Shown one piece after another: positions 1 to 64,000 of a DNA stretch of 64,000 nucleotides. Location of the stretch: sequence record SRR20825006_652; one strand, 5' to 3'. The notes under the pieces were generated by a model. The model made no database searches. It saw only the letters and a program-made list of their open reading frames with translations, and had not been told where the DNA came from. Both the position numbers and the translations under genes were made by a program. Position 1 is the first letter of the stretch; every line of letters begins with the position of its first letter.

Positions 1-96
1 TGTGAAGATCCTTCAGAGGTATCTTCAGGAGGACGGTGAGCGTTATTTAATTAATTAAATCCGGCAACATATTATCTAACTACTACAGCGAAAGTC

Positions 97-360
97 TTAT
101 TTCATTCTCTTAGCTGTAATTATCGTCAAGCTACCTGAGTTTACGGTGAGAATGGTTTGATGGGCATCATTTTTGAAATAATAATTTTTGCCTCTAGTTT
201 CGATGTTTGCCATGGGCGTGGAAAGTAGCACCTCTTTTAAAAAAGCTTCTAATTCTGAAATTGAACTATCTAACAGATTCAGATTCTTTTTTATCCGAAC
301 AATACCTAAATCGGTATTTCGAAAATTATTACTTATTGCTACTCGTAGTTGATTATCCAT
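97..360 (-). CDS. DUF3781 family small protein
   Basis: 87 aa ORF with TDLGIVRIKKNL, RGKNYY and TVNSGSLTIITAK motifs typical of DUF3781. Confidence 0.7.
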   Translation of the reverse strand: MDNQLRVAISNNFRNTDLGIVRIKKNLNLLDSSISELEAFLKEVLLSTPMANIETRGKNYYFKNDAHQTILTVNSGSLTIITAKRMK

Positions 361-425
361 AAATCATAATGGGTAGGGCAGAACCGCGGACTTGGATTCA
401 GTTAGTCGTTAATAATCCACAAACC

Positions 426-1607
426 TTACTCACCACCACCCATTAAAGGCTCGTTCATGGCGCGAATACTAGAGTTTGGAAGTCCTTCGGGATAGTTTTC
501 CTTAATCATGTCGATGGTTTCAATAACCAGCTTTAAATGGAGCTCTTTGGAATTTTGGTAGAACGATTGCGCCGCTCCCGAAAGCTTTGGTTTTCCGTGA
601 AGTGGTTTATCACTTACACAAAGTAACGTGGCGTGTGGAACTCTGTATCGGAAGCCATTAGTTGCTACCGTTGCCGATTCCATATCTACCGCCATACTTC
701 TGCTTTGGTGAATTTGATCCACCGCTACTTTTTTAGAAAACTCCCAGTTTCTGTTGGCTGTGGTGTAAACAGTTCCCACACGATGTTCCAATCCATGCTG
801 ATCAAGCACCTGCTTCAAATAGAGATTAAGCATGTAATTTGGAACTACAGGAATTCCAATCGGGAAAAGTTCATCAAGCACTTTGTCTTCTCGCATGTAA
901 CCACTAGCAAGTACAAAATCCCCAATTTCTTGGTGATTGCGAAGTCCGCCACAGTGCCCAACCATAATCATGGCATCAGGGCGTAAAACAGCGACGTGGT
1001 CGGTAATGGTTTTTGCGTTCGATGGGCCCACACCAATGTTAATCAGCGTAATGCCTTTGTTGTCATCTAGTTTGTGATGATATGCCGGCATCTGAACGCC
1101 TTCGCGATCTGGCTTCACACAATCAGGATACTTTTCCAAAAACACTTCAACGTGCATGGCATAGTTTGTAAACAATATATATCGTTGGAAATCGCTGGCA
1201 TCTGTTCCTGTATAATGCTGCAACCGATCGATTGAAATATTGGTGCGCTCTGGGCTAAATAGGAATAATTTCTTTTTGGTGATGTCCCAGTTTTGTTCGT
1301 CCGTATGGTCTAGTAATTGAGGATCATTTAAAGGTATAATCTCTCTTGAAGGCTTAATAGAAATACTGGCAGGTTTTGTAAGTAACCGGTTAAGCTCTCG
1401 TTTAAGATACCAACGCAAAGCTTTAGGTTGTGCAAGTTCGCCACTAATAACAGGGTTATGCTCCGACCAATCGCGCTGAACAATCATTTTAGCGTAATTA
1501 CCATTTGCGTAAATTTCTTCCATAAGGTCGCATGCTTTTTCCGTAGCTTTCTTAAGCTCTTCGGAGTTCGAGAAATCAGAATGCGATAAAATCAGTGAGT
1601 CTGACAT
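426..1607 (-). CDS. amn: AMP nucleosidase
   Basis: RLQHYTGT..FQRYILFTNY, QMPAYH, NIGVGPSNAKTITDH, GHCGGLR, DMESAT and LLCVSDKPLHG motifs. Confidence 0.9.
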   Translation of the reverse strand: MSDSLILSHSDFSNSEELKKATEKACDLMEEIYANGNYAKMIVQRDWSEHNPVISGELAQPKALRWYLKRELNRLLTKPASISIKPSREIIPLNDPQLLDHTDEQNWDITKKKLFLFSPERTNISIDRLQHYTGTDASDFQRYILFTNYAMHVEVFLEKYPDCVKPDREGVQMPAYHHKLDDNKGITLINIGVGPSNAKTITDHVAVLRPDAMIMVGHCGGLRNHQEIGDFVLASGYMREDKVLDELFPIGIPVVPNYMLNLYLKQVLDQHGLEHRVGTVYTTANRNWEFSKKVAVDQIHQSRSMAVDMESATVATNGFRYRVPHATLLCVSDKPLHGKPKLSGAAQSFYQNSKELHLKLVIETIDMIKENYPEGLPNSSIRAMNEPLMGGGE

Positions 1608-2183
1608 ATGAATAAACAGTCTTTTAAGTTTACTATTGAACCTTGGTTAACCACGGATGAACGGGTTGAATATACGACTAATATATTCAAGGTATTAAAG
1701 CGAGATATGAAGATTCCTTCAGAAAATCATAAAGCTACCTTTTCTATTCTAGAAGCTCCAGATTGGATTAATGTAATTGCTATCACTAAAAAAAACGAAT
1801 TAGTACTTGTAGAGCAATTTAGGTACGGAACCGAAAAAGCCACTTTAGAACTACCTGGCGGTGTGTGCGACCCTGGCGAGGAACCTCTTGAAACGGCAAA
1901 AAGAGAATTGCTCGAAGAAACTGGCTTTGCGGGAGACGATTGTATTTATTTGGGCAGAGTGAGTTCAAATCCCGCTATACAAACAAATCATACGCATACT
2001 ATTTTGATTAAAAATTGCCAAAAAGTAAGCGAACAAGCATTGGATGGAAACGAGAGAATAAATGTTCATATCATGCCAACGAATGATTTCTTGGAACTAG
2101 TTAGAACGGGAGAAGTTGACCATTCTTTAATTGTGGCTGCGATGGCTAAATTTATGCTGAGCGAACACTATATATCTGAATAA
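1608..2183 (+). CDS. NUDIX hydrolase (ADP-ribose pyrophosphatase-like)
   Basis: Nudix box GGVCDPGEEPLETAKRELLEETG plus upstream QFRY and LELPGG motifs. Confidence 0.85.
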   Translation: MNKQSFKFTIEPWLTTDERVEYTTNIFKVLKRDMKIPSENHKATFSILEAPDWINVIAITKKNELVLVEQFRYGTEKATLELPGGVCDPGEEPLETAKRELLEETGFAGDDCIYLGRVSSNPAIQTNHTHTILIKNCQKVSEQALDGNERINVHIMPTNDFLELVRTGEVDHSLIVAAMAKFMLSEHYISE

Positions 2184-2194
2184 ATCTACAAACC

Positions 2195-2674
2195 ATGTCG
2201 AAAAATCATCATTATTCTGCGAGCATAAACTGGACGGGAAATAAAGGAAGTGGAACTTCAAGCTATAGAGATTATGAGCGAAGTTACGATATCGCAATTG
2301 AAGGTAAGCCTGTTATAAAAGCTTCTTCAGACCCTGCATTTTTAGGAGACGAAACGAAGCATAATCCAGAAGACCTTTTCTTGGCATCCATTTCATCCTG
2401 CCATATGTTATGGTTTTTGCATTTGTGCGCTCAAGCGGGAGTTATAGTTTCGAGCTATCACGATGAAGCAACTGGAACGATGGAAGAAGAAAAAGACGGA
2501 AAAGGAAGATTTGTTGAGGTTGTTCTCGCTCCCAAAGTAGAAGTAGAACACGAAGAGATGATTGAGAAAGCTAACGCTCTGCACAAAAAAGCGAACGAGA
2601 TGTGTTTTATAGCGAACTCCTGCAACTTTAAGATTGTTCATCAAGCCGAAGCGTTTGTAAAAACGAAAAAATAA
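2195..2674 (+). CDS. OsmC/Ohr family protein
   Basis: NPEDLFLASISSCHMLWFL and CFIANS two-Cys motifs. Confidence 0.85.
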   Translation: MSKNHHYSASINWTGNKGSGTSSYRDYERSYDIAIEGKPVIKASSDPAFLGDETKHNPEDLFLASISSCHMLWFLHLCAQAGVIVSSYHDEATGTMEEEKDGKGRFVEVVLAPKVEVEHEEMIEKANALHKKANEMCFIANSCNFKIVHQAEAFVKTKK

Positions 2675-2703
2675 AGCATCAATTTGTAAGGAAGAATAGA
2701 TTT

Positions 2704-3177
2704 ATGATTGACCTAAATAAAAAGATGGACACGAATTTTTCGCTCAAAATAGTTGAGGGTGGTGAAGAGAAGACGGTTGAGTTTAGTTCTCTTCTGACTC
2801 GAAAAACCATCGTTTCGGTTTATATGAAGAACAATACATCAAGCTGTGATAAGCAAACCTTAAGCTTGGCTGAAAACGCCGATTGGTTTGATGAACATGG
2901 GTTCAATCTAATCGCAATAAGTAAAGATACTTGTGGCTCGCATAAAAAATACGCAAATAAACAAGGTATCAACTACGTATTAGCTTCTGATCCTGAATAT
3001 AAATTCGCAACAGCTACGGATTCTTTGGTTGAAAAAAAGATGTACGGAAAAACCTTTGTAGGTCCTTCACGTTCGGCCTTTGTTATTGATGCGGATGGTA
3101 CTATTTTGAGAACTATTGAAAAAATCGACGCAAAAGCACACGCAGAAGAGTTGAAAGCTCTTGTCGAACGTTTATAA
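2704..3177 (+). CDS. Peroxiredoxin (BCP/PrxQ-like)
   Basis: TSSC peroxidatic motif, ISKD..SHKK, KKMYGK and RSAFVID motifs. Confidence 0.8.
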   Translation: MIDLNKKMDTNFSLKIVEGGEEKTVEFSSLLTRKTIVSVYMKNNTSSCDKQTLSLAENADWFDEHGFNLIAISKDTCGSHKKYANKQGINYVLASDPEYKFATATDSLVEKKMYGKTFVGPSRSAFVIDADGTILRTIEKIDAKAHAEELKALVERL

Positions 3178-3192
3178 TAAATCTGTTTGTAT

Positions 3193-5733
3193 ATGAAAAG
3201 TCTGGTAATCGTAGAGTCCCCTACCAAAACGAAAACAATAAGTAAGTACTTACCAAAGGGCTACGAAGTAGACTCTTCCATGGGGCACATCAGAGATTTG
3301 CCTTCATCAGCAAAGTTGGTACCCGCTAAATATAAAAAAGAGCCGTGGTCTAGTTTAAGTATAAACGCAGACGACGATTATTTCGCAATTTATGTTACCC
3401 CGCCAGATAAAAAGAAAATTGTAAAGCGTCTTAAAGACAAGCTGAAAAATGTTGACGAACTGATACTCGCAACTGATGAGGATCGTGAAGGTGAAGCTAT
3501 TTCTTGGCACTTGTTAGAAGTGTTGAAACCTAAAGTGCCCGTTAAGAGAATGGCATTTCGGGAGATTACAAAAGAAGCGGTATTGAATGCACTCGAAAAT
3601 ACTCGCGATATTGATATGAACCTTGTTTACGCACAAGAAACGCGTAGAATTTTAGATCGCTTGGCAGGTTATACAGTTTCGCCACTGCTTTGGAAAAAGA
3701 TTTCTCCAGGTCTTTCGGCTGGTCGTGTGCAATCTGTAGCGGTTAAGTTTCTTGTTGAGCGCGAGCGCGAGCGTATGAAATTCAGAAGTGGTACGTACTA
3801 CGATCTGCAAGCACTTGTTCAAAAAGATGGCGATAGCTACGATTTTAAGGCTGATTTAACTCATTTAGCTGGAAAGAGACTTGCCAGCGGAAAAGACTTT
3901 GACGAAAGCACTGGAAAGCTAAAAAAACCAGATTCTGTAGTTCTACTTGATGAAAAAGCATCAAAAGCATTAGTAGATGATTTGAAAAACGCGGATTGGT
4001 CGGTTACCGATGTTGATGTTAAAAAGCAGAAACGAAATCCATCTCCGCCATTTATAACTTCTACTTTGCAACAGGAAGCAAATCGGAAGTTCAATTTCTC
4101 TGCCAGAGATACCATGAGCGTTGCTCAAAAATTGTATGAAAAAGGTTTTATAACCTACATGAGAACAGATTCTACAAGACTGTCGTCTCAAGCAATTGAA
4201 GCTGCCCGAGAAGGAATTTTGAGCCAATATGGCGAAGAGTATTTATTTGACCGCGTAAGAAATTATAATGCTAAAGGTAAGTCGGCTCAGGAAGCTCACG
4301 AAGCTATTCGTCCATCAGGTTCTAAGTTTATACTTCCAGAAAAATCTGGTCTAAAAGATCGTGAGTTTAAACTCTATGATTTAATTTGGAAGCGTACTAT
4401 TGCCACTCAAATGGCTGAAGCTGAGTTAGAGTTTACAGGTGTTACTATCACGGCAAAAAATAACGATACTACTGCTGATTTTAGAGCTAGCGGAAAGAAA
4501 ATTCTTTTCCCTGGATTTTTCCGAGCTTACGTTGAAGGCAGTGACGATCCTGAAGTTGCGTTAGAAAATCAAGAAAATTTCTTACCACCAATGAAGAAAG
4601 GTGACGCAACCAAACTTCAAGATTTGAATTTTAACGCGCATCAAACGAAGCCACCAGCACGCTATACGGAAGCAACATTGGTTAAAGAGCTTGAGAAAAG
4701 AGGAATTGGGCGCCCGAGTACATACGCAACCGTAATAAGTACGGTTCAGGATAGAGGTTATGCCAAAAATGATGGCAAAATGCTTATTCCTACATTTACA
4801 GCCTTTGCGGTTTCTGCGTTATTAGAGAAACATTTTCCAGACTTGGTAGATAGTGATTTTACTTCTGCTTTAGAAGATAAACTGGATGGTATTGCGAATG
4901 GAACTGAAGACCGAATTAAGTACTTGGACGATTACTACAAGGGCGAAAACGGCTTAAAAGCTAGTGTAGAACGCCAAGACGAAATAATTAATCCGCAAGA
5001 AGCGAAGCTGTTAGATTTACCTCTTGAAGGAATTGAAGGTATACAAGTGTCTGTGGGTAGATTTGGGCCGTACGCTAAAATGATGAAGGATGGAGAGGAA
5101 GTTTCTACTTCATTGCCGATAGATATGGATCCAAGCGATTTAACAGTTGCTAAATTAGAAGCTTTGATCAAAATTTCTGAGGAAGAAGATAAGCCTATTG
5201 GTGTTCATCCAGAGGAAGGATTGCCAATTTTCTTATTGTCTGGAAGATATGGACCGTATGTTCAATTAGGTGAAATTACCGAAGAGAACAAAAAGCCAAA
5301 GCGCTCTTCGCTATTAAAAGGAATGACGCCCGAAGACGTGGATTTAAAACTAGCTATAAAATTGCTAGAACTTCCTAGATTGCTCGGAGAGCACCCCGAA
5401 GACGGAAAGGTGGTAAGAGCTGGTGTTGGGCGATTTGGGCCGTATGTGGTTCACGATGGCAAGTTTAAATCAATTCCTAAAGATGATGACGTACTTACAA
5501 TTGAAATGGCTCGTGCTATTGAACTTTTAAATCAGAAAGTAGCTTCTCGAAAAAGTTCAGAATTAAAAGATTTAGGAGAGCATCCAGAATCTAAAGATCC
5601 GATTAAAGTGATGAGTGGGAGATACGGTCCGTATATCAAATACGGAAAGAAGAATATCGGTTTGCCAAAAGGTATAGAGCCTGAAAATTATACTCTTGCC
5701 GAAGCGGTTGAACTCATTGCTTCAAAAGGATAA
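3193..5733 (+). CDS. topA: DNA topoisomerase I with Toprim_C repeats
   Basis: LVIVESP, ATDEDREGEAI, SAGRVQS, ITYMRTDS (catalytic Tyr) and four GR(F/Y)GPY C-terminal repeats; ATG 3193 preferred over TTG 3187. Confidence 0.97.
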   Translation: MKSLVIVESPTKTKTISKYLPKGYEVDSSMGHIRDLPSSAKLVPAKYKKEPWSSLSINADDDYFAIYVTPPDKKKIVKRLKDKLKNVDELILATDEDREGEAISWHLLEVLKPKVPVKRMAFREITKEAVLNALENTRDIDMNLVYAQETRRILDRLAGYTVSPLLWKKISPGLSAGRVQSVAVKFLVERERERMKFRSGTYYDLQALVQKDGDSYDFKADLTHLAGKRLASGKDFDESTGKLKKPDSVVLLDEKASKALVDDLKNADWSVTDVDVKKQKRNPSPPFITSTLQQEANRKFNFSARDTMSVAQKLYEKGFITYMRTDSTRLSSQAIEAAREGILSQYGEEYLFDRVRNYNAKGKSAQEAHEAIRPSGSKFILPEKSGLKDREFKLYDLIWKRTIATQMAEAELEFTGVTITAKNNDTTADFRASGKKILFPGFFRAYVEGSDDPEVALENQENFLPPMKKGDATKLQDLNFNAHQTKPPARYTEATLVKELEKRGIGRPSTYATVISTVQDRGYAKNDGKMLIPTFTAFAVSALLEKHFPDLVDSDFTSALEDKLDGIANGTEDRIKYLDDYYKGENGLKASVERQDEIINPQEAKLLDLPLEGIEGIQVSVGRFGPYAKMMKDGEEVSTSLPIDMDPSDLTVAKLEALIKISEEEDKPIGVHPEEGLPIFLLSGRYGPYVQLGEITEENKKPKRSSLLKGMTPEDVDLKLAIKLLELPRLLGEHPEDGKVVRAGVGRFGPYVVHDGKFKSIPKDDDVLTIEMARAIELLNQKVASRKSSELKDLGEHPESKDPIKVMSGRYGPYIKYGKKNIGLPKGIEPENYTLAEAVELIASKG

Positions 5734-5798
5734 ATTAATAGGGTTGATTCCTCTCATAAAGGAAACTATTTTCAAGGTGTTGGTTATTCTACAAAAAT

Positions 5799-6374
5799 GT
5801 GATTTCCATGCAAAAGCGAAGTAATTTTCATTTTAAATATCCGCCTAATATTCACGAATTGGACTTAGCAACCATGGTGAATATGTTTAGGACAAGAGGT
5901 GAGCCTCGGCATGCTTCGCCGGGACAACATTTTGCTTGCGGGATCACACAAGAGCTGATCAAGGAAGGAAAATGGTGGTTTGGCTTACATTATTCCCAAA
6001 AGACTTGGGACAACATGCTTACCAAGGGTGCTGAAGGGTTTCCGCTCACTGAAGCTGAGTTGAATGTTCTCGGTAAAATCTATTTAAATGATGAGGAAGC
6101 TCCTCACCGAGAGATCATAGAGAGAAGCGCCGGCGTAACGGAAAAACTCGCCTATCTTATTGTAAACGACTTGCGCGCTTTCGGCTTTTTGATAGAAGAT
6201 GAAAGTGGTTTTCTACGTATTACCCCAAGAGGCGAAAAAGCTCTAAATGGTATCGCCCGACGCATTTATGAGAAACGTTTTATGCCAGAAATGTTGAATA
6301 ACTATGAAATACGGGAAGAACCTACCATAGAACAAGCTTTAAAGAAAGACCAAGAACAAAAAAGTTTGTTCTAA
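5799..6374 (+). CDS. Hypothetical protein with possible C-terminal winged helix
   Basis: 191 aa ORF filling the gap; LTEAELNVL...LRAFGFL...LRITPRG resembles a wHTH; start uncertain (GTG 5799 or ATG 5808). Confidence 0.7.
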   Translation: MISMQKRSNFHFKYPPNIHELDLATMVNMFRTRGEPRHASPGQHFACGITQELIKEGKWWFGLHYSQKTWDNMLTKGAEGFPLTEAELNVLGKIYLNDEEAPHREIIERSAGVTEKLAYLIVNDLRAFGFLIEDESGFLRITPRGEKALNGIARRIYEKRFMPEMLNNYEIREEPTIEQALKKDQEQKSLF

Positions 6375-6480
6375 CACTACCAACCTACTCGCTACTAATC
6401 AATTTAGTTTCAAGAAGAATTTTAGTGGTTGAGTATCTTTTTATTACATTTAGGCCAAATGTTAATCAAATGGCCAAATT

Positions 6481-9400
6481 ATGAAAAAGGGATTTCTAGG
6501 AACAGGATTATTACTGTTTATTCTATCTACTACGTATAGCTTATTTGCACAAGGCACACAGTTATTAAAAGAGCCGACTATTTCGCAAGATTATATTGTA
6601 TTTGTGCACGCCAACGATTTGTGGAAGGTGAATAGAAATGGCGGTGATGCGATAAGATTAACTAGTAATATTGGAGAGGAATCATATCCTCATTTTTCGC
6701 CAGACGGTAAGACCATCGCTTTTACTGGGCAATACGCTGGCAACTCTGATGTTTATGTAGTTTCACTTGGTGGTGGAGAGCCAACTCGTTTAACTTGGCA
6801 TCCTGGCGCCGATATTGTAACAGGCTGGACTCCTGATGGAAAATCGATTTTATTTAGATCCGGTAGAACTGGATATCCCACAGGTATGAGTAGAATTTGG
6901 AAGATTAATACTTCGGGAGGAATGCCTGAAGTGTTGCCAATTCCTAGAGCTGCGGAAGGGGAGATTTCGTCTGATGGAAAATACATTGCATACAATCCCA
7001 TCACTTTTTGGGATGCTGAGTGGAGAAATTATAGAGGTGGGCAAGCTCAACCAATCTGGATTGTTGATTTAAAAAGCTTTGAACTAAAACAAACCCCAAG
7101 AACAGATAATGAGCGCCACGTTGACCCTGTTTGGTACAAAGGAACAGTTTTTTTCTTATCTGAAAGAGACTTTGCTAATAATATATGGTCGTTTGATCCT
7201 AAAACAGATGAGCTGAAACAGTGGACGTTCCATTCCGACTTTGATGTAAAAAGCATCGATGCAGGGCCTGATTTAATTGTTTACGAACAAGGTGGATATC
7301 TCCATGAATTAGATCCTAAAACAGGTAAAACAAAACAACTTACTATTACTGTTAAGGGAGATATGAGCTGGGGACGTGAACGTTGGGAAGATGTGAGTGC
7401 AAGAAATCTAACAAATCCTCAATTATCACCGAAAGGGAAACGTGCACTGTTTGAGTATAGAGGTGAAATATTCACAATCCCGAAAGAAGATGGGACTTGG
7501 AGAAACTTGAGTAATAGCTCAAACGCTGCTGATAGATCTCCAATTTGGTCACCTGATGGGAACAAAATCGCTTGGTTCTCTGATGAAAGTGGAGAGTATG
7601 AATTAGTGATTTCAGATCAGTATGGATTAGATGCTAAAAAGTCTATAAAACTTCCAAATCAAACCTTCTATTTCCGTCCTTCTTGGTCGCCTAATGGAAA
7701 ATACATTGCCTACACCGATACCGATTATAATCTTTGGTATGTAAATATTGAGACAGGTAAAGCCCAAAAGGTTGATACAGATGGCTACGCTCATCCAAAT
7801 AGAACGTTGAATCCCGTTTGGTCTCCAGATAGCAAATGGATTGCTTATGTGAAGTTGCTCAAGAGCCAATTCAAGGTGGTTAAAGTTCACAATGTTGAAA
7901 CTAATAAAACCGAGCAACTCACTGATGGAATGTCTGATTCTATCACACCAGTTTGGGATGAAAGTGGTAAGTATCTATACTTCTTATCTAGTACTAATTA
8001 TGGATTGGGTTCAGGTTGGCTAGATATGAGTTCTTATAATAGTCCATTAAGTAATGATTTATATATGATTCTTCTTTCAAAGGATGAAGCCTCACCGTTT
8101 TTACCAAAAAGTGATGACGAAGTAGAGGAAGAGCCAACAAAGAAAGACGAGAAGAATTCCGAAGTATCCGTACAGATTGATATGGAGGGAATTGCTCAAC
8201 GCATAATTAATATTGATGTTCCAAGTAGAAATTATACGGGGCTAATTGCAGGCCCAGAAGGCACCGTTTTCTATATCGAAAATGTTCCAAATGAAGGTTC
8301 TAAGCTTCATCGGTACAGTTTAAAAGATAGAAAGAGTATCACTTATCTAGATGCGGTAAACTCAGCAGTTGTATCAGAAGATAGAAAAGAGCTTTTGTAC
8401 TATGCTCGTGGAAGTTGGGGAATTGTGAGTACTACTGGCGGCGAGAAAAAAGTAGGAGATGGCAAGCTAATCCTTCAAGGATTAAAAGTTAAGGTTGACC
8501 CAAAAGCTGAAGCTCATCAGATTTTTAAAGAAGGCTGGCGATACATGCGGGATTTTCTTTACGTGGATAATATGCACGGAGCACCTTGGGATGATGTATA
8601 CAAATGGTATGCGCCTTGGATAGATCACGTTAAGCATCGTTCTGATTTGAATTATGTAGTAGATATAATGAGTGGCGAAGTGGCAGTGGGCCATTCGTAT
8701 GTTTCTGGTGGAGATTATCCAGATTTGGACAATGTACCTGCTGGATTGCTTGGCGCAGATATTTCACTAGAAAAAGGTTTTTATAGAATCGATAAAATCT
8801 ACACTGGCGAAAATTGGAACCCAGGGGTAGAAGGACCACTTTCTATTCCTGGAGTTGATGTGAACGAAGGTGACTATATTCTAGAAGTGAATGGAAAAGA
8901 GCTAAAAGAATCGGAAAATTTCTATAAAAATTTTGAAGGAACCGTTGGGCGTCAAGTGCATCTTTTAGTAAATGAAAAACCCACTAAAGCAGGAGCTAGG
9001 CTCATCACAACCATTCCGATTTCCAATGAAAGAGCGCTGAGAAGTTGGGCTTGGGTTGAAGGAAATCGGAAGAAAGTAGACGAACTTTCAGGTGGAAAAC
9101 TTGCATACGTCTGGGTTCCAAATACGGGCGATGGAGGATACACTTATTTCAATAGATACTACTTCGCTCAACAGGATAAAAAAGGTGCTATTATTGATGA
9201 AAGGAATAATGGTGGTGGTTCTGCAGCAGATTATATTGTCGATATCTTGAATAGAAAAGTTCAGGGTTTTTTCAACAGTAAGGCTGGAGATAGAACTCCA
9301 TTTACATCGCCTGGTGCAGGAATCTGGGGACCAAAGGTTATGATTATTAATGAGCGTGCAGGTTCGGGTGGAGATTTGCTGCCGTTTTTATTCAAACAGA

Positions 9401-9726
9401 TGAAAATCGGTCCGTTAGTTGGTACTAAAACTTGGGGAGGCTTGGTTGGAACTTGGGACACACCTCAATTTATTGATGGTGGCAGAATGGTAGCACCTAG
9501 AGGAGGGTTTTATAACATTGATGGTGAATGGGATGTTGAAGGTCTTGGAATTGCCCCAGATATTGAGGTAATGCAAACACCGAAAGATGTTATCAATGGG
9601 CGAGATCCTCAGCTTGAAAAAGCGGTTAAGGAAGCCCTAAGGTTGTTGAAAGATTATCCTGATCCATTGAAAAAACAACCTGAAGATCCTATCAGATGGA
9701 AAAGACCGAATAAAACTAAAAATTAG
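6481..9726 (+). CDS. Tricorn protease (S41 family), secreted
   Basis: Signal peptide, PD40/beta-propeller repeats (WSPDG), PDZ region, DERNNGGG, AGSGGD and GTKTWGG motifs. Confidence 0.93.
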   Translation: MKKGFLGTGLLLFILSTTYSLFAQGTQLLKEPTISQDYIVFVHANDLWKVNRNGGDAIRLTSNIGEESYPHFSPDGKTIAFTGQYAGNSDVYVVSLGGGEPTRLTWHPGADIVTGWTPDGKSILFRSGRTGYPTGMSRIWKINTSGGMPEVLPIPRAAEGEISSDGKYIAYNPITFWDAEWRNYRGGQAQPIWIVDLKSFELKQTPRTDNERHVDPVWYKGTVFFLSERDFANNIWSFDPKTDELKQWTFHSDFDVKSIDAGPDLIVYEQGGYLHELDPKTGKTKQLTITVKGDMSWGRERWEDVSARNLTNPQLSPKGKRALFEYRGEIFTIPKEDGTWRNLSNSSNAADRSPIWSPDGNKIAWFSDESGEYELVISDQYGLDAKKSIKLPNQTFYFRPSWSPNGKYIAYTDTDYNLWYVNIETGKAQKVDTDGYAHPNRTLNPVWSPDSKWIAYVKLLKSQFKVVKVHNVETNKTEQLTDGMSDSITPVWDESGKYLYFLSSTNYGLGSGWLDMSSYNSPLSNDLYMILLSKDEASPFLPKSDDEVEEEPTKKDEKNSEVSVQIDMEGIAQRIINIDVPSRNYTGLIAGPEGTVFYIENVPNEGSKLHRYSLKDRKSITYLDAVNSAVVSEDRKELLYYARGSWGIVSTTGGEKKVGDGKLILQGLKVKVDPKAEAHQIFKEGWRYMRDFLYVDNMHGAPWDDVYKWYAPWIDHVKHRSDLNYVVDIMSGEVAVGHSYVSGGDYPDLDNVPAGLLGADISLEKGFYRIDKIYTGENWNPGVEGPLSIPGVDVNEGDYILEVNGKELKESENFYKNFEGTVGRQVHLLVNEKPTKAGARLITTIPISNERALRSWAWVEGNRKKVDELSGGKLAYVWVPNTGDGGYTYFNRYYFAQQDKKGAIIDERNNGGGSAADYIVDILNRKVQGFFNSKAGDRTPFTSPGAGIWGPKVMIINERAGSGGDLLPFLFKQMKIGPLVGTKTWGGLVGTWDTPQFIDGGRMVAPRGGFYNIDGEWDVEGLGIAPDIEVMQTPKDVINGRDPQLEKAVKEALRLLKDYPDPLKKQPEDPIRWKRPNKTKN

Positions 9727-9738
9727 GTTACTAGATAA

Positions 9739-9769
9739 AATAAAAGCCACTCAAAAAGTGGCTTTTATT
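9739..9769. terminator. Bidirectional intrinsic terminator
   Basis: AATAAAAGCCACT-CAAAA-AGTGGCTTTTATT between convergent genes. Confidence 0.8.
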
Positions 9770-9835
9770 ATTTAGAACAATGAATTCTAAAAACGAATAT
9801 GAGTATGTAACTCACATTTGGAAGTAGTGTCTATC

Positions 9836-10990
9836 TTAAACCTTAAAGCGACGTACTGCATCCGCAACACGACCAGGAACGCGTTCGTCAAACGGGCTGG
9901 GGATAATTTTATCGACGCTTAAATCGTCCACACAATCAGCAATGGCTTCAGCAACTTTAATAAACATCTCTGTAGTTAAACTGCTGATTCTGGCATCAAG
10001 TGCGCCACGAAACAACCCTGGAAAAGCTAACACATTGTTAACTTGATTTGGGTAATCAGAACGGCCAGTAGCAATTATATGAGCTCCACCTTCTTTCGCT
10101 TCCTCTGGCATAATCTCTGGCGTTGGATTTGCCATTGCAAAGATTATGGGTTTATCGGCCATTGTTCTAACCATCTCTTTGGTAAGAACACCCGGCGCAG
10201 AAACACCAATAAATACATCGGCACCTTTAACAGCATCAGAAATAGAACCTTGACGGTGATTTTTATTTGTCAATTTAGACATCTCTTCCTTCTCAGAGTT
10301 CAAATCAGTCCGACCCGTGTGAATAATTCCTTTACTATCACACATAATTACTTCTTTCACGCCAGCCGCAAAAAGTAGTTTTACAATAGCTACACCAGCT
10401 GCACCCGCGCCGTTTATAATAACGGTAAGGTCTTTGAGATCACGCTTTGTGAGGCGACATGCATTGATCATTCCTGCTAGAGTTACTATTGCAGTCCCAT
10501 GCTGGTCATCATGAAAAACAGGAATAGGTAACTCTTGTTTAAGCCGTTGTTCAATTTCAAAGCAGCGAGGTGCAGAGATATCCTCTAAGTTTATTCCTCC
10601 GAATGTAGGAGCAATAGCTTTTACAGCGGCGATAATTTCTTCAGTATCCTGAGTAGAAAGAACAATTGGAACTGCGTTCACTCCGGCAAATTTTTTGAAA
10701 AGTACAGCTTTACCTTCCATCACAGGGAGTGCGGCTTCAGGACCGATGTTTCCCAGTCCAAGAACGGCTGAACCATCACTAATTACGGCAACTAAGTTTC
10801 CTTTTGCCGTATATAAGTAAGCTTTTTCTACATCCTCAGCAATTTCTTTACACGGTGCTGCAACTCCCGGTGTATAGGCTATACTTAAATCGTCTGCGGT
10901 CTCTAAAGGCATTGTGGATTCGATAGAGATTTTACCCTTAGCTTTTTTATGAGCCTCGATAGAAAGAACTGCGTAGTCTTTTTGCGACAT
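9836..10990 (-). CDS. NAD(P)-dependent malic enzyme (short form)
   Basis: [41 protein letters not shown] and [12 protein letters not shown] motifs. Confidence 0.93.
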
Positions 10991-11010
10991 TAGATTGGGA
11001 TCAAAATTTT

Positions 11011-11044
11011 AAAAAAAAGCGCACAAGTGATCTTGTACGCTTTG
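11011..11044 (-). terminator. Intrinsic terminator after M1 peptidase
   Basis: Minus strand AAAAGCGTACAAG-ATCA-CTTGTGCGC followed by T8. Confidence 0.75.
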
Positions 11045-11057
11045 GGAAAACAAAACA

Positions 11058-12941
11058 TTATTTGTTAAGCATTCCTTTGATATCAAAAGAGTTATTTGAG
11101 CTTTCGATATCTGCCAATCGACCAGAAGGGTCAATTGAAATTGTTTTTATGCTCGAGGTAGATACTGGAATTTCAAAACTATAAGAAGGAGTTACCCAAG
11201 TCCAGTCTGGAAGAATGGTACGTTTGAGATCATTTTCAGCAGGCTTTTCACCACGCATAATTCTGAGCGGGATATAAAATAATTCCTTGTTTCCGTCGGT
11301 ATATTCTACAACTATATCTAGAGGCATTGGCATCAATCCAATTCGCTCTAGTTCAACAACGGCTTTGTCATCGTCACCAACAACGGCTTTGATTCCATAA
11401 TCAATAGTTTTGGTTGTTTGAACAAAATACTCGTTATACCAATCCAAAATCATTCCCGACTCATCTTCCATGATTTTAAGTAAGTCGTTGGGCGTTGGAT
11501 GCTTCATTTTCCACTCATCAAAGTACCGGAGCATGCCTTTACGAAATGCTTTGTCTCCGATCACGTAACTAAGCTGAGCTAAGTAAACTGCGCCTTTAGA
11601 GTATGCCGCAGAGCTATATGCTCTGTTTGTATTATAATGATCGGAATGAGTAGATAATGGCTCTTCCAGCCCAGATTTTACGATGCCAATATAGCCTCTA
11701 TATGATCCAGCATGAGGATTTTCAGTAGGACGATCGAAAGTATAAGCCATCGTTTCTGAGGAGCCAAAGCTTGTAAAACCTTCGTCCATCCAAGGATAAA
11801 GTGATTCGTTAGTTGCTAGAACACCTTGGAACCAGCTATGGTAAAATTCGTGAACGCTCACCCCCACAACACTTCCTAAGGAGCGAGAGCCTGTGATTAA
11901 GGTTCCCATAGGATATTCCATTCCGCCATCGCCACCTTGTACAATTGAAAATTGAGGATATGGATATTGTCCAAAATTCTTATTCGTATATTCAAAAGCT
12001 TTGGCAACCAATGCTGGTGCTTGCTCCCAAGCTTGCTTATAACGAGCGTTTTCTTCGTCGGTAGCGTTTTCGTTAATTTTATCTTGGTAAAAGAAATGGA
12101 GAAGTGGTCCGTTAGGAACCTGCTCTTTGGTATGGATAAAATCAGGGTCGGCTCCCCAGAAAAAATCAATGACGTTATCAGCTTTAAAATGCCAAGTTAA
12201 CTTGTCGCCTTTTGGTGTAGGTACTTTCTTGCCTTTATCTTCATAACCATGGCCGATTTCATTCGGATTTTGTAGAATACCACTTCCACCGATTACGTAA
12301 TCTTTATCAATGCTGATTTTAACGTCAAAATCACCCCAAACACCATGAAATTCACGTCCGATATATGGATTAGGATTCCAGCCAGTGTAATCATACTCAG
12401 ACATTTTAGGGTACCATTGGCTCATAGATAGTTCAACACCTTCAGAGCTATTCCAGCCAGAACGACGAACCTGGAGGGGTACCTGTGCGTTAAACTCCAT
12501 TTCGAAAGTAGACTTCTTTCCAGACTTAATGGCTTTGTTTAACTCAACAATGAGAATGGTGCCTTCTACGGTATATTTAACTGGTTTACCATCTTGTTTA
12601 AGCGAAGTTATTTTTTGATAGCCAATTTCATCCTCACTTAGCTTAGAAATTCGGTCCCCAACACGGCGATCTGGATCTGCAATTGTTCGAGAACGAACAT
12701 CCATCATACTACCTGGCTGGAAAGCGTTAAAGTACAGGTGGTAATAAACACGAGTAAGTTCGTCTGGCGAGTTATTAGTATAAACTAACTTCTGTTTCCC
12801 AGTAAACTGATGTTTAGTAGCGTCTACGTCAACTTCCATGGTGTAATCAACATGTTGTTGCCAGTAAGAGGTGCTATTTTGGGCGAGAGCTGACAATGAG
12901 CCAACGCATAAAAAAGTGAAAAGGAATAAAATTTTCTTCAT
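11058..12941 (-). CDS. M1 family zinc aminopeptidase, secreted
   Basis: GGMEYP, HEFYH..WMDEG and YSKGA motifs; ATG 12941 (MKKILFL) gives a signal peptide. Confidence 0.9.
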   Translation of the reverse strand: MKKILFLFTFLCVGSLSALAQNSTSYWQQHVDYTMEVDVDATKHQFTGKQKLVYTNNSPDELTRVYYHLYFNAFQPGSMMDVRSRTIADPDRRVGDRISKLSEDEIGYQKITSLKQDGKPVKYTVEGTILIVELNKAIKSGKKSTFEMEFNAQVPLQVRRSGWNSSEGVELSMSQWYPKMSEYDYTGWNPNPYIGREFHGVWGDFDVKISIDKDYVIGGSGILQNPNEIGHGYEDKGKKVPTPKGDKLTWHFKADNVIDFFWGADPDFIHTKEQVPNGPLLHFFYQDKINENATDEENARYKQAWEQAPALVAKAFEYTNKNFGQYPYPQFSIVQGGDGGMEYPMGTLITGSRSLGSVVGVSVHEFYHSWFQGVLATNESLYPWMDEGFTSFGSSETMAYTFDRPTENPHAGSYRGYIGIVKSGLEEPLSTHSDHYNTNRAYSSAAYSKGAVYLAQLSYVIGDKAFRKGMLRYFDEWKMKHPTPNDLLKIMEDESGMILDWYNEYFVQTTKTIDYGIKAVVGDDDKAVVELERIGLMPMPLDIVVEYTDGNKELFYIPLRIMRGEKPAENDLKRTILPDWTWVTPSYSFEIPVSTSSIKTISIDPSGRLADIESSNNSFDIKGMLNK

Positions 12942-13027
12942 ATCAATAATTAATAAATTTGCGCTAAAGGAACTCACAAAATCAGAAAAACACTAACGGT
13001 TTTACACCTTTTAGTCTTTTAAAGAAT

Positions 13028-13630
13028 TTAAAAGGCATTTCTGCTAGCAAATGCTCTGCTTAGTGTGGCTTCATCGATGTATTCGAGTTCCGTGCCCATC
13101 GGAATTCCATAAGCGATTCTTGTTACATTCACATCATAAGCGCTTAGCAACTTATTGATGTAATATGAGGTGGCTTCACCTTCTGCATCTGGGTTTAAAG
13201 CTAAAATTACTTCGGTAATATCTTCTTGATTTCCCAAGCGCTTTAGCAATTCTTGAATACGAAGGTTATTAGGGCCAATATTATCCATAGGTGAAATTAC
13301 GCCACCAAGCACATGATATCGGCCTCTAAATTCGTTTGTTCTTTCAATGATATAAACATCATTAAACTCTTCTACCACACAAAGAATACCATTCTGTCTT
13401 TTGGGGTTTTCACAAATAGTACAAGGATTATGATCGCTGATTGTACCACACGTTTCACACCGAGTAACTTTGTTCTTAAGGTCGATGATAGCATTCGCCA
13501 GACGGAAAGCCGATTCTTCGTTTTGTTTTAACAGATGAATGGCAATGCGTTGCGCCGATTTTCGCCCAGTTCCAGGTAGTTTAGCGAGTTGCTCAATAGC
13601 GCGTTCTAAATATTCGGATGTTATTTGCAT
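13028..13630 (-). CDS. recR: Recombination mediator RecR
   Basis: LPGTGRKSAQR HhH, C4 zinc finger, YHVLGG and Toprim domain; dnaX-ybaB-recR synteny. Confidence 0.96.
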   Translation of the reverse strand: MQITSEYLERAIEQLAKLPGTGRKSAQRIAIHLLKQNEESAFRLANAIIDLKNKVTRCETCGTISDHNPCTICENPKRQNGILCVVEEFNDVYIIERTNEFRGRYHVLGGVISPMDNIGPNNLRIQELLKRLGNQEDITEVILALNPDAEGEATSYYINKLLSAYDVNVTRIAYGIPMGTELEYIDEATLSRAFASRNAF

Positions 13631-13684
13631 GTAAAGTAAAAGAGGTAAAGATTGGAAACCTTAAGCTACAACTATTTAAAAGTT

Positions 13685-14032
13685 CTAAAGCCCAAATTTG
13701 GAAAGATCCATTCCAGGAATTCCCCCACCAGGAATCAATCCTTTGTAAGCGTCTTGCATCTGCTCTTTAGAAGCTATTTCGGCTTTTTCTAGCGCTTTAT
13801 TAACACCAGCAACAACCAAATCTTCTAACATTTCTTTATCGCTAGGATCAACTACATCTTCATCAAATTTAATAGAAACTATTTGTCTGAGTCCGTTTGC
13901 TTTAACTTTTACCATTCCGCCACCAGCATCTGCTTCAACTATAATTGTAGCCAGCTTAGCTTGGGTCTCTTGCATTTTGGACTGCATTTCTTGAATCTTA
14001 CCGAACATATCGGCCATATTTAGATTGCTCAT
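13685..14032 (-). CDS. ybaB: YbaB/EbfC nucleoid-associated protein
   Basis: AGGGMVKVKANG and DKEMLEDLVVAGVN motifs; lies between dnaX and recR. Confidence 0.93.
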   Translation of the reverse strand: MSNLNMADMFGKIQEMQSKMQETQAKLATIIVEADAGGGMVKVKANGLRQIVSIKFDEDVVDPSDKEMLEDLVVAGVNKALEKAEIASKEQMQDAYKGLIPGGGIPGMDLSKFGL

Positions 14033-14045
14033 AATAACCTTGTTT

Positions 14046-15881
14046 TTAGTATTCTAGTTCTGCCCCAAAACGATTTACAATTTCTGTAATAATGGGGTCT
14101 TTTTCTTGAATTTCCTTAAATCGGTCGTAAGGATTTCTCGCCTTAGTTCCATTTGTGTTTGCTTTGTTAAGCTCAAATTTAAAACGTAACAAAGTGCCGA
14201 GGCATTCCTTTAATATTTTGGCCAATTCTACAGCCTGTTCTTCCAACATTCTTAATGCGAGAGGATTATCACACTCTATGGTAAGCTCGGTTCCCTGTAG
14301 GGCTCGTGGTTTAACGCGTTCTACTTGCATATGTAGCACCATTTGGAAATCCTTTTTTACTGCGATTAAGTAATCTTGCCAAACAGCTTTAACATCTTCA
14401 ATGCGTAGAACCTTAGCTTCGATTGGCTCAAGGGTCTCTAATTCCACAGTTTCTTGAACTGAAATTGAATCAGCTTTACTCTTCGATTTTGGGGACTGTG
14501 AATGCTTGTTAATATTCGTGATTAACGCGGGGCGACCTAAGCCAAACTGATCTTCCTCTTCTTCAGTTTCTTCTTCTATACTTTGTATCTCGACTTCAGC
14601 TACGGGCTTAATTTCTTCCGTGCCTGTTGGGCTTTTCTCTTCAGGAAGGTTGTTATGAGAATTGTTTTCTGCGGGATTTGCAGGCGCAGATGCTTCCGAA
14701 GTAGAAGGCTCTTTGTCGTTATTTTCTTCACTTAAGCTCTCTTTTGGAGCTTTTACGAAGTTACTAGAGTTTTTTTTTAAGTCTTCGAGCGCCGCTAAAA
14801 GTTGTGCAAGGTTCTCTGAGCGCTCCATATGGATAAGCTTGAGCAACGTAATCTCAAATTGTATACGTGGTTGGCTCGCATCTTTTAGTTTAATTTGTGC
14901 TTCACTAACAATGTGTAGCATACGCATCAAATCGTCTCTAGAAAAATCTGGTGCGGTACTTTTATATTTAGTTTGTGTCTCTTCTGAAGCTTCTACTAAG
15001 TATAATTTTTCAGAATGATGAGCGATGTATAAATTCCGAAGGTGTTCGGTCAATCCAATTAAAAATTCTTGGATATCGTAGCCTTCTTGCAAAAGGGTGT
15101 TGATGAGTTCTAAGCCAGCATCAGCATCGTGGTTTTTCACACAAAGCATGAACTGGAACAAACGGTCCGTTCCAACCACATTCAAGGCTTGCAATAATTC
15201 GTTATGCGTGATGGTATCGCCACAAAAAGCGATAGCTTGATCCATCAGTCCTAAAGCATCACGAAGCGCGCCATCTGCCTTTTTTGCAATTACATGAAGC
15301 GATTCTTCGTCGATAGCAATGTGTTCGTCTAAGGAGATTTTACGGAGGCGATGTACAATTTCTTCTACCGCAATTCGCTTGAAATCAAAACGCTGAACAC
15401 GAGATAAAATAGTAGGAAGAACTTTATGCGGCTCTGTGGTCGCAAAAATGAAAATAGCGTGCTCTGGTGGTTCTTCAAGTGTTTTAAGCAGCGCATTGAA
15501 TGCTGCTTTAGAAAGCATGTGAACCTCATCTACAATAAATACCTTGTAGCGACCATTTTGAGGAGGAATGCGAACACTTTCACGGAGGTGATGTACATCT
15601 TCAACTTTGTTGTTAGATGCGGCATCCATCTCAATAATATTCAGTGTTTGATTGAGAGATTCTCCATCAACACTAGAATCAATTTGGTTAATGATACGAG
15701 CTAAAACACGTGCCATCGTTGTTTTACCAACGCCTCGTGGGCCGCAAAACATGTAGGCATGAGAAAGCCTATTCTGCTTAATAGCATTTAATAAAGTGCT
15801 ACTCACATGTTCTTGAGAAACGATATCCTCAAAATTCTGTGGTCTATATTTTCGTGTAAGTGCGCGGTAGTTTTCTGACAT
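14046..15881 (-). CDS. dnaX: DNA polymerase III subunit gamma/tau
   Basis: RKYRPQNF, GPRGVGKTT, IVDEVHML and ALLKTLEEPP motifs. Confidence 0.96.
   Translation of the reverse strand: MSENYRALTRKYRPQNFEDIVSQEHVSSTLLNAIKQNRLSHAYMFCGPRGVGKTTMARVLARIINQIDSSVDGESLNQTLNIIEMDAASNNKVEDVHHLRESVRIPPQNGRYKVFIVDEVHMLSKAAFNALLKTLEEPPEHAIFIFATTEPHKVLPTILSRVQRFDFKRIAVEEIVHRLRKISLDEHIAIDEESLHVIAKKADGALRDALGLMDQAIAFCGDTITHNELLQALNVVGTDRLFQFMLCVKNHDADAGLELINTLLQEGYDIQEFLIGLTEHLRNLYIAHHSEKLYLVEASEETQTKYKSTAPDFSRDDLMRMLHIVSEAQIKLKDASQPRIQFEITLLKLIHMERSENLAQLLAALEDLKKNSSNFVKAPKESLSEENNDKEPSTSEASAPANPAENNSHNNLPEEKSPTGTEEIKPVAEVEIQSIEEETEEEEDQFGLGRPALITNINKHSQSPKSKSKADSISVQETVELETLEPIEAKVLRIEDVKAVWQDYLIAVKKDFQMVLHMQVERVKPRALQGTELTIECDNPLALRMLEEQAVELAKILKECLGTLLRFKFELNKANTNGTKARNPYDRFKEIQEKDPIITEIVNRFGAELEY
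14761..14780 (-). other. Putative programmed slippage/frameshift site in dnaX (A9)
   Basis: Minus strand TTA AAA AAA AAC TCT AGT AA; -1 frame reads CTC TAG TAA. Confidence 0.7.
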
Positions 15882-16013
15882 TCTTTAAACAGCTTTTTCT
15901 AGCAGTTGGAATGTACAAAATGAAGAGATGGAATAGTAATGTTAAGTAGAAGCTGGGCAAGAAAATCTTGTTTTTATTTTAGCCAAAGTACCTCAATTCT
16001 AGAAAATTAGCTT

Positions 16014-17105
16014 CTACTCCACGTCGTAATCGCTGGGCAATAGCCTTGAAACACGCTCGGTGCTCCACTTACCATTAAATAAAAAATCCGCCGGGTTGCG
16101 AACTTGTCCTGAGGCGTTTATAAAAACAAAAGGAGCTTTACCCTGAAGGGTAATGCTAGTAACAGCAGAAGGATTTTCTACTTTTTTACCACGATTAATA
16201 CGTAACTGATATCCTACATAAGCTGGCGAGCGAGATAAAGAAAATGCGGAGTATTTAGCAGATAACATGGCTGCCCAGTTATTTGGATAAAACTGCACTA
16301 TCGTTTCCATATCATCAAAAGGCTCAATAACCCCGCCTTCGGGCAAGTACGTAAAGCCATCTTTACGAAGTGTATTATTTAACAAGCTTCGGAAGAAATG
16401 CATAGATGATCCAAAATACGCTGTTTTTCTAGTTTTTTGCCAAGCTTTAGATTGTTTGGGACTATTAGGAGAACTAAGATCTTGGAAGTTGGTGTACATG
16501 GTATACAAGCCCGTTTTGTCATAAGGGTTGAAGTATACCGAAACGAAGTCTATACGTATCATATAGCCCAGTGCATTATTTCTTACAATCAGAGGAGCGA
16601 CAGCGGTAACATTTATACGCTTTAAGCGAGGGTCTTGTTTGAAGGTAAGAACCTCTGGATTTTCGATAACCACATCAGAGGCAAAGTTGTCTTCTCCTAT
16701 AAAGAACTTCTCAAAGGATTCGAAATTCTTTATCCACTCCTTGTTGGAAGATTTAACAACAATAGTTTCTAGTTGAACAACCAAAGCTGTTATGGAAATG
16801 TTGAAAGAGTATGTAGAACCTGACTCTAGGCTGATTTTTTGCTGAATGGTTTTATAGCCAACCACACTTACAACCAAAGTATAATCTCCAGCTGTCTTAA
16901 AATTGAAAGAGTATGTTCCATCAGCATTAGATTGGGCACCATGAGTAGTTTGAGATAAATAGACGGAAGCTCCAGGAACGCCTTCTTTGGTGTCTTTATC
17001 AATAATTCTACCAGAAATAATTCCATTTTGTTGGGCAAAACCAATTGTGGTAAGAATTAGACCGATGAGAATACTAAGTGTTAATTTCAAAATATTGATA
17101 GGCAA
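16014..17105 (-). CDS. Carboxypeptidase regulatory-like (CarbopepD_reg_2) domain exported protein
   Basis: Signal peptide then ISGRIIDKDTKEGVPGASVYL...GDYTLVVSVVGY; TTG start uncertain. Confidence 0.75.
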   Translation of the reverse strand: MPINILKLTLSILIGLILTTIGFAQQNGIISGRIIDKDTKEGVPGASVYLSQTTHGAQSNADGTYSFNFKTAGDYTLVVSVVGYKTIQQKISLESGSTYSFNISITALVVQLETIVVKSSNKEWIKNFESFEKFFIGEDNFASDVVIENPEVLTFKQDPRLKRINVTAVAPLIVRNNALGYMIRIDFVSVYFNPYDKTGLYTMYTNFQDLSSPNSPKQSKAWQKTRKTAYFGSSMHFFRSLLNNTLRKDGFTYLPEGGVIEPFDDMETIVQFYPNNWAAMLSAKYSAFSLSRSPAYVGYQLRINRGKKVENPSAVTSITLQGKAPFVFINASGQVRNPADFLFNGKWSTERVSRLLPSDYDVE

Positions 17106-17134
17106 AATTATAGTAGTTATAGCTAGTATATAAT

Positions 17135-17166
17135 AAAAAAAGGGGAGATTGAGAAATCACCCCTTT
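17135..17166 (-). terminator. Intrinsic terminator after prolidase
   Basis: Minus strand AAAGGGGTGATT-TCTC-AATCTCCCC followed by T7. Confidence 0.7.
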
Positions 17167-17186
17167 AAAAAGCTTTTCAAAAATAA

Positions 17187-18518
17187 TTATTTCATTAACG
17201 CTTCAATTTCTTCAATTTTTTTGGGTACGTTAGTAAGGTTTTCGTAACCGGTTGCCGTAACAGCAATGTTATCTTCAATTCTTACCCCACCAAAATTAAG
17301 TAGTAAGCGAACTTTTTCAGAATTCAAGTATTTGTTGGTTTCTGGATTTTCGAGCGCTGGTTCTAGAACTGCAGGTACAAAGTAAATCCCTGGTTCTACA
17401 GTTATTACCATTCCGGGTTGCAAGTCTCTTCGGGCGCGGAGGAATTTTATTCCAGGTCTGTCGATCCTGTCTACGCCTTTAGGATAACCGCCAACATCAT
17501 GCGTATCTAAGCCTAGGAAATGACCAAGGCCATGTGGGAAGAAGAGCGCGAAAATATTTTCTTTCATCAATTCGTCGATATCGCCACGAACAATGTCTAG
17601 CTTTTTTAGGCCTTTCATCATAGTGCGGGCAGCTAAAAGATGCAATTCTTCCATTTTTGCACCAGGTTCAATAGCGTCGAGCACAGCCTGCATTCCATCT
17701 AGAACAGCATTATAAATACCAGCTTGAATTTCCGTGAATTTGCCATTTGCTGGGAACGTACGGGTGTAATCAGCAGCATAGCCTTTACACTCAAATCCGG
17801 CATCCATTAGAAATAAATCGCCGTCATTAATCTGGCTTTTATTTTCTACGTAATGGAGAATAGACGCGTTTTTTCCAGAGGCAAAAATACCGTTGTAGGC
17901 ATCTTGCATGAGCCCGTTTTCAATCTGAACTTTATTGAAAACAGCTTTCAATTCGTACTCGTGCATGCCAGGTTTAATGGCTTTCATCACTTCTAAATAG
18001 GCCAAGTCGTTTACTCGACAAGCTTCACGCATTAAATCGAGTTCTCCGTCTGTTTTAATAACTCGGCAATAAGTTAGAGCGTCGTTTAGAGACTCAGTAT
18101 CAACGGTAAAATCTCTATTTAAATCTTCAATAAATTCAGCTTGTTCATCGTCGATGCAGTAAACTAATTCAGGCTTTAATTTATTTAGAACAGTCAAAAT
18201 ATCATTTTGAGAATGCAGGTGGTCGGGTTGGTACTCCTGCTGATATTGTTCTTTTGTTTTTACATAGCCATGCCATACTGCGTACTGTGCATCACGCTCT
18301 GGAACAAATAGATGATACTCTTCTTTGTTCAAATCTAAGAGCATAGCACAATCGGGCTCGTTTACTCCAGTGAGATACCAAAAGTTGGATTCTTGGCGAA
18401 AAGGAAATTCGTAATCGGTACCGTAGCGATACATAATTTCTTTGCCTTGTATAAAAACAACGCCGTTCTGGTTATCATCAAAAAGTGAAAATAATTTTTC
18501 TCTGTGCTGACTATACAT
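17187..18518 (-). CDS. Xaa-Pro dipeptidase/aminopeptidase (M24B, prolidase-like)
   Basis: FRQESNFWYLTG, DAG..DYTRTFP, HGLGHFLGLDTHDVG, TVEPGIYF and GGVRIED motifs. Confidence 0.92.
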   Translation of the reverse strand: MYSQHREKLFSLFDDNQNGVVFIQGKEIMYRYGTDYEFPFRQESNFWYLTGVNEPDCAMLLDLNKEEYHLFVPERDAQYAVWHGYVKTKEQYQQEYQPDHLHSQNDILTVLNKLKPELVYCIDDEQAEFIEDLNRDFTVDTESLNDALTYCRVIKTDGELDLMREACRVNDLAYLEVMKAIKPGMHEYELKAVFNKVQIENGLMQDAYNGIFASGKNASILHYVENKSQINDGDLFLMDAGFECKGYAADYTRTFPANGKFTEIQAGIYNAVLDGMQAVLDAIEPGAKMEELHLLAARTMMKGLKKLDIVRGDIDELMKENIFALFFPHGLGHFLGLDTHDVGGYPKGVDRIDRPGIKFLRARRDLQPGMVITVEPGIYFVPAVLEPALENPETNKYLNSEKVRLLLNFGGVRIEDNIAVTATGYENLTNVPKKIEEIEALMK

Positions 18519-18593
18519 GGTATCTGATTTGAATCTTAACGTTTGTTGTAGGATAGCAAAATGCTTGCCGAATATCGAACAAGGAAAACAGAA

Positions 18594-19505
18594 TTATTCC
18601 GATAATATTTCTACAAATTTTGCGAAGAATTCTGATAGCGGAATTTCGAAGTCAAAATCTATTTCTTCAGCAAGGTCTAATTGAAAAAGCCCATCTTGAG
18701 ATTGAAGTAATACGTTTTGAGGTTCCCCATCTGCTAATAAATCAAGTGAGCAAGAAAGTAGTGCTACATTTTGCCCATTTGTATTTAAAATAACAGATAG
18801 TTTTGTAGAGTGGTAAGGAGTTCCACAAAGAGAAACGGCAAGCTTCTGCTTGGAACTATGTGTATAAATATAATAGAAATTTGGGAGCGCCAAGTCGGGG
18901 TCGCTTCCTTCAAAACTGAAATATTTGATCCGTTCAAGGGTGTCTTGAGCAAAAAGCTCATTGCATGAATCTAGGATCCATTTTCTACAATCAGGATGTG
19001 ATTTAGAGCCTGCAAAGCCTCGTTTCGACCAATATGCGAAATCTAAAATTGGGTTTTGTTGGCTTTGAAATATTGGAGGGATAGTTTGGAGTGACGAAAG
19101 TTCTCCGTTCTCTGTGGCAAACCAGTAGTCTTGAATGCCGTTTGAAATCAAAAGAAAAGGGGCGTTCACTTTTAGGTTGTACCGAGCAATCTGAATGGCT
19201 GCTTTCTCAGTGAGCTGAATTTCTGGAGCTTTACATTCTACTAGTAGAAGAGGTTTGAAATCTTTGTCGTAGCCAATTAAATCGGTTCTAGAGGCGGATT
19301 TATCTCTCGGTAAATTTACGGGCGACTCAAACGAAATTCGACTTTGTAAGAAATTGGCTTCTTCAAGAAGGTATTCAACTAGCTGAAGTCGAACTCTTTC
19401 CTCTGGCCGATTCTTAAATGCTTTTTTAAGAATCGGGTTCCATAGTAGCTTTTCGCCATCGCGAAACACAAACTGTGGGTAATGATGTGTGGCTTTGCTC
19501 AACAA
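18594..19505 (-). CDS. HsdR N-terminal (HSDR_N_2)-like PD-(D/E)XK domain protein, stand-alone
   Basis: PEERVR, RTDLI..LLVECKAP and QIARYN..LLISNG motifs; no helicase or HsdM/HsdS genes nearby. Confidence 0.75.
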   Translation of the reverse strand: MLSKATHHYPQFVFRDGEKLLWNPILKKAFKNRPEERVRLQLVEYLLEEANFLQSRISFESPVNLPRDKSASRTDLIGYDKDFKPLLLVECKAPEIQLTEKAAIQIARYNLKVNAPFLLISNGIQDYWFATENGELSSLQTIPPIFQSQQNPILDFAYWSKRGFAGSKSHPDCRKWILDSCNELFAQDTLERIKYFSFEGSDPDLALPNFYYIYTHSSKQKLAVSLCGTPYHSTKLSVILNTNGQNVALLSCSLDLLADGEPQNVLLQSQDGLFQLDLAEEIDFDFEIPLSEFFAKFVEILSE

Positions 19506-19517
19506 GGAGTGAATAAT

Positions 19518-19556
19518 TAAGTGTTACATTGAGATTATAACTCAATGTAACACTTA
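19518..19556. repeat. Perfect 16-bp inverted repeat between yidC and the HsdR_N gene
   Basis: TAAGTGTTACATTGAG-ATTATAA-CTCAATGTAACACTTA. Confidence 0.9.
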
Positions 19557-19563
19557 GTAGAAA

Positions 19564-21357
19564 CTATTTTGTAACTACAGCGGCTTCTTTTTTAGCGTGT
19601 ATACTTCTATTGATAAAGTACTGCTGGATGATAGAAAGCACGTTGAAAACGAGGTAATATAAACTCAAGCCGGCTGCAAATTTGTTGAAGATAAAGAGCA
19701 TCATAAATGGGAAGATGTATTGCATTATTTTCATTTGTTGTGCCATGGCGTTGTTACCGCCTCCGCCACTACTCATTCCGCCAGTTAATCTACTTTGAAC
19801 TACCATAGCGGCAGACATCAAAAGAACAAAACCCGCAATAGATTCGCCTAAAAATGGAATACTGAAAGGTAAGTGAATGATATAATCTGGTGCTGAAAGG
19901 TCATCTGCCCAAAGGAATGATTCCTGACGGAGCAAGATAGAATTTTGGAAAAATCTCCAAAGCGTAATCAAAATTGGGAACTGTAAAAGGTTCGGTAAAC
20001 AACCACCTAATGGGTTTACTTTCTCTTTTTTGTACAGCTTCATTGTTTCTTGCTGCTGCTTCTGAGGGTTGTCCTTGTACTTATCTTGAAGCTCTTTTAA
20101 CTGAGGCTGTAACTCACGCATAGCTGCCATACTACGGTAACTTTTCAGTGTAAGCGGAGTTAAGATAAGCTTTACACCTGCTGCAAAAATCACAACAAGA
20201 ACACCATAGTTTCCTATAAATTGGCTAAAGAATGTGAAGAATGGGATAATGATGAAACGCACAAAAGGATCAGAGAAAAAACGTAACCAGTCGTAGCCAA
20301 CTTTCACCATGTCATAACCGTGTTCATCAACTTTCTTGATGTCATAATACTTCAAGGGCCCAATAAAAAGTTGGTAAGAAAGAGATTCTCCGCTCGAAAC
20401 GTCAGAAGTTATACCAGATGTGTAATGATACTCTACAGTCGGGCTATCTATGTCACCAGTTATCTCACCAGTAAGAATGGCGCCTTCAGTGGTATGTAAT
20501 GGCTTCATGAACTGTGTAAAGAACTTCGTTCTAGTAGCCGCCCATTGCACACTTCCGTTAAGTGTTGTTTCGTCTCTACCAGGCTTATCGAGTTTGAACT
20601 CTTCCAATTCGTCTGCAAGGTATACGTAAGAAGCTGTTTCAAGCGCTTCTTGAGTTTTGTCTTTTTCAGTGAAGTTTAGTTTCGAAGTCCAGCTGAAATC
20701 AACCGATCCGCCTACTATATAATCAGCTAGACCAATAAACTTAACGTCTAAATCAATTTCGTAGTTGTCACCATTAAAAGAGTAGGTGTAAAGGATTTTA
20801 CGCCCGTCAGCAAGCTCAAGTGCGTATTGCAGCTCTTTGGTATCATCGGAGTTTAAAGAGAGTTCGGTTCCTGTTGCTAACTGCGTAAAAAGTAAATGTT
20901 GAGTATCAACGTTGTAATTCTCTGTGGTTAAAAACCCGAAGTTATAAGTAGAATGTGTGGTGTCGCCAAGCATTTGAACAGGCGATCCATCCCAATTGTT
21001 GTAATCGTTGAGCGTGAAAGTAACTGGGCCACCACCTTTATTCGAAAACACTGCAGTATAAAGAGGCGTTTTTACAGCGAAAGTGGAAACTTTGGATACT
21101 GACGATGCAGCAAAAATACCAGATTGTGGAAGTTTAGCTGGGTCTTTTGTGTCTGAATCGATGAAGCGGGTTTCTGGAACTTCTTGCTGTTGGGCGAGCG
21201 ATTCTTGGCGCAGGGCTTCAACGTTGGCAACGCTATCTCGGCTGGCTAAATCTCTTTGTTGTTGCAGGCGTTCTTCTTCGGAAGGCATGGTGAAAACAAA
21301 CCAGCCAATCATGATTAAAAAGATTAAGCCGAATCCGATAAAGTTATTTTTATCCAA
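19564..21357 (-). CDS. yidC: Membrane protein insertase YidC
   Basis: N-terminal TM, periplasmic domain, GNYG, PLGGCLPNLLQFPI, WADDLSAPD and GLSLYY motifs; TTG start. Confidence 0.96.
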   Translation of the reverse strand: MDKNNFIGFGLIFLIMIGWFVFTMPSEEERLQQQRDLASRDSVANVEALRQESLAQQQEVPETRFIDSDTKDPAKLPQSGIFAASSVSKVSTFAVKTPLYTAVFSNKGGGPVTFTLNDYNNWDGSPVQMLGDTTHSTYNFGFLTTENYNVDTQHLLFTQLATGTELSLNSDDTKELQYALELADGRKILYTYSFNGDNYEIDLDVKFIGLADYIVGGSVDFSWTSKLNFTEKDKTQEALETASYVYLADELEEFKLDKPGRDETTLNGSVQWAATRTKFFTQFMKPLHTTEGAILTGEITGDIDSPTVEYHYTSGITSDVSSGESLSYQLFIGPLKYYDIKKVDEHGYDMVKVGYDWLRFFSDPFVRFIIIPFFTFFSQFIGNYGVLVVIFAAGVKLILTPLTLKSYRSMAAMRELQPQLKELQDKYKDNPQKQQQETMKLYKKEKVNPLGGCLPNLLQFPILITLWRFFQNSILLRQESFLWADDLSAPDYIIHLPFSIPFLGESIAGFVLLMSAAMVVQSRLTGGMSSGGGGNNAMAQQMKIMQYIFPFMMLFIFNKFAAGLSLYYLVFNVLSIIQQYFINRSIHAKKEAAVVTK

Positions 21358-21368
21358 AAGTCTGAGTT

Positions 21369-21800
21369 TTAAGAGAGATTGTTATTTTGAAGGAGGCGAG
21401 TACGCAACTCCTCCATAAGAGTTACCACTTGTTGTTGAACCGAAGAAAAGTCAAGGTCTGTGTTTCGGGCTATGAGCACGGCATGAAGTCCTAAATTCAA
21501 GGAGTCTAAAGTATCCTTGAGAGCGTGTTGGTTCAATCGGAATGCTTCGCGCAAAAGACGTTTACATCTATTGCGTTGCACAGCATTACCAATTTTCTTG
21601 GGGGCGATGAAGCCGACATTGTAACCCATTTCAGGGTCAGAATACGAGGTAAATCGAAGGTTCACTAAAGGTGACTTGATGAGCGAAGATTCAGAAAATA
21701 AATTCTGAAAATTTCGCTTACCACGTAAAATTCGAGATTTAGGTAATGTAAATCTGCGGGCAGGAGTAACGCTGGGGTTACTTAGCTCCTTTTTGCTCAT
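21369..21800 (-). CDS. rnpA: Ribonuclease P protein component
   Basis: [21 protein letters not shown] (RNR motif); likely start ATG 21800 overlapping the rpmH 3' end, not 21881. Confidence 0.9.
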
Positions 21801-21936
21801 CACTAACAGTAAGCTTATGGCGGCCTTTAGCGCGGCGGCCGGCAATAACTCTACGGCCGTTTTTTGTAGACATACGTTCACGGAATCCGTGCTTGTTCTT
21901 GCGCTTTCTATTACTTGGTTGGAATGTACGTTTCAT
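21778..21936 (-). CDS. rpmH: 50S ribosomal protein L34
   Basis: Read manually (absent from ORF track): [52 protein letters not shown], 52 aa. Confidence 0.97.
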
Positions 21937-22279
21937 TGGTCAGGATAAATTTGCGTTCAGTTTCGAATCCGAAAAAGGCCTTAAAGATAGTGAGAAAATC
22001 CTAAAAATCAGAACAAATATTTTGTTTTAAATTGCGAAGGTCTTTTTGGCTTTAAAAGAATAAGATACAACCTATAAAATTAGGATGAACTATACGCTTC
22101 AATTAATATTTTCGATAAATTTAATTCTAAGAACCGAAGTGTTTACGCGTTCAGATAATAAAAAAAAGGTGCTACGTTAAAGCTTGGTCTAATATTTGTA
22201 TCTATTACATTATTAGTTGATGGGGCTTTTGAATAAAGTTAACTTGAACGCCTATAATAAAAACCGTTGAAAAAGTAAC

Positions 22280-25200
22280 ATGATTGACACAGTAGGAAAG
22301 GTACTTTCCAAAATATTTGGCTCAAAAAGTGAAAAAGACATTAAAAAAATTCAACCTATTGTAGCGCAAATTAATGCGTTAGGGCCTGAAATTGAGAAAT
22401 TAAGCGACGATCAGCTTAAAGAAAAGACAGAGAGTTTTAAGCAGAAAATTAAGGATGAAACTGCCGAAACCGAGAAGAATATTGCCGAGGTAAAGGCAAA
22501 AATGGAGAACTTTGAAGAGCTCTCGCAGGGTGAAAGTAGAGAGTTAGCCGAACAACTGGATAAATTGCAGAAGCAATGGCTTGAGATTCTTGAAAACACT
22601 TTAGATGACATTTTGCCCGAAGCATACGCAGTATTAAAAGATACGTGCCGTCGTTTTGTCGGTAAAAGTTGGAGCGTTGCGGGCGACGATGTGGAGTGGA
22701 ACATGGTGCCTTACGACGTTCAGTTAGTTGGTGCTATCTGTCTCCATCAAAAGAAAATTGCGGAAATGAAGACGGGTGAGGGTAAAACACTCGTGGCTAT
22801 TTTCCCAGCATATCTAAACGCTCTTGCTGGGCGTGGCGTGCATGTTATTACAGTAAACGATTATTTAGCAAAACGTGATGCTGAGTGGAACGAGCCAATT
22901 TTTAATTTCCATGGTCTTCATGTAGACTGTATAGATAACTATAAGCCAAACACCGAGGCTCGCCGTAAAGCGTACCGTTGTGATGTTACTTATGGTACAA
23001 ATAATGAGTTTGGCTTCGATTATCTACGTGATAATATGGTGATTGAAAAAGAGCAACTGGTACAGCGCGAACATCATTATGCGATTATTGATGAGGTTGA
23101 TTCTATTTTAATTGATGAAGCTAGAACTCCTCTTATTATCTCAGGGCCAGTTCCCAACGATAATAAATCAGACAAATACGAAGAAACTAAACCTCGAGTA
23201 GCGTCTTTAGTTGATGCACAGAAAAAATTGGTTTCTCATTTAGTACAAGAAGCTCAACAACTTCTAGATGCAGGCGATGAAGAAAAAGCAGGTTTAGCTC
23301 TTTTTCGTGCGCAACGTGGTTTCCCAAAAAACTCACGGTTTAAGAAAATGGTTCAAGAACCAACTAATCAGAAACTGATTCAGAGAACAGAGAATATTTA
23401 TCTTGCGGATAACGCGAAACGAATGCCCGAAGTAGATGAGTATCTATTTTATGCGGTAGACATGAAGCAGAATTCGATTGAAATGACAGAAAAAGGTCGT
23501 GAATTCATTACCAAGAAAGGTGAAGATCCTGACTTCTTTATCATTCCTGACTTAGGAGTAGAGTCTGCAGAAATCGAAACTGCAATGGCAACGCTTGAAG
23601 CCCAGAAAATTGCAGAAATTGAAGCTGAAGATCTTAGCGTAGAGTACAAAGAAAAGAAAATTCAAGAAGCTAAGCAGGAAGTTCGCAATGAACGTGAGCT
23701 TAAATTTAATGAGCTACATTTATTATTTGGTGAACGTGGCGACCGTATCCATACTGTAAATCAGCTTTTGAAGGCTTATACTCTTTTCGAAAAAGAAGAA
23801 GAATACATTGTGCAGAATGGAAAAGTGAATATTGTTGATGAGCATACAGGGCGTGTGCTTTCAGGTCGACGTTATTCTGATGGTTTGCACCAAGCGATAG
23901 AAGCAAAAGAGCAGGTTAAGATTGAGGCGTCTACTCAGACTTACGCTACCATTACTTTACAGAATTACTTCCGTATGTATCATAAACTTTCGGGTATGAC
24001 GGGTACAGCTGAAACGGAAGAAGGCGAATTTAATGAGATTTACGATTTAGATGTAATGGTGATTCCAACCAATCGCCCAATTCAGCGTGCGGATACAGAA
24101 GATTTGGTGTTTAAAACCAAACGTGAAAAATTCAATGCTACTATCGAAAAAATACGTGAGTATCACGAGAAAGGTCAACCTGTTCTTGTAGGGACAACAA
24201 GCATCGATGTTTCGGAAACGATGAGTCGAATGCTTCAGAGAGCAGGCATCCCTCATAATGTATTAAACGCAAAGCAACACGCTAGTGAAAGTGATATCGT
24301 AAAATCTGCAGGTAAACCTGGTGCGGTAACAGTGGCTACTAACATGGCCGGACGTGGTACTGATATTAAGCTGGCTCCAGGTGTTAAAGAACGTGGTGGA
24401 TTGGCAATTTTGGGAACTGAGCGTCATGAATCTCGCCGAATTGATTTACAGTTGCGTGGTCGTTCAGGTCGCCAAGGCGATCCAGGGGAATCACAATTTT
24501 ATGTTTCTCTAGAAGATAACCTGATGGCAATGTTTGGTTCAGATCGTGTTGCAGGTGTAATGGACAGGTTGAAATTTGAAGAGGGCGAAGTAATTACGCA
24601 TCCGTGGATTACCAAATCTTTGGAACGTGCTCAATCAAAAGTAGAGCAGAATAACTTCAGTATTCGTAAAAAGCAGCTTGAATACGATGACGTGTTGAAT
24701 AACCAACGTAAGGTAATTTATTCTCGTCGTTTACACGCTCTACAAGGCGACCAGTTACTAGCAGATATCATGGATATGCTAGAAGATTATGTAGAAACGT
24801 TGGTACAAACTCATGTTGCCGCTGGAGATTATGAAGGATTGTATACTGAAGTGTTACGTAATCTTGCGGTAGATGCAGAATATGACGAGGAAGCTTGGCG
24901 TAAAATGAATGCTGAAGACTTGATGGATTTAATTCTAGATAAAGCTTTAGATACGTATCGTCGTAAAGAAGAAAGAATGGCGAAGCCACTTTACGAAGTG
25001 ATGAAGCGCATCAATGATAGCGACCCAGAAAATCGTCCTGAAAGAGTTCAGGTGATTTTTACTGATGGGATTAAAAGAATGCGTGTGGTTGTAGAAGTTG
25101 AAGCTGCACTTAAGAATGAAGGCCGTGAAGTTGCTCGTGCTCTAGAAAGAACAGCTGTTTTAGCTACAATTGATGAGAAATGGATGCAGCATCTGCGTGA

Positions 25201-25669
25201 ACTCGACTCCGTTAAAGAAGGTATCGGTTTGCGTGCATTTGGGCAGAAAGATCCTTTGTTAGAGTACAAAAGAGAGGCGTTCGATATGTTTCGTCAGCTT
25301 TTGGATATGGTAAACAAAGATGTGGTTACCACGATTTGGAAATCTGTTCCAGAAGCGCAAGCGGAAAACGATAGACTACAACAAGCTCAGCAACAAAAAT
25401 CTCGATTTGATACCAGCAAAATGCAAACTCAACATGCCGACTCAAGCGGAATGGGAATGCAAGCGCCTGCAGGGCAACAAGCTGGTGGTAATCAACAGCG
25501 ACCAATGGGCCCAAATACGAAACGACAACCAGTGCATGTAGAGCAAGAGCCGGGTAGAAACGATCGTGTTACTATACAAAATATGGGTACTAGCGAGGTA
25601 AAAGAAGTGAAATGGAAATACGCTAAAGATTTAGTAGAAAATCAAGGGTGGATTATGGTGGAGAAGTAG
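22280..25669 (+). CDS. secA: Preprotein translocase ATPase SecA
   Basis: MKTGEGKT, IIDEVDSILIDEARTPLIISG, TNMAGRGTDI and QLRGRSGRQGDPG motifs. Confidence 0.98.
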   Translation: MIDTVGKVLSKIFGSKSEKDIKKIQPIVAQINALGPEIEKLSDDQLKEKTESFKQKIKDETAETEKNIAEVKAKMENFEELSQGESRELAEQLDKLQKQWLEILENTLDDILPEAYAVLKDTCRRFVGKSWSVAGDDVEWNMVPYDVQLVGAICLHQKKIAEMKTGEGKTLVAIFPAYLNALAGRGVHVITVNDYLAKRDAEWNEPIFNFHGLHVDCIDNYKPNTEARRKAYRCDVTYGTNNEFGFDYLRDNMVIEKEQLVQREHHYAIIDEVDSILIDEARTPLIISGPVPNDNKSDKYEETKPRVASLVDAQKKLVSHLVQEAQQLLDAGDEEKAGLALFRAQRGFPKNSRFKKMVQEPTNQKLIQRTENIYLADNAKRMPEVDEYLFYAVDMKQNSIEMTEKGREFITKKGEDPDFFIIPDLGVESAEIETAMATLEAQKIAEIEAEDLSVEYKEKKIQEAKQEVRNERELKFNELHLLFGERGDRIHTVNQLLKAYTLFEKEEEYIVQNGKVNIVDEHTGRVLSGRRYSDGLHQAIEAKEQVKIEASTQTYATITLQNYFRMYHKLSGMTGTAETEEGEFNEIYDLDVMVIPTNRPIQRADTEDLVFKTKREKFNATIEKIREYHEKGQPVLVGTTSIDVSETMSRMLQRAGIPHNVLNAKQHASESDIVKSAGKPGAVTVATNMAGRGTDIKLAPGVKERGGLAILGTERHESRRIDLQLRGRSGRQGDPGESQFYVSLEDNLMAMFGSDRVAGVMDRLKFEEGEVITHPWITKSLERAQSKVEQNNFSIRKKQLEYDDVLNNQRKVIYSRRLHALQGDQLLADIMDMLEDYVETLVQTHVAAGDYEGLYTEVLRNLAVDAEYDEEAWRKMNAEDLMDLILDKALDTYRRKEERMAKPLYEVMKRINDSDPENRPERVQVIFTDGIKRMRVVVEVEAALKNEGREVARALERTAVLATIDEKWMQHLRELDSVKEGIGLRAFGQKDPLLEYKREAFDMFRQLLDMVNKDVVTTIWKSVPEAQAENDRLQQAQQQKSRFDTSKMQTQHADSSGMGMQAPAGQQAGGNQQRPMGPNTKRQPVHVEQEPGRNDRVTIQNMGTSEVKEVKWKYAKDLVENQGWIMVEK

Positions 25670-25774
25670 TCTCCATCATAATGGCAACAAGTAGCGAAAG
25701 CTTAACATGGCTTTATTATCGGCATTGCTTAAATTTAAACTTCTCGTTAAAAAAAGATTAAACAAGTTACCTGA

Positions 25775-26536
25775 GTGGAAGTTTTAGGCATTGATATTGG
25801 AAGTTACGGCATAAAAGGTGCTATCGTTGATACGGAAAAGGGCGAGATTATATCCAATAAACGATCTACAGATAAGATAGAGGATATGAGCCCACACAAA
25901 CTTATTGCGAAAATGCATAAGATTGTGAAGCTGTTTGAATGGAAGGGGCCAATAGGTTGTGCATTTCCTGCACCGGTGAGTAATGGAATTATAATCTCAA
26001 CAAACCGTGTAGATTCTGGATGGATTGATACCGATGCCGAGCATTTATTCTCAGAAATAACAGGTTGTCCGGTAAGTGTAATTAGCGATACAGATGCGGC
26101 GGGATTAGCGGAAATGACTTTTGGCATAGGGAAAAGGCAAAAAGGAACCGTTGTTGTACTAACCGTTGATACAGGTATTGGCTCCTCAATTTTTGTGAAT
26201 GGTGTTTTAGTTCCTAATACTGAACTCGGACAGATTTCGATTAAAGGGAGTACCATTGAGTCTCAAGCTTCAAACAGAGCTAGAAAGGAGGGAGGGATTC
26301 AGCGTAAAACTTGGGCTAAGCGTTTGCAACATGCACTCGAACATTACGAGAAGTTATTCCATCCGAGCCTCTTTATCTTAGGTGGAAAGCTCAGTAAAAA
26401 AGCAGATAAAACCTTCCCTTATATAAAATTGAATACTCGATTTAAAGCCGCTGATCTCAGAAATGATGCAAGTATTGTGGGGGCAGCATATTACGCGGCC
26501 TCGCGTGAAAAACAACGCCAAGTATCGAATAAATAG
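25775..26536 (+). CDS. ROK family protein, polyphosphate glucokinase-like (divergent motifs)
   Basis: GIDIG..GIKGA, DAAGLAEM, TGIGS and VPNTELG motifs, with several substitutions. Confidence 0.75.
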   Translation: MEVLGIDIGSYGIKGAIVDTEKGEIISNKRSTDKIEDMSPHKLIAKMHKIVKLFEWKGPIGCAFPAPVSNGIIISTNRVDSGWIDTDAEHLFSEITGCPVSVISDTDAAGLAEMTFGIGKRQKGTVVVLTVDTGIGSSIFVNGVLVPNTELGQISIKGSTIESQASNRARKEGGIQRKTWAKRLQHALEHYEKLFHPSLFILGGKLSKKADKTFPYIKLNTRFKAADLRNDASIVGAAYYAASREKQRQVSNK

Positions 26537-26690
26537 TTTGGTAATAATTTATACTGAAGTGCGTATAAAAAGAGAAATATCTGAAGAAACAGCGACGCGA
26601 TTTTTTTCTGCTATTTGAAGAAGTAATTGAACTCTATTATCAGAACAGCTGCTATATCCATGTGCAGCATGAATAAGCTAGCATCTTGAT

Positions 26691-27152
26691 CTAAGAATCA
26701 TCATCAAATCTCAATTTAGCGAGCTTTTCTTGCCACAATTCCCATTCATGTAGTTTAGAGTCATCGGAATAATTAGACTTTTGTTTCTTCTTTTTATCCG
26801 ATTTGGCATCTTTAAAAGATGCAGCATTAACAAACTCAATGTTTAATCCTCGCAGTGCTTTTTTTATCCCATTATCAGATGTGGCAACACATATCTTCTC
26901 AGGTGCAGACTTTTTAGCTTTTTCAATAATGAGTGTGTCTGCTTCTTGATGTTTGCTAAAGGTGAAGTGCATGCCTTTTTTCCTCAGGGGAATGGGAAAA
27001 GGATAGCCATCAACCATGAAGAATAGTTTGTTGTATTTCTTTGTGGAGGCATTTTGCTCCAATAAAGAAATCAACTGAATAATACCGCTTTGTTTGTTTT
27101 TATTAAGTCCCAAAGCGTGCATTATATTCATGGTGTCTATAATTAAAATCAT
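26691..27152 (-). CDS. NYN/YacP-like PIN-fold nuclease
   Basis: IIDTMN, MVDG, EADTLI and VATSDN acidic motifs. Confidence 0.7.
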   Translation of the reverse strand: MILIIDTMNIMHALGLNKNKQSGIIQLISLLEQNASTKKYNKLFFMVDGYPFPIPLRKKGMHFTFSKHQEADTLIIEKAKKSAPEKICVATSDNGIKKALRGLNIEFVNAASFKDAKSDKKKKQKSNYSDDSKLHEWELWQEKLAKLRFDDDS

Positions 27153-27176
27153 AGTTACAAAGTATACAGACTCGGT

Positions 27177-28058
27177 TTAACTTAAAAACTCAATCACTTT
27201 CGAGAGAATGGGATTTCGGCTATCTGTTTTCCAGATTGCTGAAAGCGTAGTTCTTTGTGGAATATTCGTTAGCTCAATAAACTTAATATTTAAATCGAAT
27301 CCATGTTTTAATGAACTTGGTACAATTCCAATTCCCAATTGATTTTCAACAAGTCGGAAAATAGTGTTGGCGTGAACCGATTCGTGAGCCACTTTGGGGG
27401 AGAATCCTTGGTCTTCAAAAATGCTTAGAATCTTATCGTAATAGCCATGACTGTATTGGCTAGAAAACAGAATGAAGTTTTCATCTCTTAAGACATCAAT
27501 AGCGGTGAAATTCTCAGCTGAAACTGGATGAGAAGCTGGAAGAACTAAGCAGAAATTCTCTTCATAAACATCCAGTTTATTTAAACCCGCTGGCAATCTC
27601 ATTGTTCGTATAAATCCTAAATCGAGTTGATCGTTTCTAATTCTATCAAGCTGTTCTTGGTTAGGCAACTCAGTAAGTATTGAATGAATGCCAGGATAAT
27701 CTTTGTTTATCTGTTTCAGCAAACTTGGAATTACCGTTTGCATTGCCGAGCCAACAAATCCTATGCGCAGTTCCCCTTCATCCCCTTGCTGCAGGTGTTC
27801 AATTGTTTGTTGAACAAAATCTAAATGATTGAAAAGAAAACGAGCTTCATCCAACAAATACTCACCAGATTTAGTGAGGGCTACATTGCGCTTATCTCGA
27901 ATAAATAACGGCGCACCAATGAACTGTTCTAATTGTTGAATCTGCCGACTCAGCGCGGGTTGGGTAATAAACAGCTTTTCAGCGGCTTTGCGGAAATGCA
28001 ATTCCTCTGCAACAGTGATGAAATAGCGAAGATGTCGAAATTCTATTTGATTACTCAT
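27177..28058 (-). CDS. LysR family regulator divergent from the hut operon
   Basis: HFRKAAEKLFITQPALSRQIQQLE HTH plus substrate-binding domain; start 28058 preferred (28064 and 28076 possible). Confidence 0.92.
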   Translation of the reverse strand: MSNQIEFRHLRYFITVAEELHFRKAAEKLFITQPALSRQIQQLEQFIGAPLFIRDKRNVALTKSGEYLLDEARFLFNHLDFVQQTIEHLQQGDEGELRIGFVGSAMQTVIPSLLKQINKDYPGIHSILTELPNQEQLDRIRNDQLDLGFIRTMRLPAGLNKLDVYEENFCLVLPASHPVSAENFTAIDVLRDENFILFSSQYSHGYYDKILSIFEDQGFSPKVAHESVHANTIFRLVENQLGIGIVPSSLKHGFDLNIKFIELTNIPQRTTLSAIWKTDSRNPILSKVIEFLS

Positions 28059-28079
28059 AAGCATCAATATATACATATA

Positions 28080-28115
28080 AAGTAATACAAAACATTACTT
28101 ATAGAATGTACATTC
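28080..28115. promoter_or_regulatory. Candidate operator palindromes in the lysR-hutH intergenic region
   Basis: AAGTAAT-N7-ATTACTT (28080-28100) and the perfect palindrome GAATGTACATTC (28104-28115). Confidence 0.5.
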
Positions 28116-28136
28116 AAGAAAATAGGGAAGTAATGT

Positions 28137-29705
28137 ATGGTAAAATTTAGACTGGGATTAGATCAACTTACCATTCAAAACGTGGTGGATATTTGTAATG
28201 GTACAATGCCAGTTTCACTTGAGGGTGAAGCACGAAAAAGAGTGCGAGAAAGTGCCGAATATGTAGCAACCATTGTGGAAAGTGGAGAGGTTGTGTACGG
28301 AGTAAATACAGGTTTTGGTCCTCTTTGCAACACCATTATTTCTAAAGAGAACACGGCGCGTTTACAGGATAATTTATTACGAAGTCATAGTGTTGGTGTT
28401 GGGAAGTCTATAGCGTTGAACATCGCTAAAGCCATGCTCGTTTTAAAAGCTCATAACTTGAGTTATGGTTATTCTGGAATACGTGAAGAAACTTTAGATA
28501 GAATTATTTTCTTTATCGAGAACGATATCATTTCAGAAGTTCCAGAGCAGGGGTCGGTTGGTGCATCAGGGGATTTAGCTCCACTTGCCCATCTTTTCTT
28601 GCCGCTAATTGGTTTAGGAAAGTTGCATTACAAAGGGGATTGGAGAGATAGCTCAGAAGTGCTAAATGAACTTAATCTTGAGCCAATAGTGCTAGGAGCT
28701 AAAGAAGGTTTAGCGCTCATAAATGGAACTCAGTTTATAGCGGCACATGCTGTTTGGGGTGTTTATAATCTTCATCACTGCTTAAATACCGCCGATATAA
28801 TTGGTGCAATGAGTTTGGAAGGTGTGTTGGGAAGCAAAAGTCCATTTGATGCAAGAATACATGAAATCCGTGCTTTTGAAGGGACTAGATTTGTTGCACA
28901 TCGGTTAAGGGCATTACTGAAAGGATCGGAAATGGTGGAGTCGCATGAAAACTGTGGCCGAGTTCAAGATCCGTATTCAATACGTTGTATGCCTCAGGTA
29001 CATGGAACGAGTAGAAATGCTTGGCTACATGTGAAGCAGATGGTAGATATTGAGATAAATTCAGTAACAGATAACCCCATTATACTTTCTGCTGAAGAAG
29101 CCATTAGTGGTGGGAATTTTCATGGTCAACCTTTGGCGTTACCGTGCGATTACCTAACACTCGCGGCTCACGAAATTGGGAATATTTCAGATCGAAGATC
29201 GTACCTGTTACTTGGAGGAGAGCATCCTGGCTTGCCTAAATTACTAATGACAGATATTGGGTTGAACTCTGGTTTTATGATTCCTCAATACACTTCAGCA
29301 GCGTTAGTAAGTGAGAATAAAGCCCTTTGTTTTCCAGCTTCAGCAGATAGTATTCCGACTTCACTTGGGCAAGAAGATCATGTTAGTATGGGGTCAATTA
29401 GTGCAAGGAAATTAAACCAAGTGATAGATAATGTAGAAAAGATTCTGGCAGTAGAAATGGTGAATGCAGCTCAAGCTTTTGATTTCAGAAAACCCATGAA
29501 ATCTGGTCCTATTCTAGATGCTTGCCATGAGATAATACGTACTCATATCGACCACGCAGACGAAGACCGAGTATTCGCTGATGATATCGCAAAAGCTTTG
29601 AAACTAGTTCAAAGCCACGGAATTACTCGAAAAGCTGAAGAAGTAGCCCAAGAGTTAAACATTGATGTAAATGGAGTTTATGATGAACTATTCAGAGTTT
29701 CTTAA
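28137..29705 (+). CDS. hutH: Histidine ammonia-lyase
   Basis: [17 protein letters not shown] (MIO-forming ASG), [14 protein letters not shown] and QEDHVSMG motifs. Confidence 0.96.
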
Positions 29706-31353
29706 GAAATACGCAACGCATCCACACTACAAAGCCCCAATGGGAAATCAACTTCATACAAAAAGCTGGCAAACCGAAGCGCCATTGCGGATGTTGCTAA
29801 ACAACTTGGATAGCGAAGTAGCTGAAGATCCTGAGAATTTTATTGTTTATGGTGGAAATGGACAGGCGGTAAGAAATAGAGCAGCGCTTGAGAAAATCAT
29901 CGAGATATTATTGACACTTGACGAAAACCACAGTTTGTTGGTTCAATCTGGTAAACCTGTTGGTATTGTTCGAACGCATCCCGAAGCACCACGTGTTTTG
30001 ATTGCGAACAGTAATTTGGTTCCCGAATGGGCGAATTGGGATCATTTCAACGAGTTGAAAGAACGTGGCTTAATGATGTACGGGCAAATGACGGCCGGTT
30101 CATGGATTTATATCGGAACGCAAGGAATTTTACAGGGAACCTACGAGACGTTTGTTGCTTGCGGAGAAAAACACTTTGGCGGTGAATTAAGAGGTAAACT
30201 ATTAGTTACGGGCGGAATTGGAGGAATGGGCGGAGCTCAACCCTTGGCAGCAACAATGGCTGGAGCTACTTTTTTGGGAGTTGATGTAGATCCTGCCCGC
30301 ATCCAAAAAAGAATCAAAACTCGATATATCGATAAAATGACTCATTCTTACGAGGAGGCAATCCGTTGGGTGATGGAAGCCAAAGCTAAGAAAGAAAATC
30401 TCTCAGTAGGTTTGGTGGGTGATATTGGAGATGTATTAGAGTGTTTAATTGAAGACGGAATTACGCCTGATATCCTAACAGATCAAACCTCAGCGCACGA
30501 CCCACTAAACGGTTATGTGCCACATGGAATTAGCCTTGAAAAAGCACTAGAACTTAGAAAATCAAATCCCAAGGAATACGAGGAAAGATCCATAGCGAGT
30601 ATGGCTCGGCATGTCAGGCACATGCTTACACTGAAAAATAGAGGAGCTATAACTTTCGATTACGGAAATAATCTTAGAGCTTATGCACAACAAGGTGGCG
30701 TAGAAAATGCTTTCGATTTTCCTGGTTTTGTTCCCGCCTATATCCGTCCTCTTTTTTGCGAAGGCAAAGGGCCGTTCCGATGGGCGGCACTATCTGGAGA
30801 CCCCAAAGACATTCACATTACCGACCAAGCTTTAAAAGAAGCCTTCCCTGAAAACAAAAACCTGATTAATTGGTTAAATCAAGCTCAAGAGAAAGTAGCT
30901 TTTCAAGGATTACCATGTAGAATTTGTTGGTTGGGAATGGGTGAGCGAGAAAAGGCTGGATTGATATTCAACGACTTGGTTAGAACGGGAAAAGTAAGCG
31001 CACCCATCGTGATTGGGCGTGATCATTTGGATTGTGGCTCTGTTGCTTCCCCAAATAGAGAAACCGAAGCAATGAAAGATGGAACCGATGCAGTAAGCGA
31101 TTGGCCATTACTTAACTTAATGAGTAATGCTTCAGGTGGTGCAACATGGATTAGTTTTCATCACGGTGGTGGTGTTGGAATGGGATTTAGCCAACACGCA
31201 GGAATGGTTGTGCTTGCAGATGGAACTGATAGAGCAGAAGAATGTTTGAAACGAGTTTTATATAACGATCCAGCAATGGGCGTTTTTAGACATCATGATG
31301 CTGGATATGACGAAGCAACTTCAGTTGGTGAACAGCATAATCTTTTAATCTAA
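29680..31353 (+). CDS. hutU: Urocanate hydratase
   Basis: [23 protein letters not shown] and HHGGGVG motifs; start 29671, 29680 or 29683, overlapping the hutH end. Confidence 0.96.
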
Positions 31354-31367
31354 AAGCGAAGGCAAAT

Positions 31368-32606
31368 ATGGAACGAGCAATACTTTACGGTCCGTTTAGA
31401 GAATTAGTAACTATGCATGCACTTCCTTTACATGGTGCATTAAAAGACGAGGAATTGCCAATCATTAAAAATGGCGGAATTGTTGTAGAAGGAAGTGAAA
31501 TTATAGCAATTGGCGATTACGAAGTTCTTTCAGAAACATATAAAGCCGCTTATTGTTTGTTGAATGAAGAAGAGAACTTAGTGGCGGTTCCAGCGTTTGT
31601 AGATTGCCACACACATATTTGTTGGGCAGGAGATAGAATCAACGATTATGCACTTCGAGTTTCTGGGAAATCTTATATAGAGATAGCAAAAGCTGGCGGT
31701 GGAATTATGGACACCGTTATTGAAACCCGAAAAGCGAGCCAAAGTGAGTTGGTTGAGATAATCTTAAATCATGCTGATACATTACTTGATCAAGGGATTG
31801 CAACAGTAGAAGTGAAGTCGGGTTATGGGCTTGAAATTGAATCGGAATTGAAAATGCTTAGAGCTATCAAAGAGGCAAACGAACATACTTTGGTAGATTT
31901 AATTCCAACATTTCTTGGTGCTCACATCAAACCAAAAGATTATGACGGAAACCATGAGGAATACCTGACAATGCTGTTAGAGGAAGTCGTTCCTGTCATT
32001 GAAAATGAAAAGCTATGCTCCCGTGCCGATATTTTTGTGGAAGAGGGCGCTTTTGATGTAGAACTCGCCAGAAATTATGCTAAGAAAATGCAAGAACGAG
32101 GCTTCGATATCACCATGCATGTAGATCAGTTTAACGCTGGTGGCGCAAAAATGGCGATTGAAGTGGGAAGTGTTTCAGCTGATCATCTAGAATGCACGGA
32201 TAGTGAAACGGTAAAGCTATTTACGGACTCTGGAACTGTAGCAGTGGCTTTGCCCGGCGCATCTTTGGGTTTGGGAATGCAATTTACACCATGTAGAGAA
32301 TTATTAGATAATGACGCATGCGTTGCTATTGCAACGGATTGGAATCCGGGTTCCGCACCAATGGGAGATTTGATAACGCAAGCGGCTTTGTTAGGGGCAA
32401 GTGAAAAGCTTTCGATTAGCGAAACCTTGGCAGCAATAACATACCGTGCAGCACAAGCTTTAAGAATTGATGCGGGTGTAATTCATGAAGGTGCGAAGGC
32501 GAAGTTTACAGCATTCTCGACCAACGATTATCGTTCAATATTCTATCATCAAGGCAAGTTGAAACCAAAATTTACGGTTATTGGCGATGAGTGTATCGAA
32601 CATTAA
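31368..32606 (+). CDS. hutI: Imidazolonepropionase
   Basis: DCHTH, EVKSGYGL, SADHLE and ATDWNPGS motifs. Confidence 0.95.
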   Translation: MERAILYGPFRELVTMHALPLHGALKDEELPIIKNGGIVVEGSEIIAIGDYEVLSETYKAAYCLLNEEENLVAVPAFVDCHTHICWAGDRINDYALRVSGKSYIEIAKAGGGIMDTVIETRKASQSELVEIILNHADTLLDQGIATVEVKSGYGLEIESELKMLRAIKEANEHTLVDLIPTFLGAHIKPKDYDGNHEEYLTMLLEEVVPVIENEKLCSRADIFVEEGAFDVELARNYAKKMQERGFDITMHVDQFNAGGAKMAIEVGSVSADHLECTDSETVKLFTDSGTVAVALPGASLGLGMQFTPCRELLDNDACVAIATDWNPGSAPMGDLITQAALLGASEKLSISETLAAITYRAAQALRIDAGVIHEGAKAKFTAFSTNDYRSIFYHQGKLKPKFTVIGDECIEH

Positions 32607-33564
32607 TCCAGAATTTTATAAAGCCTCCAAACCTGAGGATTGGACAGGTCGCATAGATTCAGATACAGATTTTGATCAATTTCGATATCATCAAGTGGTG
32701 AAGTGTGAGTCGTTGCTCGATTTAAGCATTTCGACTGATGTTGTGCTACTAGGATTTGCTTCCGATGAAGGCGTTCGAAGAAATAAAGGCAGAATTGGAG
32801 CGAGTGAAGGTCCTGCAAGTTTTAGGAAAGTAGTTGGTTCGTTATGCTGGCAAGGTGAGGAAATAGGGTTCCTAGATGTTGGAAATATATTTCCAAAAAA
32901 TGAGAATTTAGAAGTGGCTCAAAATGAACTAGGAAAAGCTATTCAGGTTTTTCTTAACCAAAAAAAGCGCCCATTTGTTATAGGTGGTGGTCACGAAACT
33001 GCCTACGGACATTACCTAGGAATTGCCAATTATTTGAAAGCAACGAACCCAGATGCAAAGCTCGGAATATTAAATATCGATGCACATTTTGATCTACGTC
33101 CGCACAATGGGATTCCTCATTCGGGTTCTCCTTTTCTTCAAGCTCACGAACACGCCCAAAAGAATAATCTTGACTTGAATTATTTTGTATATGGAATCAA
33201 TCCTCAGAACAATACAAAAGCCTTGTTCAAAACTGCAGATGAATTGGGAGTTGAATTTTGCACCACTCAAGAAGTGTGGGCTTCAAATTCAGAGACACTA
33301 GCAAAAGTACAGAATTACATTGAAAGCAGAACCCATATTTACCTGACGATATGCTTGGATGTTTTTAAAGCTGAAATCGCGCCAGGGGTAAGTGCTCCCG
33401 CTTGGCATGGAATGGAGTTAAGCCACGCAATAAAAGTGCTAGAGTTGGTGAAAAGTTCTGGAAAAATGCTTTCGATGGATGTGTGCGAATTAAATCCAGA
33501 ATATGATTTAAATAATCAAACAGCGAAACTAGCAGGAATGTTATTCAGTGAGTATATCGGGTAA
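32587..33564 (+). CDS. hutG: Formimidoylglutamase (arginase family)
   Basis: DEGVRRNKGRIGA, GGGHE, NIDAHFDLR and CLDVF..APGVSAP motifs. Confidence 0.93.
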   Translation: MSVSNINPEFYKASKPEDWTGRIDSDTDFDQFRYHQVVKCESLLDLSISTDVVLLGFASDEGVRRNKGRIGASEGPASFRKVVGSLCWQGEEIGFLDVGNIFPKNENLEVAQNELGKAIQVFLNQKKRPFVIGGGHETAYGHYLGIANYLKATNPDAKLGILNIDAHFDLRPHNGIPHSGSPFLQAHEHAQKNNLDLNYFVYGINPQNNTKALFKTADELGVEFCTTQEVWASNSETLAKVQNYIESRTHIYLTICLDVFKAEIAPGVSAPAWHGMELSHAIKVLELVKSSGKMLSMDVCELNPEYDLNNQTAKLAGMLFSEYIG

Positions 33565-34500
33565 GTGCTTTTCTAAAGTGTCAACTGGGACTTTGAGTTC
33601 AGGGACGCGTGGGAAAGAATCCTTTTTCTTTTTCGATGATCGAAGAGCGACTACATTCCCAATTAGAATCAAAGTAGCACCCGAAAAACTAGTAACTGAC
33701 CATTGGTAATCTTCAAAAATGGTAGATATGATGAGTGCAATTACGGGGCCAATTAAACTAACATACGCAGCTTTGCTTGCTCCTATGTTCCCGATTAAGG
33801 TCATATAAGCTCCAAATGCAATGATTGACCCAAAAATGGATAGATAGAGAAGAGATGCGAGATAAGGCATCCCAACTCCAAAAGAGAGTGTTTTTCCAGA
33901 AATGATGGCAATGAGAAACATAGCAGTTGCGCCATAAGTCATACCAAAAGCATTCGATTGAATAACAGGGATACCAGCTTTCTGATTACGCGCAGAAGTA
34001 ATATTACCCAAAGAAGCTATAAAAGTGCCGGAAACAGCAAGCATAATGCCGATGACTTTTCCATCCGAAAAAGAGAAATTCGTTAAATCACGCTGAAACA
34101 CTAGCGCTGTTCCAATCAAACCTAATATCCCACCTATAATCACCTTCATTTCGATGGTCGTTTTAAGAAAAATACGACCATTTATGATGTTGAAGAACAA
34201 AATTAGAGAGAAGATGAGGCCAACCAATCCACTTGTTAAATGTAACTCCGACATATATACCATCCAGTAGTTAAAGCCGAAAATGAGCAAACCTTGGAGG
34301 AGCATAAAGCGATGTTCTTTAGCCGAGAAACTGAGTTTAAGATTCCAAACTCTACAAATAATAAGCATTAAAAGGCCAGCAATTCCAAACCGATAGGCCA
34401 CAGAAAACAGGGGGTCTACATCGCCTACTTGAAATTTGATAACATACCACGTTGAGCCCCAAATGAGAACGGGAGTTAAAAAGAGAAGCACATTTTTCAT
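33541..34500 (-). CDS. EamA/DMT family transporter
   Basis: IWGSTW start, about 10 TM segments in two EamA repeats; 3' end overlaps hutG by 24 nt. Confidence 0.88.
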   Translation of the reverse strand: MKNVLLFLTPVLIWGSTWYVIKFQVGDVDPLFSVAYRFGIAGLLMLIICRVWNLKLSFSAKEHRFMLLQGLLIFGFNYWMVYMSELHLTSGLVGLIFSLILFFNIINGRIFLKTTIEMKVIIGGILGLIGTALVFQRDLTNFSFSDGKVIGIMLAVSGTFIASLGNITSARNQKAGIPVIQSNAFGMTYGATAMFLIAIISGKTLSFGVGMPYLASLLYLSIFGSIIAFGAYMTLIGNIGASKAAYVSLIGPVIALIISTIFEDYQWSVTSFSGATLILIGNVVALRSSKKKKDSFPRVPELKVPVDTLEKHLPDILTE

Positions 34501-34787
34501 GGGTTAAATAATACCGACAGAAACCGTGAAATGGAATAGAGGCAGAAATTTTTTCTTTAACTCATAACTTTTCCAAAGTTGAGCTAACTGAAATTTAATA
34601 GTTACTATAAATTTACGCTATGAGGGGTAGGAGTTCTTAAGCGCTCGGTTTTAGACTCATCCTTTTAATACACTTTCGACGATGTCTACTCCAAACATTT
34701 TCATAATGATAACATGTTAAATTGTGATATAATATGAATTAAGACTATTTGCCGATGTATCATATTATATTGTAGTTTAGATATATA

Positions 34788-34816
34788 TGTTTTAAAATCT
34801 ATTTGATTTTAAAACA
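34788..34816. promoter_or_regulatory. 12-bp inverted repeat upstream of the TonB-plug lipoprotein gene
   Basis: TGTTTTAAAATC-TATTT-GATTTTAAAACA. Confidence 0.45.
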
Positions 34817-34880
34817 AAAAATGTGCTTTATGAATAAGGGAATTTAAAAGCTCAATGGATTTTAAATTAAAAGGTGTTTT

Positions 34881-35315
34881 ATGAAAGAATCCGATAAAAA
34901 TTTTGCTGCATCAATTATTATAGGTTTGTGTTTTTTACTAACACTTAGTTGTGCACCAATAGAAAGTCTGAATAAGGAAGAAAGCGGAAGCTCATCAACG
35001 AGCGTAGAAGAGACGAAAAGGTTCGACAACTCGATAGATTTGACATCGCATTTGCAAAGATTATCGGGGGTGACTGTTACTGGAAAAGGTGGAAACGCAA
35101 GAGTACGCATTAGAGGGGGAGCAAATAGTTTCTCGCTTCCATCAGATCCTCTTTTTGTAGTAAATGGTACTCCTAAATCAGGAGGTTATGCCTCTATTTA
35201 CAACACTATAGATGTAGCGTCTATTAAGAGTATTAAAGTTTTAAAAGGTTCTCAAGCAGCATTATATGGAGCCAGAGGTACTAATGGGGTAATAATTATC
35301 GACACCACATTGTAA
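34881..35315 (+). CDS. Stand-alone TonB-dependent receptor plug-domain lipoprotein
   Basis: Lipobox LTLSC; IRIRGG..PLFVVNG..IKSIKVLK..AALYGARGTNGVIIIDT (SusC-type plug); no beta-barrel. Confidence 0.8.
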   Translation: MKESDKNFAASIIIGLCFLLTLSCAPIESLNKEESGSSSTSVEETKRFDNSIDLTSHLQRLSGVTVTGKGGNARVRIRGGANSFSLPSDPLFVVNGTPKSGGYASIYNTIDVASIKSIKVLKGSQAALYGARGTNGVIIIDTTL

Positions 35316-35432
35316 TTTTGCTCATGCTATAAGTATGTAGTATTGATTTGGAAGTACTTCTATGCTGTAGGTTTTCCAAAGAAGAGCTAAATGAAATTAC
35401 AGTGTTACTTGATAACAACTATGCAAACGTCC

Positions 35433-35765
35433 TCAACCTACACAATTAACACATCTCGTGGTGTGAGGCATGTATTCCAACCTCCCGAAGGGAATCTCTT
35501 TCCCACACTTAGAGCATAACCCAAAGCTTTTTGAAAAGGAATTTTCTAACGCCTTTTCCAATCGCTGTAAAATCTTCTTTTTCTCTCTCAAAGAAGCCTC
35601 GTTAATCGTTTTATTATTGATGGCATCCATTCGGGAAATCCTTCCTATGGCAGCATCAAGTGGGATGGGTTTGGTGAGTTCTTCGAGTTCCGTCATTTCA
35701 TTTCGAATGCTTTCAATCGTAGAGTTTATTATCGAAATAAGTTGTTCTTTTTCTTTAGGTGTCAT
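35433..35765 (-). CDS. TraR/DksA C4-type zinc finger protein
   Basis: GRISRMDAI coiled-coil tip; CSKC..RL..PHTTRCVNC. Confidence 0.85.
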   Translation of the reverse strand: MTPKEKEQLISIINSTIESIRNEMTELEELTKPIPLDAAIGRISRMDAINNKTINEASLREKKKILQRLEKALENSFSKSFGLCSKCGKEIPFGRLEYMPHTTRCVNCVG

Positions 35766-36083
35766 AGTTAAAGGTCTATATCCTCATCTTAATTTGCAAT
35801 ATGAAGCGGACTCTAGAGTATAACGGGTCTTACTACAATAAAGCATGACTCTGAAAACGAATCTTTTGAAGATCGAATTCTAAATTTTTGGCTACTCATT
35901 TTTTTCAGTTTGGTACTAGGTTACGCTATTATTGAGTGCTTTTATATACATTAATCTGGAGTGAAAGTAGAAATTCAGTATTTAAAACAGGCAACATTCA
36001 TATCTCAGCACCCCCACTAAATATGGTTTGATTTTTTTATCCGAGAAATTCTATACTCTTTAACATCAGCGATTCAAACACTT

Positions 36084-36845
36084 ATGCTCCATTACCTCCG
36101 AAATATCCGAAAGAAACTGATCCTGCAGGAAAATACTCGAAAATATCTTCTTTATGCCATTGGGGAAATTTTGCTCGTTGTAGTCGGGATTTTAATTGCC
36201 TTCCAAATTGATAACTGGAATGAAGATCGGGTAAAGCGAAATCAAGAATTTAAAATATTAACCCAGATTCAGTCAGATTTGAGTTCGAATTTTAGCGAAG
36301 TAGAAAGTCTCCTTTCGAAGCTCGAGTTTTCGAAATCCTCTTCCGATTCTCTTCTTAAAAGTTTTCGAGATGAAAAAGAGATTAGAGCTTTTTCAGTGTA
36401 TTCATCGGTGGTTCATCAACGCTTTTTCTTTAATATTTCTTCATCGGCATATTCGTTGTTGGGTGGGTCTTTGGGCACACTCATTACCAACGAGCAAATG
36501 AGAAATAACATCGTGCAGATTTATGAAGGAGATTTTAAAGAAATTGAAAAGAGACAACAAATGCTCTCAAACCACTTGGATCAAAATCTGAACCCGAAAT
36601 CAAATCAACTTTTTGAAATAACACAACGAGTGAATTTTAAAATGCCTGTATTTGATGAAAATGAATTCGATTTTTATGACCCAATAAACTTTAACACCAT
36701 AGTTAAAGACAAAGAATACATCAATACCATTGTTATTTTGAGGAGGATGTATACCATCCAAATACAACAACTCAATAAAACAAAAGCCGATTTAACGGAT
36801 GTCCTTAAGCTAGTAGATTCTGAAATCTCAAAACTAGCTTCCTAA
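36084..36845 (+). CDS. DUF6090 family membrane-anchored protein
   Basis: RKYLLYAIGEILLVVVGILIAFQIDNWNE N-terminus. Confidence 0.75.
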   Translation: MLHYLRNIRKKLILQENTRKYLLYAIGEILLVVVGILIAFQIDNWNEDRVKRNQEFKILTQIQSDLSSNFSEVESLLSKLEFSKSSSDSLLKSFRDEKEIRAFSVYSSVVHQRFFFNISSSAYSLLGGSLGTLITNEQMRNNIVQIYEGDFKEIEKRQQMLSNHLDQNLNPKSNQLFEITQRVNFKMPVFDENEFDFYDPINFNTIVKDKEYINTIVILRRMYTIQIQQLNKTKADLTDVLKLVDSEISKLAS

Positions 36846-36866
36846 ACGGAGTGAGTAGAGTGATAG

Positions 36867-37334
36867 TTATAAATTGGTAAAATAAAAGTAACCCATTACT
36901 CCAGCAGCCATTACTTTAAGGCCTGTTGCAGTCATAAATCCCACAAAAGAACCAATGGCAGACTTCAAAGCTTTGTCTGTTTTACTGCCGCCAATTATTT
37001 CGCCAGCAAAAGCGCCAATTAGTGGACCAAAAACAAAACCAAGAGGTGGGAAAAATATCCCAACAATAAGTCCAACTACACTTCCCCAGATGCCATAAGC
37101 GGTTCCGCCAAACTTCTTGGTTCCCCATGTTGGTAAGGCATTATCTAAAAACATAAGTAGAAGAACTATTGCCAACCACACAATCATAAAAGTAGTAGAG
37201 AATGGCGACTGTGTTAGCTGAAGTACAAGAAGTCCAAAGTAGCTAAATGGTAAGCCAGGCATAACAGGTAAAAAAGCACCAATTACGCCAATAATGATGA
37301 GCAACGCCCCAAGAATAATCCAGATAATTTCCAT
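36867..37334 (-). CDS. DUF456 (YqgC-like) membrane protein
   Basis: GAFLPVMPG, KKFGGT and GPLIGAFAGE motifs; ATG 37334 preferred. Confidence 0.8.
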   Translation of the reverse strand: MEIIWIILGALLIIIGVIGAFLPVMPGLPFSYFGLLVLQLTQSPFSTTFMIVWLAIVLLLMFLDNALPTWGTKKFGGTAYGIWGSVVGLIVGIFFPPLGFVFGPLIGAFAGEIIGGSKTDKALKSAIGSFVGFMTATGLKVMAAGVMGYFYFTNL

Positions 37335-37531
37335 AATAAGAAGTGTGTTTGAACATAACTTTTCACGCAAAGTATAGTTGAAAGTTTCGCCAGTTGGTAT
37401 TCTAAAATTGAATAGGTCTAAAGGATATTAGCATATATGCTTTATGTATTGATTCTTGCACTCTAACCCGCGTTTAACTATCATAACCAGTCTTTACGAT
37501 TTCATGAAATTATAAACGAATACATTTATTT

Positions 37532-39085
37532 ATGGCAAATGGTACAAATGGTGATGGCCCTACATTTTTTGGGCATCCAAAAGGTTTATCAACCCTGTTC
37601 TTTACCGAAATGTGGGAAAGGTTTAGCTACTATGGGATGAGAGCGTTGCTTATTATTTTTATGAGCGCTCCTGTTCTGGACGGTGGCTTTGGGTTTGATG
37701 ATAAGATTTCTGGTGCAATTTACGGTTTATACACTATGGGGGTGTATCTACTTGCATTGCCTGGCGGTTGGGTAGCAGATAGATTGTTTGGGCTAAAGAA
37801 GTCGGTATGGTACGGCGGTATTATAATCGCATTGGGTCATTTTACAATGGCGTTACCAGGAATCGTGAAGCTATTCGGATTAAGTTCTGGAATGGATGTT
37901 TCCGCATTTGATACCAATTCTTTTTTCGTCGGTCTAATTCTTGTGGTACTTGGTACTGGTCTTCTAAAACCAAATATTAGTGCTATTGTTGGCGACTTAT
38001 ATGAAGGCAAAGATGGAGCTAAAAGAGACGCTGGTTTTTCACTTTTCTATATGGGGATTAATATCGGTGCACTTATAGCTCCAATTATTACGGGACTTTT
38101 AGCAAAAACAGATTGGCACTTGGGATTTGGTATTGCTGGTTTTGGTATGGTTCTAGGATTAATTCAATATAAGCTCACAAGTCACCATTTAGATGGATAT
38201 GGTGATTTCACTCCACCCAAAGATGAAAATGAAGCACAGCAATTAAAATCGGTAGGTAATAAAGCTAAAGTGATATTTGGCTTATGTATTGGGTTTTTAG
38301 TTTTAGCTTTTGCTGGCATTATTCCTATTGACGCTCCCACAATTGCGGGTGCATCAGGTGTGATAATCGCCATTGTTGGTTTTGGCTATCTTGCATATGT
38401 AGCATTATTTGGTGGTTTAGATGAAACTGAAAAGAAAAAAGTAGTTGCCATAGGAATAATTTTTGCCTTTGCAGCCGTATTCTGGTCAGGTTTTGAACAA
38501 GCAGGCTCAACATTAAACCTATTTGCAGAGCGATTTACGGACAAAAGTGTTTTTGGCTGGGAAATGCCAGCAGCTTGGTTCCAGTCTATCAACTCAATAT
38601 TTATTATCGTCTTTGCTCCTGTATTTGGTGCTATGTGGGTTTGGTTAGCTAAAAAGAATTTGGATCCAAGATCGCCTATTAAATTTGCAATGGGTCTAGT
38701 ATTACTAGGTATTGGTTTCTTTGTGATGTACTTCGCTACTAAGATTGCCGCCTCTGGGAATCTTGCTGCACCAACGTGGTTAATTTTCACGTATATGTTT
38801 CACACTTTTGGTGAACTGAGTTTAAGTCCTGTGGGCTTGAGTTTAATCACTAAGCTTGCACCTAAAAAATTCTCTGGACAGATGATGGGGATTTGGTTCT
38901 TAGCTACTTCACTAGGTAATTTACTTGCAGGCTTAATTGCAGGTAAAGCCAGTGGTGGAAATGTGGATGCACTCGCAGATATGCCAAATCAGTATATGAT
39001 TATTGTGGCTACAACAATTGGAGCAGGTGTCTTACTGCTACTAATTTCTAAGCCAATGAAAAAGCTTATGGGCGACGTTCACTAG
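37532..39085 (+). CDS. POT/PTR proton-dependent di/tripeptide transporter
   Basis: EMWERFSYYGMR, GTGLLKPNIS, FYMGINIG and GELSLSPVG motifs. Confidence 0.95.
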   Translation: MANGTNGDGPTFFGHPKGLSTLFFTEMWERFSYYGMRALLIIFMSAPVLDGGFGFDDKISGAIYGLYTMGVYLLALPGGWVADRLFGLKKSVWYGGIIIALGHFTMALPGIVKLFGLSSGMDVSAFDTNSFFVGLILVVLGTGLLKPNISAIVGDLYEGKDGAKRDAGFSLFYMGINIGALIAPIITGLLAKTDWHLGFGIAGFGMVLGLIQYKLTSHHLDGYGDFTPPKDENEAQQLKSVGNKAKVIFGLCIGFLVLAFAGIIPIDAPTIAGASGVIIAIVGFGYLAYVALFGGLDETEKKKVVAIGIIFAFAAVFWSGFEQAGSTLNLFAERFTDKSVFGWEMPAAWFQSINSIFIIVFAPVFGAMWVWLAKKNLDPRSPIKFAMGLVLLGIGFFVMYFATKIAASGNLAAPTWLIFTYMFHTFGELSLSPVGLSLITKLAPKKFSGQMMGIWFLATSLGNLLAGLIAGKASGGNVDALADMPNQYMIIVATTIGAGVLLLLISKPMKKLMGDVH

Positions 39086-39109
39086 AACGAACCTCTTGGG
39101 TAGTAAAAG

Positions 39110-39149
39110 AAAAGGGCTTCTTCCTGTTTAAGGGTGGAAGCCCTTTTTT
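39110..39149 (+). terminator. Intrinsic terminator
   Basis: AAAAGGGCTTC...GAAGCCC followed by T6. Confidence 0.75.
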
Positions 39150-39229
39150 GATTTGTATTGACGGTTTCTTCATGTAATAATCACAATTCAGATATAAGTT
39201 TCTCTAAACTCAATTAAACGGAGAAAAAA

Positions 39230-41878
39230 ATGTCTGGTAAGGATTTTGATAAACATGTATTTGTTTTCGGTGCTGGTGAAGCTGAAGGAAACACCACGAT
39301 GAAAGCTTTGTTGGGCGGTAAAGGAGCAAACTTAGCAGAAATGTCATCAATAGGATTGCCAGTTCCTGCGGGTATCACTATTTCTACTGATAGTTGCCAT
39401 TACTATTCAACAAATGATCATAAGTGGCCAAATGGATTAAAGCAGCAAGTTCGAGAAGGGATTGGCTTTATTGAAAAAAATATGGGTGCTGGGTTTGGAG
39501 ATTTCAGAAACCCATTGTTAGTATCAGTTCGGTCTGGTGCAGCTATTTCAATGCCTGGTATGATGGACACCGTTTTGAACCTTGGGCTAAATGATGAAAC
39601 CGTTTTAGGGCTCGCAAAACATACCGACAATGAGCGATTTGCGTATGATAGCTACAGACGTTTCATTGATATGTTTGGCGATGTAGTGATGGGAATTCCC
39701 CATGCTAAATTCGAAGAAGTAATTGAGGCTTTAAAAAAGAAAAAAGGGGCTAAAGAAGATACCGAGCTTACCGCAGATGATTTAAAAGAGTTGGTAAACT
39801 CTTACAAAGCTGTTTATAGAAATGCTACGGGTTATATGTTTCCAAGCGACCCATACGAACAACTTCATCTTGCAATAAATGCAGTTTTCAACTCATGGGA
39901 TAGCGATAGAGCAAAAAAATATCGACAAATAAACCATATCACAGGTTTGTTAGGTACTGCCGTAAATATCCAAGCAATGGTTTATGGAAATATGGGGGAT
40001 GATTGTGCCACTGGAGTATGTTTCTCGAGAAATCCATCCAACGGAGAAAATGAGTTGTATGGTGAGTTCCTAATTAATGCTCAAGGGGAAGATGTTGTTG
40101 CCGGCATCAGAACTCCAAAGCCAATTTCTGAGCTTAAGAAAGAAATGCCAGAAGCTTTCGACTTACTTTATAAGCACGTACAAAAATTAGAAAAACATTA
40201 TGGTAATATGCAGGATATCGAGTTCACCATTCAAAAGGGAACACTATTTATCCTCCAAACCAGAAATGGGAAAAGAACCGGGAAAGCGGCTTTAAAAATT
40301 GCTGTTGATATGGTGAAAGAAAATCTAATTAACCGTAGACAAGCAGTAAAAGCATTAGTTGAGCCAGCACATCTCGATCAACTTCTTCATCCACAAATTG
40401 ATGCAGATAAAGTAGACGCCAGCTTACTTTTAGGTGTTGGGCTTCCAGCTTCTCCAGGAGCTGCTGTAGGGCAAGTTGTTATGAGTTCTGAAAAGGCAGA
40501 AGCTTTAGCCGCAGAAGGTAAATCGGTGGTATTAGTCCGCATTGAAACTTCTCCCGAAGATGTTGGCGGAATGTCTGCTTCACAAGGGATTTTAACTTCT
40601 CGTGGCGGTATGACAAGCCACGCAGCTGTTGTAGCCAGGGGATGGGGAAAGCCCTGTGTAGCCGGTTGTAATGATATAATTATTGATTATGCGAACCACT
40701 CTTTTACTAATGGAAATGTAACTGTGAAAGAAGGTGATTGGATATCGATTGATGGTACCAGTGGTAAAGTATTTCTTGGGCAGAACGAAGTAGTTAAACC
40801 AGCGATGGATGAAAACTTCTCCACTTTTATGAAATGGGTAGATAGTTATAGAGATATGAAAGTTCGCACAAATGCTGACACACCAGAAGATGCACAAAGA
40901 GCTCGTGAGTTTGGAGCTGAAGGCATAGGACTTTGCAGAACAGAGCATATGTTTTTTGGTGAAGAGCGAATAAAAGCTATCCGAAAAATGATTATCTCAG
41001 AAACTGAGGATGCAAGAAGAGATGCTTTGATGGAGTTGTTGCCCTATCAAAAAAATGACTTCAAAGAGATCTTTAAAACAATGAAGGGACTTCCTGTTAC
41101 TGTTCGATTACTAGATCCTCCACTTCATGAATTTATACCAAGTGAAAAAGAAGAAATTGCTAAAGTTGCAGAAGATTTAGGTATCCCTGTTGAAAAGTTT
41201 AGCCAAATAGCTCGATCACTTAAAGAATTCAATCCTATGTTAGGACACAGAGGTTGTCGTTTAGGGATTACCTATCCCGAAATTACAGAAATGCAGACTC
41301 GAGCTATCATTGAAGCTGCTATTGAACTTCAAAAAGAAAACATTGATGTAGTTCCCGAAATAATGGTGCCTTTAATTGGAACTCAACAAGAGTTTGTAAG
41401 CCAAAAAATGACCATTGATAAAACAGCCGAAAAAGTATTTGAAGAAACAGGAATAACAATTAAATACTTAGTCGGTACTATGATTGAGATTCCAAGAGCG
41501 GCACTTGTAGCTTCAGACATAGCTAAACATGCGGCTTTCTTCAGCTTCGGAACCAATGACCTCACCCAAATGACTTTCGGTTACAGTAGAGACGATGCTG
41601 GGAAGTTTTTGGCTGAATATCTAAGACAAGGAATTCTTGCAGATGATCCATTCCAAGTACTAGATCAGGAAGGTGTTGGGCAGTTAATCGAAAGAGCAAC
41701 TACGCAAGGTCGTATTCAACATCCAGGCTTAAAAGTTGGTATTTGTGGAGAACACGGAGGTGAGCCAAGTTCTGTAGCATTCTGTTACAAGCAAGGCTTA
41801 GACTATGTGTCATGTTCGCCATTTAGAGTTCCTGTAGCTCGGCTAGCTGCAGCACAGGCTTCACTAAATAGTCATTGA
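39230..41878 (+). CDS. ppdK: Pyruvate, phosphate dikinase
   Basis: [27 protein letters not shown] (phospho-His), GTNDLTQ and ICGEHGG motifs. Confidence 0.97.
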
Positions 41879-41893
41879 TTGATTAATAGTTAC

Positions 41894-41931
41894 AAAAAAG
41901 GCTCCTCTCGATTAGAAAGGAGCCTTTTTTT
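41894..41931. terminator. Bidirectional intrinsic terminator
   Basis: AAAAAAGGCTCCT...AGGAGCCTTTTTT between convergent genes. Confidence 0.85.
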
Positions 41932-43354
41932 ATTTCACAAGAGTGATGCGTTGAGTTTTTTGGAAACTTGGAGCTTTCATCTGCACAAAATAAATACCAC
42001 TCCCAAGAGCTCCAGCATCAAAACGAGCAGTGTGGTCGCCTGACCTTTGATTACCATCAACAAGCGTTGCTATGCGCCTACCTAGAATATCATACACGCT
42101 AATGGTAACATGGCTAGCACTTGCTAGAGAATAAGAGATGTTGGTAGATGGGTTAAACGGGTTTGGATAAGCAGGTTTAAGCTCGAAATCTGAAATTTCA
42201 GTAACAAATTCGTTGCTAGTACTAACTCCATTCCACTCAAACTCTACCCTAAATTGGCTCTGAAACCCATCTCCATCATTATACTGAGTTGTGACTACAT
42301 CATGTAACCCCAAATTGTTATAAGAATAGAATTCTTTCGAATATTCTACCCATTCAAAACTCGACTCTTCCTCTTCTACCATACTGTAAATAGCGGAGTC
42401 TGGGTTTGCTTTTTCATTATAATGATATTGAATACTTGCGTATGGAGCCCATTCATCATCAATCCAAACATTATGGTTTATATATTTGAATTCAGGAAGT
42501 TGGTTAGGAGTTAAATAGTCTGTAGTTCTTTGCTCCTCTTCATTTACCCACTGCTCTCCATCCCAGACCTGGTATAGGTTATCTGGACTTTGTGCTGTTA
42601 GTAAAAACAAAGAGGTTTCGTAATAAACGTTTAGGTAGAAGGATTGTTCATAAAGCTCAATAAAAGTAATGTTTGGGAACACCTGTTTTTCATCATTCAC
42701 CCAATTTTCTCCATCCCATGTTTGATTGGTAATAATGAGTGAGTCGTTGGATTCGGCTAGTACAAACCTATCAGATTGTGCCCATTCATCCTCTTCCCAA
42801 ACGTATCCTATTCCCTCGGTAATTTTATTATTTACAACGGTGTATATGTCTTTGTAATCATTGTGCCAAGCATCCTCTTCCCAATATTCGTATACCGTTT
42901 CCTGTATTATTGCAGGATTGGTACTTGGGGCGTAAGAATAGCTATACCTTTCGTATGGAATTAATTCGTTGGTTAAAAAATCAGCTTCTTCGTACAACTC
43001 GGAAATAAGTAAACCGTTTGAATAGGTATTGGTGGTTTTGTCTGAAATGAACCAAGATTCCCCACTCCAAGAACTATTAATTATACTAGCAACTTGCCCT
43101 TCCGTATATTCAAAGTTTGTTTTACCAAAAAGAAACCATTCTCCCTCAGTGTAGATTGAGTTACTCAGTTTGGTAAGCAAATCATCCGTTCTTTTTTGCT
43201 TTGTATGAGCGTTCAAAAACATAGCTTTACTAGTTCTCTCAATAAACTTCGTTATGGAGTTTTTAGAACTATCGTCATCCAATTTCTTTTGGGCTAGAAC
43301 ATTAGTAGTACCCAAAAGAAGACATGCAATAAACATGGTGTATATTTGTCTCAT
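41930..43354 (-). CDS. T9SS type A sorting-domain protein with Trp/acidic repeats
   Basis: Signal peptide; repeated WDGE(N/Q)WVN(D/E)E-like units; C-terminal AYPNPFNPST..VYDILGR..SGIYF. Confidence 0.85.
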   Translation of the reverse strand: MRQIYTMFIACLLLGTTNVLAQKKLDDDSSKNSITKFIERTSKAMFLNAHTKQKRTDDLLTKLSNSIYTEGEWFLFGKTNFEYTEGQVASIINSSWSGESWFISDKTTNTYSNGLLISELYEEADFLTNELIPYERYSYSYAPSTNPAIIQETVYEYWEEDAWHNDYKDIYTVVNNKITEGIGYVWEEDEWAQSDRFVLAESNDSLIITNQTWDGENWVNDEKQVFPNITFIELYEQSFYLNVYYETSLFLLTAQSPDNLYQVWDGEQWVNEEEQRTTDYLTPNQLPEFKYINHNVWIDDEWAPYASIQYHYNEKANPDSAIYSMVEEEESSFEWVEYSKEFYSYNNLGLHDVVTTQYNDGDGFQSQFRVEFEWNGVSTSNEFVTEISDFELKPAYPNPFNPSTNISYSLASASHVTISVYDILGRRIATLVDGNQRSGDHTARFDAGALGSGIYFVQMKAPSFQKTQRITLVK

Positions 43355-43512
43355 AGTACTTGAATTTATTTAGAATTATTCCGAAAACAGCCGTTGAGGA
43401 GGAGAATTAAGAAAACGGCGAGTTTTCAAGAGGCTTGCCTCAACAGCATAGTAACTTTTTTTCAGAAATAAGTAAATAGTTTCAAGTAACTAATTTATAG
43501 GTGTTTATTTGA

Positions 43513-44226
43513 TTAGAATCTTTTTGCAATACCAATAGTTAAATATAGATTTTCGGCACTATCGTAAATTAGGCCCGCGTCTAACTGAAAAGAAGAATCC
43601 AATAAATAGGTAACGCCACCTTCAATTAAATCGCTAGAAAAGTTCTCGTCAAAAGTAACGGCATAACCAAAATACGCTGCAGTATTATTGTTGATGGAAA
43701 CACTTGGGGTAAGGTTAAAGTTGTAAGAACCGTTTTCCAGTCCATTTAAAAAATCACCGTAACCAAAGTTGGAATTAAGTGCCCAAGTGTCGTTGATGGA
43801 ATAATCAGCCAAAACCATAAAGCGAGTAAAATAATACTCGTAGTTTGAGTTCAAAAATGGAAGGTTTGTTCTACTAAATAATGAAAGGCTCAGTTTCTGG
43901 TTTGCGAAAGAACCCAATGCATATTTAAGCGCAAAAGACTGTGAACCCACGCGCGCGCCATCCACACCATCAATAAATAGAAGAGAACCTACATTGAACT
44001 GAATTTCTAAGTTTTCCATCAATCCAGTTCTAAGATATAGCTGGCCAAAATCGATAACGTTATCGCCAATAGAACCACCGGCTTCAAGTAAAAGAGTTTT
44101 TGAGGGAACAGTGAACGTTCCATAACCGGCACCTGGTCGATCGGTAGAAATTGTTTCTTGGGCAAAAAGCGCCGTTGAAGAAACACAAAAAATTAAAAGA
44201 AATAGAGTGACTAGTCGATTATTCAT
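43513..44226 (-). CDS. Outer-membrane beta-barrel (MetA-pathway/transporter family)
   Basis: Signal peptide, ISTDRPG..TVP motif, alternating beta-strands and terminal Phe. Confidence 0.7.
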   Translation of the reverse strand: MNNRLVTLFLLIFCVSSTALFAQETISTDRPGAGYGTFTVPSKTLLLEAGGSIGDNVIDFGQLYLRTGLMENLEIQFNVGSLLFIDGVDGARVGSQSFALKYALGSFANQKLSLSLFSRTNLPFLNSNYEYYFTRFMVLADYSINDTWALNSNFGYGDFLNGLENGSYNFNLTPSVSINNNTAAYFGYAVTFDENFSSDLIEGGVTYLLDSSFQLDAGLIYDSAENLYLTIGIAKRF

Positions 44227-44273
44227 AGTAGATGATTAAGCTTATATTTGTTCAAATCAATGATACAAAGAAG

Positions 44274-45647
44274 ATGAACTCAATCATACAAAATTCCTTA
44301 ATCGCCGCAATCGCAACTCCTATCGGAGAGGGTGGTATTGCCGTAATTCGAGTTTCGGGTAAAGACGCCATTGCAACCGTAAATAAGGCATTTAAGGGCA
44401 AAGATTTAACAGCACAAAGTTCGCACACTGTTCATTTCGGTAAGATTTTGGATAAGTTGGGGATGCCCGTTGATGAAGTTCTAGTAACACTTTTTCACTC
44501 TCCAAAATCTTATACCGGCGAAGAAACGGTAGAGATTGCTTGCCATGGTGGGGTTTTAGTTACTCAAAAAGTATTAGAAACGGTTTTAGCGCTGGGAATT
44601 AAATCTGCGGAAGCGGGCGAATTCACACAGCGCGCATTTTTGAATGGGAAATTAGGACTAGATCAAGCAGAAGCGGTAGCGGATCTCATCCACGCAAAAA
44701 GTATCAAAGCGGTAGATGCGGCTCATCAACAGTTGGAAGGAAAGTTAGGTGAGCACATAAAACAATTTCGTCAGCAAATTATTGACGCCACGGCAATGAT
44801 AGAGTTGGAACTCGATTTTATTGAAGAAGATGTTGAATTTGCTAACAAAGCTCAGCTTCAGAAATTACTAGAAGATGTAGACTCTGAATTATTCAGTTTG
44901 TTAGAAACCTATGAAACCGGACGCTTGGTAAAAGATGGTGTTAAAACGGTTTTGATTGGAAGGCCGAACGCGGGGAAGTCAACCTTGCTAAATACGTTGG
45001 TTGGAACCGACCGAGCTATCGTAACCGAAATTGCAGGAACCACGCGTGATACCATCGATGTAGATTGGAACTACGACGGACTTCTGTTTAAGCTGATTGA
45101 TACCGCAGGGCTTCGTGAAACGGAAGATGTTATAGAAGCGGAAGGAGTAAAACGATCTCAAAAAGCTTTTGAGCAGGCCGATTTAGTGGTTTATCTGAAA
45201 GATTTATCGCATTCTTTTACGGATGTAGAACGATCTGAAATTGCTGTTTTTCAACAAAGAGCGGGCGAAACTCCATTTATTTTGATTGGAACCAAAGCCG
45301 ATGTTGAAGCAAAAGAAGAATGGCGAACGGAATTTGATTTAAAGATTTCGGCTTCGGCTGGTGAAAAAATCGGGGAGCTAAAGAAGTTACTTCGCGACCG
45401 TGCGCTGGAAAATAAACACTACGATGCCTCGAGTTTGTTGGTAACATCAACTCGTCATCGTGACGGACTTCAAAAAGCGCAAGAACACGTGCAGGCTGCT
45501 CTAAACGGATTGGCGATGGGAATGACAGGAGACTTTCTTTCCATTGATTTGCGCGCCGCTCTGAACGAGCTTGGTGCCATCACAGGTGAAATCACCAACG
45601 AGCACATTCTTGATTCCATATTTTCGCGGTTTTGTATTGGAAAGTGA
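44274..45647 (+). CDS. mnmE: tRNA modification GTPase MnmE
   Basis: IAAIATP, GEFTQRAFLNG, GRPNAGKS, GTTRD, DTAG and C-terminal FCIGK; ATG 44274 preferred over 44232. Confidence 0.97.
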   Translation: MNSIIQNSLIAAIATPIGEGGIAVIRVSGKDAIATVNKAFKGKDLTAQSSHTVHFGKILDKLGMPVDEVLVTLFHSPKSYTGEETVEIACHGGVLVTQKVLETVLALGIKSAEAGEFTQRAFLNGKLGLDQAEAVADLIHAKSIKAVDAAHQQLEGKLGEHIKQFRQQIIDATAMIELELDFIEEDVEFANKAQLQKLLEDVDSELFSLLETYETGRLVKDGVKTVLIGRPNAGKSTLLNTLVGTDRAIVTEIAGTTRDTIDVDWNYDGLLFKLIDTAGLRETEDVIEAEGVKRSQKAFEQADLVVYLKDLSHSFTDVERSEIAVFQQRAGETPFILIGTKADVEAKEEWRTEFDLKISASAGEKIGELKKLLRDRALENKHYDASSLLVTSTRHRDGLQKAQEHVQAALNGLAMGMTGDFLSIDLRAALNELGAITGEITNEHILDSIFSRFCIGK

Positions 45648-45738
45648 GGTTAATTTCTATCCTTATCTAAGTGTATTCTTTTACTTTCATATAGTGGCTA
45701 TAAATATGTTTAACAATGGATTTTAAACTTGATATAAG

Positions 45739-46368
45739 ATGGATACTAATTATAGTAACTCAAGACATTTGTCGAATTTCTTTCTAGTACTAACGAAATG
45801 GGCGGATAATCATGAAGGACATACTCTTCTCATATATGTGTACTTAATATTGCCGGTTTTTGCAATGTCGGCTATGGGCCCTGGAGGCGTTACCTTAATT
45901 GGGTTTATAGGATTGTTTCTTGTAATAACATTAGTGCTCATGTTTGTTGTGTATGTGAAATATCATTTTAAATTCAAAAATTATGAAAGATTTTTAAAAG
46001 ATCAGATTTGGTATTTGCAGTGTTATAATTGGAAACTTACTATACCTGATAGAATTGTAATTACAAAAAAACTGGACAATCCCACTAGTCGATTTTATAT
46101 CAGATTTGAATCTGATATTGAGGTTACTAACGAAACTATAGTTATCAGTGCAAATATTGATGAAAACCCTTCTTTAATTAGTAATTGGGTTGTTGGCTTA
46201 AATACAGCTAACTCTTCATTAGATAATTTAGAGTTCACAATTGAAAATGTTGATATTGGAGATATAAATAGAGCTCTACTTTGTGCTGAAAAATTCATCA
46301 TTAATAGAATATTTTATAAGGAGATGAAGATTGAAGATGTTCTAAAATTATTAAAGGAAAGACCCTGA
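45739..46368 (+). CDS. Hypothetical membrane protein (AT-rich islet)
   Basis: 209 aa ORF with two N-terminal hydrophobic segments; no recognised motif. Confidence 0.6.
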   Translation: MDTNYSNSRHLSNFFLVLTKWADNHEGHTLLIYVYLILPVFAMSAMGPGGVTLIGFIGLFLVITLVLMFVVYVKYHFKFKNYERFLKDQIWYLQCYNWKLTIPDRIVITKKLDNPTSRFYIRFESDIEVTNETIVISANIDENPSLISNWVVGLNTANSSLDNLEFTIENVDIGDINRALLCAEKFIINRIFYKEMKIEDVLKLLKERP

Positions 46369-46534
46369 TAGTTTTAAAAAGAATAATTTCTGATTATAAT
46401 CTGTATCAAAAGAATACAAGAAGTAGATAATATAATTTAGATGCTTTTTCTATAAAGATGTAGCGTTATAGGTATAAACAGGAGAATAGTGTAACTCTAA
46501 AATAAAAGTGGAAAATTTAGTCTAGTTAATAATC

Positions 46535-47011
46535 ATGATTGAGAATTCAGAAATATCGCAAATTGATTTAATTAATAGTGTGATTGCAATATTAGGGTTT
46601 ATTTTTTCTCTTTTGGCACTCTACTTAAATCGTAAAGACAAAAAGCCAAAGCTTAATATCAGTAACAGTTTTGGTCTTTTAACATTTAGTGATGGTTCAA
46701 TATCAGATGATGCATTTGTTATGATTGTAGTTAGTAACTCAAATGAAAAGAGTGTTAAAGCTACTTCAATTGAACTTGAAATTTCGGGAAGAAAAGAAAG
46801 ATTGGCGTTATTAGAAATGGGTGGGGAAGTTGATTTACCGAAAGTTTTTCAGGTTGGAGACAGTCATACTTTTTGGAAGTCAGAAAAAGAATTAAAAATG
46901 GGATTAGTTGAGCGGTTTAAAAATACCAAAAAATTGAAAATCCGAGCAGTAGTTAATGACGGTTTTGGTAAGAGATATAAGGCTGATAAATTTCTAGAAC
47001 TAAATCTATGA
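46535..47011 (+). CDS. Hypothetical single-TM protein (AT-rich islet)
   Basis: 158 aa ORF, N-terminal TM followed by a beta-rich domain. Confidence 0.6.
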   Translation: MIENSEISQIDLINSVIAILGFIFSLLALYLNRKDKKPKLNISNSFGLLTFSDGSISDDAFVMIVVSNSNEKSVKATSIELEISGRKERLALLEMGGEVDLPKVFQVGDSHTFWKSEKELKMGLVERFKNTKKLKIRAVVNDGFGKRYKADKFLELNL

Positions 47012-47205
47012 TTTTCGGTATTACAATTTAAAAACTTCACAACCACCATCCTCCAACCAGCCCCCTCACCCAGATTTTCTGCATAAAGGAAATTAGTAAT
47101 TCTCTATTGGCCTCATAGAAAAGTTAATTGGGATAGGATTATCTACACCCAAGAGTTAAAAAAACCGCTTCCAAAACGATGTGTTAATTTGATGTAAAAT
47201 TTTTA

Positions 47206-47223
47206 GTTCGGCATTTACCGAAC
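47206..47223. promoter_or_regulatory. Candidate operator for the GbsR/MarR-RND operon
   Basis: GTTCGG-N6-CCGAAC, 46 bp upstream of the regulator ATG. Confidence 0.55.
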
Positions 47224-47269
47224 CTGAGAAAGTTCTATCTTTAGCCTCAATATTTAAACCAAACATATC

Positions 47270-47758
47270 ATGGGAAACGAGGAAAAAGAAAAGAAAGAAC
47301 TGGTTGAACAGTTCGGCATTCATTTTAACAGGTATCATAACCTGCCGCCTCTTACTGCGCGTATAATGGGGATTTTGATTGTGAACTGTAGTAAAGAAGG
47401 TCTCACATTTCAAGAACTTGTAACTAGAACCGATGCTAGCAAAAGTTCGGTTTCTACAAGTTTAAATCATCTATTAGAGCTTGGTAAGGTCATGTATTAC
47501 AACCTCCCAGATGATCGCAAAAAGTACTTCAGGCCAAAAAGATTGGTAGATAGAATGGATAGCCATTTACGAGTTTTGAGCTCAGAAGTGGAATTGATAG
47601 AGAAGATGCGAGCTTTCAGCTTAAAATATCAAGATCCAAAAAATTCCGAAGAATTTTCGGGAGTTGTAGACACCTATTTGAAGTACACCACAAAAATTAA
47701 AAAAACTCTTGAGGAAGCTTCTAAAGAGCTAACCGAAAAAGAGCAAAAACTTATATAA
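47270..47758 (+). CDS. GbsR/MarR family transcriptional regulator
   Basis: LPPLTARIMGIL, LTFQEL..ASKSSVSTSLNHL and DRKKYF motifs. Confidence 0.85.
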   Translation: MGNEEKEKKELVEQFGIHFNRYHNLPPLTARIMGILIVNCSKEGLTFQELVTRTDASKSSVSTSLNHLLELGKVMYYNLPDDRKKYFRPKRLVDRMDSHLRVLSSEVELIEKMRAFSLKYQDPKNSEEFSGVVDTYLKYTTKIKKTLEEASKELTEKEQKLI

Positions 47759-47772
47759 TTAAAATTAATAGA

Positions 47773-48882
47773 ATGAACAAAAAGCCAATTTGGATAATTT
47801 TTATTGCCTTAATAGCACTTGCTAGCTGCGGGGAAAAACATGCGCAAATGCAAGGACCTAGCGGTCCAGTTCCTTTTAAAGTTGCTGCAGTAAGTAAACA
47901 GAATGTGACAACGCTTCAAGAGTTTATTACAAACCTAGAAGGACAGCAAAATGTTGAAATCCGACCTAAGGTTAGTGGTTTTATACAAAAGATATACATC
48001 GATGAAGGTGTGCAAGTTAAAAAGGGAGATCTTTTATTTAAGCTTGAAACACAGACTTTATCGCAGGATGCAGAAGCAGCAAAAGCTAGAGTTTCTGTAG
48101 CAGAACTTGAAGTAAATCGATTAGCTCCTCTTGTTGAAAAGAATATTGTTAGTAAGATTCAGCTAGAAACGGCTAAGGCTAATTTAGCCCAAGCAAAAAG
48201 TAGTTATAGTAGTATTAAAGCAAATATTGACTACGCGAAAATAACAAGTCCTGTTGATGGTATTGTTGGAAGTTTACCATATCGAGAAGGTAGCTTGGTG
48301 AGTGCAAGTAATGCAGAGCCTTTGACCATCATATCCGATATTAGAAATGTAAGAGCTTATTTTTCGTTGAACGAGAAGCAATTGCTGAGCTTCAATAAAG
48401 CATCGGGCAATTCAAGTTTAAAAGAGAGAATCGCAACATTTCCTGAAGTGTCGTTAAAGTTGGTAGATAACACCATGTACGGCCACAAAGGTAAAGTTGA
48501 GACCATTAATGGCCTTATAAATGAAAGAACGGGCACCGTTAAGTTTAGAGCTCTTTTTCCAAATCCTGACTATCTGCTTCGCAGTGGTGGAAGTGGAACT
48601 ATTCAAATTCCTACTGAAGAAAATGATGTGATGCTTATCCCTCAAATAGCTGTGTTTGAAATTCAAGGAAAGAAGCTTGTGTATGTAGTGAATAAAAACA
48701 ACAAAGTTGAAAGCCGAGTTGTTCATTCAAATGGCACTCAAGCGTTAGATTTTATAGTTACCGATGGATTGCAAGAAGGCGAGACAATAGTTGTTGAAGG
48801 TGTTTCAAAACTGAGTGAAGGCCAAGAAATAATTCCACAAAAACAAGCTCCAGCTACTTCTACTGCTAGCGCTGTTAAGTAA
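47773..48882 (+). CDS. RND efflux periplasmic adaptor (MFP) lipoprotein
   Basis: Lipobox LASC, EIRPKVSGFI, ITSPVDG and RALFPNP motifs. Confidence 0.93.
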   Translation: MNKKPIWIIFIALIALASCGEKHAQMQGPSGPVPFKVAAVSKQNVTTLQEFITNLEGQQNVEIRPKVSGFIQKIYIDEGVQVKKGDLLFKLETQTLSQDAEAAKARVSVAELEVNRLAPLVEKNIVSKIQLETAKANLAQAKSSYSSIKANIDYAKITSPVDGIVGSLPYREGSLVSASNAEPLTIISDIRNVRAYFSLNEKQLLSFNKASGNSSLKERIATFPEVSLKLVDNTMYGHKGKVETINGLINERTGTVKFRALFPNPDYLLRSGGSGTIQIPTEENDVMLIPQIAVFEIQGKKLVYVVNKNNKVESRVVHSNGTQALDFIVTDGLQEGETIVVEGVSKLSEGQEIIPQKQAPATSTASAVK

Positions 48883-48907
48883 ATCCAAGTAAAAAATTAG
48901 TTAACCT

Positions 48908-51900
48908 ATGTTTAAGATATTTATTGATAGACCCGTTCTATCAACCGTGATTTCTATACTAATCACCATTTTGGGTGTACTTGGATTATCCTCGTTGCCT
49001 GTAGAACAGTATCCCGATATCGCACCTCCTACCATTCAGGTAACAGCGAATTATACTGGTGCAAATGCTGAAACCGTACTAAATAGTGTGGTTGTACCTC
49101 TTGAAGAGGAAATTAATGGTGTTGAGGGGATGTCTTACATCACTTCAATAGCAAGTAACGATGGTAGAGCTACCATAAGCGTATTTTTTGAGCTTGGTGT
49201 AGATCCTGATATTGCAGCTGTAAACGTTCAAAACAGAGTTGCAAAAGCTAATAACAGGCTTCCTGCGGCAGTGGTTGCAACAGGTGTTACCACTGTAAAA
49301 AGTCAGACTAGTGCATTAATGTTTGTGTCAATATTCTCGGAAAACCCAGAATATGATGACATCTTTGTGCAGAACTACGCAAGTATCAACATTGTTCCAA
49401 AACTACAGCGCGTGAAAGGTGTTGGACAGGTTGGAGTGTTGGGTTCAAAAGAATATTCAATGCGTGTTTGGATTGATCCAGATAAAATGGCGGCTTACGA
49501 TGTTGTTCCTGCGGATGTGCAAGCAGCCCTTAGAGAACAAAACTTAGAAGCAGCGATTGGTAAGTTTGGCGAAAATGCGCAAGGCGTGTATGAGTACGTA
49601 ATAAAGTACAAAGGTCGTTTAGCTGAAATCGAAGAGTACGAGAACATCATTGTAAAGTCGGACGGAAATGGAAATTTCTTAAGGCTGAAGGATGTAGCTA
49701 CTATAGAGTTGGGTGGACTTAGTTACGGCTCAAATAACTTCGGGAATGGTAATCCTGGTGTGGCAATGGCTGTTTATCAAGCGGCGGGTTCTAATGCCCA
49801 AACCATTGTAGAAGAAGTGATGCAAATCCTTGAGGATAGTCGTCCTGATTTTCCAAAAGGCTTAGATTATGTGATTCCTTTCAACACAAAGACTTTCTTA
49901 GATGCCTCCATCGAAAAAGTAATAAGCACTTTGTTTGAAGCATTTATACTAGTGTTCATTGTAGTATTTGTGTTCTTGCAGGATTTTCGATCAACGTTAA
50001 TTCCTCTTATAGCTGTTCCTGTAGCCATAATAGGTACATTTTTCTTTCTCGATCTTTTTGGATACACCATAAACATGCTAACACTATTTGCCATGGTGCT
50101 CGCCATTGGTATTGTAGTGGATGATGCCATTGTGGTTGTTGAGGCTGTTCATGCCAAACTTCAGCATGGTGTGCAATCTGCTAAAGAAGCTACGTATTCT
50201 GCAATGAGCGAGATTACCGGCGCTATTATTTCTATCACGTTGGTGATGTCTGCGGTGTTTGTTCCGGTTACTTTTATCCAAGGTTCATCTGGAGTTTTCT
50301 ACCAACAGTTTGCGATTACCTTGGCAATTGCCATCCTCATTTCCGCAGTAAATGCGTTGACGTTAAGCCCTGCTTTGTGTGCGCTTTTACTAAAACCTCA
50401 TAATGAAACTCCAGAAGAGAAGAAAAACCTCAAAGAGCGTTTGTATACTGCTTTTAACGTAAGTTTTGATGCTTTTTCCAGAAAGTATACCAACATAGTT
50501 TACTTCTTATTAAACCGTAAATGGATTGCTGTTGGTGGGCTAGCTTTATCGATAGTGGTTGCTATTATTCTATTCCAAACTACTTCAACTGGATTTATTC
50601 CTGCTGAGGATAGAGGAATTATTATGGGTGATATTACATTACCTCCAGGTTCAACAATGGAGCAAACTCAGAAAGTAGTAGATGAGTTTGATAAAATGAT
50701 AAGCTCAATGGACATCGTTGAAATGCGTATGAACATTGTTGGTTTTAGCATCCTTAATAGAATTAATGGTGGTTCATATGCTTTTGCCGTAATTAAGCTA
50801 AAAGATTGGGATGAAAGAACGGATGATAGCGAAACAGTTCAAGCGGTAGTTCAAGAATTATTCAAGAGAACGGCAAGTATAAAAGAAGCTAAATTTTTGT
50901 TCTTTATGCCCCCTAGTGTTCGTGGTTTTGGTAATACAGATGGTTTTGAGTTCAAACTTCAGGATAAGGGTGATAACAGCTGGCAAGATATCAACAAGGT
51001 ATCGGGCTCGTTTTTACAAGCACTTAATGCTCGCCCAGAAGTTCAGTACGCGATTACCAACTTCAACCCGAATTTCCCACAATATCAGCTTGACGTGAAC
51101 TTGGAGAAATTAAAGGATGCCGGCCTAAGTCTAAGTAGTGTGTTCAATACATTACAAGGTTATTATGGCGGATTGTACACTACCGATTTCAATAGATTTG
51201 GTAAGCAATACCGAGTGATGATTCAGGCAAAACCTGAAGATAGAGATACTCCAGAAACGCTCGACAAAATCTTTGCTCGAAATGACAAAGGCGAAATGGT
51301 AAGCATTAGTCAGTTTGTGAGTATAGAGCGAATTTATGGTCCTGAATATGTTTCTCGATACAATCTCCTTAAATCAATCGATATCACAGGAAAGGCAAAT
51401 CCTGGTTATAGTACTGGGGATGCGATTGCAGCCGTTCGAGAAGTTGCCGCAGAACAATTGACAAATAGTTATGGCTTTGAGTTCTCTGGATTAACTCGTG
51501 AGGAAATTAGATCGGGTGGACAGGCAACAGGAATTTTCCTATTGAGTTTAATCTTTGTGTATTTCCTACTTGCAGCGCAATACGAAAGTTATATTCTGCC
51601 TCTTTCAATTATTCTTTCTATTCCGGTTGGTGTTGCAGGAGCTATCGCTTTTATAAACATAGCTGGGTTAGAGAATAACATCTATTTCCAAGTAGCGCTG
51701 ATAATGCTTATTGGTTTGCTGGCTAAAAATGCCATCCTAGTAGTAGAATTTGCACTCCAAAGGCGTAAGCAAGGCATGTCGCTTGTGCGAGCCGCTGAAG
51801 AAGGAGCAAGAGCTCGTCTTCGCCCAATTCTGATGACATCGTTTGCCTTTATTCTAGGTCTATTTCCTCTTGCCTTTGCAAGTGGTGTTGGCGCCGTAGG

Positions 51901-52048
51901 TAACCGATCAATTGGTATGGGTGCTGTAGGCGGTATGTTTGTGGGCACAATGTTAGGATTATTAGTAATCCCTGTGCTGTTCGTGATTTTTCAAAATCTT
52001 CAAGAAAAGATTAGTGGAAAGCCGTTTTCGGAAGAAACTGAATCTTGA
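48908..52048 (+). CDS. RND efflux permease (HAE1/AcrB family)
   Basis: FIDRPV, QYPDIAPP, GIVVDDAIVVVE, GLLAKNAIL and RLRPILMTS motifs. Confidence 0.96.
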   Translation: MFKIFIDRPVLSTVISILITILGVLGLSSLPVEQYPDIAPPTIQVTANYTGANAETVLNSVVVPLEEEINGVEGMSYITSIASNDGRATISVFFELGVDPDIAAVNVQNRVAKANNRLPAAVVATGVTTVKSQTSALMFVSIFSENPEYDDIFVQNYASINIVPKLQRVKGVGQVGVLGSKEYSMRVWIDPDKMAAYDVVPADVQAALREQNLEAAIGKFGENAQGVYEYVIKYKGRLAEIEEYENIIVKSDGNGNFLRLKDVATIELGGLSYGSNNFGNGNPGVAMAVYQAAGSNAQTIVEEVMQILEDSRPDFPKGLDYVIPFNTKTFLDASIEKVISTLFEAFILVFIVVFVFLQDFRSTLIPLIAVPVAIIGTFFFLDLFGYTINMLTLFAMVLAIGIVVDDAIVVVEAVHAKLQHGVQSAKEATYSAMSEITGAIISITLVMSAVFVPVTFIQGSSGVFYQQFAITLAIAILISAVNALTLSPALCALLLKPHNETPEEKKNLKERLYTAFNVSFDAFSRKYTNIVYFLLNRKWIAVGGLALSIVVAIILFQTTSTGFIPAEDRGIIMGDITLPPGSTMEQTQKVVDEFDKMISSMDIVEMRMNIVGFSILNRINGGSYAFAVIKLKDWDERTDDSETVQAVVQELFKRTASIKEAKFLFFMPPSVRGFGNTDGFEFKLQDKGDNSWQDINKVSGSFLQALNARPEVQYAITNFNPNFPQYQLDVNLEKLKDAGLSLSSVFNTLQGYYGGLYTTDFNRFGKQYRVMIQAKPEDRDTPETLDKIFARNDKGEMVSISQFVSIERIYGPEYVSRYNLLKSIDITGKANPGYSTGDAIAAVREVAAEQLTNSYGFEFSGLTREEIRSGGQATGIFLLSLIFVYFLLAAQYESYILPLSIILSIPVGVAGAIAFINIAGLENNIYFQVALIMLIGLLAKNAILVVEFALQRRKQGMSLVRAAEEGARARLRPILMTSFAFILGLFPLAFASGVGAVGNRSIGMGAVGGMFVGTMLGLLVIPVLFVIFQNLQEKISGKPFSEETES

Positions 52049-52071
52049 TAAAATTTTATTCCTAGATGTAC

Positions 52072-53457
52072 ATGAAAAAATTAAATAACTATAAAATGTT
52101 AATCTTAGTTGTCGCCGCATTTACAATGCAATCGTGCTTGGCAACTAAGAATTATGAAAGTCCTGAAGTAGAGGCTGAAAACCTCTACAGGACAGACATT
52201 GAATTGGATAGCACAACGCTGGCAGATGTGCCTTGGGAGGAACTGTTTACAGATTCTCACCTTCAGGGTTATATTCAGCAAGGCTTGGATAGTAACTACG
52301 ATTTGCAAATTGCGGTCCAAAGCTTAGAAGCAGCCACAGCGCAAATGAAACAAGGGAAAGCCGAGTATTTTCCAACTATTAATGCTAATGGATCTTGGGT
52401 TCGCCAAGAAACTTCAGAAAATGGAACCTATGGAGGTGGCACTATTGAGCAATTCCAGCTTGGTGGCGCGGCTACGTGGGAACTGGATATTTGGGGAAAG
52501 CTAAATAGTACTAATAAAGCTGCAATGGCTAATTATTTGCAGAGCGCGGCAGCTAGACAAGCCGTACAAACTCAAATAATTTCAGCAATATCGTCAACCT
52601 ACTACCAGCTCTTAGCTTTAGATGCTCAAGTACTAGTTGCCAAAGAGAACTTGAAGAACCGAGTTCGTGGTGTTGAAGTCATCAAATCTTTAAAAGAATC
52701 TGGTGATGTAAATGAGATTGCCGTAAAACAAACGGAAGCTCAGAAACTGGGTACTCAGATTATCCTTGAGGATTTAAAGTACAATGTGAAGGTTTTAGAA
52801 AATACTTTAAGCATTCTAATTGGAAAAACACCTGATACGATAGAAAGAGGTGTTTTCAAAGATCAAGAAATCACGGTAGATATCAAGCCTGGTTTGCCAG
52901 CTTTGTTATTGAGTAAACGGCCGGATGTTGTAAGTGCAGAAATGAACTTTAGACGTACTTTTGAACTAACAAATGTTGCCAGAAGTAAGTTTTATCCATC
53001 TATCAAGCTTAGCGCCGAAGGTGGACTTCAGAGTCTCGATTTCTCTAACTTATTTAATGATAAATCGATATTTGGTAATTTGAGTGCAGGATTAACACAG
53101 CCTATTTTCAACCGAAGGGCGATTAAAACGGAGTATGAAGTTTCTCAGGCTAATCAACAAAAAGCATATTTACAATATGAGAAAGCCATGCTAACAGCTG
53201 GTAAAGAAGTATCTGATGCTTTAGCTGATTACGAAAATGAAACAGTAAAACTTACAGTTAGAACTGAACAGTTGGATGCCTTAAAGCAGGCTTCAGAATA
53301 CTCGGAGCAACTGCTCGAGTTCGGAAGGATTAATTATCTGGAAGTGTTAACGGTAAAAGACAATGTGCTAAATTCAGAGCTACAATTGATTAGTAATAAG
53401 TTTAATCAACTGAATGCTGTAATTACATTATATCGTTCACTTGGTGGCGGTGTTTAG
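52072..53457 (+). CDS. Outer membrane factor lipoprotein (NodT/TolC family)
   Basis: Lipobox MQSC, WELDIWGK, RPDV and LYRSLGGG motifs; start 52066 or 52072. Confidence 0.93.
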   Translation: MKKLNNYKMLILVVAAFTMQSCLATKNYESPEVEAENLYRTDIELDSTTLADVPWEELFTDSHLQGYIQQGLDSNYDLQIAVQSLEAATAQMKQGKAEYFPTINANGSWVRQETSENGTYGGGTIEQFQLGGAATWELDIWGKLNSTNKAAMANYLQSAAARQAVQTQIISAISSTYYQLLALDAQVLVAKENLKNRVRGVEVIKSLKESGDVNEIAVKQTEAQKLGTQIILEDLKYNVKVLENTLSILIGKTPDTIERGVFKDQEITVDIKPGLPALLLSKRPDVVSAEMNFRRTFELTNVARSKFYPSIKLSAEGGLQSLDFSNLFNDKSIFGNLSAGLTQPIFNRRAIKTEYEVSQANQQKAYLQYEKAMLTAGKEVSDALADYENETVKLTVRTEQLDALKQASEYSEQLLEFGRINYLEVLTVKDNVLNSELQLISNKFNQLNAVITLYRSLGGGV

Positions 53458-53489
53458 ATAACTTAAGCACGAAGTATCAACCAAATTTT

Positions 53490-53522
53490 AAAAAGCTCTG
53501 TTGTAACAACAGGGCTTTTTTT
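53490..53522. terminator. Intrinsic terminator, probably bidirectional
   Basis: AAAAAGCTCTGTTG-TAA-CAACAGGGCTTTTTTT. Confidence 0.85.
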
Positions 53523-53541
53523 ATGTCCATAAAGGGCTAGA

Positions 53542-53703
53542 TCAGTCATTTTTAGCAATAACCCAAATAGCATGGATGATGCCAGGTATAAAGCCAAGAA
53601 GGGTAAGCAGGATGTTAATCCAAAAAGCAGGTTTGATACCAACAGTGAAAAATACACCTAGAGGTGGAAGAATGATGGCGAAGATAATTCTAAGAATACT
53701 CAT
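53542..53703 (-). CDS. YqaE/Pmp3 family small membrane protein
   Basis: Read manually (absent from ORF track): MSILRIIFAIILPPLGVFFTVGIKPAFWINILLTLLGFIPGIIHAIWVIAKND*, 53 aa. Confidence 0.93.
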   Translation of the reverse strand: MSILRIIFAIILPPLGVFFTVGIKPAFWINILLTLLGFIPGIIHAIWVIAKND

Positions 53704-53787
53704 GAGATTGTGTTTTGTGAGCTATTGCAGCGAAGTATCATAATAGTAGATACGCTAGAGTTTGCCAAATAATCTAGACTTCCATCC

Positions 53788-53820
53788 AAAAAAAAAGCCA
53801 CACTCATTGAGTATGGCTTT
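53788..53820 (-). terminator. Intrinsic terminator after secG
   Basis: Minus strand AAAGCCATACTC-AAT-GAGTGTGGC followed by T9. Confidence 0.8.
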
Positions 53821-53845
53821 ATAAATTCAATATAGAAGGAAAGTA

Positions 53846-54223
53846 TTAGTTTTCGCCTTCAGTCGAGCCAGAAGCATCGTCGTTAGCAGGTGGTAATACC
53901 GGAACTGCTGAGTTAGTTTGTGCAGGTGCGCTAATATCGGGAGCGCCCGCGCCATCTTGGAGTACACTTCTATTTACGGTTCCTCTATCAATTGCAAAAT
54001 TAGCAAGAACACATAACACTAGAAATGAGCCGCCAAAAATACTAGTAGCTTTAGAAAGTAAATCGGCTGTGCGACGTGCACCTAAACCAGAATTTCCACC
54101 TAAAGAGCCGCCACCGCCGCCCATTCCAGAAAGACCTTCGCCTTGTCCGTTTTGTAATAGTACTACTAGGATAAGTAGAGCACAGATTAAAGTAATTACG
54201 CCGATGATTATATTATAAAGCAT
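53846..54223 (-). CDS. secG: Preprotein translocase subunit SecG
   Basis: TM-VLLQ..G.GL Gly-rich loop, then LSKATS-TM pattern. Confidence 0.9.
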   Translation of the reverse strand: MLYNIIIGVITLICALLILVVLLQNGQGEGLSGMGGGGGSLGGNSGLGARRTADLLSKATSIFGGSFLVLCVLANFAIDRGTVNRSVLQDGAGAPDISAPAQTNSAVPVLPPANDDASGSTEGEN

Positions 54224-54323
54224 TTTTTAATTTCTTAAATTATTCCAGAAGAGTGCAAAGATATTCAAATTTAGATACTATCCCAAGTAAAAGCTCTTTA
54301 AGAAATGCAGTTAAGGTAAATTT

Positions 54324-55244
54324 ATGCAAGATATTGGTTTAAATATCGAAGAATTCCTTGAAAACTCGCCAAATCTGTCGACAAATGTTCTCAAGTCGTT
54401 GGGGTTGGTTCTATTTTTATGGCTAGCTCGTATTATAATTTTGAAATTTGTCTATCGAAATGTAGATAGCAAAAAGGCGCAGTATAGGTGGCGGAAAAAC
54501 CTAACTTATACTTCTTCAATTCTAGGAATACTGTTTATCATCCAAATTTGGTACACTGGAATTAGAGATTGGGCAACATTTTTAGGTTTACTTTCAGCGG
54601 GTATTGCCATCGCCTTAAAAGATCCTGTAACAGATTTAGCAGCTTGGCTTTTTCTTATATGGAGAAAACCTTTCAATGTTGGAGATAGAATTGAGATAGG
54701 AAGCTCTAAAGGCGATGTGATTGATGTCCGCCCGTTTAAATTTACGTTGTTAGAAATTGGGAATTGGGTGCATGCCGACCAAAGTACCGGGCGTATTATT
54801 CATGTGCCCAATCATAAAATATTCACGGAACATTTAGCCAATTATACAGGTGATTTTGAATTTATATGGAATGAAATACAAGTGCTTGTTACTTTTGAAA
54901 GTGATTGGAAAAAGGCAAAGAAAATATTAGAAACTATTACCAATGAAGAGTCTGCTAGTTTTATAGAATACGCTAAAGAACAAGTTAAAAGAGCTTCAAA
55001 ATCGTACTTAATCGAGTATAAATACTTAACGCCCATTGTTTACACAGATGTGAAAGATAGCGGGATAAATCTTTCGATTAGATATTTAACCGACCCTAGA
55101 AAAAGGCGTGGTTCTTCTCAAATAATTTGGGAACGTATACTCGACGAGTTCGAACAATTACCTGATATCGATTTTGCTTACCCAACTATCCGCTATTATG
55201 ATAACCCAAAAGAAGGGAAGTCAGGCAAAGACAAGAAAGATTGA
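54324..55244 (+). CDS. MscS family mechanosensitive channel
   Basis: GLLSAGIAIALKD, PFNVGDRIEIG..GDVIDV and FAYPT motifs. Confidence 0.9.
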   Translation: MQDIGLNIEEFLENSPNLSTNVLKSLGLVLFLWLARIIILKFVYRNVDSKKAQYRWRKNLTYTSSILGILFIIQIWYTGIRDWATFLGLLSAGIAIALKDPVTDLAAWLFLIWRKPFNVGDRIEIGSSKGDVIDVRPFKFTLLEIGNWVHADQSTGRIIHVPNHKIFTEHLANYTGDFEFIWNEIQVLVTFESDWKKAKKILETITNEESASFIEYAKEQVKRASKSYLIEYKYLTPIVYTDVKDSGINLSIRYLTDPRKRRGSSQIIWERILDEFEQLPDIDFAYPTIRYYDNPKEGKSGKDKKD

Positions 55245-55245
55245 A

Positions 55246-55731
55246 TCACTTAAAAATCAGTGTCTTTTTAGTAGTTCCTTTTTTAAGAATGGCACTCAAC
55301 TTCTTACCGCCTACTTGGGTGCGTACAATATTATTTTGAAGTTCGAACAGTTCTAGGAAAACAGTAGATGAAACTTCAATCATATGTGGGGTTTCAACTG
55401 GTTGAGATTCGAAATAGCACCAGATAGCTTCAAGTTCAGTTTCCTTTCCAATATAATTTAACTCTAAAGGTTCGCCGTCTGAGATTAGACTGAAGTGCTT
55501 CTGAAAGTATTCTGTAATAAGCGAATCTACTTTTGGAAGTTCATTTGGTTTGCCAATAAAAAAATCCTGCTGGCTTTCTGCTTGTAACGCTAGTTCAATA
55601 TCCGTAGCAAAAGCCTTTACCGCAATTTGAACGGTTCTAGTGTCTGCATTATGTGAAACCTCAAATATGCTTACATAATAGGGGTGTAGAAAAAGGCTGG
55701 AAGCAATAAAAATGGAAACTAGAATATGCAT
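55246..55731 (-). CDS. DUF6702 family protein
   Basis: Signal peptide then HPYYVS, F..DIE and QNNIV motifs. Confidence 0.7.
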   Translation of the reverse strand: MHILVSIFIASSLFLHPYYVSIFEVSHNADTRTVQIAVKAFATDIELALQAESQQDFFIGKPNELPKVDSLITEYFQKHFSLISDGEPLELNYIGKETELEAIWCYFESQPVETPHMIEVSSTVFLELFELQNNIVRTQVGGKKLSAILKKGTTKKTLIFK

Positions 55732-55913
55732 AACTCTTAAGAAGATGTAATCAGTGTTGTATTGGTGCTAAAGAGTAAAACCCTCTAAGATTGTTTTTAT
55801 CATAACTAATCTTTAACGCTTGGGTAACATTAATTCATGATTATGAACGGTGCATACATGATACACTCTATGCATTTCGAGAACTGTTATTTTTAAGTAA
55901 ACAAATTACTTCA

Positions 55914-56504
55914 TTGAACGAATTAATTACCTACATACAACTAGGCTTTGAACATATTTCAGATTTAAGTGCCTACGATCATATCGTTTTTATTATCGCC
56001 CTAACAGCTATTTATCGGCTTAAAGATGTTAAAGTTATTTTCTGGTTAGTTTCGGCATTTACGGTTGGCCATTCTTTGAGCTTGGCATTAGCTACTTTGA
56101 AAATAGTGACGGTGTCATCTGCTATAATCGAATTTTTGATTCCCGTTACTATACTAAGCACGGCAATTTATAATGTGTATATAAAAGGGCGCGATGGAGT
56201 AGAGCTTAAAAGCTCAAATCGAATTACGTATGGAATTGCCATTATATTTGGGCTAATTCATGGCCTCGGATTCTCAAATTATCTCCAAATGTTACTCGGT
56301 TCCGAAGCCAATATTATACTCCCACTTCTGTCGTTTAATATTGGGTTGGAACTTGGTCAGCTGTTAATTGTAGCGGTTATTCTAGGAATAATGTTTATTG
56401 CTGAACGAGTGTTAAAAATGAAACAAAGCGAATGGGTGCTGTTTCTAAGTGGGGCAGCCGCTGGTATTTCCATAATACTAATGCAGCAAACTAAATTCTG
56501 GTAA
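55914..56504 (+). CDS. HupE/UreJ family membrane protein
   Basis: LGFEHI..YDHIVF, AFTVGHSLSL, FGLIHGLGF and FNIGLELGQ motifs; TTG start. Confidence 0.87.
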   Translation: MNELITYIQLGFEHISDLSAYDHIVFIIALTAIYRLKDVKVIFWLVSAFTVGHSLSLALATLKIVTVSSAIIEFLIPVTILSTAIYNVYIKGRDGVELKSSNRITYGIAIIFGLIHGLGFSNYLQMLLGSEANIILPLLSFNIGLELGQLLIVAVILGIMFIAERVLKMKQSEWVLFLSGAAAGISIILMQQTKFW

Positions 56505-56545
56505 TAGCATTCGGTCGTCTATTCAAGTAATACTCCGAAAAAGAT

Positions 56546-57208
56546 CTAATCGTCTTCTCGAAGTTTGGGGATGGGTTGGATAAGCTCTTTAGAATTTTGA
56601 GAGGGATCGTTAACTAAATCTGGCACACGATAAACAGCCAAATCTGGTATTAGAGCGGTATCTTTGAACTTTGAGGCGATAATATTTTTTATATCTCCAT
56701 TTAGCCAAGCGTTGAAGTCTGCAGGTTCCAATACACAAGGCATGGTTTCTTCAAGTGGTTTTAAAAGAACATTTGCAGGCATAGTTAAAACTGCAAACTG
56801 AATGCTTGAGTTGCCATGCTTATCAATAATTTCAGAATAGAATCCAGCTAAACCAAGTACAGGCAAAGAAAGGCGACGTACGTAAAATGGTAGAGGATCA
56901 TTAACGGTTTTCTTCCACATATAAAATCCGCTGGCAGGAATGATACATGGATGTGCTTGTACCGAAGTTGCTAACTTTGTGTTATTAAGAATAGCGTCTT
57001 TATCAATTGCTGAGGTAGTAACACCCTTTTTTTCTGAAATCCCCCAAATGCCCTTTTTAATAATTCGAAGATTTGTATTTAGAACAACGGGCATCAATGA
57101 GTTAGGGAAGACATTGAACGCGGTAGTATACATCGAATCGGAATTAGATTGAACTGCAAAAGTACGTTCTATAATTTCTTTGTCAGCATTTAACACATAT
57201 CTTAGCAT
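56546..57208 (-). CDS. SRAP/YedK (HMCES-like) family protein, catalytic residues absent
   Basis: FNVFP..MPVV, CIIPASGFYMW, GLAGF and MPCVL..WL fold motifs; N-terminus is MLRY rather than MCGR. Confidence 0.8.
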   Translation of the reverse strand: MLRYVLNADKEIIERTFAVQSNSDSMYTTAFNVFPNSLMPVVLNTNLRIIKKGIWGISEKKGVTTSAIDKDAILNNTKLATSVQAHPCIIPASGFYMWKKTVNDPLPFYVRRLSLPVLGLAGFYSEIIDKHGNSSIQFAVLTMPANVLLKPLEETMPCVLEPADFNAWLNGDIKNIIASKFKDTALIPDLAVYRVPDLVNDPSQNSKELIQPIPKLREDD

Positions 57209-57280
57209 AGCAGTAAATTTTAATAGTCAGTTTATATTGTCAATCAATGTATAGACAACTCCAATTGCAACACTCTTAGT

Positions 57281-58216
57281 ATGAATCCTTTTTATAATGT
57301 GCAAGAAAATAGGTTTCGAGCTGGTATTCGAATTCTTCTTTACCTGCTCCTCACTACAATTTTTGCTTTTTCAGCGGAGTTTGTAAATCACATAGCGTTA
57401 AAATACATTGCACTTTCTATCGCCTTCTTTTTAGCCGTTTATTTGGCGGCTACAGGTTTAGATAAAAGAAAGTTATCTGGTGTGGGACTTGAATGGAGCC
57501 GTAAATGGAAGAAGGAATTTCTACTGGGTGTTGTGATGGCTTTTGTAGCACAAACAGTCATATTTCTAATTGAATGGCAAAGTGGTTGGATAGAAATTAC
57601 AGGCTTAGGTTGGCAAAGAGTAGACGAAGAATTCTGGATTTTTTCAATACTTTTTGTACTCATTCAAATGCTCTCGGTGGGTTTTTACGAAGAAGTTCTA
57701 TTTCGTGGATATCCCGTTCGTAATTTGGCAGAGGGATTTACTCTTGGGAAATTAAGTCCAAAAGTTGGGGTGGTAATTGCGGTGTTTTTTACTTCTTCAT
57801 TGTTTGGTATTGCTCATGCAACAAACGCTAATGCGAGTTTAATCTCTACCTCAAATATAGTGCTAGCGGGGTTTATGCTAGCCTTACCTTATATATTAAC
57901 GGGGCGGTTGGCTCTTTCAATCGGAATTCATTTCTCTTGGAATTTTGTAATGGGTGGAATTTATGGGTTACCTGTCAGCGGAACCACCGTTCGCAGATCG
58001 TTGATACAAGTTCAGGAAGTGGGGCCAGATATTTTTACAGGAGGCAAATTTGGCCCTGAGGCTGGTATTCTTGGTATTCTCGGAATGTTAATCATTTCGT
58101 TCTGGGTGTATATATATCAAAAGAAAATGGAAGGAAAAGTGAGTATTCATCATTCATTTCAAAAAAAATATCTTCTAGAAAGAGAAAGTTTTCACGGAAA
58201 AGATGAGCTTGCTTAA
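57281..58216 (+). CDS. CPBP (Abi/CAAX) intramembrane glutamic endopeptidase
   Basis: EEVLFRGY, FGIAH and HFSWN motifs. Confidence 0.9.
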   Translation: MNPFYNVQENRFRAGIRILLYLLLTTIFAFSAEFVNHIALKYIALSIAFFLAVYLAATGLDKRKLSGVGLEWSRKWKKEFLLGVVMAFVAQTVIFLIEWQSGWIEITGLGWQRVDEEFWIFSILFVLIQMLSVGFYEEVLFRGYPVRNLAEGFTLGKLSPKVGVVIAVFFTSSLFGIAHATNANASLISTSNIVLAGFMLALPYILTGRLALSIGIHFSWNFVMGGIYGLPVSGTTVRRSLIQVQEVGPDIFTGGKFGPEAGILGILGMLIISFWVYIYQKKMEGKVSIHHSFQKKYLLERESFHGKDELA

Positions 58217-58310
58217 CAACTTTCGTATATTCAAAAAATCTGAGCCATGTGGCCTAGATATCGATCTTTGAAAATTGAACTATAACGCCAAAAGAAGAAG
58301 AGGTGTAACA

Positions 58311-60377
58311 TTGTCTTTTGCAGAATTTGGCCTGAGTCCTGAACTAATGAATGGACTGGCCGATACCAGAATAGAAACCCCAACACCTCTCCAACAATTA
58401 GTAGTACCTGTAGCATTACAAGGCAAACATTTACTTGTAAAAACTGAAGCTGCAGACGAAGGAGCTTTTTTGATTCCTATACTACAAACACTGACGACCA
58501 ATGGAGAGGTTTCCGGCACACGAGTTTTAATATTAACACCATCTATAGAGCGGGCAAGAATTATTGATGAGCGAATTTGGGCTCTGGGCTATCATGCTCA
58601 AATAAGTAGCGCTTCTGTTTCCATGAAAGGAGACAAGAAAGAGCAAGAAAATGCCGTTTTAGATGGAGCTCCGGTGATTGTTGCCAATCCCGGGCGGTTA
58701 GTTGACATATTGGAAAAAACCAGAGTTGGCTTCAAAAATCTCACTACCATAGTGATTGATGAAGCGCATAACATGGAAAATTTTAACCTAGTTAGTAGGG
58801 TGAAGTCTATCTTAGAATTGGTAGAAAACACTCCTCAGGTTATGGTTTTTTCTACGTCAATGAATAAAGCTACTCAAGAGCTTGCTAAGACTGCGCTTGT
58901 CAATCCAGAGTATATCGGCTTTGACGAATCAGAAATTGATGCTTCTGTACCTAAAGAAAAGGAGCCATCGGCACCTCCTGTTGATGAAAAAACAGCGCAG
59001 GAACGATTGAAGAAAATTTCTGTAAAAGTGGTTCTCAATCCTGAAAAGAATCAAGAAAAAACGACCGAAGAAGCCGCTGTTGAAGCCGAGCTGGTGGAAG
59101 AAACTACTTCAGAAACAGAGCTTAATGAAGAAGCATCGAATAATTCGGAAGTACTTGAGGAAACTACAGTTGAGGCTGAAGCGAAATCAGAAGAGAATAA
59201 CGCTGAAGCAACGCTGGAAGTGGCTGAGGTTGCAGAAGTAGAAACTCCTGATCAAACGGATGAGACCGAAGAGGTTTCAAATATTGAAGAAACTAAAGAA
59301 GACAGTGTTTCTCCTGAAGAAAAGCTAAAGAAAGCCAGTGTTAAAGTAGTGCTAAACCCTAAAAAAGAGGAAGAAAGCGCAGTTAAAGGTGAATCTGAGG
59401 AAGCGGAAACTAAAGTTGAAGAAGATGCTCCAGAAGAACAAGCTACTCCTGAAGCGAATGAAGCTTCGGAACAAAAGGATGCTGTTAAGCCAAAAGAAAA
59501 GTTGAAAGCTGCTAGTATCAAAGTAGTGCTTAAGCAAGATCGTGTTGAAGTAGAAGATAATTCTGCGGATAAAGATTCTGATAATGCCAAGCCAGATCCA
59601 ATAACTGGAGACTTGACTCAAGGATATATTAACGTGCCTCCACGGATGAAAATATCCACGTTAATGGCGCATTTGGAAAAATCACCTACCGATAAAGTGG
59701 TAGTTTTTGCCGCTTCAAAGCGTACTACAGATCGTTTATTCCGCATTATTCTTAAGAAAAACTGGGGCGTTGTAAGCGTTCATGAAGGAATCGATCAAGC
59801 AACATTCGACGAACGTTTCGAGAAGTTTACTTCTGGCGAAATGAAAGTCCTTCTTGTTGGTGGGATTCCTGCAAAAGACATCAATATTGATGAAGTAAAA
59901 CAAGTTATTAACTACGACGTGCCGGGAGATGTAGATGAATATCGCTACCGTGCAGAGTTAGTTGGAAATGGAAAAGCCGCTCGCATTGTATCTTTGGTTT
60001 CCAAAATGGATAAAGAAGATATCGATCGTATTGTGAAAGAAGCAGGTTATGCACCTGTTGAAATTACACTTCCAGACGAAATAAAAGAAAAGAAGCAGCG
60101 GAAAAAACCAGCAGCTAAAAAGTCTGATGAGGAGAAGTCTACAAAGCCTAATAAAAGAACGGCTAAAGGTCCAAGGGATAGCAAACGTGGTCGTGGTGGA
60201 AACAATGCCACCCGTAATGATCGCAATAAAGCTAACCCTAAAGCTAAGACTCGTAGCCCGAAAAAAGAATACGAATTGCCAAGACCAAGTTATGATGGGC
60301 TCTCAGGAGGTCGAGATGGTAAAGACTCAGGTAAATCAGGGGGGATGTTTGGTTGGGTTAAAAAATTATTTAACTAG
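58311..60377 (+). CDS. DEAD/DEAH-box helicase-like protein with degenerate ATPase motifs and an acidic insertion
   Basis: Q motif F..FGL..PTPLQ, NPGRL, IDEAH and VINYDVP; likely TTG start 58311 behind AGAGGTG. Confidence 0.85.
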   Translation: MSFAEFGLSPELMNGLADTRIETPTPLQQLVVPVALQGKHLLVKTEAADEGAFLIPILQTLTTNGEVSGTRVLILTPSIERARIIDERIWALGYHAQISSASVSMKGDKKEQENAVLDGAPVIVANPGRLVDILEKTRVGFKNLTTIVIDEAHNMENFNLVSRVKSILELVENTPQVMVFSTSMNKATQELAKTALVNPEYIGFDESEIDASVPKEKEPSAPPVDEKTAQERLKKISVKVVLNPEKNQEKTTEEAAVEAELVEETTSETELNEEASNNSEVLEETTVEAEAKSEENNAEATLEVAEVAEVETPDQTDETEEVSNIEETKEDSVSPEEKLKKASVKVVLNPKKEEESAVKGESEEAETKVEEDAPEEQATPEANEASEQKDAVKPKEKLKAASIKVVLKQDRVEVEDNSADKDSDNAKPDPITGDLTQGYINVPPRMKISTLMAHLEKSPTDKVVVFAASKRTTDRLFRIILKKNWGVVSVHEGIDQATFDERFEKFTSGEMKVLLVGGIPAKDINIDEVKQVINYDVPGDVDEYRYRAELVGNGKAARIVSLVSKMDKEDIDRIVKEAGYAPVEITLPDEIKEKKQRKKPAAKKSDEEKSTKPNKRTAKGPRDSKRGRGGNNATRNDRNKANPKAKTRSPKKEYELPRPSYDGLSGGRDGKDSGKSGGMFGWVKKLFN

Positions 60378-60403
60378 CAAGTATCTGCGATTATTTTGAA
60401 CTG

Positions 60404-60441
60404 AAAAGACTCTTTAAGAAATTGAAGAGTCTTTTTTTTTT
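60404..60441 (+). terminator. Intrinsic terminator
   Basis: AAAAGACTCTT...AAGAGTC followed by T10. Confidence 0.85.
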
Positions 60442-60533
60442 GAGGCTTTAAAGGAATCTTTAAAACCATTGCTATTGATTGTAAATTCAGCAATAATTGA
60501 AGAGAGCATAAATCCTAAATCAGGGAGTTTAAC

Positions 60534-61151
60534 ATGGCTGATTTCATCAAATTATACGAAGAGAATATAGAACCCAGAAAATTAGCGCAAATTGTAAAAG
60601 TGCTTAGAAATGGGGGACTAGTTATTTACCCAACTGATACGGTATATGGCTTGGGATGTGATTTTCAGAATAAAAAAGCACTCGAAAAATTGGCGCTTAT
60701 CAAAGGTGTTAAATTAGCTAAAGCCAATTTTTCATTTATCTGCGAAGATTTGAGAAATTTATCAGATCATGTAAGCCAAATTGAGACGAGCAAGTTCAAA
60801 ATATTGAAACGTGCATTACCTGGGCCGTATACGTTTATTCTTCCAGGTAGCAATAGCCTGCCTCCAATGTTCAAGAAGAAGAAAACAGTGGGTATTAGAA
60901 TCCCTGATAATAAAATAGCTCTAGCTTTAGTGAGGGAACTCGGAAATCCTATAGTTTCGACATCTATTAAAGATGAAGACGAGGTGATTGAGTACACCAC
61001 TGATCCAGAGTTGATATTCGAGAAGTGGGAAAACTTAGTTGATGTAGTTATTGACGGAGGTTTTGGTGGAAATGAGGCTTCTACGGTTTTTGATTTAACA
61101 GGAAGTGAGCCCGTTCTAATTAGAGAGGGAAAGGGAAGTATAGACGTTTAA
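60534..61151 (+). CDS. Sua5/YciO/YrdC family protein (YciO-like)
   Basis: IYPTDTVYGLGC, LPGPYTFIL, TVGIRIP and STVFDL..REGKG motifs. Confidence 0.88.
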   Translation: MADFIKLYEENIEPRKLAQIVKVLRNGGLVIYPTDTVYGLGCDFQNKKALEKLALIKGVKLAKANFSFICEDLRNLSDHVSQIETSKFKILKRALPGPYTFILPGSNSLPPMFKKKKTVGIRIPDNKIALALVRELGNPIVSTSIKDEDEVIEYTTDPELIFEKWENLVDVVIDGGFGGNEASTVFDLTGSEPVLIREGKGSIDV

Positions 61152-61180
61152 AGTTGATTTCAATTCAACCGTTATTTACC

Positions 61181-61214
61181 AAAAAAAAGCCTCCCCACAA
61201 TTGTGAAGAGGCTT
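61181..61214 (-). terminator. Intrinsic terminator
   Basis: Minus strand AAGCCTCTTCACAATTGTGGGGAGGC followed by T8. Confidence 0.75.
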
Positions 61215-61239
61215 AATGAATGCAGCAAAATATTTAAAT

Positions 61240-62466
61240 CTAGCTTGCTAGCTCAGTCGCAGATGCAAATACAAAATCTTTGATTGCAGCGAAAGCTTCT
61301 AAGGTTTTATCAATATGCTCGTTGTTATGTGCCGCTGTAGGAATCAAGCGAATAAGCACGGTTCCTTTAGGTACAACAGGATAAGAAACGCCACTAACAA
61401 AAACGCCATGCTCTTCGCGTAATATGCGCATAATGTCTTGACAAAGATCGGTACTTCCTTGAGTTAGTACTGGAGTAACTGGACTTTCTGATGGGAGAAC
61501 AGTGTATCCTAAATCCACTAAGCCATTTCTCAAGCGCATCGTATTTTCCCAAAGTTTCTCACGCCATTCTGGATGCTGGCGAATCATTTTTAAACGCTCG
61601 CGAGCTGTAACAACGATTGGCATTGGTAACGACTTAGCAAAAATTTGGCTACGAACATTAGCTTTTAGAAATTCGATTACACGAGGTTCAGAAGCAACAA
61701 AAGCGCCAATAAGAGCAACAGCTTTGGCAAAAGTACCGAAGTAAATATCAATTCCTTCTTGGCAACCTAATTGAGTTCCAGCACCAGATCCATCACTTCC
61801 TAGAGTTCCAAAGCCGTGAGCATCATCTACGAGTAAACGAAATGGCACTTCCTTTTTAAGCTCAATAATTTCACGTAGAATACCGAGATCGCCAGTCATT
61901 CCGAAAACACCTTCTGTAATCACTAGTATAGAAGAGTCGTCTTTCTTTTTGGCGGCAGCTCTGTATAATTGTTTTTTGAAACTCTCAATATCATTGTGCT
62001 TAAACACTGAAGTTTCAGCCATAGCCAACTGCTTGCCGTCAACAATACATGCGTGGCTTAATTCATCGTAAATCAAATAATCTTTACGATCTACAAGTGC
62101 ATGTATAACACTCATAATACCTTGGTAGCCATAGTTAAGTAACATGGCTTCAGGTTTGTGCGAAAACTCAGCAAGTTCTTGCTCTAAGAGCTCATGCTCA
62201 GTAGAATTTCCAGTCATTAAGCGAGCACCCATAGGCGAGCTTAATGAGTATTTTGCTGTAGCTTCAGCATCAATTTTTTTAATTTCAGGATTACTTCCAA
62301 CTCCTAAATAATCATTGATACTCCAAACGATTACATCTTTGTCATTGAACTTCATTTCAGGGCCAAGAGGTCCTTCTAGTTTTGGAAAAGTATAGTAGCC
62401 GTAGCCAGCTGAAGTAAATGGTCCTAGCGGACTTGGGCGTCGTTCAAGCTTGTCGAATAAATCCAT
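61240..62466 (-). CDS. PLP-dependent alpha-oxoamine synthase, probable cysteate acyltransferase (SulA/CapB-like)
   Basis: NDYLG, SHACIVDG, EGVFGM, DDAHG, GTFAK (PLP Lys) and RSQIFAKSLP motifs. Confidence 0.85.
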   Translation of the reverse strand: MDLFDKLERRPSPLGPFTSAGYGYYTFPKLEGPLGPEMKFNDKDVIVWSINDYLGVGSNPEIKKIDAEATAKYSLSSPMGARLMTGNSTEHELLEQELAEFSHKPEAMLLNYGYQGIMSVIHALVDRKDYLIYDELSHACIVDGKQLAMAETSVFKHNDIESFKKQLYRAAAKKKDDSSILVITEGVFGMTGDLGILREIIELKKEVPFRLLVDDAHGFGTLGSDGSGAGTQLGCQEGIDIYFGTFAKAVALIGAFVASEPRVIEFLKANVRSQIFAKSLPMPIVVTARERLKMIRQHPEWREKLWENTMRLRNGLVDLGYTVLPSESPVTPVLTQGSTDLCQDIMRILREEHGVFVSGVSYPVVPKGTVLIRLIPTAAHNNEHIDKTLEAFAAIKDFVFASATELAS

Positions 62467-62724
62467 ATAATAATAGAAATAGTTTTGTCTGAATTGGAAT
62501 TAACCTTAACAAATAGATGGAAAACGACAAAAAATAACAAATAAATTTGGTATAGCTCGTTAAACGAGCAAATTTATTGGATGTCCGATTTCTGCTAAGT
62601 CATTAAGCTTTTTATAGTTGGCTGAGATATGAGAAGTCACTCAATTACAAGCTTACAATTTACTGAGATTTTTAGGATTTTTCAGGTCTATTTTAAAATT
62701 CTAAGAATAGAGTAATGGAGTTTT

Positions 62725-64000
62725 TTACTCATCAAAGGCGGGTCTTAGTACAAAAAGTCCTCGATTTATATCACTTACAATAATAGTACCGCTCTTGAAA
62801 TATGGATAGCTACTCCAAGCCCCTTCGAACATTCTATTTGGTTGGGTAAAAGCATCAGGTTCTGTATCGAAAAAGGCGGCTAAAGATAAATTAGCGGAAC
62901 TAATATTGTCCATTCTAAGAACGCGAAGCCCTGATATGTAATTAGTTGCGTAAACGAAATCGCCTTTCACGTAAAGGTTGTGGTCTATTGCTTCAGTATT
63001 GTGTTCGTAAAAGCCGACAAAAGATGGATTATCTAAATCTCTAACATCGAAAACATAGGTTTTTGTAGTTCGGCCTAAGTTATACTCATCAAGTTCATCA
63101 TTCATCAAAAAGTAATCTTGGTCTTCAGTTAACCAACCTTGATGAGCATAATTCATATTAGTTTGTTCGATGAAGCTCAAAGTAGTTGGATTTTCTTTAT
63201 CGGTAACTTCAGAAATTACTAACGATTGTTCGGCGGAGCTAAAACATACTTCTTTACCTGAATAATCAGAATCTGGGCCATTGTAAATCACGCACTGTGC
63301 ATCGTGAATGTACGCTGAGTTACTCACTCTACGTGGAGGAGTGGTGTCTTCGTAACATCCTGCAAAAGTAGGGTTTTTAGGGTCGTTAATGTCAATCATA
63401 TGCAGCCCGCCTGTTGCGCAAATATCTGCATTCGTTACACCCACAGCGTAAGCAAAACCAGTTTCTTCATTTATAACAATGTTATGAGCGTTCGCAATTT
63501 CAGTATATAAAGCATCTTGAGAGAATTGAAGCTCAGTACCACTAAAAGCACGAAGTTTAGTGAGGTCAAAAACTTGCATGCCATGTGCTTGAGCATCACT
63601 TACAATAAATAGATGGTCTTTATAAACTTTATGATCGCGCCAAATCGAAGCTTGAGTATTCGATTTAGCATATTCTGTATCTCCTATCCCAACAGCACAT
63701 GCAGCATAAGAAATGTCATTCGCAGGAATTTTGAACTTACTAGCAGTAGTAGATTCATTAAGTTTACCAATAACAATTGGGTTGTTTGGGTCTGTAACGT
63801 CTACAAAAGAGATCCCATCGGTTAAACCAACCAAAGCGTATTCTTTGTTTGTTTGCGAATCAGTCCAACCCCAGATATCATTTAGATTGTTTCCTCCAAG
63901 TTCCTCTGCGCTAACCACGGAATAGAGGTCAATATTTGAACATTCGTAAATATCGGAAGCCAATCCATTATCGCAGGGAAAGTTGGCAATTGGAGTGTCA
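62725..64000 (-). CDS. Choice-of-anchor B family protein (LVIVD repeats), 5' truncated by the window edge
   Basis: DIWGWTD..EYA, WRDHK, AHN, HDAQC, HQGWL and DHN motifs; frame stays open to 64000 (..DTPIANFPCDNGLASD..). Confidence 0.85.
   Translation of the reverse strand, partial: DTPIANFPCDNGLASDIYECSNIDLYSVVSAEELGGNNLNDIWGWTDSQTNKEYALVGLTDGISFVDVTDPNNPIVIGKLNESTTASKFKIPANDISYAACAVGIGDTEYAKSNTQASIWRDHKVYKDHLFIVSDAQAHGMQVFDLTKLRAFSGTELQFSQDALYTEIANAHNIVINEETGFAYAVGVTNADICATGGLHMIDINDPKNPTFAGCYEDTTPPRRVSNSAYIHDAQCVIYNGPDSDYSGKEVCFSSAEQSLVISEVTDKENPTTLSFIEQTNMNYAHQGWLTEDQDYFLMNDELDEYNLGRTTKTYVFDVRDLDNPSFVGFYEHNTEAIDHNLYVKGDFVYATNYISGLRVLRMDNISSANLSLAAFFDTEPDAFTQPNRMFEGAWSSYPYFKSGTIIVSDINRGLFVLRPAFDE

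Follow-up and report, generated by a model that had tools for sequence, protein, structure and literature searches.

What can a DEAD-box helicase gene be kept for once the residues that burn ATP have gone? The question is raised by the pseudo-helicase gene on the plus strand of the window, by which we mean the whole stretch of 64,000 nucleotides that was analysed (Table 1). The original prediction, made from the letters alone, described an intact frame of about 690 codons with both RecA domains, a Shine-Dalgarno-like sequence and a strong terminator, in which Walker A and motif VI are lost. The gene proved to be built in this way: 688 codons are open up to a TAG, GAGGTG precedes the start, a stem with a T run lies downstream, and Pfam detects both DEAD (residues 25-190, E 9.6e-22) and Helicase_C (residues 447-547, E 4.3e-15). 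By alignment, orthologs start with TTG (69/72), GTG (2/72) or ATG (1/72). AlphaFold models RecA1 with pLDDT 91-98 and RecA2 with 88-97 (88-98 over both domains). The top Foldseek matches of the model are all DEAD-box helicases, and Hera (4kbf, E 8.2e-34) and CshA (5ivl), the best HMMER sequence matches, are also the best fold matches.

Table 1. Features of the pseudo-helicase locus (positions in the window).
Feature	Position	Strand	Basis or remark
CPBP/Rce1-like intramembrane protease	57281..58216	+	Pfam Rce1-like, E 1.5e-15
Promoter-like boxes (TTG ... TATATTCA)	58209..58233	+	conserved columns, 22- and 53-sequence DNA alignments
5' leader hairpin	58239..58258	+	4/4 pairs covary across 53 orthologs
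Near-invariant leader element GATCTTTGAAAATTGAAC	58263..58280	+	invariant or at least 90% conserved, 53 orthologs
Shine-Dalgarno GAGGTG	58300..58305	+	5 nt ahead of TTG 58311; invariant in orthologs
Pseudo-helicase CDS	58311..60377	+	688 codons open, then TAG; TTG start
RecA1-like domain, aa 1-205	58311..58925	+	Pfam DEAD; motifs I, Ia, II (DEAH) and III degenerate; coincides with the synonymous-constraint block
Coding-region hairpin GGCCUGAGYCC / GGRCUGGCC	58328..58362	+	99.2% of cells paired
CCUCUCC in Q-motif codons	58386..58392	+	predicted pairing with GGAGAGG 58503-58509
GGAGAGG	58503..58509	+	predicted partner of CCUCUCC 58386-58392
Acidic disordered insert, aa 206-432	58926..59606	+	227 residues, net charge -39
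Repeat 1, motif (E)KLxKxSVKVVLNPE	58998..59045	+	genus alignment
Repeat 2, motif (E)KLxKxSVKVVLNPE	59316..59363	+	genus alignment
Repeat 3 EKLKAASIKVVLKQD	59493..59534	+	genus alignment
RecA2-like domain, aa 433-585	59607..60065	+	Pfam Helicase_C; motifs V and VI lost
Basic low-complexity tail, aa 586-655	60066..60275	+	net charge +15; disordered in model
Signature LPRPSYDGLSGGRDG ... then amphipathic GMFGWVKKLFN	60276..60374	+	ortholog counts, helical wheel, model helix
Intrinsic-terminator-like stem-loop and T run	60403..60446	+	15 pairs at 60403-60436

All motif strings quoted in that prediction are found in the translation, including the GWVKKLFN end. The Q motif (aromatic ... GxxxPTPIQ) is represented by F3 and PTPLQ (residues 24-28), and its glutamine, Q28, is conserved in at least 90% of 60 family members; the codons are also under RNA-level constraint, and their retention should be read with caution as partly reflecting selection on the RNA. 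Where Walker A (AxTGSGKT) is expected the window has VKTEAADEGAF (KTEAADEG, 44-51), which HMMER places opposite ARTGTGKTLAF of Hera; likewise YRAELVGN-G (YRAELVGN, 546-553) stands opposite HRSGRTGRAG, the HRxGRxGR of motif VI. Motif Ia reads PSIERA (77-82) and the motif V region (T/S-D-x-x-A-R-G-x-D) GGIPAKDIN (AKDIN, 521-525). DEAD of motif II is DEAH (150-153) here and DRSD, DQAE, DSMD or DELD elsewhere in the family, while SAT of motif III is STS (181-183) here and SAS, SGT, SES and others across the family. The original prediction went on to propose an ATPase-dead RNA clamp or scaffold whose acidic P-loop may mimic bound phosphate. The clamp is poorly supported: motifs Ia, GG, Ib and V have also changed at the positions that touch RNA, and clamping by DEAD-box proteins normally requires ATP-driven closure. 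The phosphate mimicry would be a conjecture, and the acidic residues at the Walker A site do not keep their positions across the family.

The predicted loss of the Walker A Lys and of the motif V/VI residues was borne out in all relatives found, GxGK being absent from 56/62 family rows and present without the Thr in 6/62, which also lack motifs V and VI. These two motifs are missing in 62/62 rows, as is HRxGR, and present in 24/24 intact comparators; a check for orthologs with intact GKT or HRIGR returned none, motif VI being intact in 0/62 members. None of the NCBIfam equivalog cut-offs for CshA, SrmB, DbpA, RhlE, RhlB and DeaD is approached; the highest score, 158.2 bits with CshA, falls far short of the 646 required. 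Judged from these motifs, canonical ATP hydrolysis should be impossible for the pseudo-helicase, but ATP might still bind at a non-canonical site, the Q-motif Gln being so widely kept.

The degenerate helicase is not a case of strain-specific decay, since a single uninterrupted copy is found in 128/134 sampled Balneolaceae genomes (the family as labelled in the genome records; RecA2+tail query, E<=1e-30) and 62/62 relatives lack motifs V/VI. With the same query and threshold, the gene was found in 0/67 genomes of six sister families. In the genus, 23/23 genomes contain an ortholog whose frame stays open over 532-688 aa, and the ortholog of the nearest genome (G001) is 100% identical to that of the window. 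The GTDB species genomes yielded 154 relatives, and the 75 loci kept from this set are nearly all labelled Balneolaceae, Balneola, Gracilimonas or Rhodohalobacter. RecA2 is the most conserved part of the protein and the best-matching stretch for distant family members. The ortholog alignment and dN/dS analysis that had been proposed as a check gave a RecA2 dN/dS of 0.01-0.06 (8/12 pairs with measurable dS), the mark of a conserved and selected DEAD-box derivative, and RecA1 has a pN/pS of 0.023/0.403 (0.057) in a clade free of RNA-level constraint. The pseudo-helicase is thus a near-universal single-copy gene of a whole marine bacterial family.

The C-terminal part had been called a basic RhlE-like tail. 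Its basic character stands, but it is better described by the LPRPxYDxLSGGR motif and a MinD-like amphipathic end. LPRPxYDxLxGG occurs in 70/72 orthologs and the xKKLF end in 72/72; the full LPRPxYDxLSGGR is specific to the dead family, and the invariant C-terminus ...GxFGWVKKLF, which is much like the membrane-targeting peptide of E. coli MinD, is common to the intact relatives. The peptide lies at the extreme C-terminus and has the basic-hydrophobic amphipathic pattern of a MinD-type membrane-targeting sequence (MTS): a helical wheel sets M/F/W/V/L/F apart from G/G/G/K/K/N, the AlphaFold model has a helix at residues 683-686 (pLDDT ~59), and the hydrophobic moment of the 11 residues ranks 60th of 678 windows of the protein (Eisenberg scale). 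This end points to the membrane, to which the protein would bind through its C-terminal helix. The composition of the basic tail suggests RNA binding, and its retention in all members despite sequence drift suggests a charge-based, RNA-type function.

The insert between the RecA domains, mostly modelled with pLDDT <50, varies from ~30 to 230 aa among orthologs and has a dN/dS of 0.17-0.35. L233, S237, V238, V240, V241, L242 and N243 of its first repeat are invariant in the genus alignment; a looser repeat pattern (KL..x.x.xxL) has no copy in 11 of the 72 orthologs, one in 26, two in 7 and three in 28. Docking of these repeats on the RecA domains was considered and rejected, as they have pLDDT ~41-77 and make no confident contact in the model.

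In the tree, a 100* branch separates the 24 intact helicases from the rest, and the GxGK forms lie beside them; the intact relatives P0030, P0043, P0045 and P0049 have tails of the ...GFFKKLFGGK type. The family probably arose by duplication of an intact DEAD-box helicase in which the basic tail and the MinD-like C-terminal amphipathic helix were already present. Motifs V and VI would then have been lost in the Balneolaceae ancestor and Walker A have decayed afterwards, in steps that lead from GxGK(N/H/D) to an entirely acidic loop. Strong purifying selection still acts on both RecA folds. On this scheme the decay is readable in order, motifs V/VI before Walker A, and together with the near-universality of the gene this makes the family a natural experiment on the use of a helicase core without ATP. 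The nearest genome has four intact DEAD-box paralogues, so that helicase activity would be supplied elsewhere.

Selection also acts on the message. The promoter-like boxes overlap the 3' end of the upstream gene, and TTG ... TATATTCA presumably represents the Bacteroidetes -33/-7 consensus. In the leader hairpin both sides have changed in 13-27 sequences per pair (53 orthologs). The element GATCTTTGAAAATTGAAC that follows is found with 0-1 mismatch at this gene only in the three genomes searched, other matches having 2 mismatches, and was therefore rejected as a regulatory box common to several genes; RNAalifold predicts codons ~71-75 as its partner, a pairing for which the 53 orthologs show no covariation. 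Inside the coding region, three pairs of the first hairpin have been compensated, in 9, 5 and 19 of the 53 sequences, and the CCUCUCC/GGAGAGG helix is 99.7% paired and almost invariant, synonymous positions included, with one compensated pair in ortholog L088 only. Synonymous change (dS) is 4-14-fold below that in RecA2 over the 5' UTR and the 570 nt that encode RecA1. Rfam 15, applied to 58150-60500, contains no family for the 5' block; its only two matches with E<=1 lie at the terminator, far below gathering scores. An overlapping gene was rejected as the source of the constraint, no alternative frame being consistently open in the first 621 nt of 72 orthologs (best frame, median 92 codons vs 73.5 in the RecA2 control). 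The Q-motif codons contain ACACCUCU, a complement of the Shine-Dalgarno sequence AGAGGUGU, which RNAalifold once paired with codons ~75-78. A switch sequestering this site found no support, its opening energy exceeding the mean of 40 synonymous shuffles in 1/5 orthologs only and being lower than the shuffles in two (z -1.0 and -2.4); Shine-Dalgarno and start codon together open at 4.3-7.0 kcal/mol in the native -62..+258 RNA. The structured mRNA domain formed by the 5' UTR and the RecA1-coding part would most likely control message stability or translation. With suppressed synonymous change and covarying helices over 570 nt of coding sequence, it would be a rare bacterial example of a long RNA domain within an open reading frame.

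Contigs of four RNA libraries from two studies match 58255-58512 and 58595-58742 only, plus a 33-nt loose-ended piece (59413-59445). As species hardly differ in the covered block, the contigs show neither this organism's transcript nor transcript ends; they may stem from relatives or DNA, and only weakly indicate expression of the gene.

The CPBP gene lies directly upstream on the same strand in 50/72 loci, in many of them, deep clades included, at a distance of ~90-100 nt; the synteny is lost in one Balneola clade. Its catalytic residues EExxxR, FxxxH and HxxxN are invariant in 36 orthologs, which makes the protease catalytically intact by sequence. In a fold test whose mark was passed by 51/78 solved complexes and 2/108 mismatched pairs, CPBP with the tail scored 0.39 against 0.01 for the best control (at least 49% of contacts agreeing between runs, partner pLDDT at least 44). 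This is a weak pass because scores <=0.60 discriminate poorly: they account for only 5/78 solved complexes but for 4/4 passing mismatches, and such a pass misleads more often than not, save where a link was already probable on other grounds. The protease is a possible partner of the pseudo-helicase.

Several other explanations have to be weighed against these data. We regard it as unlikely that recurrent recombination or sweeps between species, instead of RNA-level selection, lie behind the low synonymous divergence of the 5' part. Balneola clade B, where RecA1 pS is flat (0.05-0.085) while RecA2 pS runs from 0.24 to 0.585, and the patchy pattern of the trio L084/L085/L086 fit such exchange. 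However, even between genera identical residues share their codon more often in RecA1 (0.51-0.63) than in RecA2 (0.32-0.46), the compensatory pairs exist, the RecA1-coding RNA is stabler than synonymous shuffles in 4/4 constrained orthologs (z -2.2 to -3.3), and the constrained block starts with the leader also at loci that have another gene upstream. The same synonymous constraint and covarying helices would be expected of a decaying relic without a function of its own, conserved in its 5' half as an RNA element only. That reading is already contradicted by the selection data and is hardly credible: neither stop nor frameshift occurs among the ~128 genomes with a match, the low RecA2 dN/dS arises where there is no RNA-level constraint, RecA1 is under purifying selection also in the clade free of synonymous constraint, and both domains are predicted to fold with high confidence.

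It is very improbable that the protein is still an ATPase or helicase with a rearranged site, using for instance the Lys of LLVK before the old P-loop as Walker A. This residue, K44, never varies in the genus alignment, the window's clade retains the Q motif and the D-E of motif II, and the modelled folds form a cleft with confidence; but K44 is replaced in other clades (LVETHSNDD, LVINT, LIVLT), motif II varies across the family (DRSD, DQAE, DSMD), 62/62 rows lack both the pair of motif VI arginines that bind phosphate and the motif V arginine, and the acidic loop would repel phosphates. A regulator or decoy acting as protein only, which competes or pairs with an intact L022-type paralogue or an RNase at a membrane site or partner and has no RNA role, seems to us a minor possibility. 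RecA2 is the usual docking domain for DEAD-box partners, and it is the most conserved part here; the ancestry and tail type common with intact helicases and the family-specific short linear motif LPRPxYDxLSGGR agree with such a role, against which speaks the basic tail kept in all members as its sequence drifts. Quite doubtful, finally, is an inert membrane-anchored shell that docks on, or is trimmed by, the CPBP protease via the C-terminal motif, while the ~600-nt mRNA domain is read for feedback. If this held, the protein or an active paralogue would read the RNA, and a helicase gene would have become a combined RNA and protein regulatory module.

We favour, with modest confidence, the reading that a DEAD-box-derived core gene of the Balneolaceae encodes a scaffold which is dead as an ATPase, tethered to the membrane and able to bind RNA through its basic tail. 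As the ATP-burning residues are lost, yet the gene is intact in nearly every family member, the protein is probably a non-enzymatic, membrane-attached docking platform for RNA or protein. The terminal helix would hold it at the inner membrane face and the basic tail would hold RNA, while the inert RecA core, chiefly RecA2 with the LPRPxYDxLSGGR motif, would serve as docking surface of a non-catalytic scaffold, possibly together with the adjacent CPBP membrane protease. The gene is carried by the cultured strains Gracilimonas tropica DSM 19535 and Balneola sp. EhC07, in which these readings can be tested.

DEAD-box-derived pseudoenzymes are known in eukaryotic ribosome assembly and RNA interference. 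The claim that no such bacterial family has been described agrees with the literature searched, whose titles and abstract openings mention no bacterial DEAD-box pseudo-helicase. The bacterial DEAD-box RNA helicases CshA, Hera, RhlE, SrmB and DbpA have the same two RecA-like domains, Q motif, PGR of motif Ib, motifs IV and Va and a basic C-terminal extension; unlike them, the pseudo-helicase lacks Walker A, SAT and motifs V and VI, and has LPRPxYDxLSGGR and, instead of the short linker between the RecA domains of ordinary DEAD-box proteins, a 227-residue acidic insert. Its sister group in the tree, the intact ...GFFKKLFGG-tailed helicases (metagenome proteins P0028, P0030, P0031, P0043, P0045, P0049 and P0050) together with L022, an intact paralogue from the Balneolaceae (Balneola vulgaris WP_026167125.1, annotated as 'DEAD/DEAH box helicase'), shares with it W/F-A-x-GYH after motif Ia, the basic tail and the terminal amphipathic peptide, but these intact helicases keep GSGKT, DEAD, SAT, ARGID and HRIGRT. 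Utp25/Def, described in PMC9539457 as a eukaryotic DEAD-box pseudo-helicase with degenerate catalytic motifs and a non-enzymatic assembly factor, is similar in fold and in this degeneration; the likeness is one at superfamily level, Utp25/Def being nucleolar and without a membrane tail. The MTS of E. coli MinD, given as KGFLKRLFGG in PMC5471200, resembles GMFGWVKKLFN, KGFFGKIKKLFGG and KGFFKRLFS, the last being the end of one ortholog. Like the membrane-targeting segment of RNase E, it is a short amphipathic helix, terminal or internal, serving as the inner-membrane anchor of an otherwise soluble protein. In the published accounts consulted, the anchor is part of RNase E or RNase Y, through which the helicase comes to the membrane indirectly, whereas here the peptide is on the helicase-like protein itself; its occurrence in the intact relatives as well suggests that RNA helicases of this lineage reach the membrane by themselves and not by way of RNase E or RNase Y.

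The predicted pseudo-helicase frame runs uninterrupted over 688 codons to a TAG stop, and the intact frame, SD-like site (GAGGTG) and terminator (stem and T run) of the original prediction were recovered. The protein matches Pfam DEAD (residues 25-190, E 9.6e-22) and Helicase_C (residues 447-547, E 4.3e-15); every match to the NCBIfam DEAD-box equivalogs lies far under cut-off, with CshA best (158 bits vs 646). The closest solved structures are Hera (4kbf, E 8.2e-34) and CshA (5ivl). In the alignment with Hera, Walker A ARTGTGKTLAF stands opposite VKTEAADEGAF and motif VI HRSGRTGRAG opposite YRAELVGN-G. The RNA-contact motifs are changed as well: Ia reads PSIERA, GG has become KG, Ib reads NPGR, and GG replaces T/S-D in motif V. 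All motif strings originally listed are present in the translation; an acidic insert of 227 residues (net charge -39) that parts the two RecA domains had gone unmentioned. The basic tail C-terminal to RecA2 has a net charge of +15. The protein shares the fold of DEAD-box helicases but misses their defining catalytic features, and it is very probably catalytically dead in the canonical sense.

Positions of the pseudo-helicase gene, its neighbors and RNA elements in the window
Feature	Position	Strand	Remarks
SRAP (SOS-response-associated peptidase) gene	56546-57208	-	divergent, upstream of pseudo-helicase
CPBP/Rce1-like intramembrane protease gene	57281-58216	+	directly upstream of pseudo-helicase
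Low-synonymous-change block	58250-58880		~630 nt; 5' UTR and RecA1-coding part, covarying helices
5' hairpin			4/4 pairs covary
Pseudo-helicase frame	58311..60377	+	688 codons
Start TTG	58311	+	GAGGTG ends 5 nt before
Coding hairpin	58328-58362		99.2% paired, three compensated pairs
CCUCUCC with GGAGAGG	58386-58392 with 58503-58509		Q-motif codons (CCUCUCC); 99.7% paired, nearly invariant
(E)KLxKASVKVVLNPE repeats	58998-59045, 59316-59363, 59493-59534		three copies
15-pair stem and T run	60403-60446	+	3' of pseudo-helicase gene

The pseudo-helicase is a member of a conserved family and not a product of strain decay. The copy in the nearest genome (G001) is identical, and all 23 genomes of the genus carry an ortholog with an unbroken frame of 532-688 amino acids and an acidic loop of the same type (e.g. 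VKNESEDNGAF, VKCDAEDEGAF). A pattern scan of species genomes gave 154 relatives, and 75 loci were retained, all labelled Balneola, Gracilimonas, Rhodohalobacter or Balneolaceae save three MAGs labelled otherwise. In an order-wide search of 201 genomes with RecA2 and tail (aa 433-688) as query at E<=1e-30, a match was obtained in 128 of the 134 genomes from the family of the window, each with one full copy and zero stops, as compared to 0/67 genomes from the six other families; the six family genomes lacking a match come from three genera with small genomes (1.7-2.6 Mb). One of the 128 harbors an additional 171-aa fragment beside the full copy. This second frame (G008:C9:22017-22502, minus strand; one genome of the window's genus) is open, spans the end of RecA2, the tail and the C-terminal motif with 64% identity to pseudo-helicase residues 503-688, and may be a partial duplicate. 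A profile search of 1.84 billion representatives set about 30 family clusters, best matched over RecA2 and tail, apart from thousands of ordinary DEAD-box helicases. Among 62 family rows tabulated with 24 intact comparators, HRxGR and motif V ARGxD are absent from all 62, so that the orthologs with intact GKT/HRIGR to be expected from strain-specific decay did not appear. GxGK is wholly absent in 56 rows; the other six read SGMGK(N/H/D)G, with the lysine kept and the threonine gone, some still with DEAD or DELD. Public records name family members plainly 'DEAD/DEAH box helicase'.

The comparison of orthologs proposed with the original prediction (Nei-Gojobori, 12 pairs) gave dN/dS values of 0.01-0.06 for RecA2 in the 8 pairs where dS was measurable, 0-0.17 for the C-terminal motif and 0.17-0.35 for the acidic insert. 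The range for RecA1 (0.00-0.45) is inflated because its dS is abnormally low; in the L096/L098 ortholog clade, free of this anomaly, pN is 0.023 and pS 0.403, and RecA1 is therefore constrained at the protein level. AlphaFold2 modelling (86-row alignment) gave pLDDT 91-98 for RecA1 and 88-97 for RecA2, insert and tail being mostly below 50, with a short terminal helix at 683-686. The best Foldseek matches are without exception DEAD-box helicases (DDX54, CshA, Hera, DbpA, eIF4A). A quick IQ-TREE analysis of both RecA domains (86 rows, SH-aLRT support only) placed all 24 intact helicases on one side of a branch with support 100, with the GxGK-type pseudo-forms branching beside them, and gathered 51 fully degenerate forms in a clade with support 96. 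If the root, which is assumed, lies among the intact helicases, motifs V and VI would have been lost first and Walker A would have decayed later. Several intact relatives have both the W/F-A-x-GYH signature and the tail type in common with the pseudo-helicase family, ending in ...GIVGFFKKLFGGK, ...GVFGFIKKIFG or ...GFFSGLFKKLFGKK. G001 also encodes intact DEAD-box helicases, four paralogues in all; the closest one (~510 aa, RecA1 39% identical) ends in ...KGFWGIIKSFIPRFGKD.

An xKKLF terminus is found in 72/72 orthologs. On a helical wheel, M/F/W/V/L/F of the terminal peptide fall on one face and G/G/G/K/K/N on the opposite one; its Eisenberg moment, at rank 60 of 678, does not stand out. An ortholog from another genus ends in KGFFKRLFS, and the membrane-targeting tag of E. 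coli MinD is KGFLKRLFGG (PMC5471200). From these features we infer that the peptide serves as a peripheral membrane tether. MinD-like amphipathic ends (...GFFKKLFGG, ...KGFWGIIKSFIPRF) also occur on intact DEAD-box helicases among metagenome proteins (P0028, P0030, P0031, P0043, P0045, P0049, P0050) and on the intact paralogue L022 (G001:C8). The tail sequences suggest helicase-borne membrane tethering in the pseudo-helicase lineage. LPRPxYDxLxGG is conserved in 70/72 orthologs, was seen in none of the tails of intact tail-bearing relatives inspected, and resembles a short linear motif for docking. The basic tail drifts in sequence among orthologs while its charge is kept; basic tails of other DEAD-box proteins bind RNA non-specifically, and by analogy this one may do the same. 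The acidic insert is between about 30 and 230 residues long, depending on the ortholog. The (E)KLxKASVKVVLNPE repeats, of which Balneola inserts have at most three copies and orthologs in general 0 to 3, are conserved inside this otherwise fast-evolving region and are not docked in the AlphaFold2 model.

In 50/72 loci, across genera, the protease gene immediately precedes the pseudo-helicase gene in the same orientation, in many of them with a gap of ~90-100 nt, deep clades included; one Balneola clade has lost this arrangement. The protease motifs EExxxR, FxxxH and HxxxN are kept in 36/36 aligned orthologs. A fold test of the protease with pseudo-helicase residues 645-688 scored 0.39 vs 0.01 for the best control (verdict 'weak support'; contact agreement at least 49%, partner pLDDT at least 44 across runs), the mark being attained by 51/78 solved complexes and 2/108 mismatched pairs, and at scores <=0.60 by just 5 of the 78 complexes and all 4 passing mismatches. 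The protease link is taken as a lead, not a finding. The SRAP gene is divergently upstream in 54/72 loci, a conserved synteny in which a functional link is not evident.

Synonymous divergence in the RecA1-coding part is 4-14x below that of RecA2 in many ortholog pairs (dS 0.084 vs 0.81, 0.10 vs 1.0, 0.12 vs 0.78). Sliding identity in the closest pairs shown is 92-100% from about -60 to +570, with flanking DNA 70-90% identical or unrelated. The RecA1/RecA2 pS ratio is ~1 in a Rhodohalobacter-like clade, against 0.25-0.54 for Gracilimonas and 0.07-0.35 for Balneola; between genera, codon identity at identical residues is higher in RecA1 (0.51-0.63) than in RecA2 (0.32-0.46). An overlapping ORF is ruled out as the cause, there being no conserved alternative frame, and no Rfam family matches the block. 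Alignments of 22 and 53 sequences show conserved promoter-like boxes, the 5' hairpin, a near-invariant GATCTTTGAAAATTGAAC and the SD; the start is TTG in 69/72 orthologs. On an RNAalifold structure built from the same alignment, by which the structure is favoured, 92.9% of cells are paired (shuffled mean 89.8%, slid controls 36-46%), 241 have both sides changed (shuffled mean 100.6, 241 reached in 0/500 shuffles; slid controls 39-83) and the covariation score is 0.180 (0.124; <=0.068). One compensation in the coding hairpin joins third positions of Ser and Gly codons in 19 sequences. RecA1-coding RNA of four constrained orthologs is stabler than synonymous shuffles (z -2.2 to -3.3; 0-2 of 50 shuffles as low as native), compared to z -0.6 to -1.3, once -3.3, for RecA2 and -1.5 for the unconstrained clade. 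We take the RecA1 codons to overlap with a conserved structured RNA domain; interspecies recombination may add to the low divergence. Occlusion of the SD is unsupported, since the native opening energy is not higher than in shuffles.

The protein would be a non-catalytic DEAD-box paralogue whose terminal helix holds it at the inner membrane and whose basic tail binds RNA. It would present its RecA core, now inert, together with the LPRPxYDxLSGGR motif as docking surfaces, and hence act as a scaffold rather than a motor, with ATP turnover presumably absent. We lean slightly towards this full picture of a dead, membrane-tethered, RNA-binding scaffold. The RNA clamp also envisaged originally is doubtful because the RNA contacts of motifs Ia, GG, Ib and V are altered and closure of a helicase core normally needs ATP.

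As originally claimed, a bacterial family of this type was not found described: in the accessible parts of the literature outside subscription journals, neither a bacterial DEAD-box pseudo-helicase nor a helicase bearing its own membrane-targeting sequence was encountered, papers that mention Balneolaceae along with helicases were unrelated, and those that mention pseudo-helicases along with bacteria dealt with other enzymes. Eukaryotic DEAD-box pseudo-helicases such as Utp25 (PMC9539457) would have a similar way of working, with no apparent relation to the protein described here beyond the superfamily.
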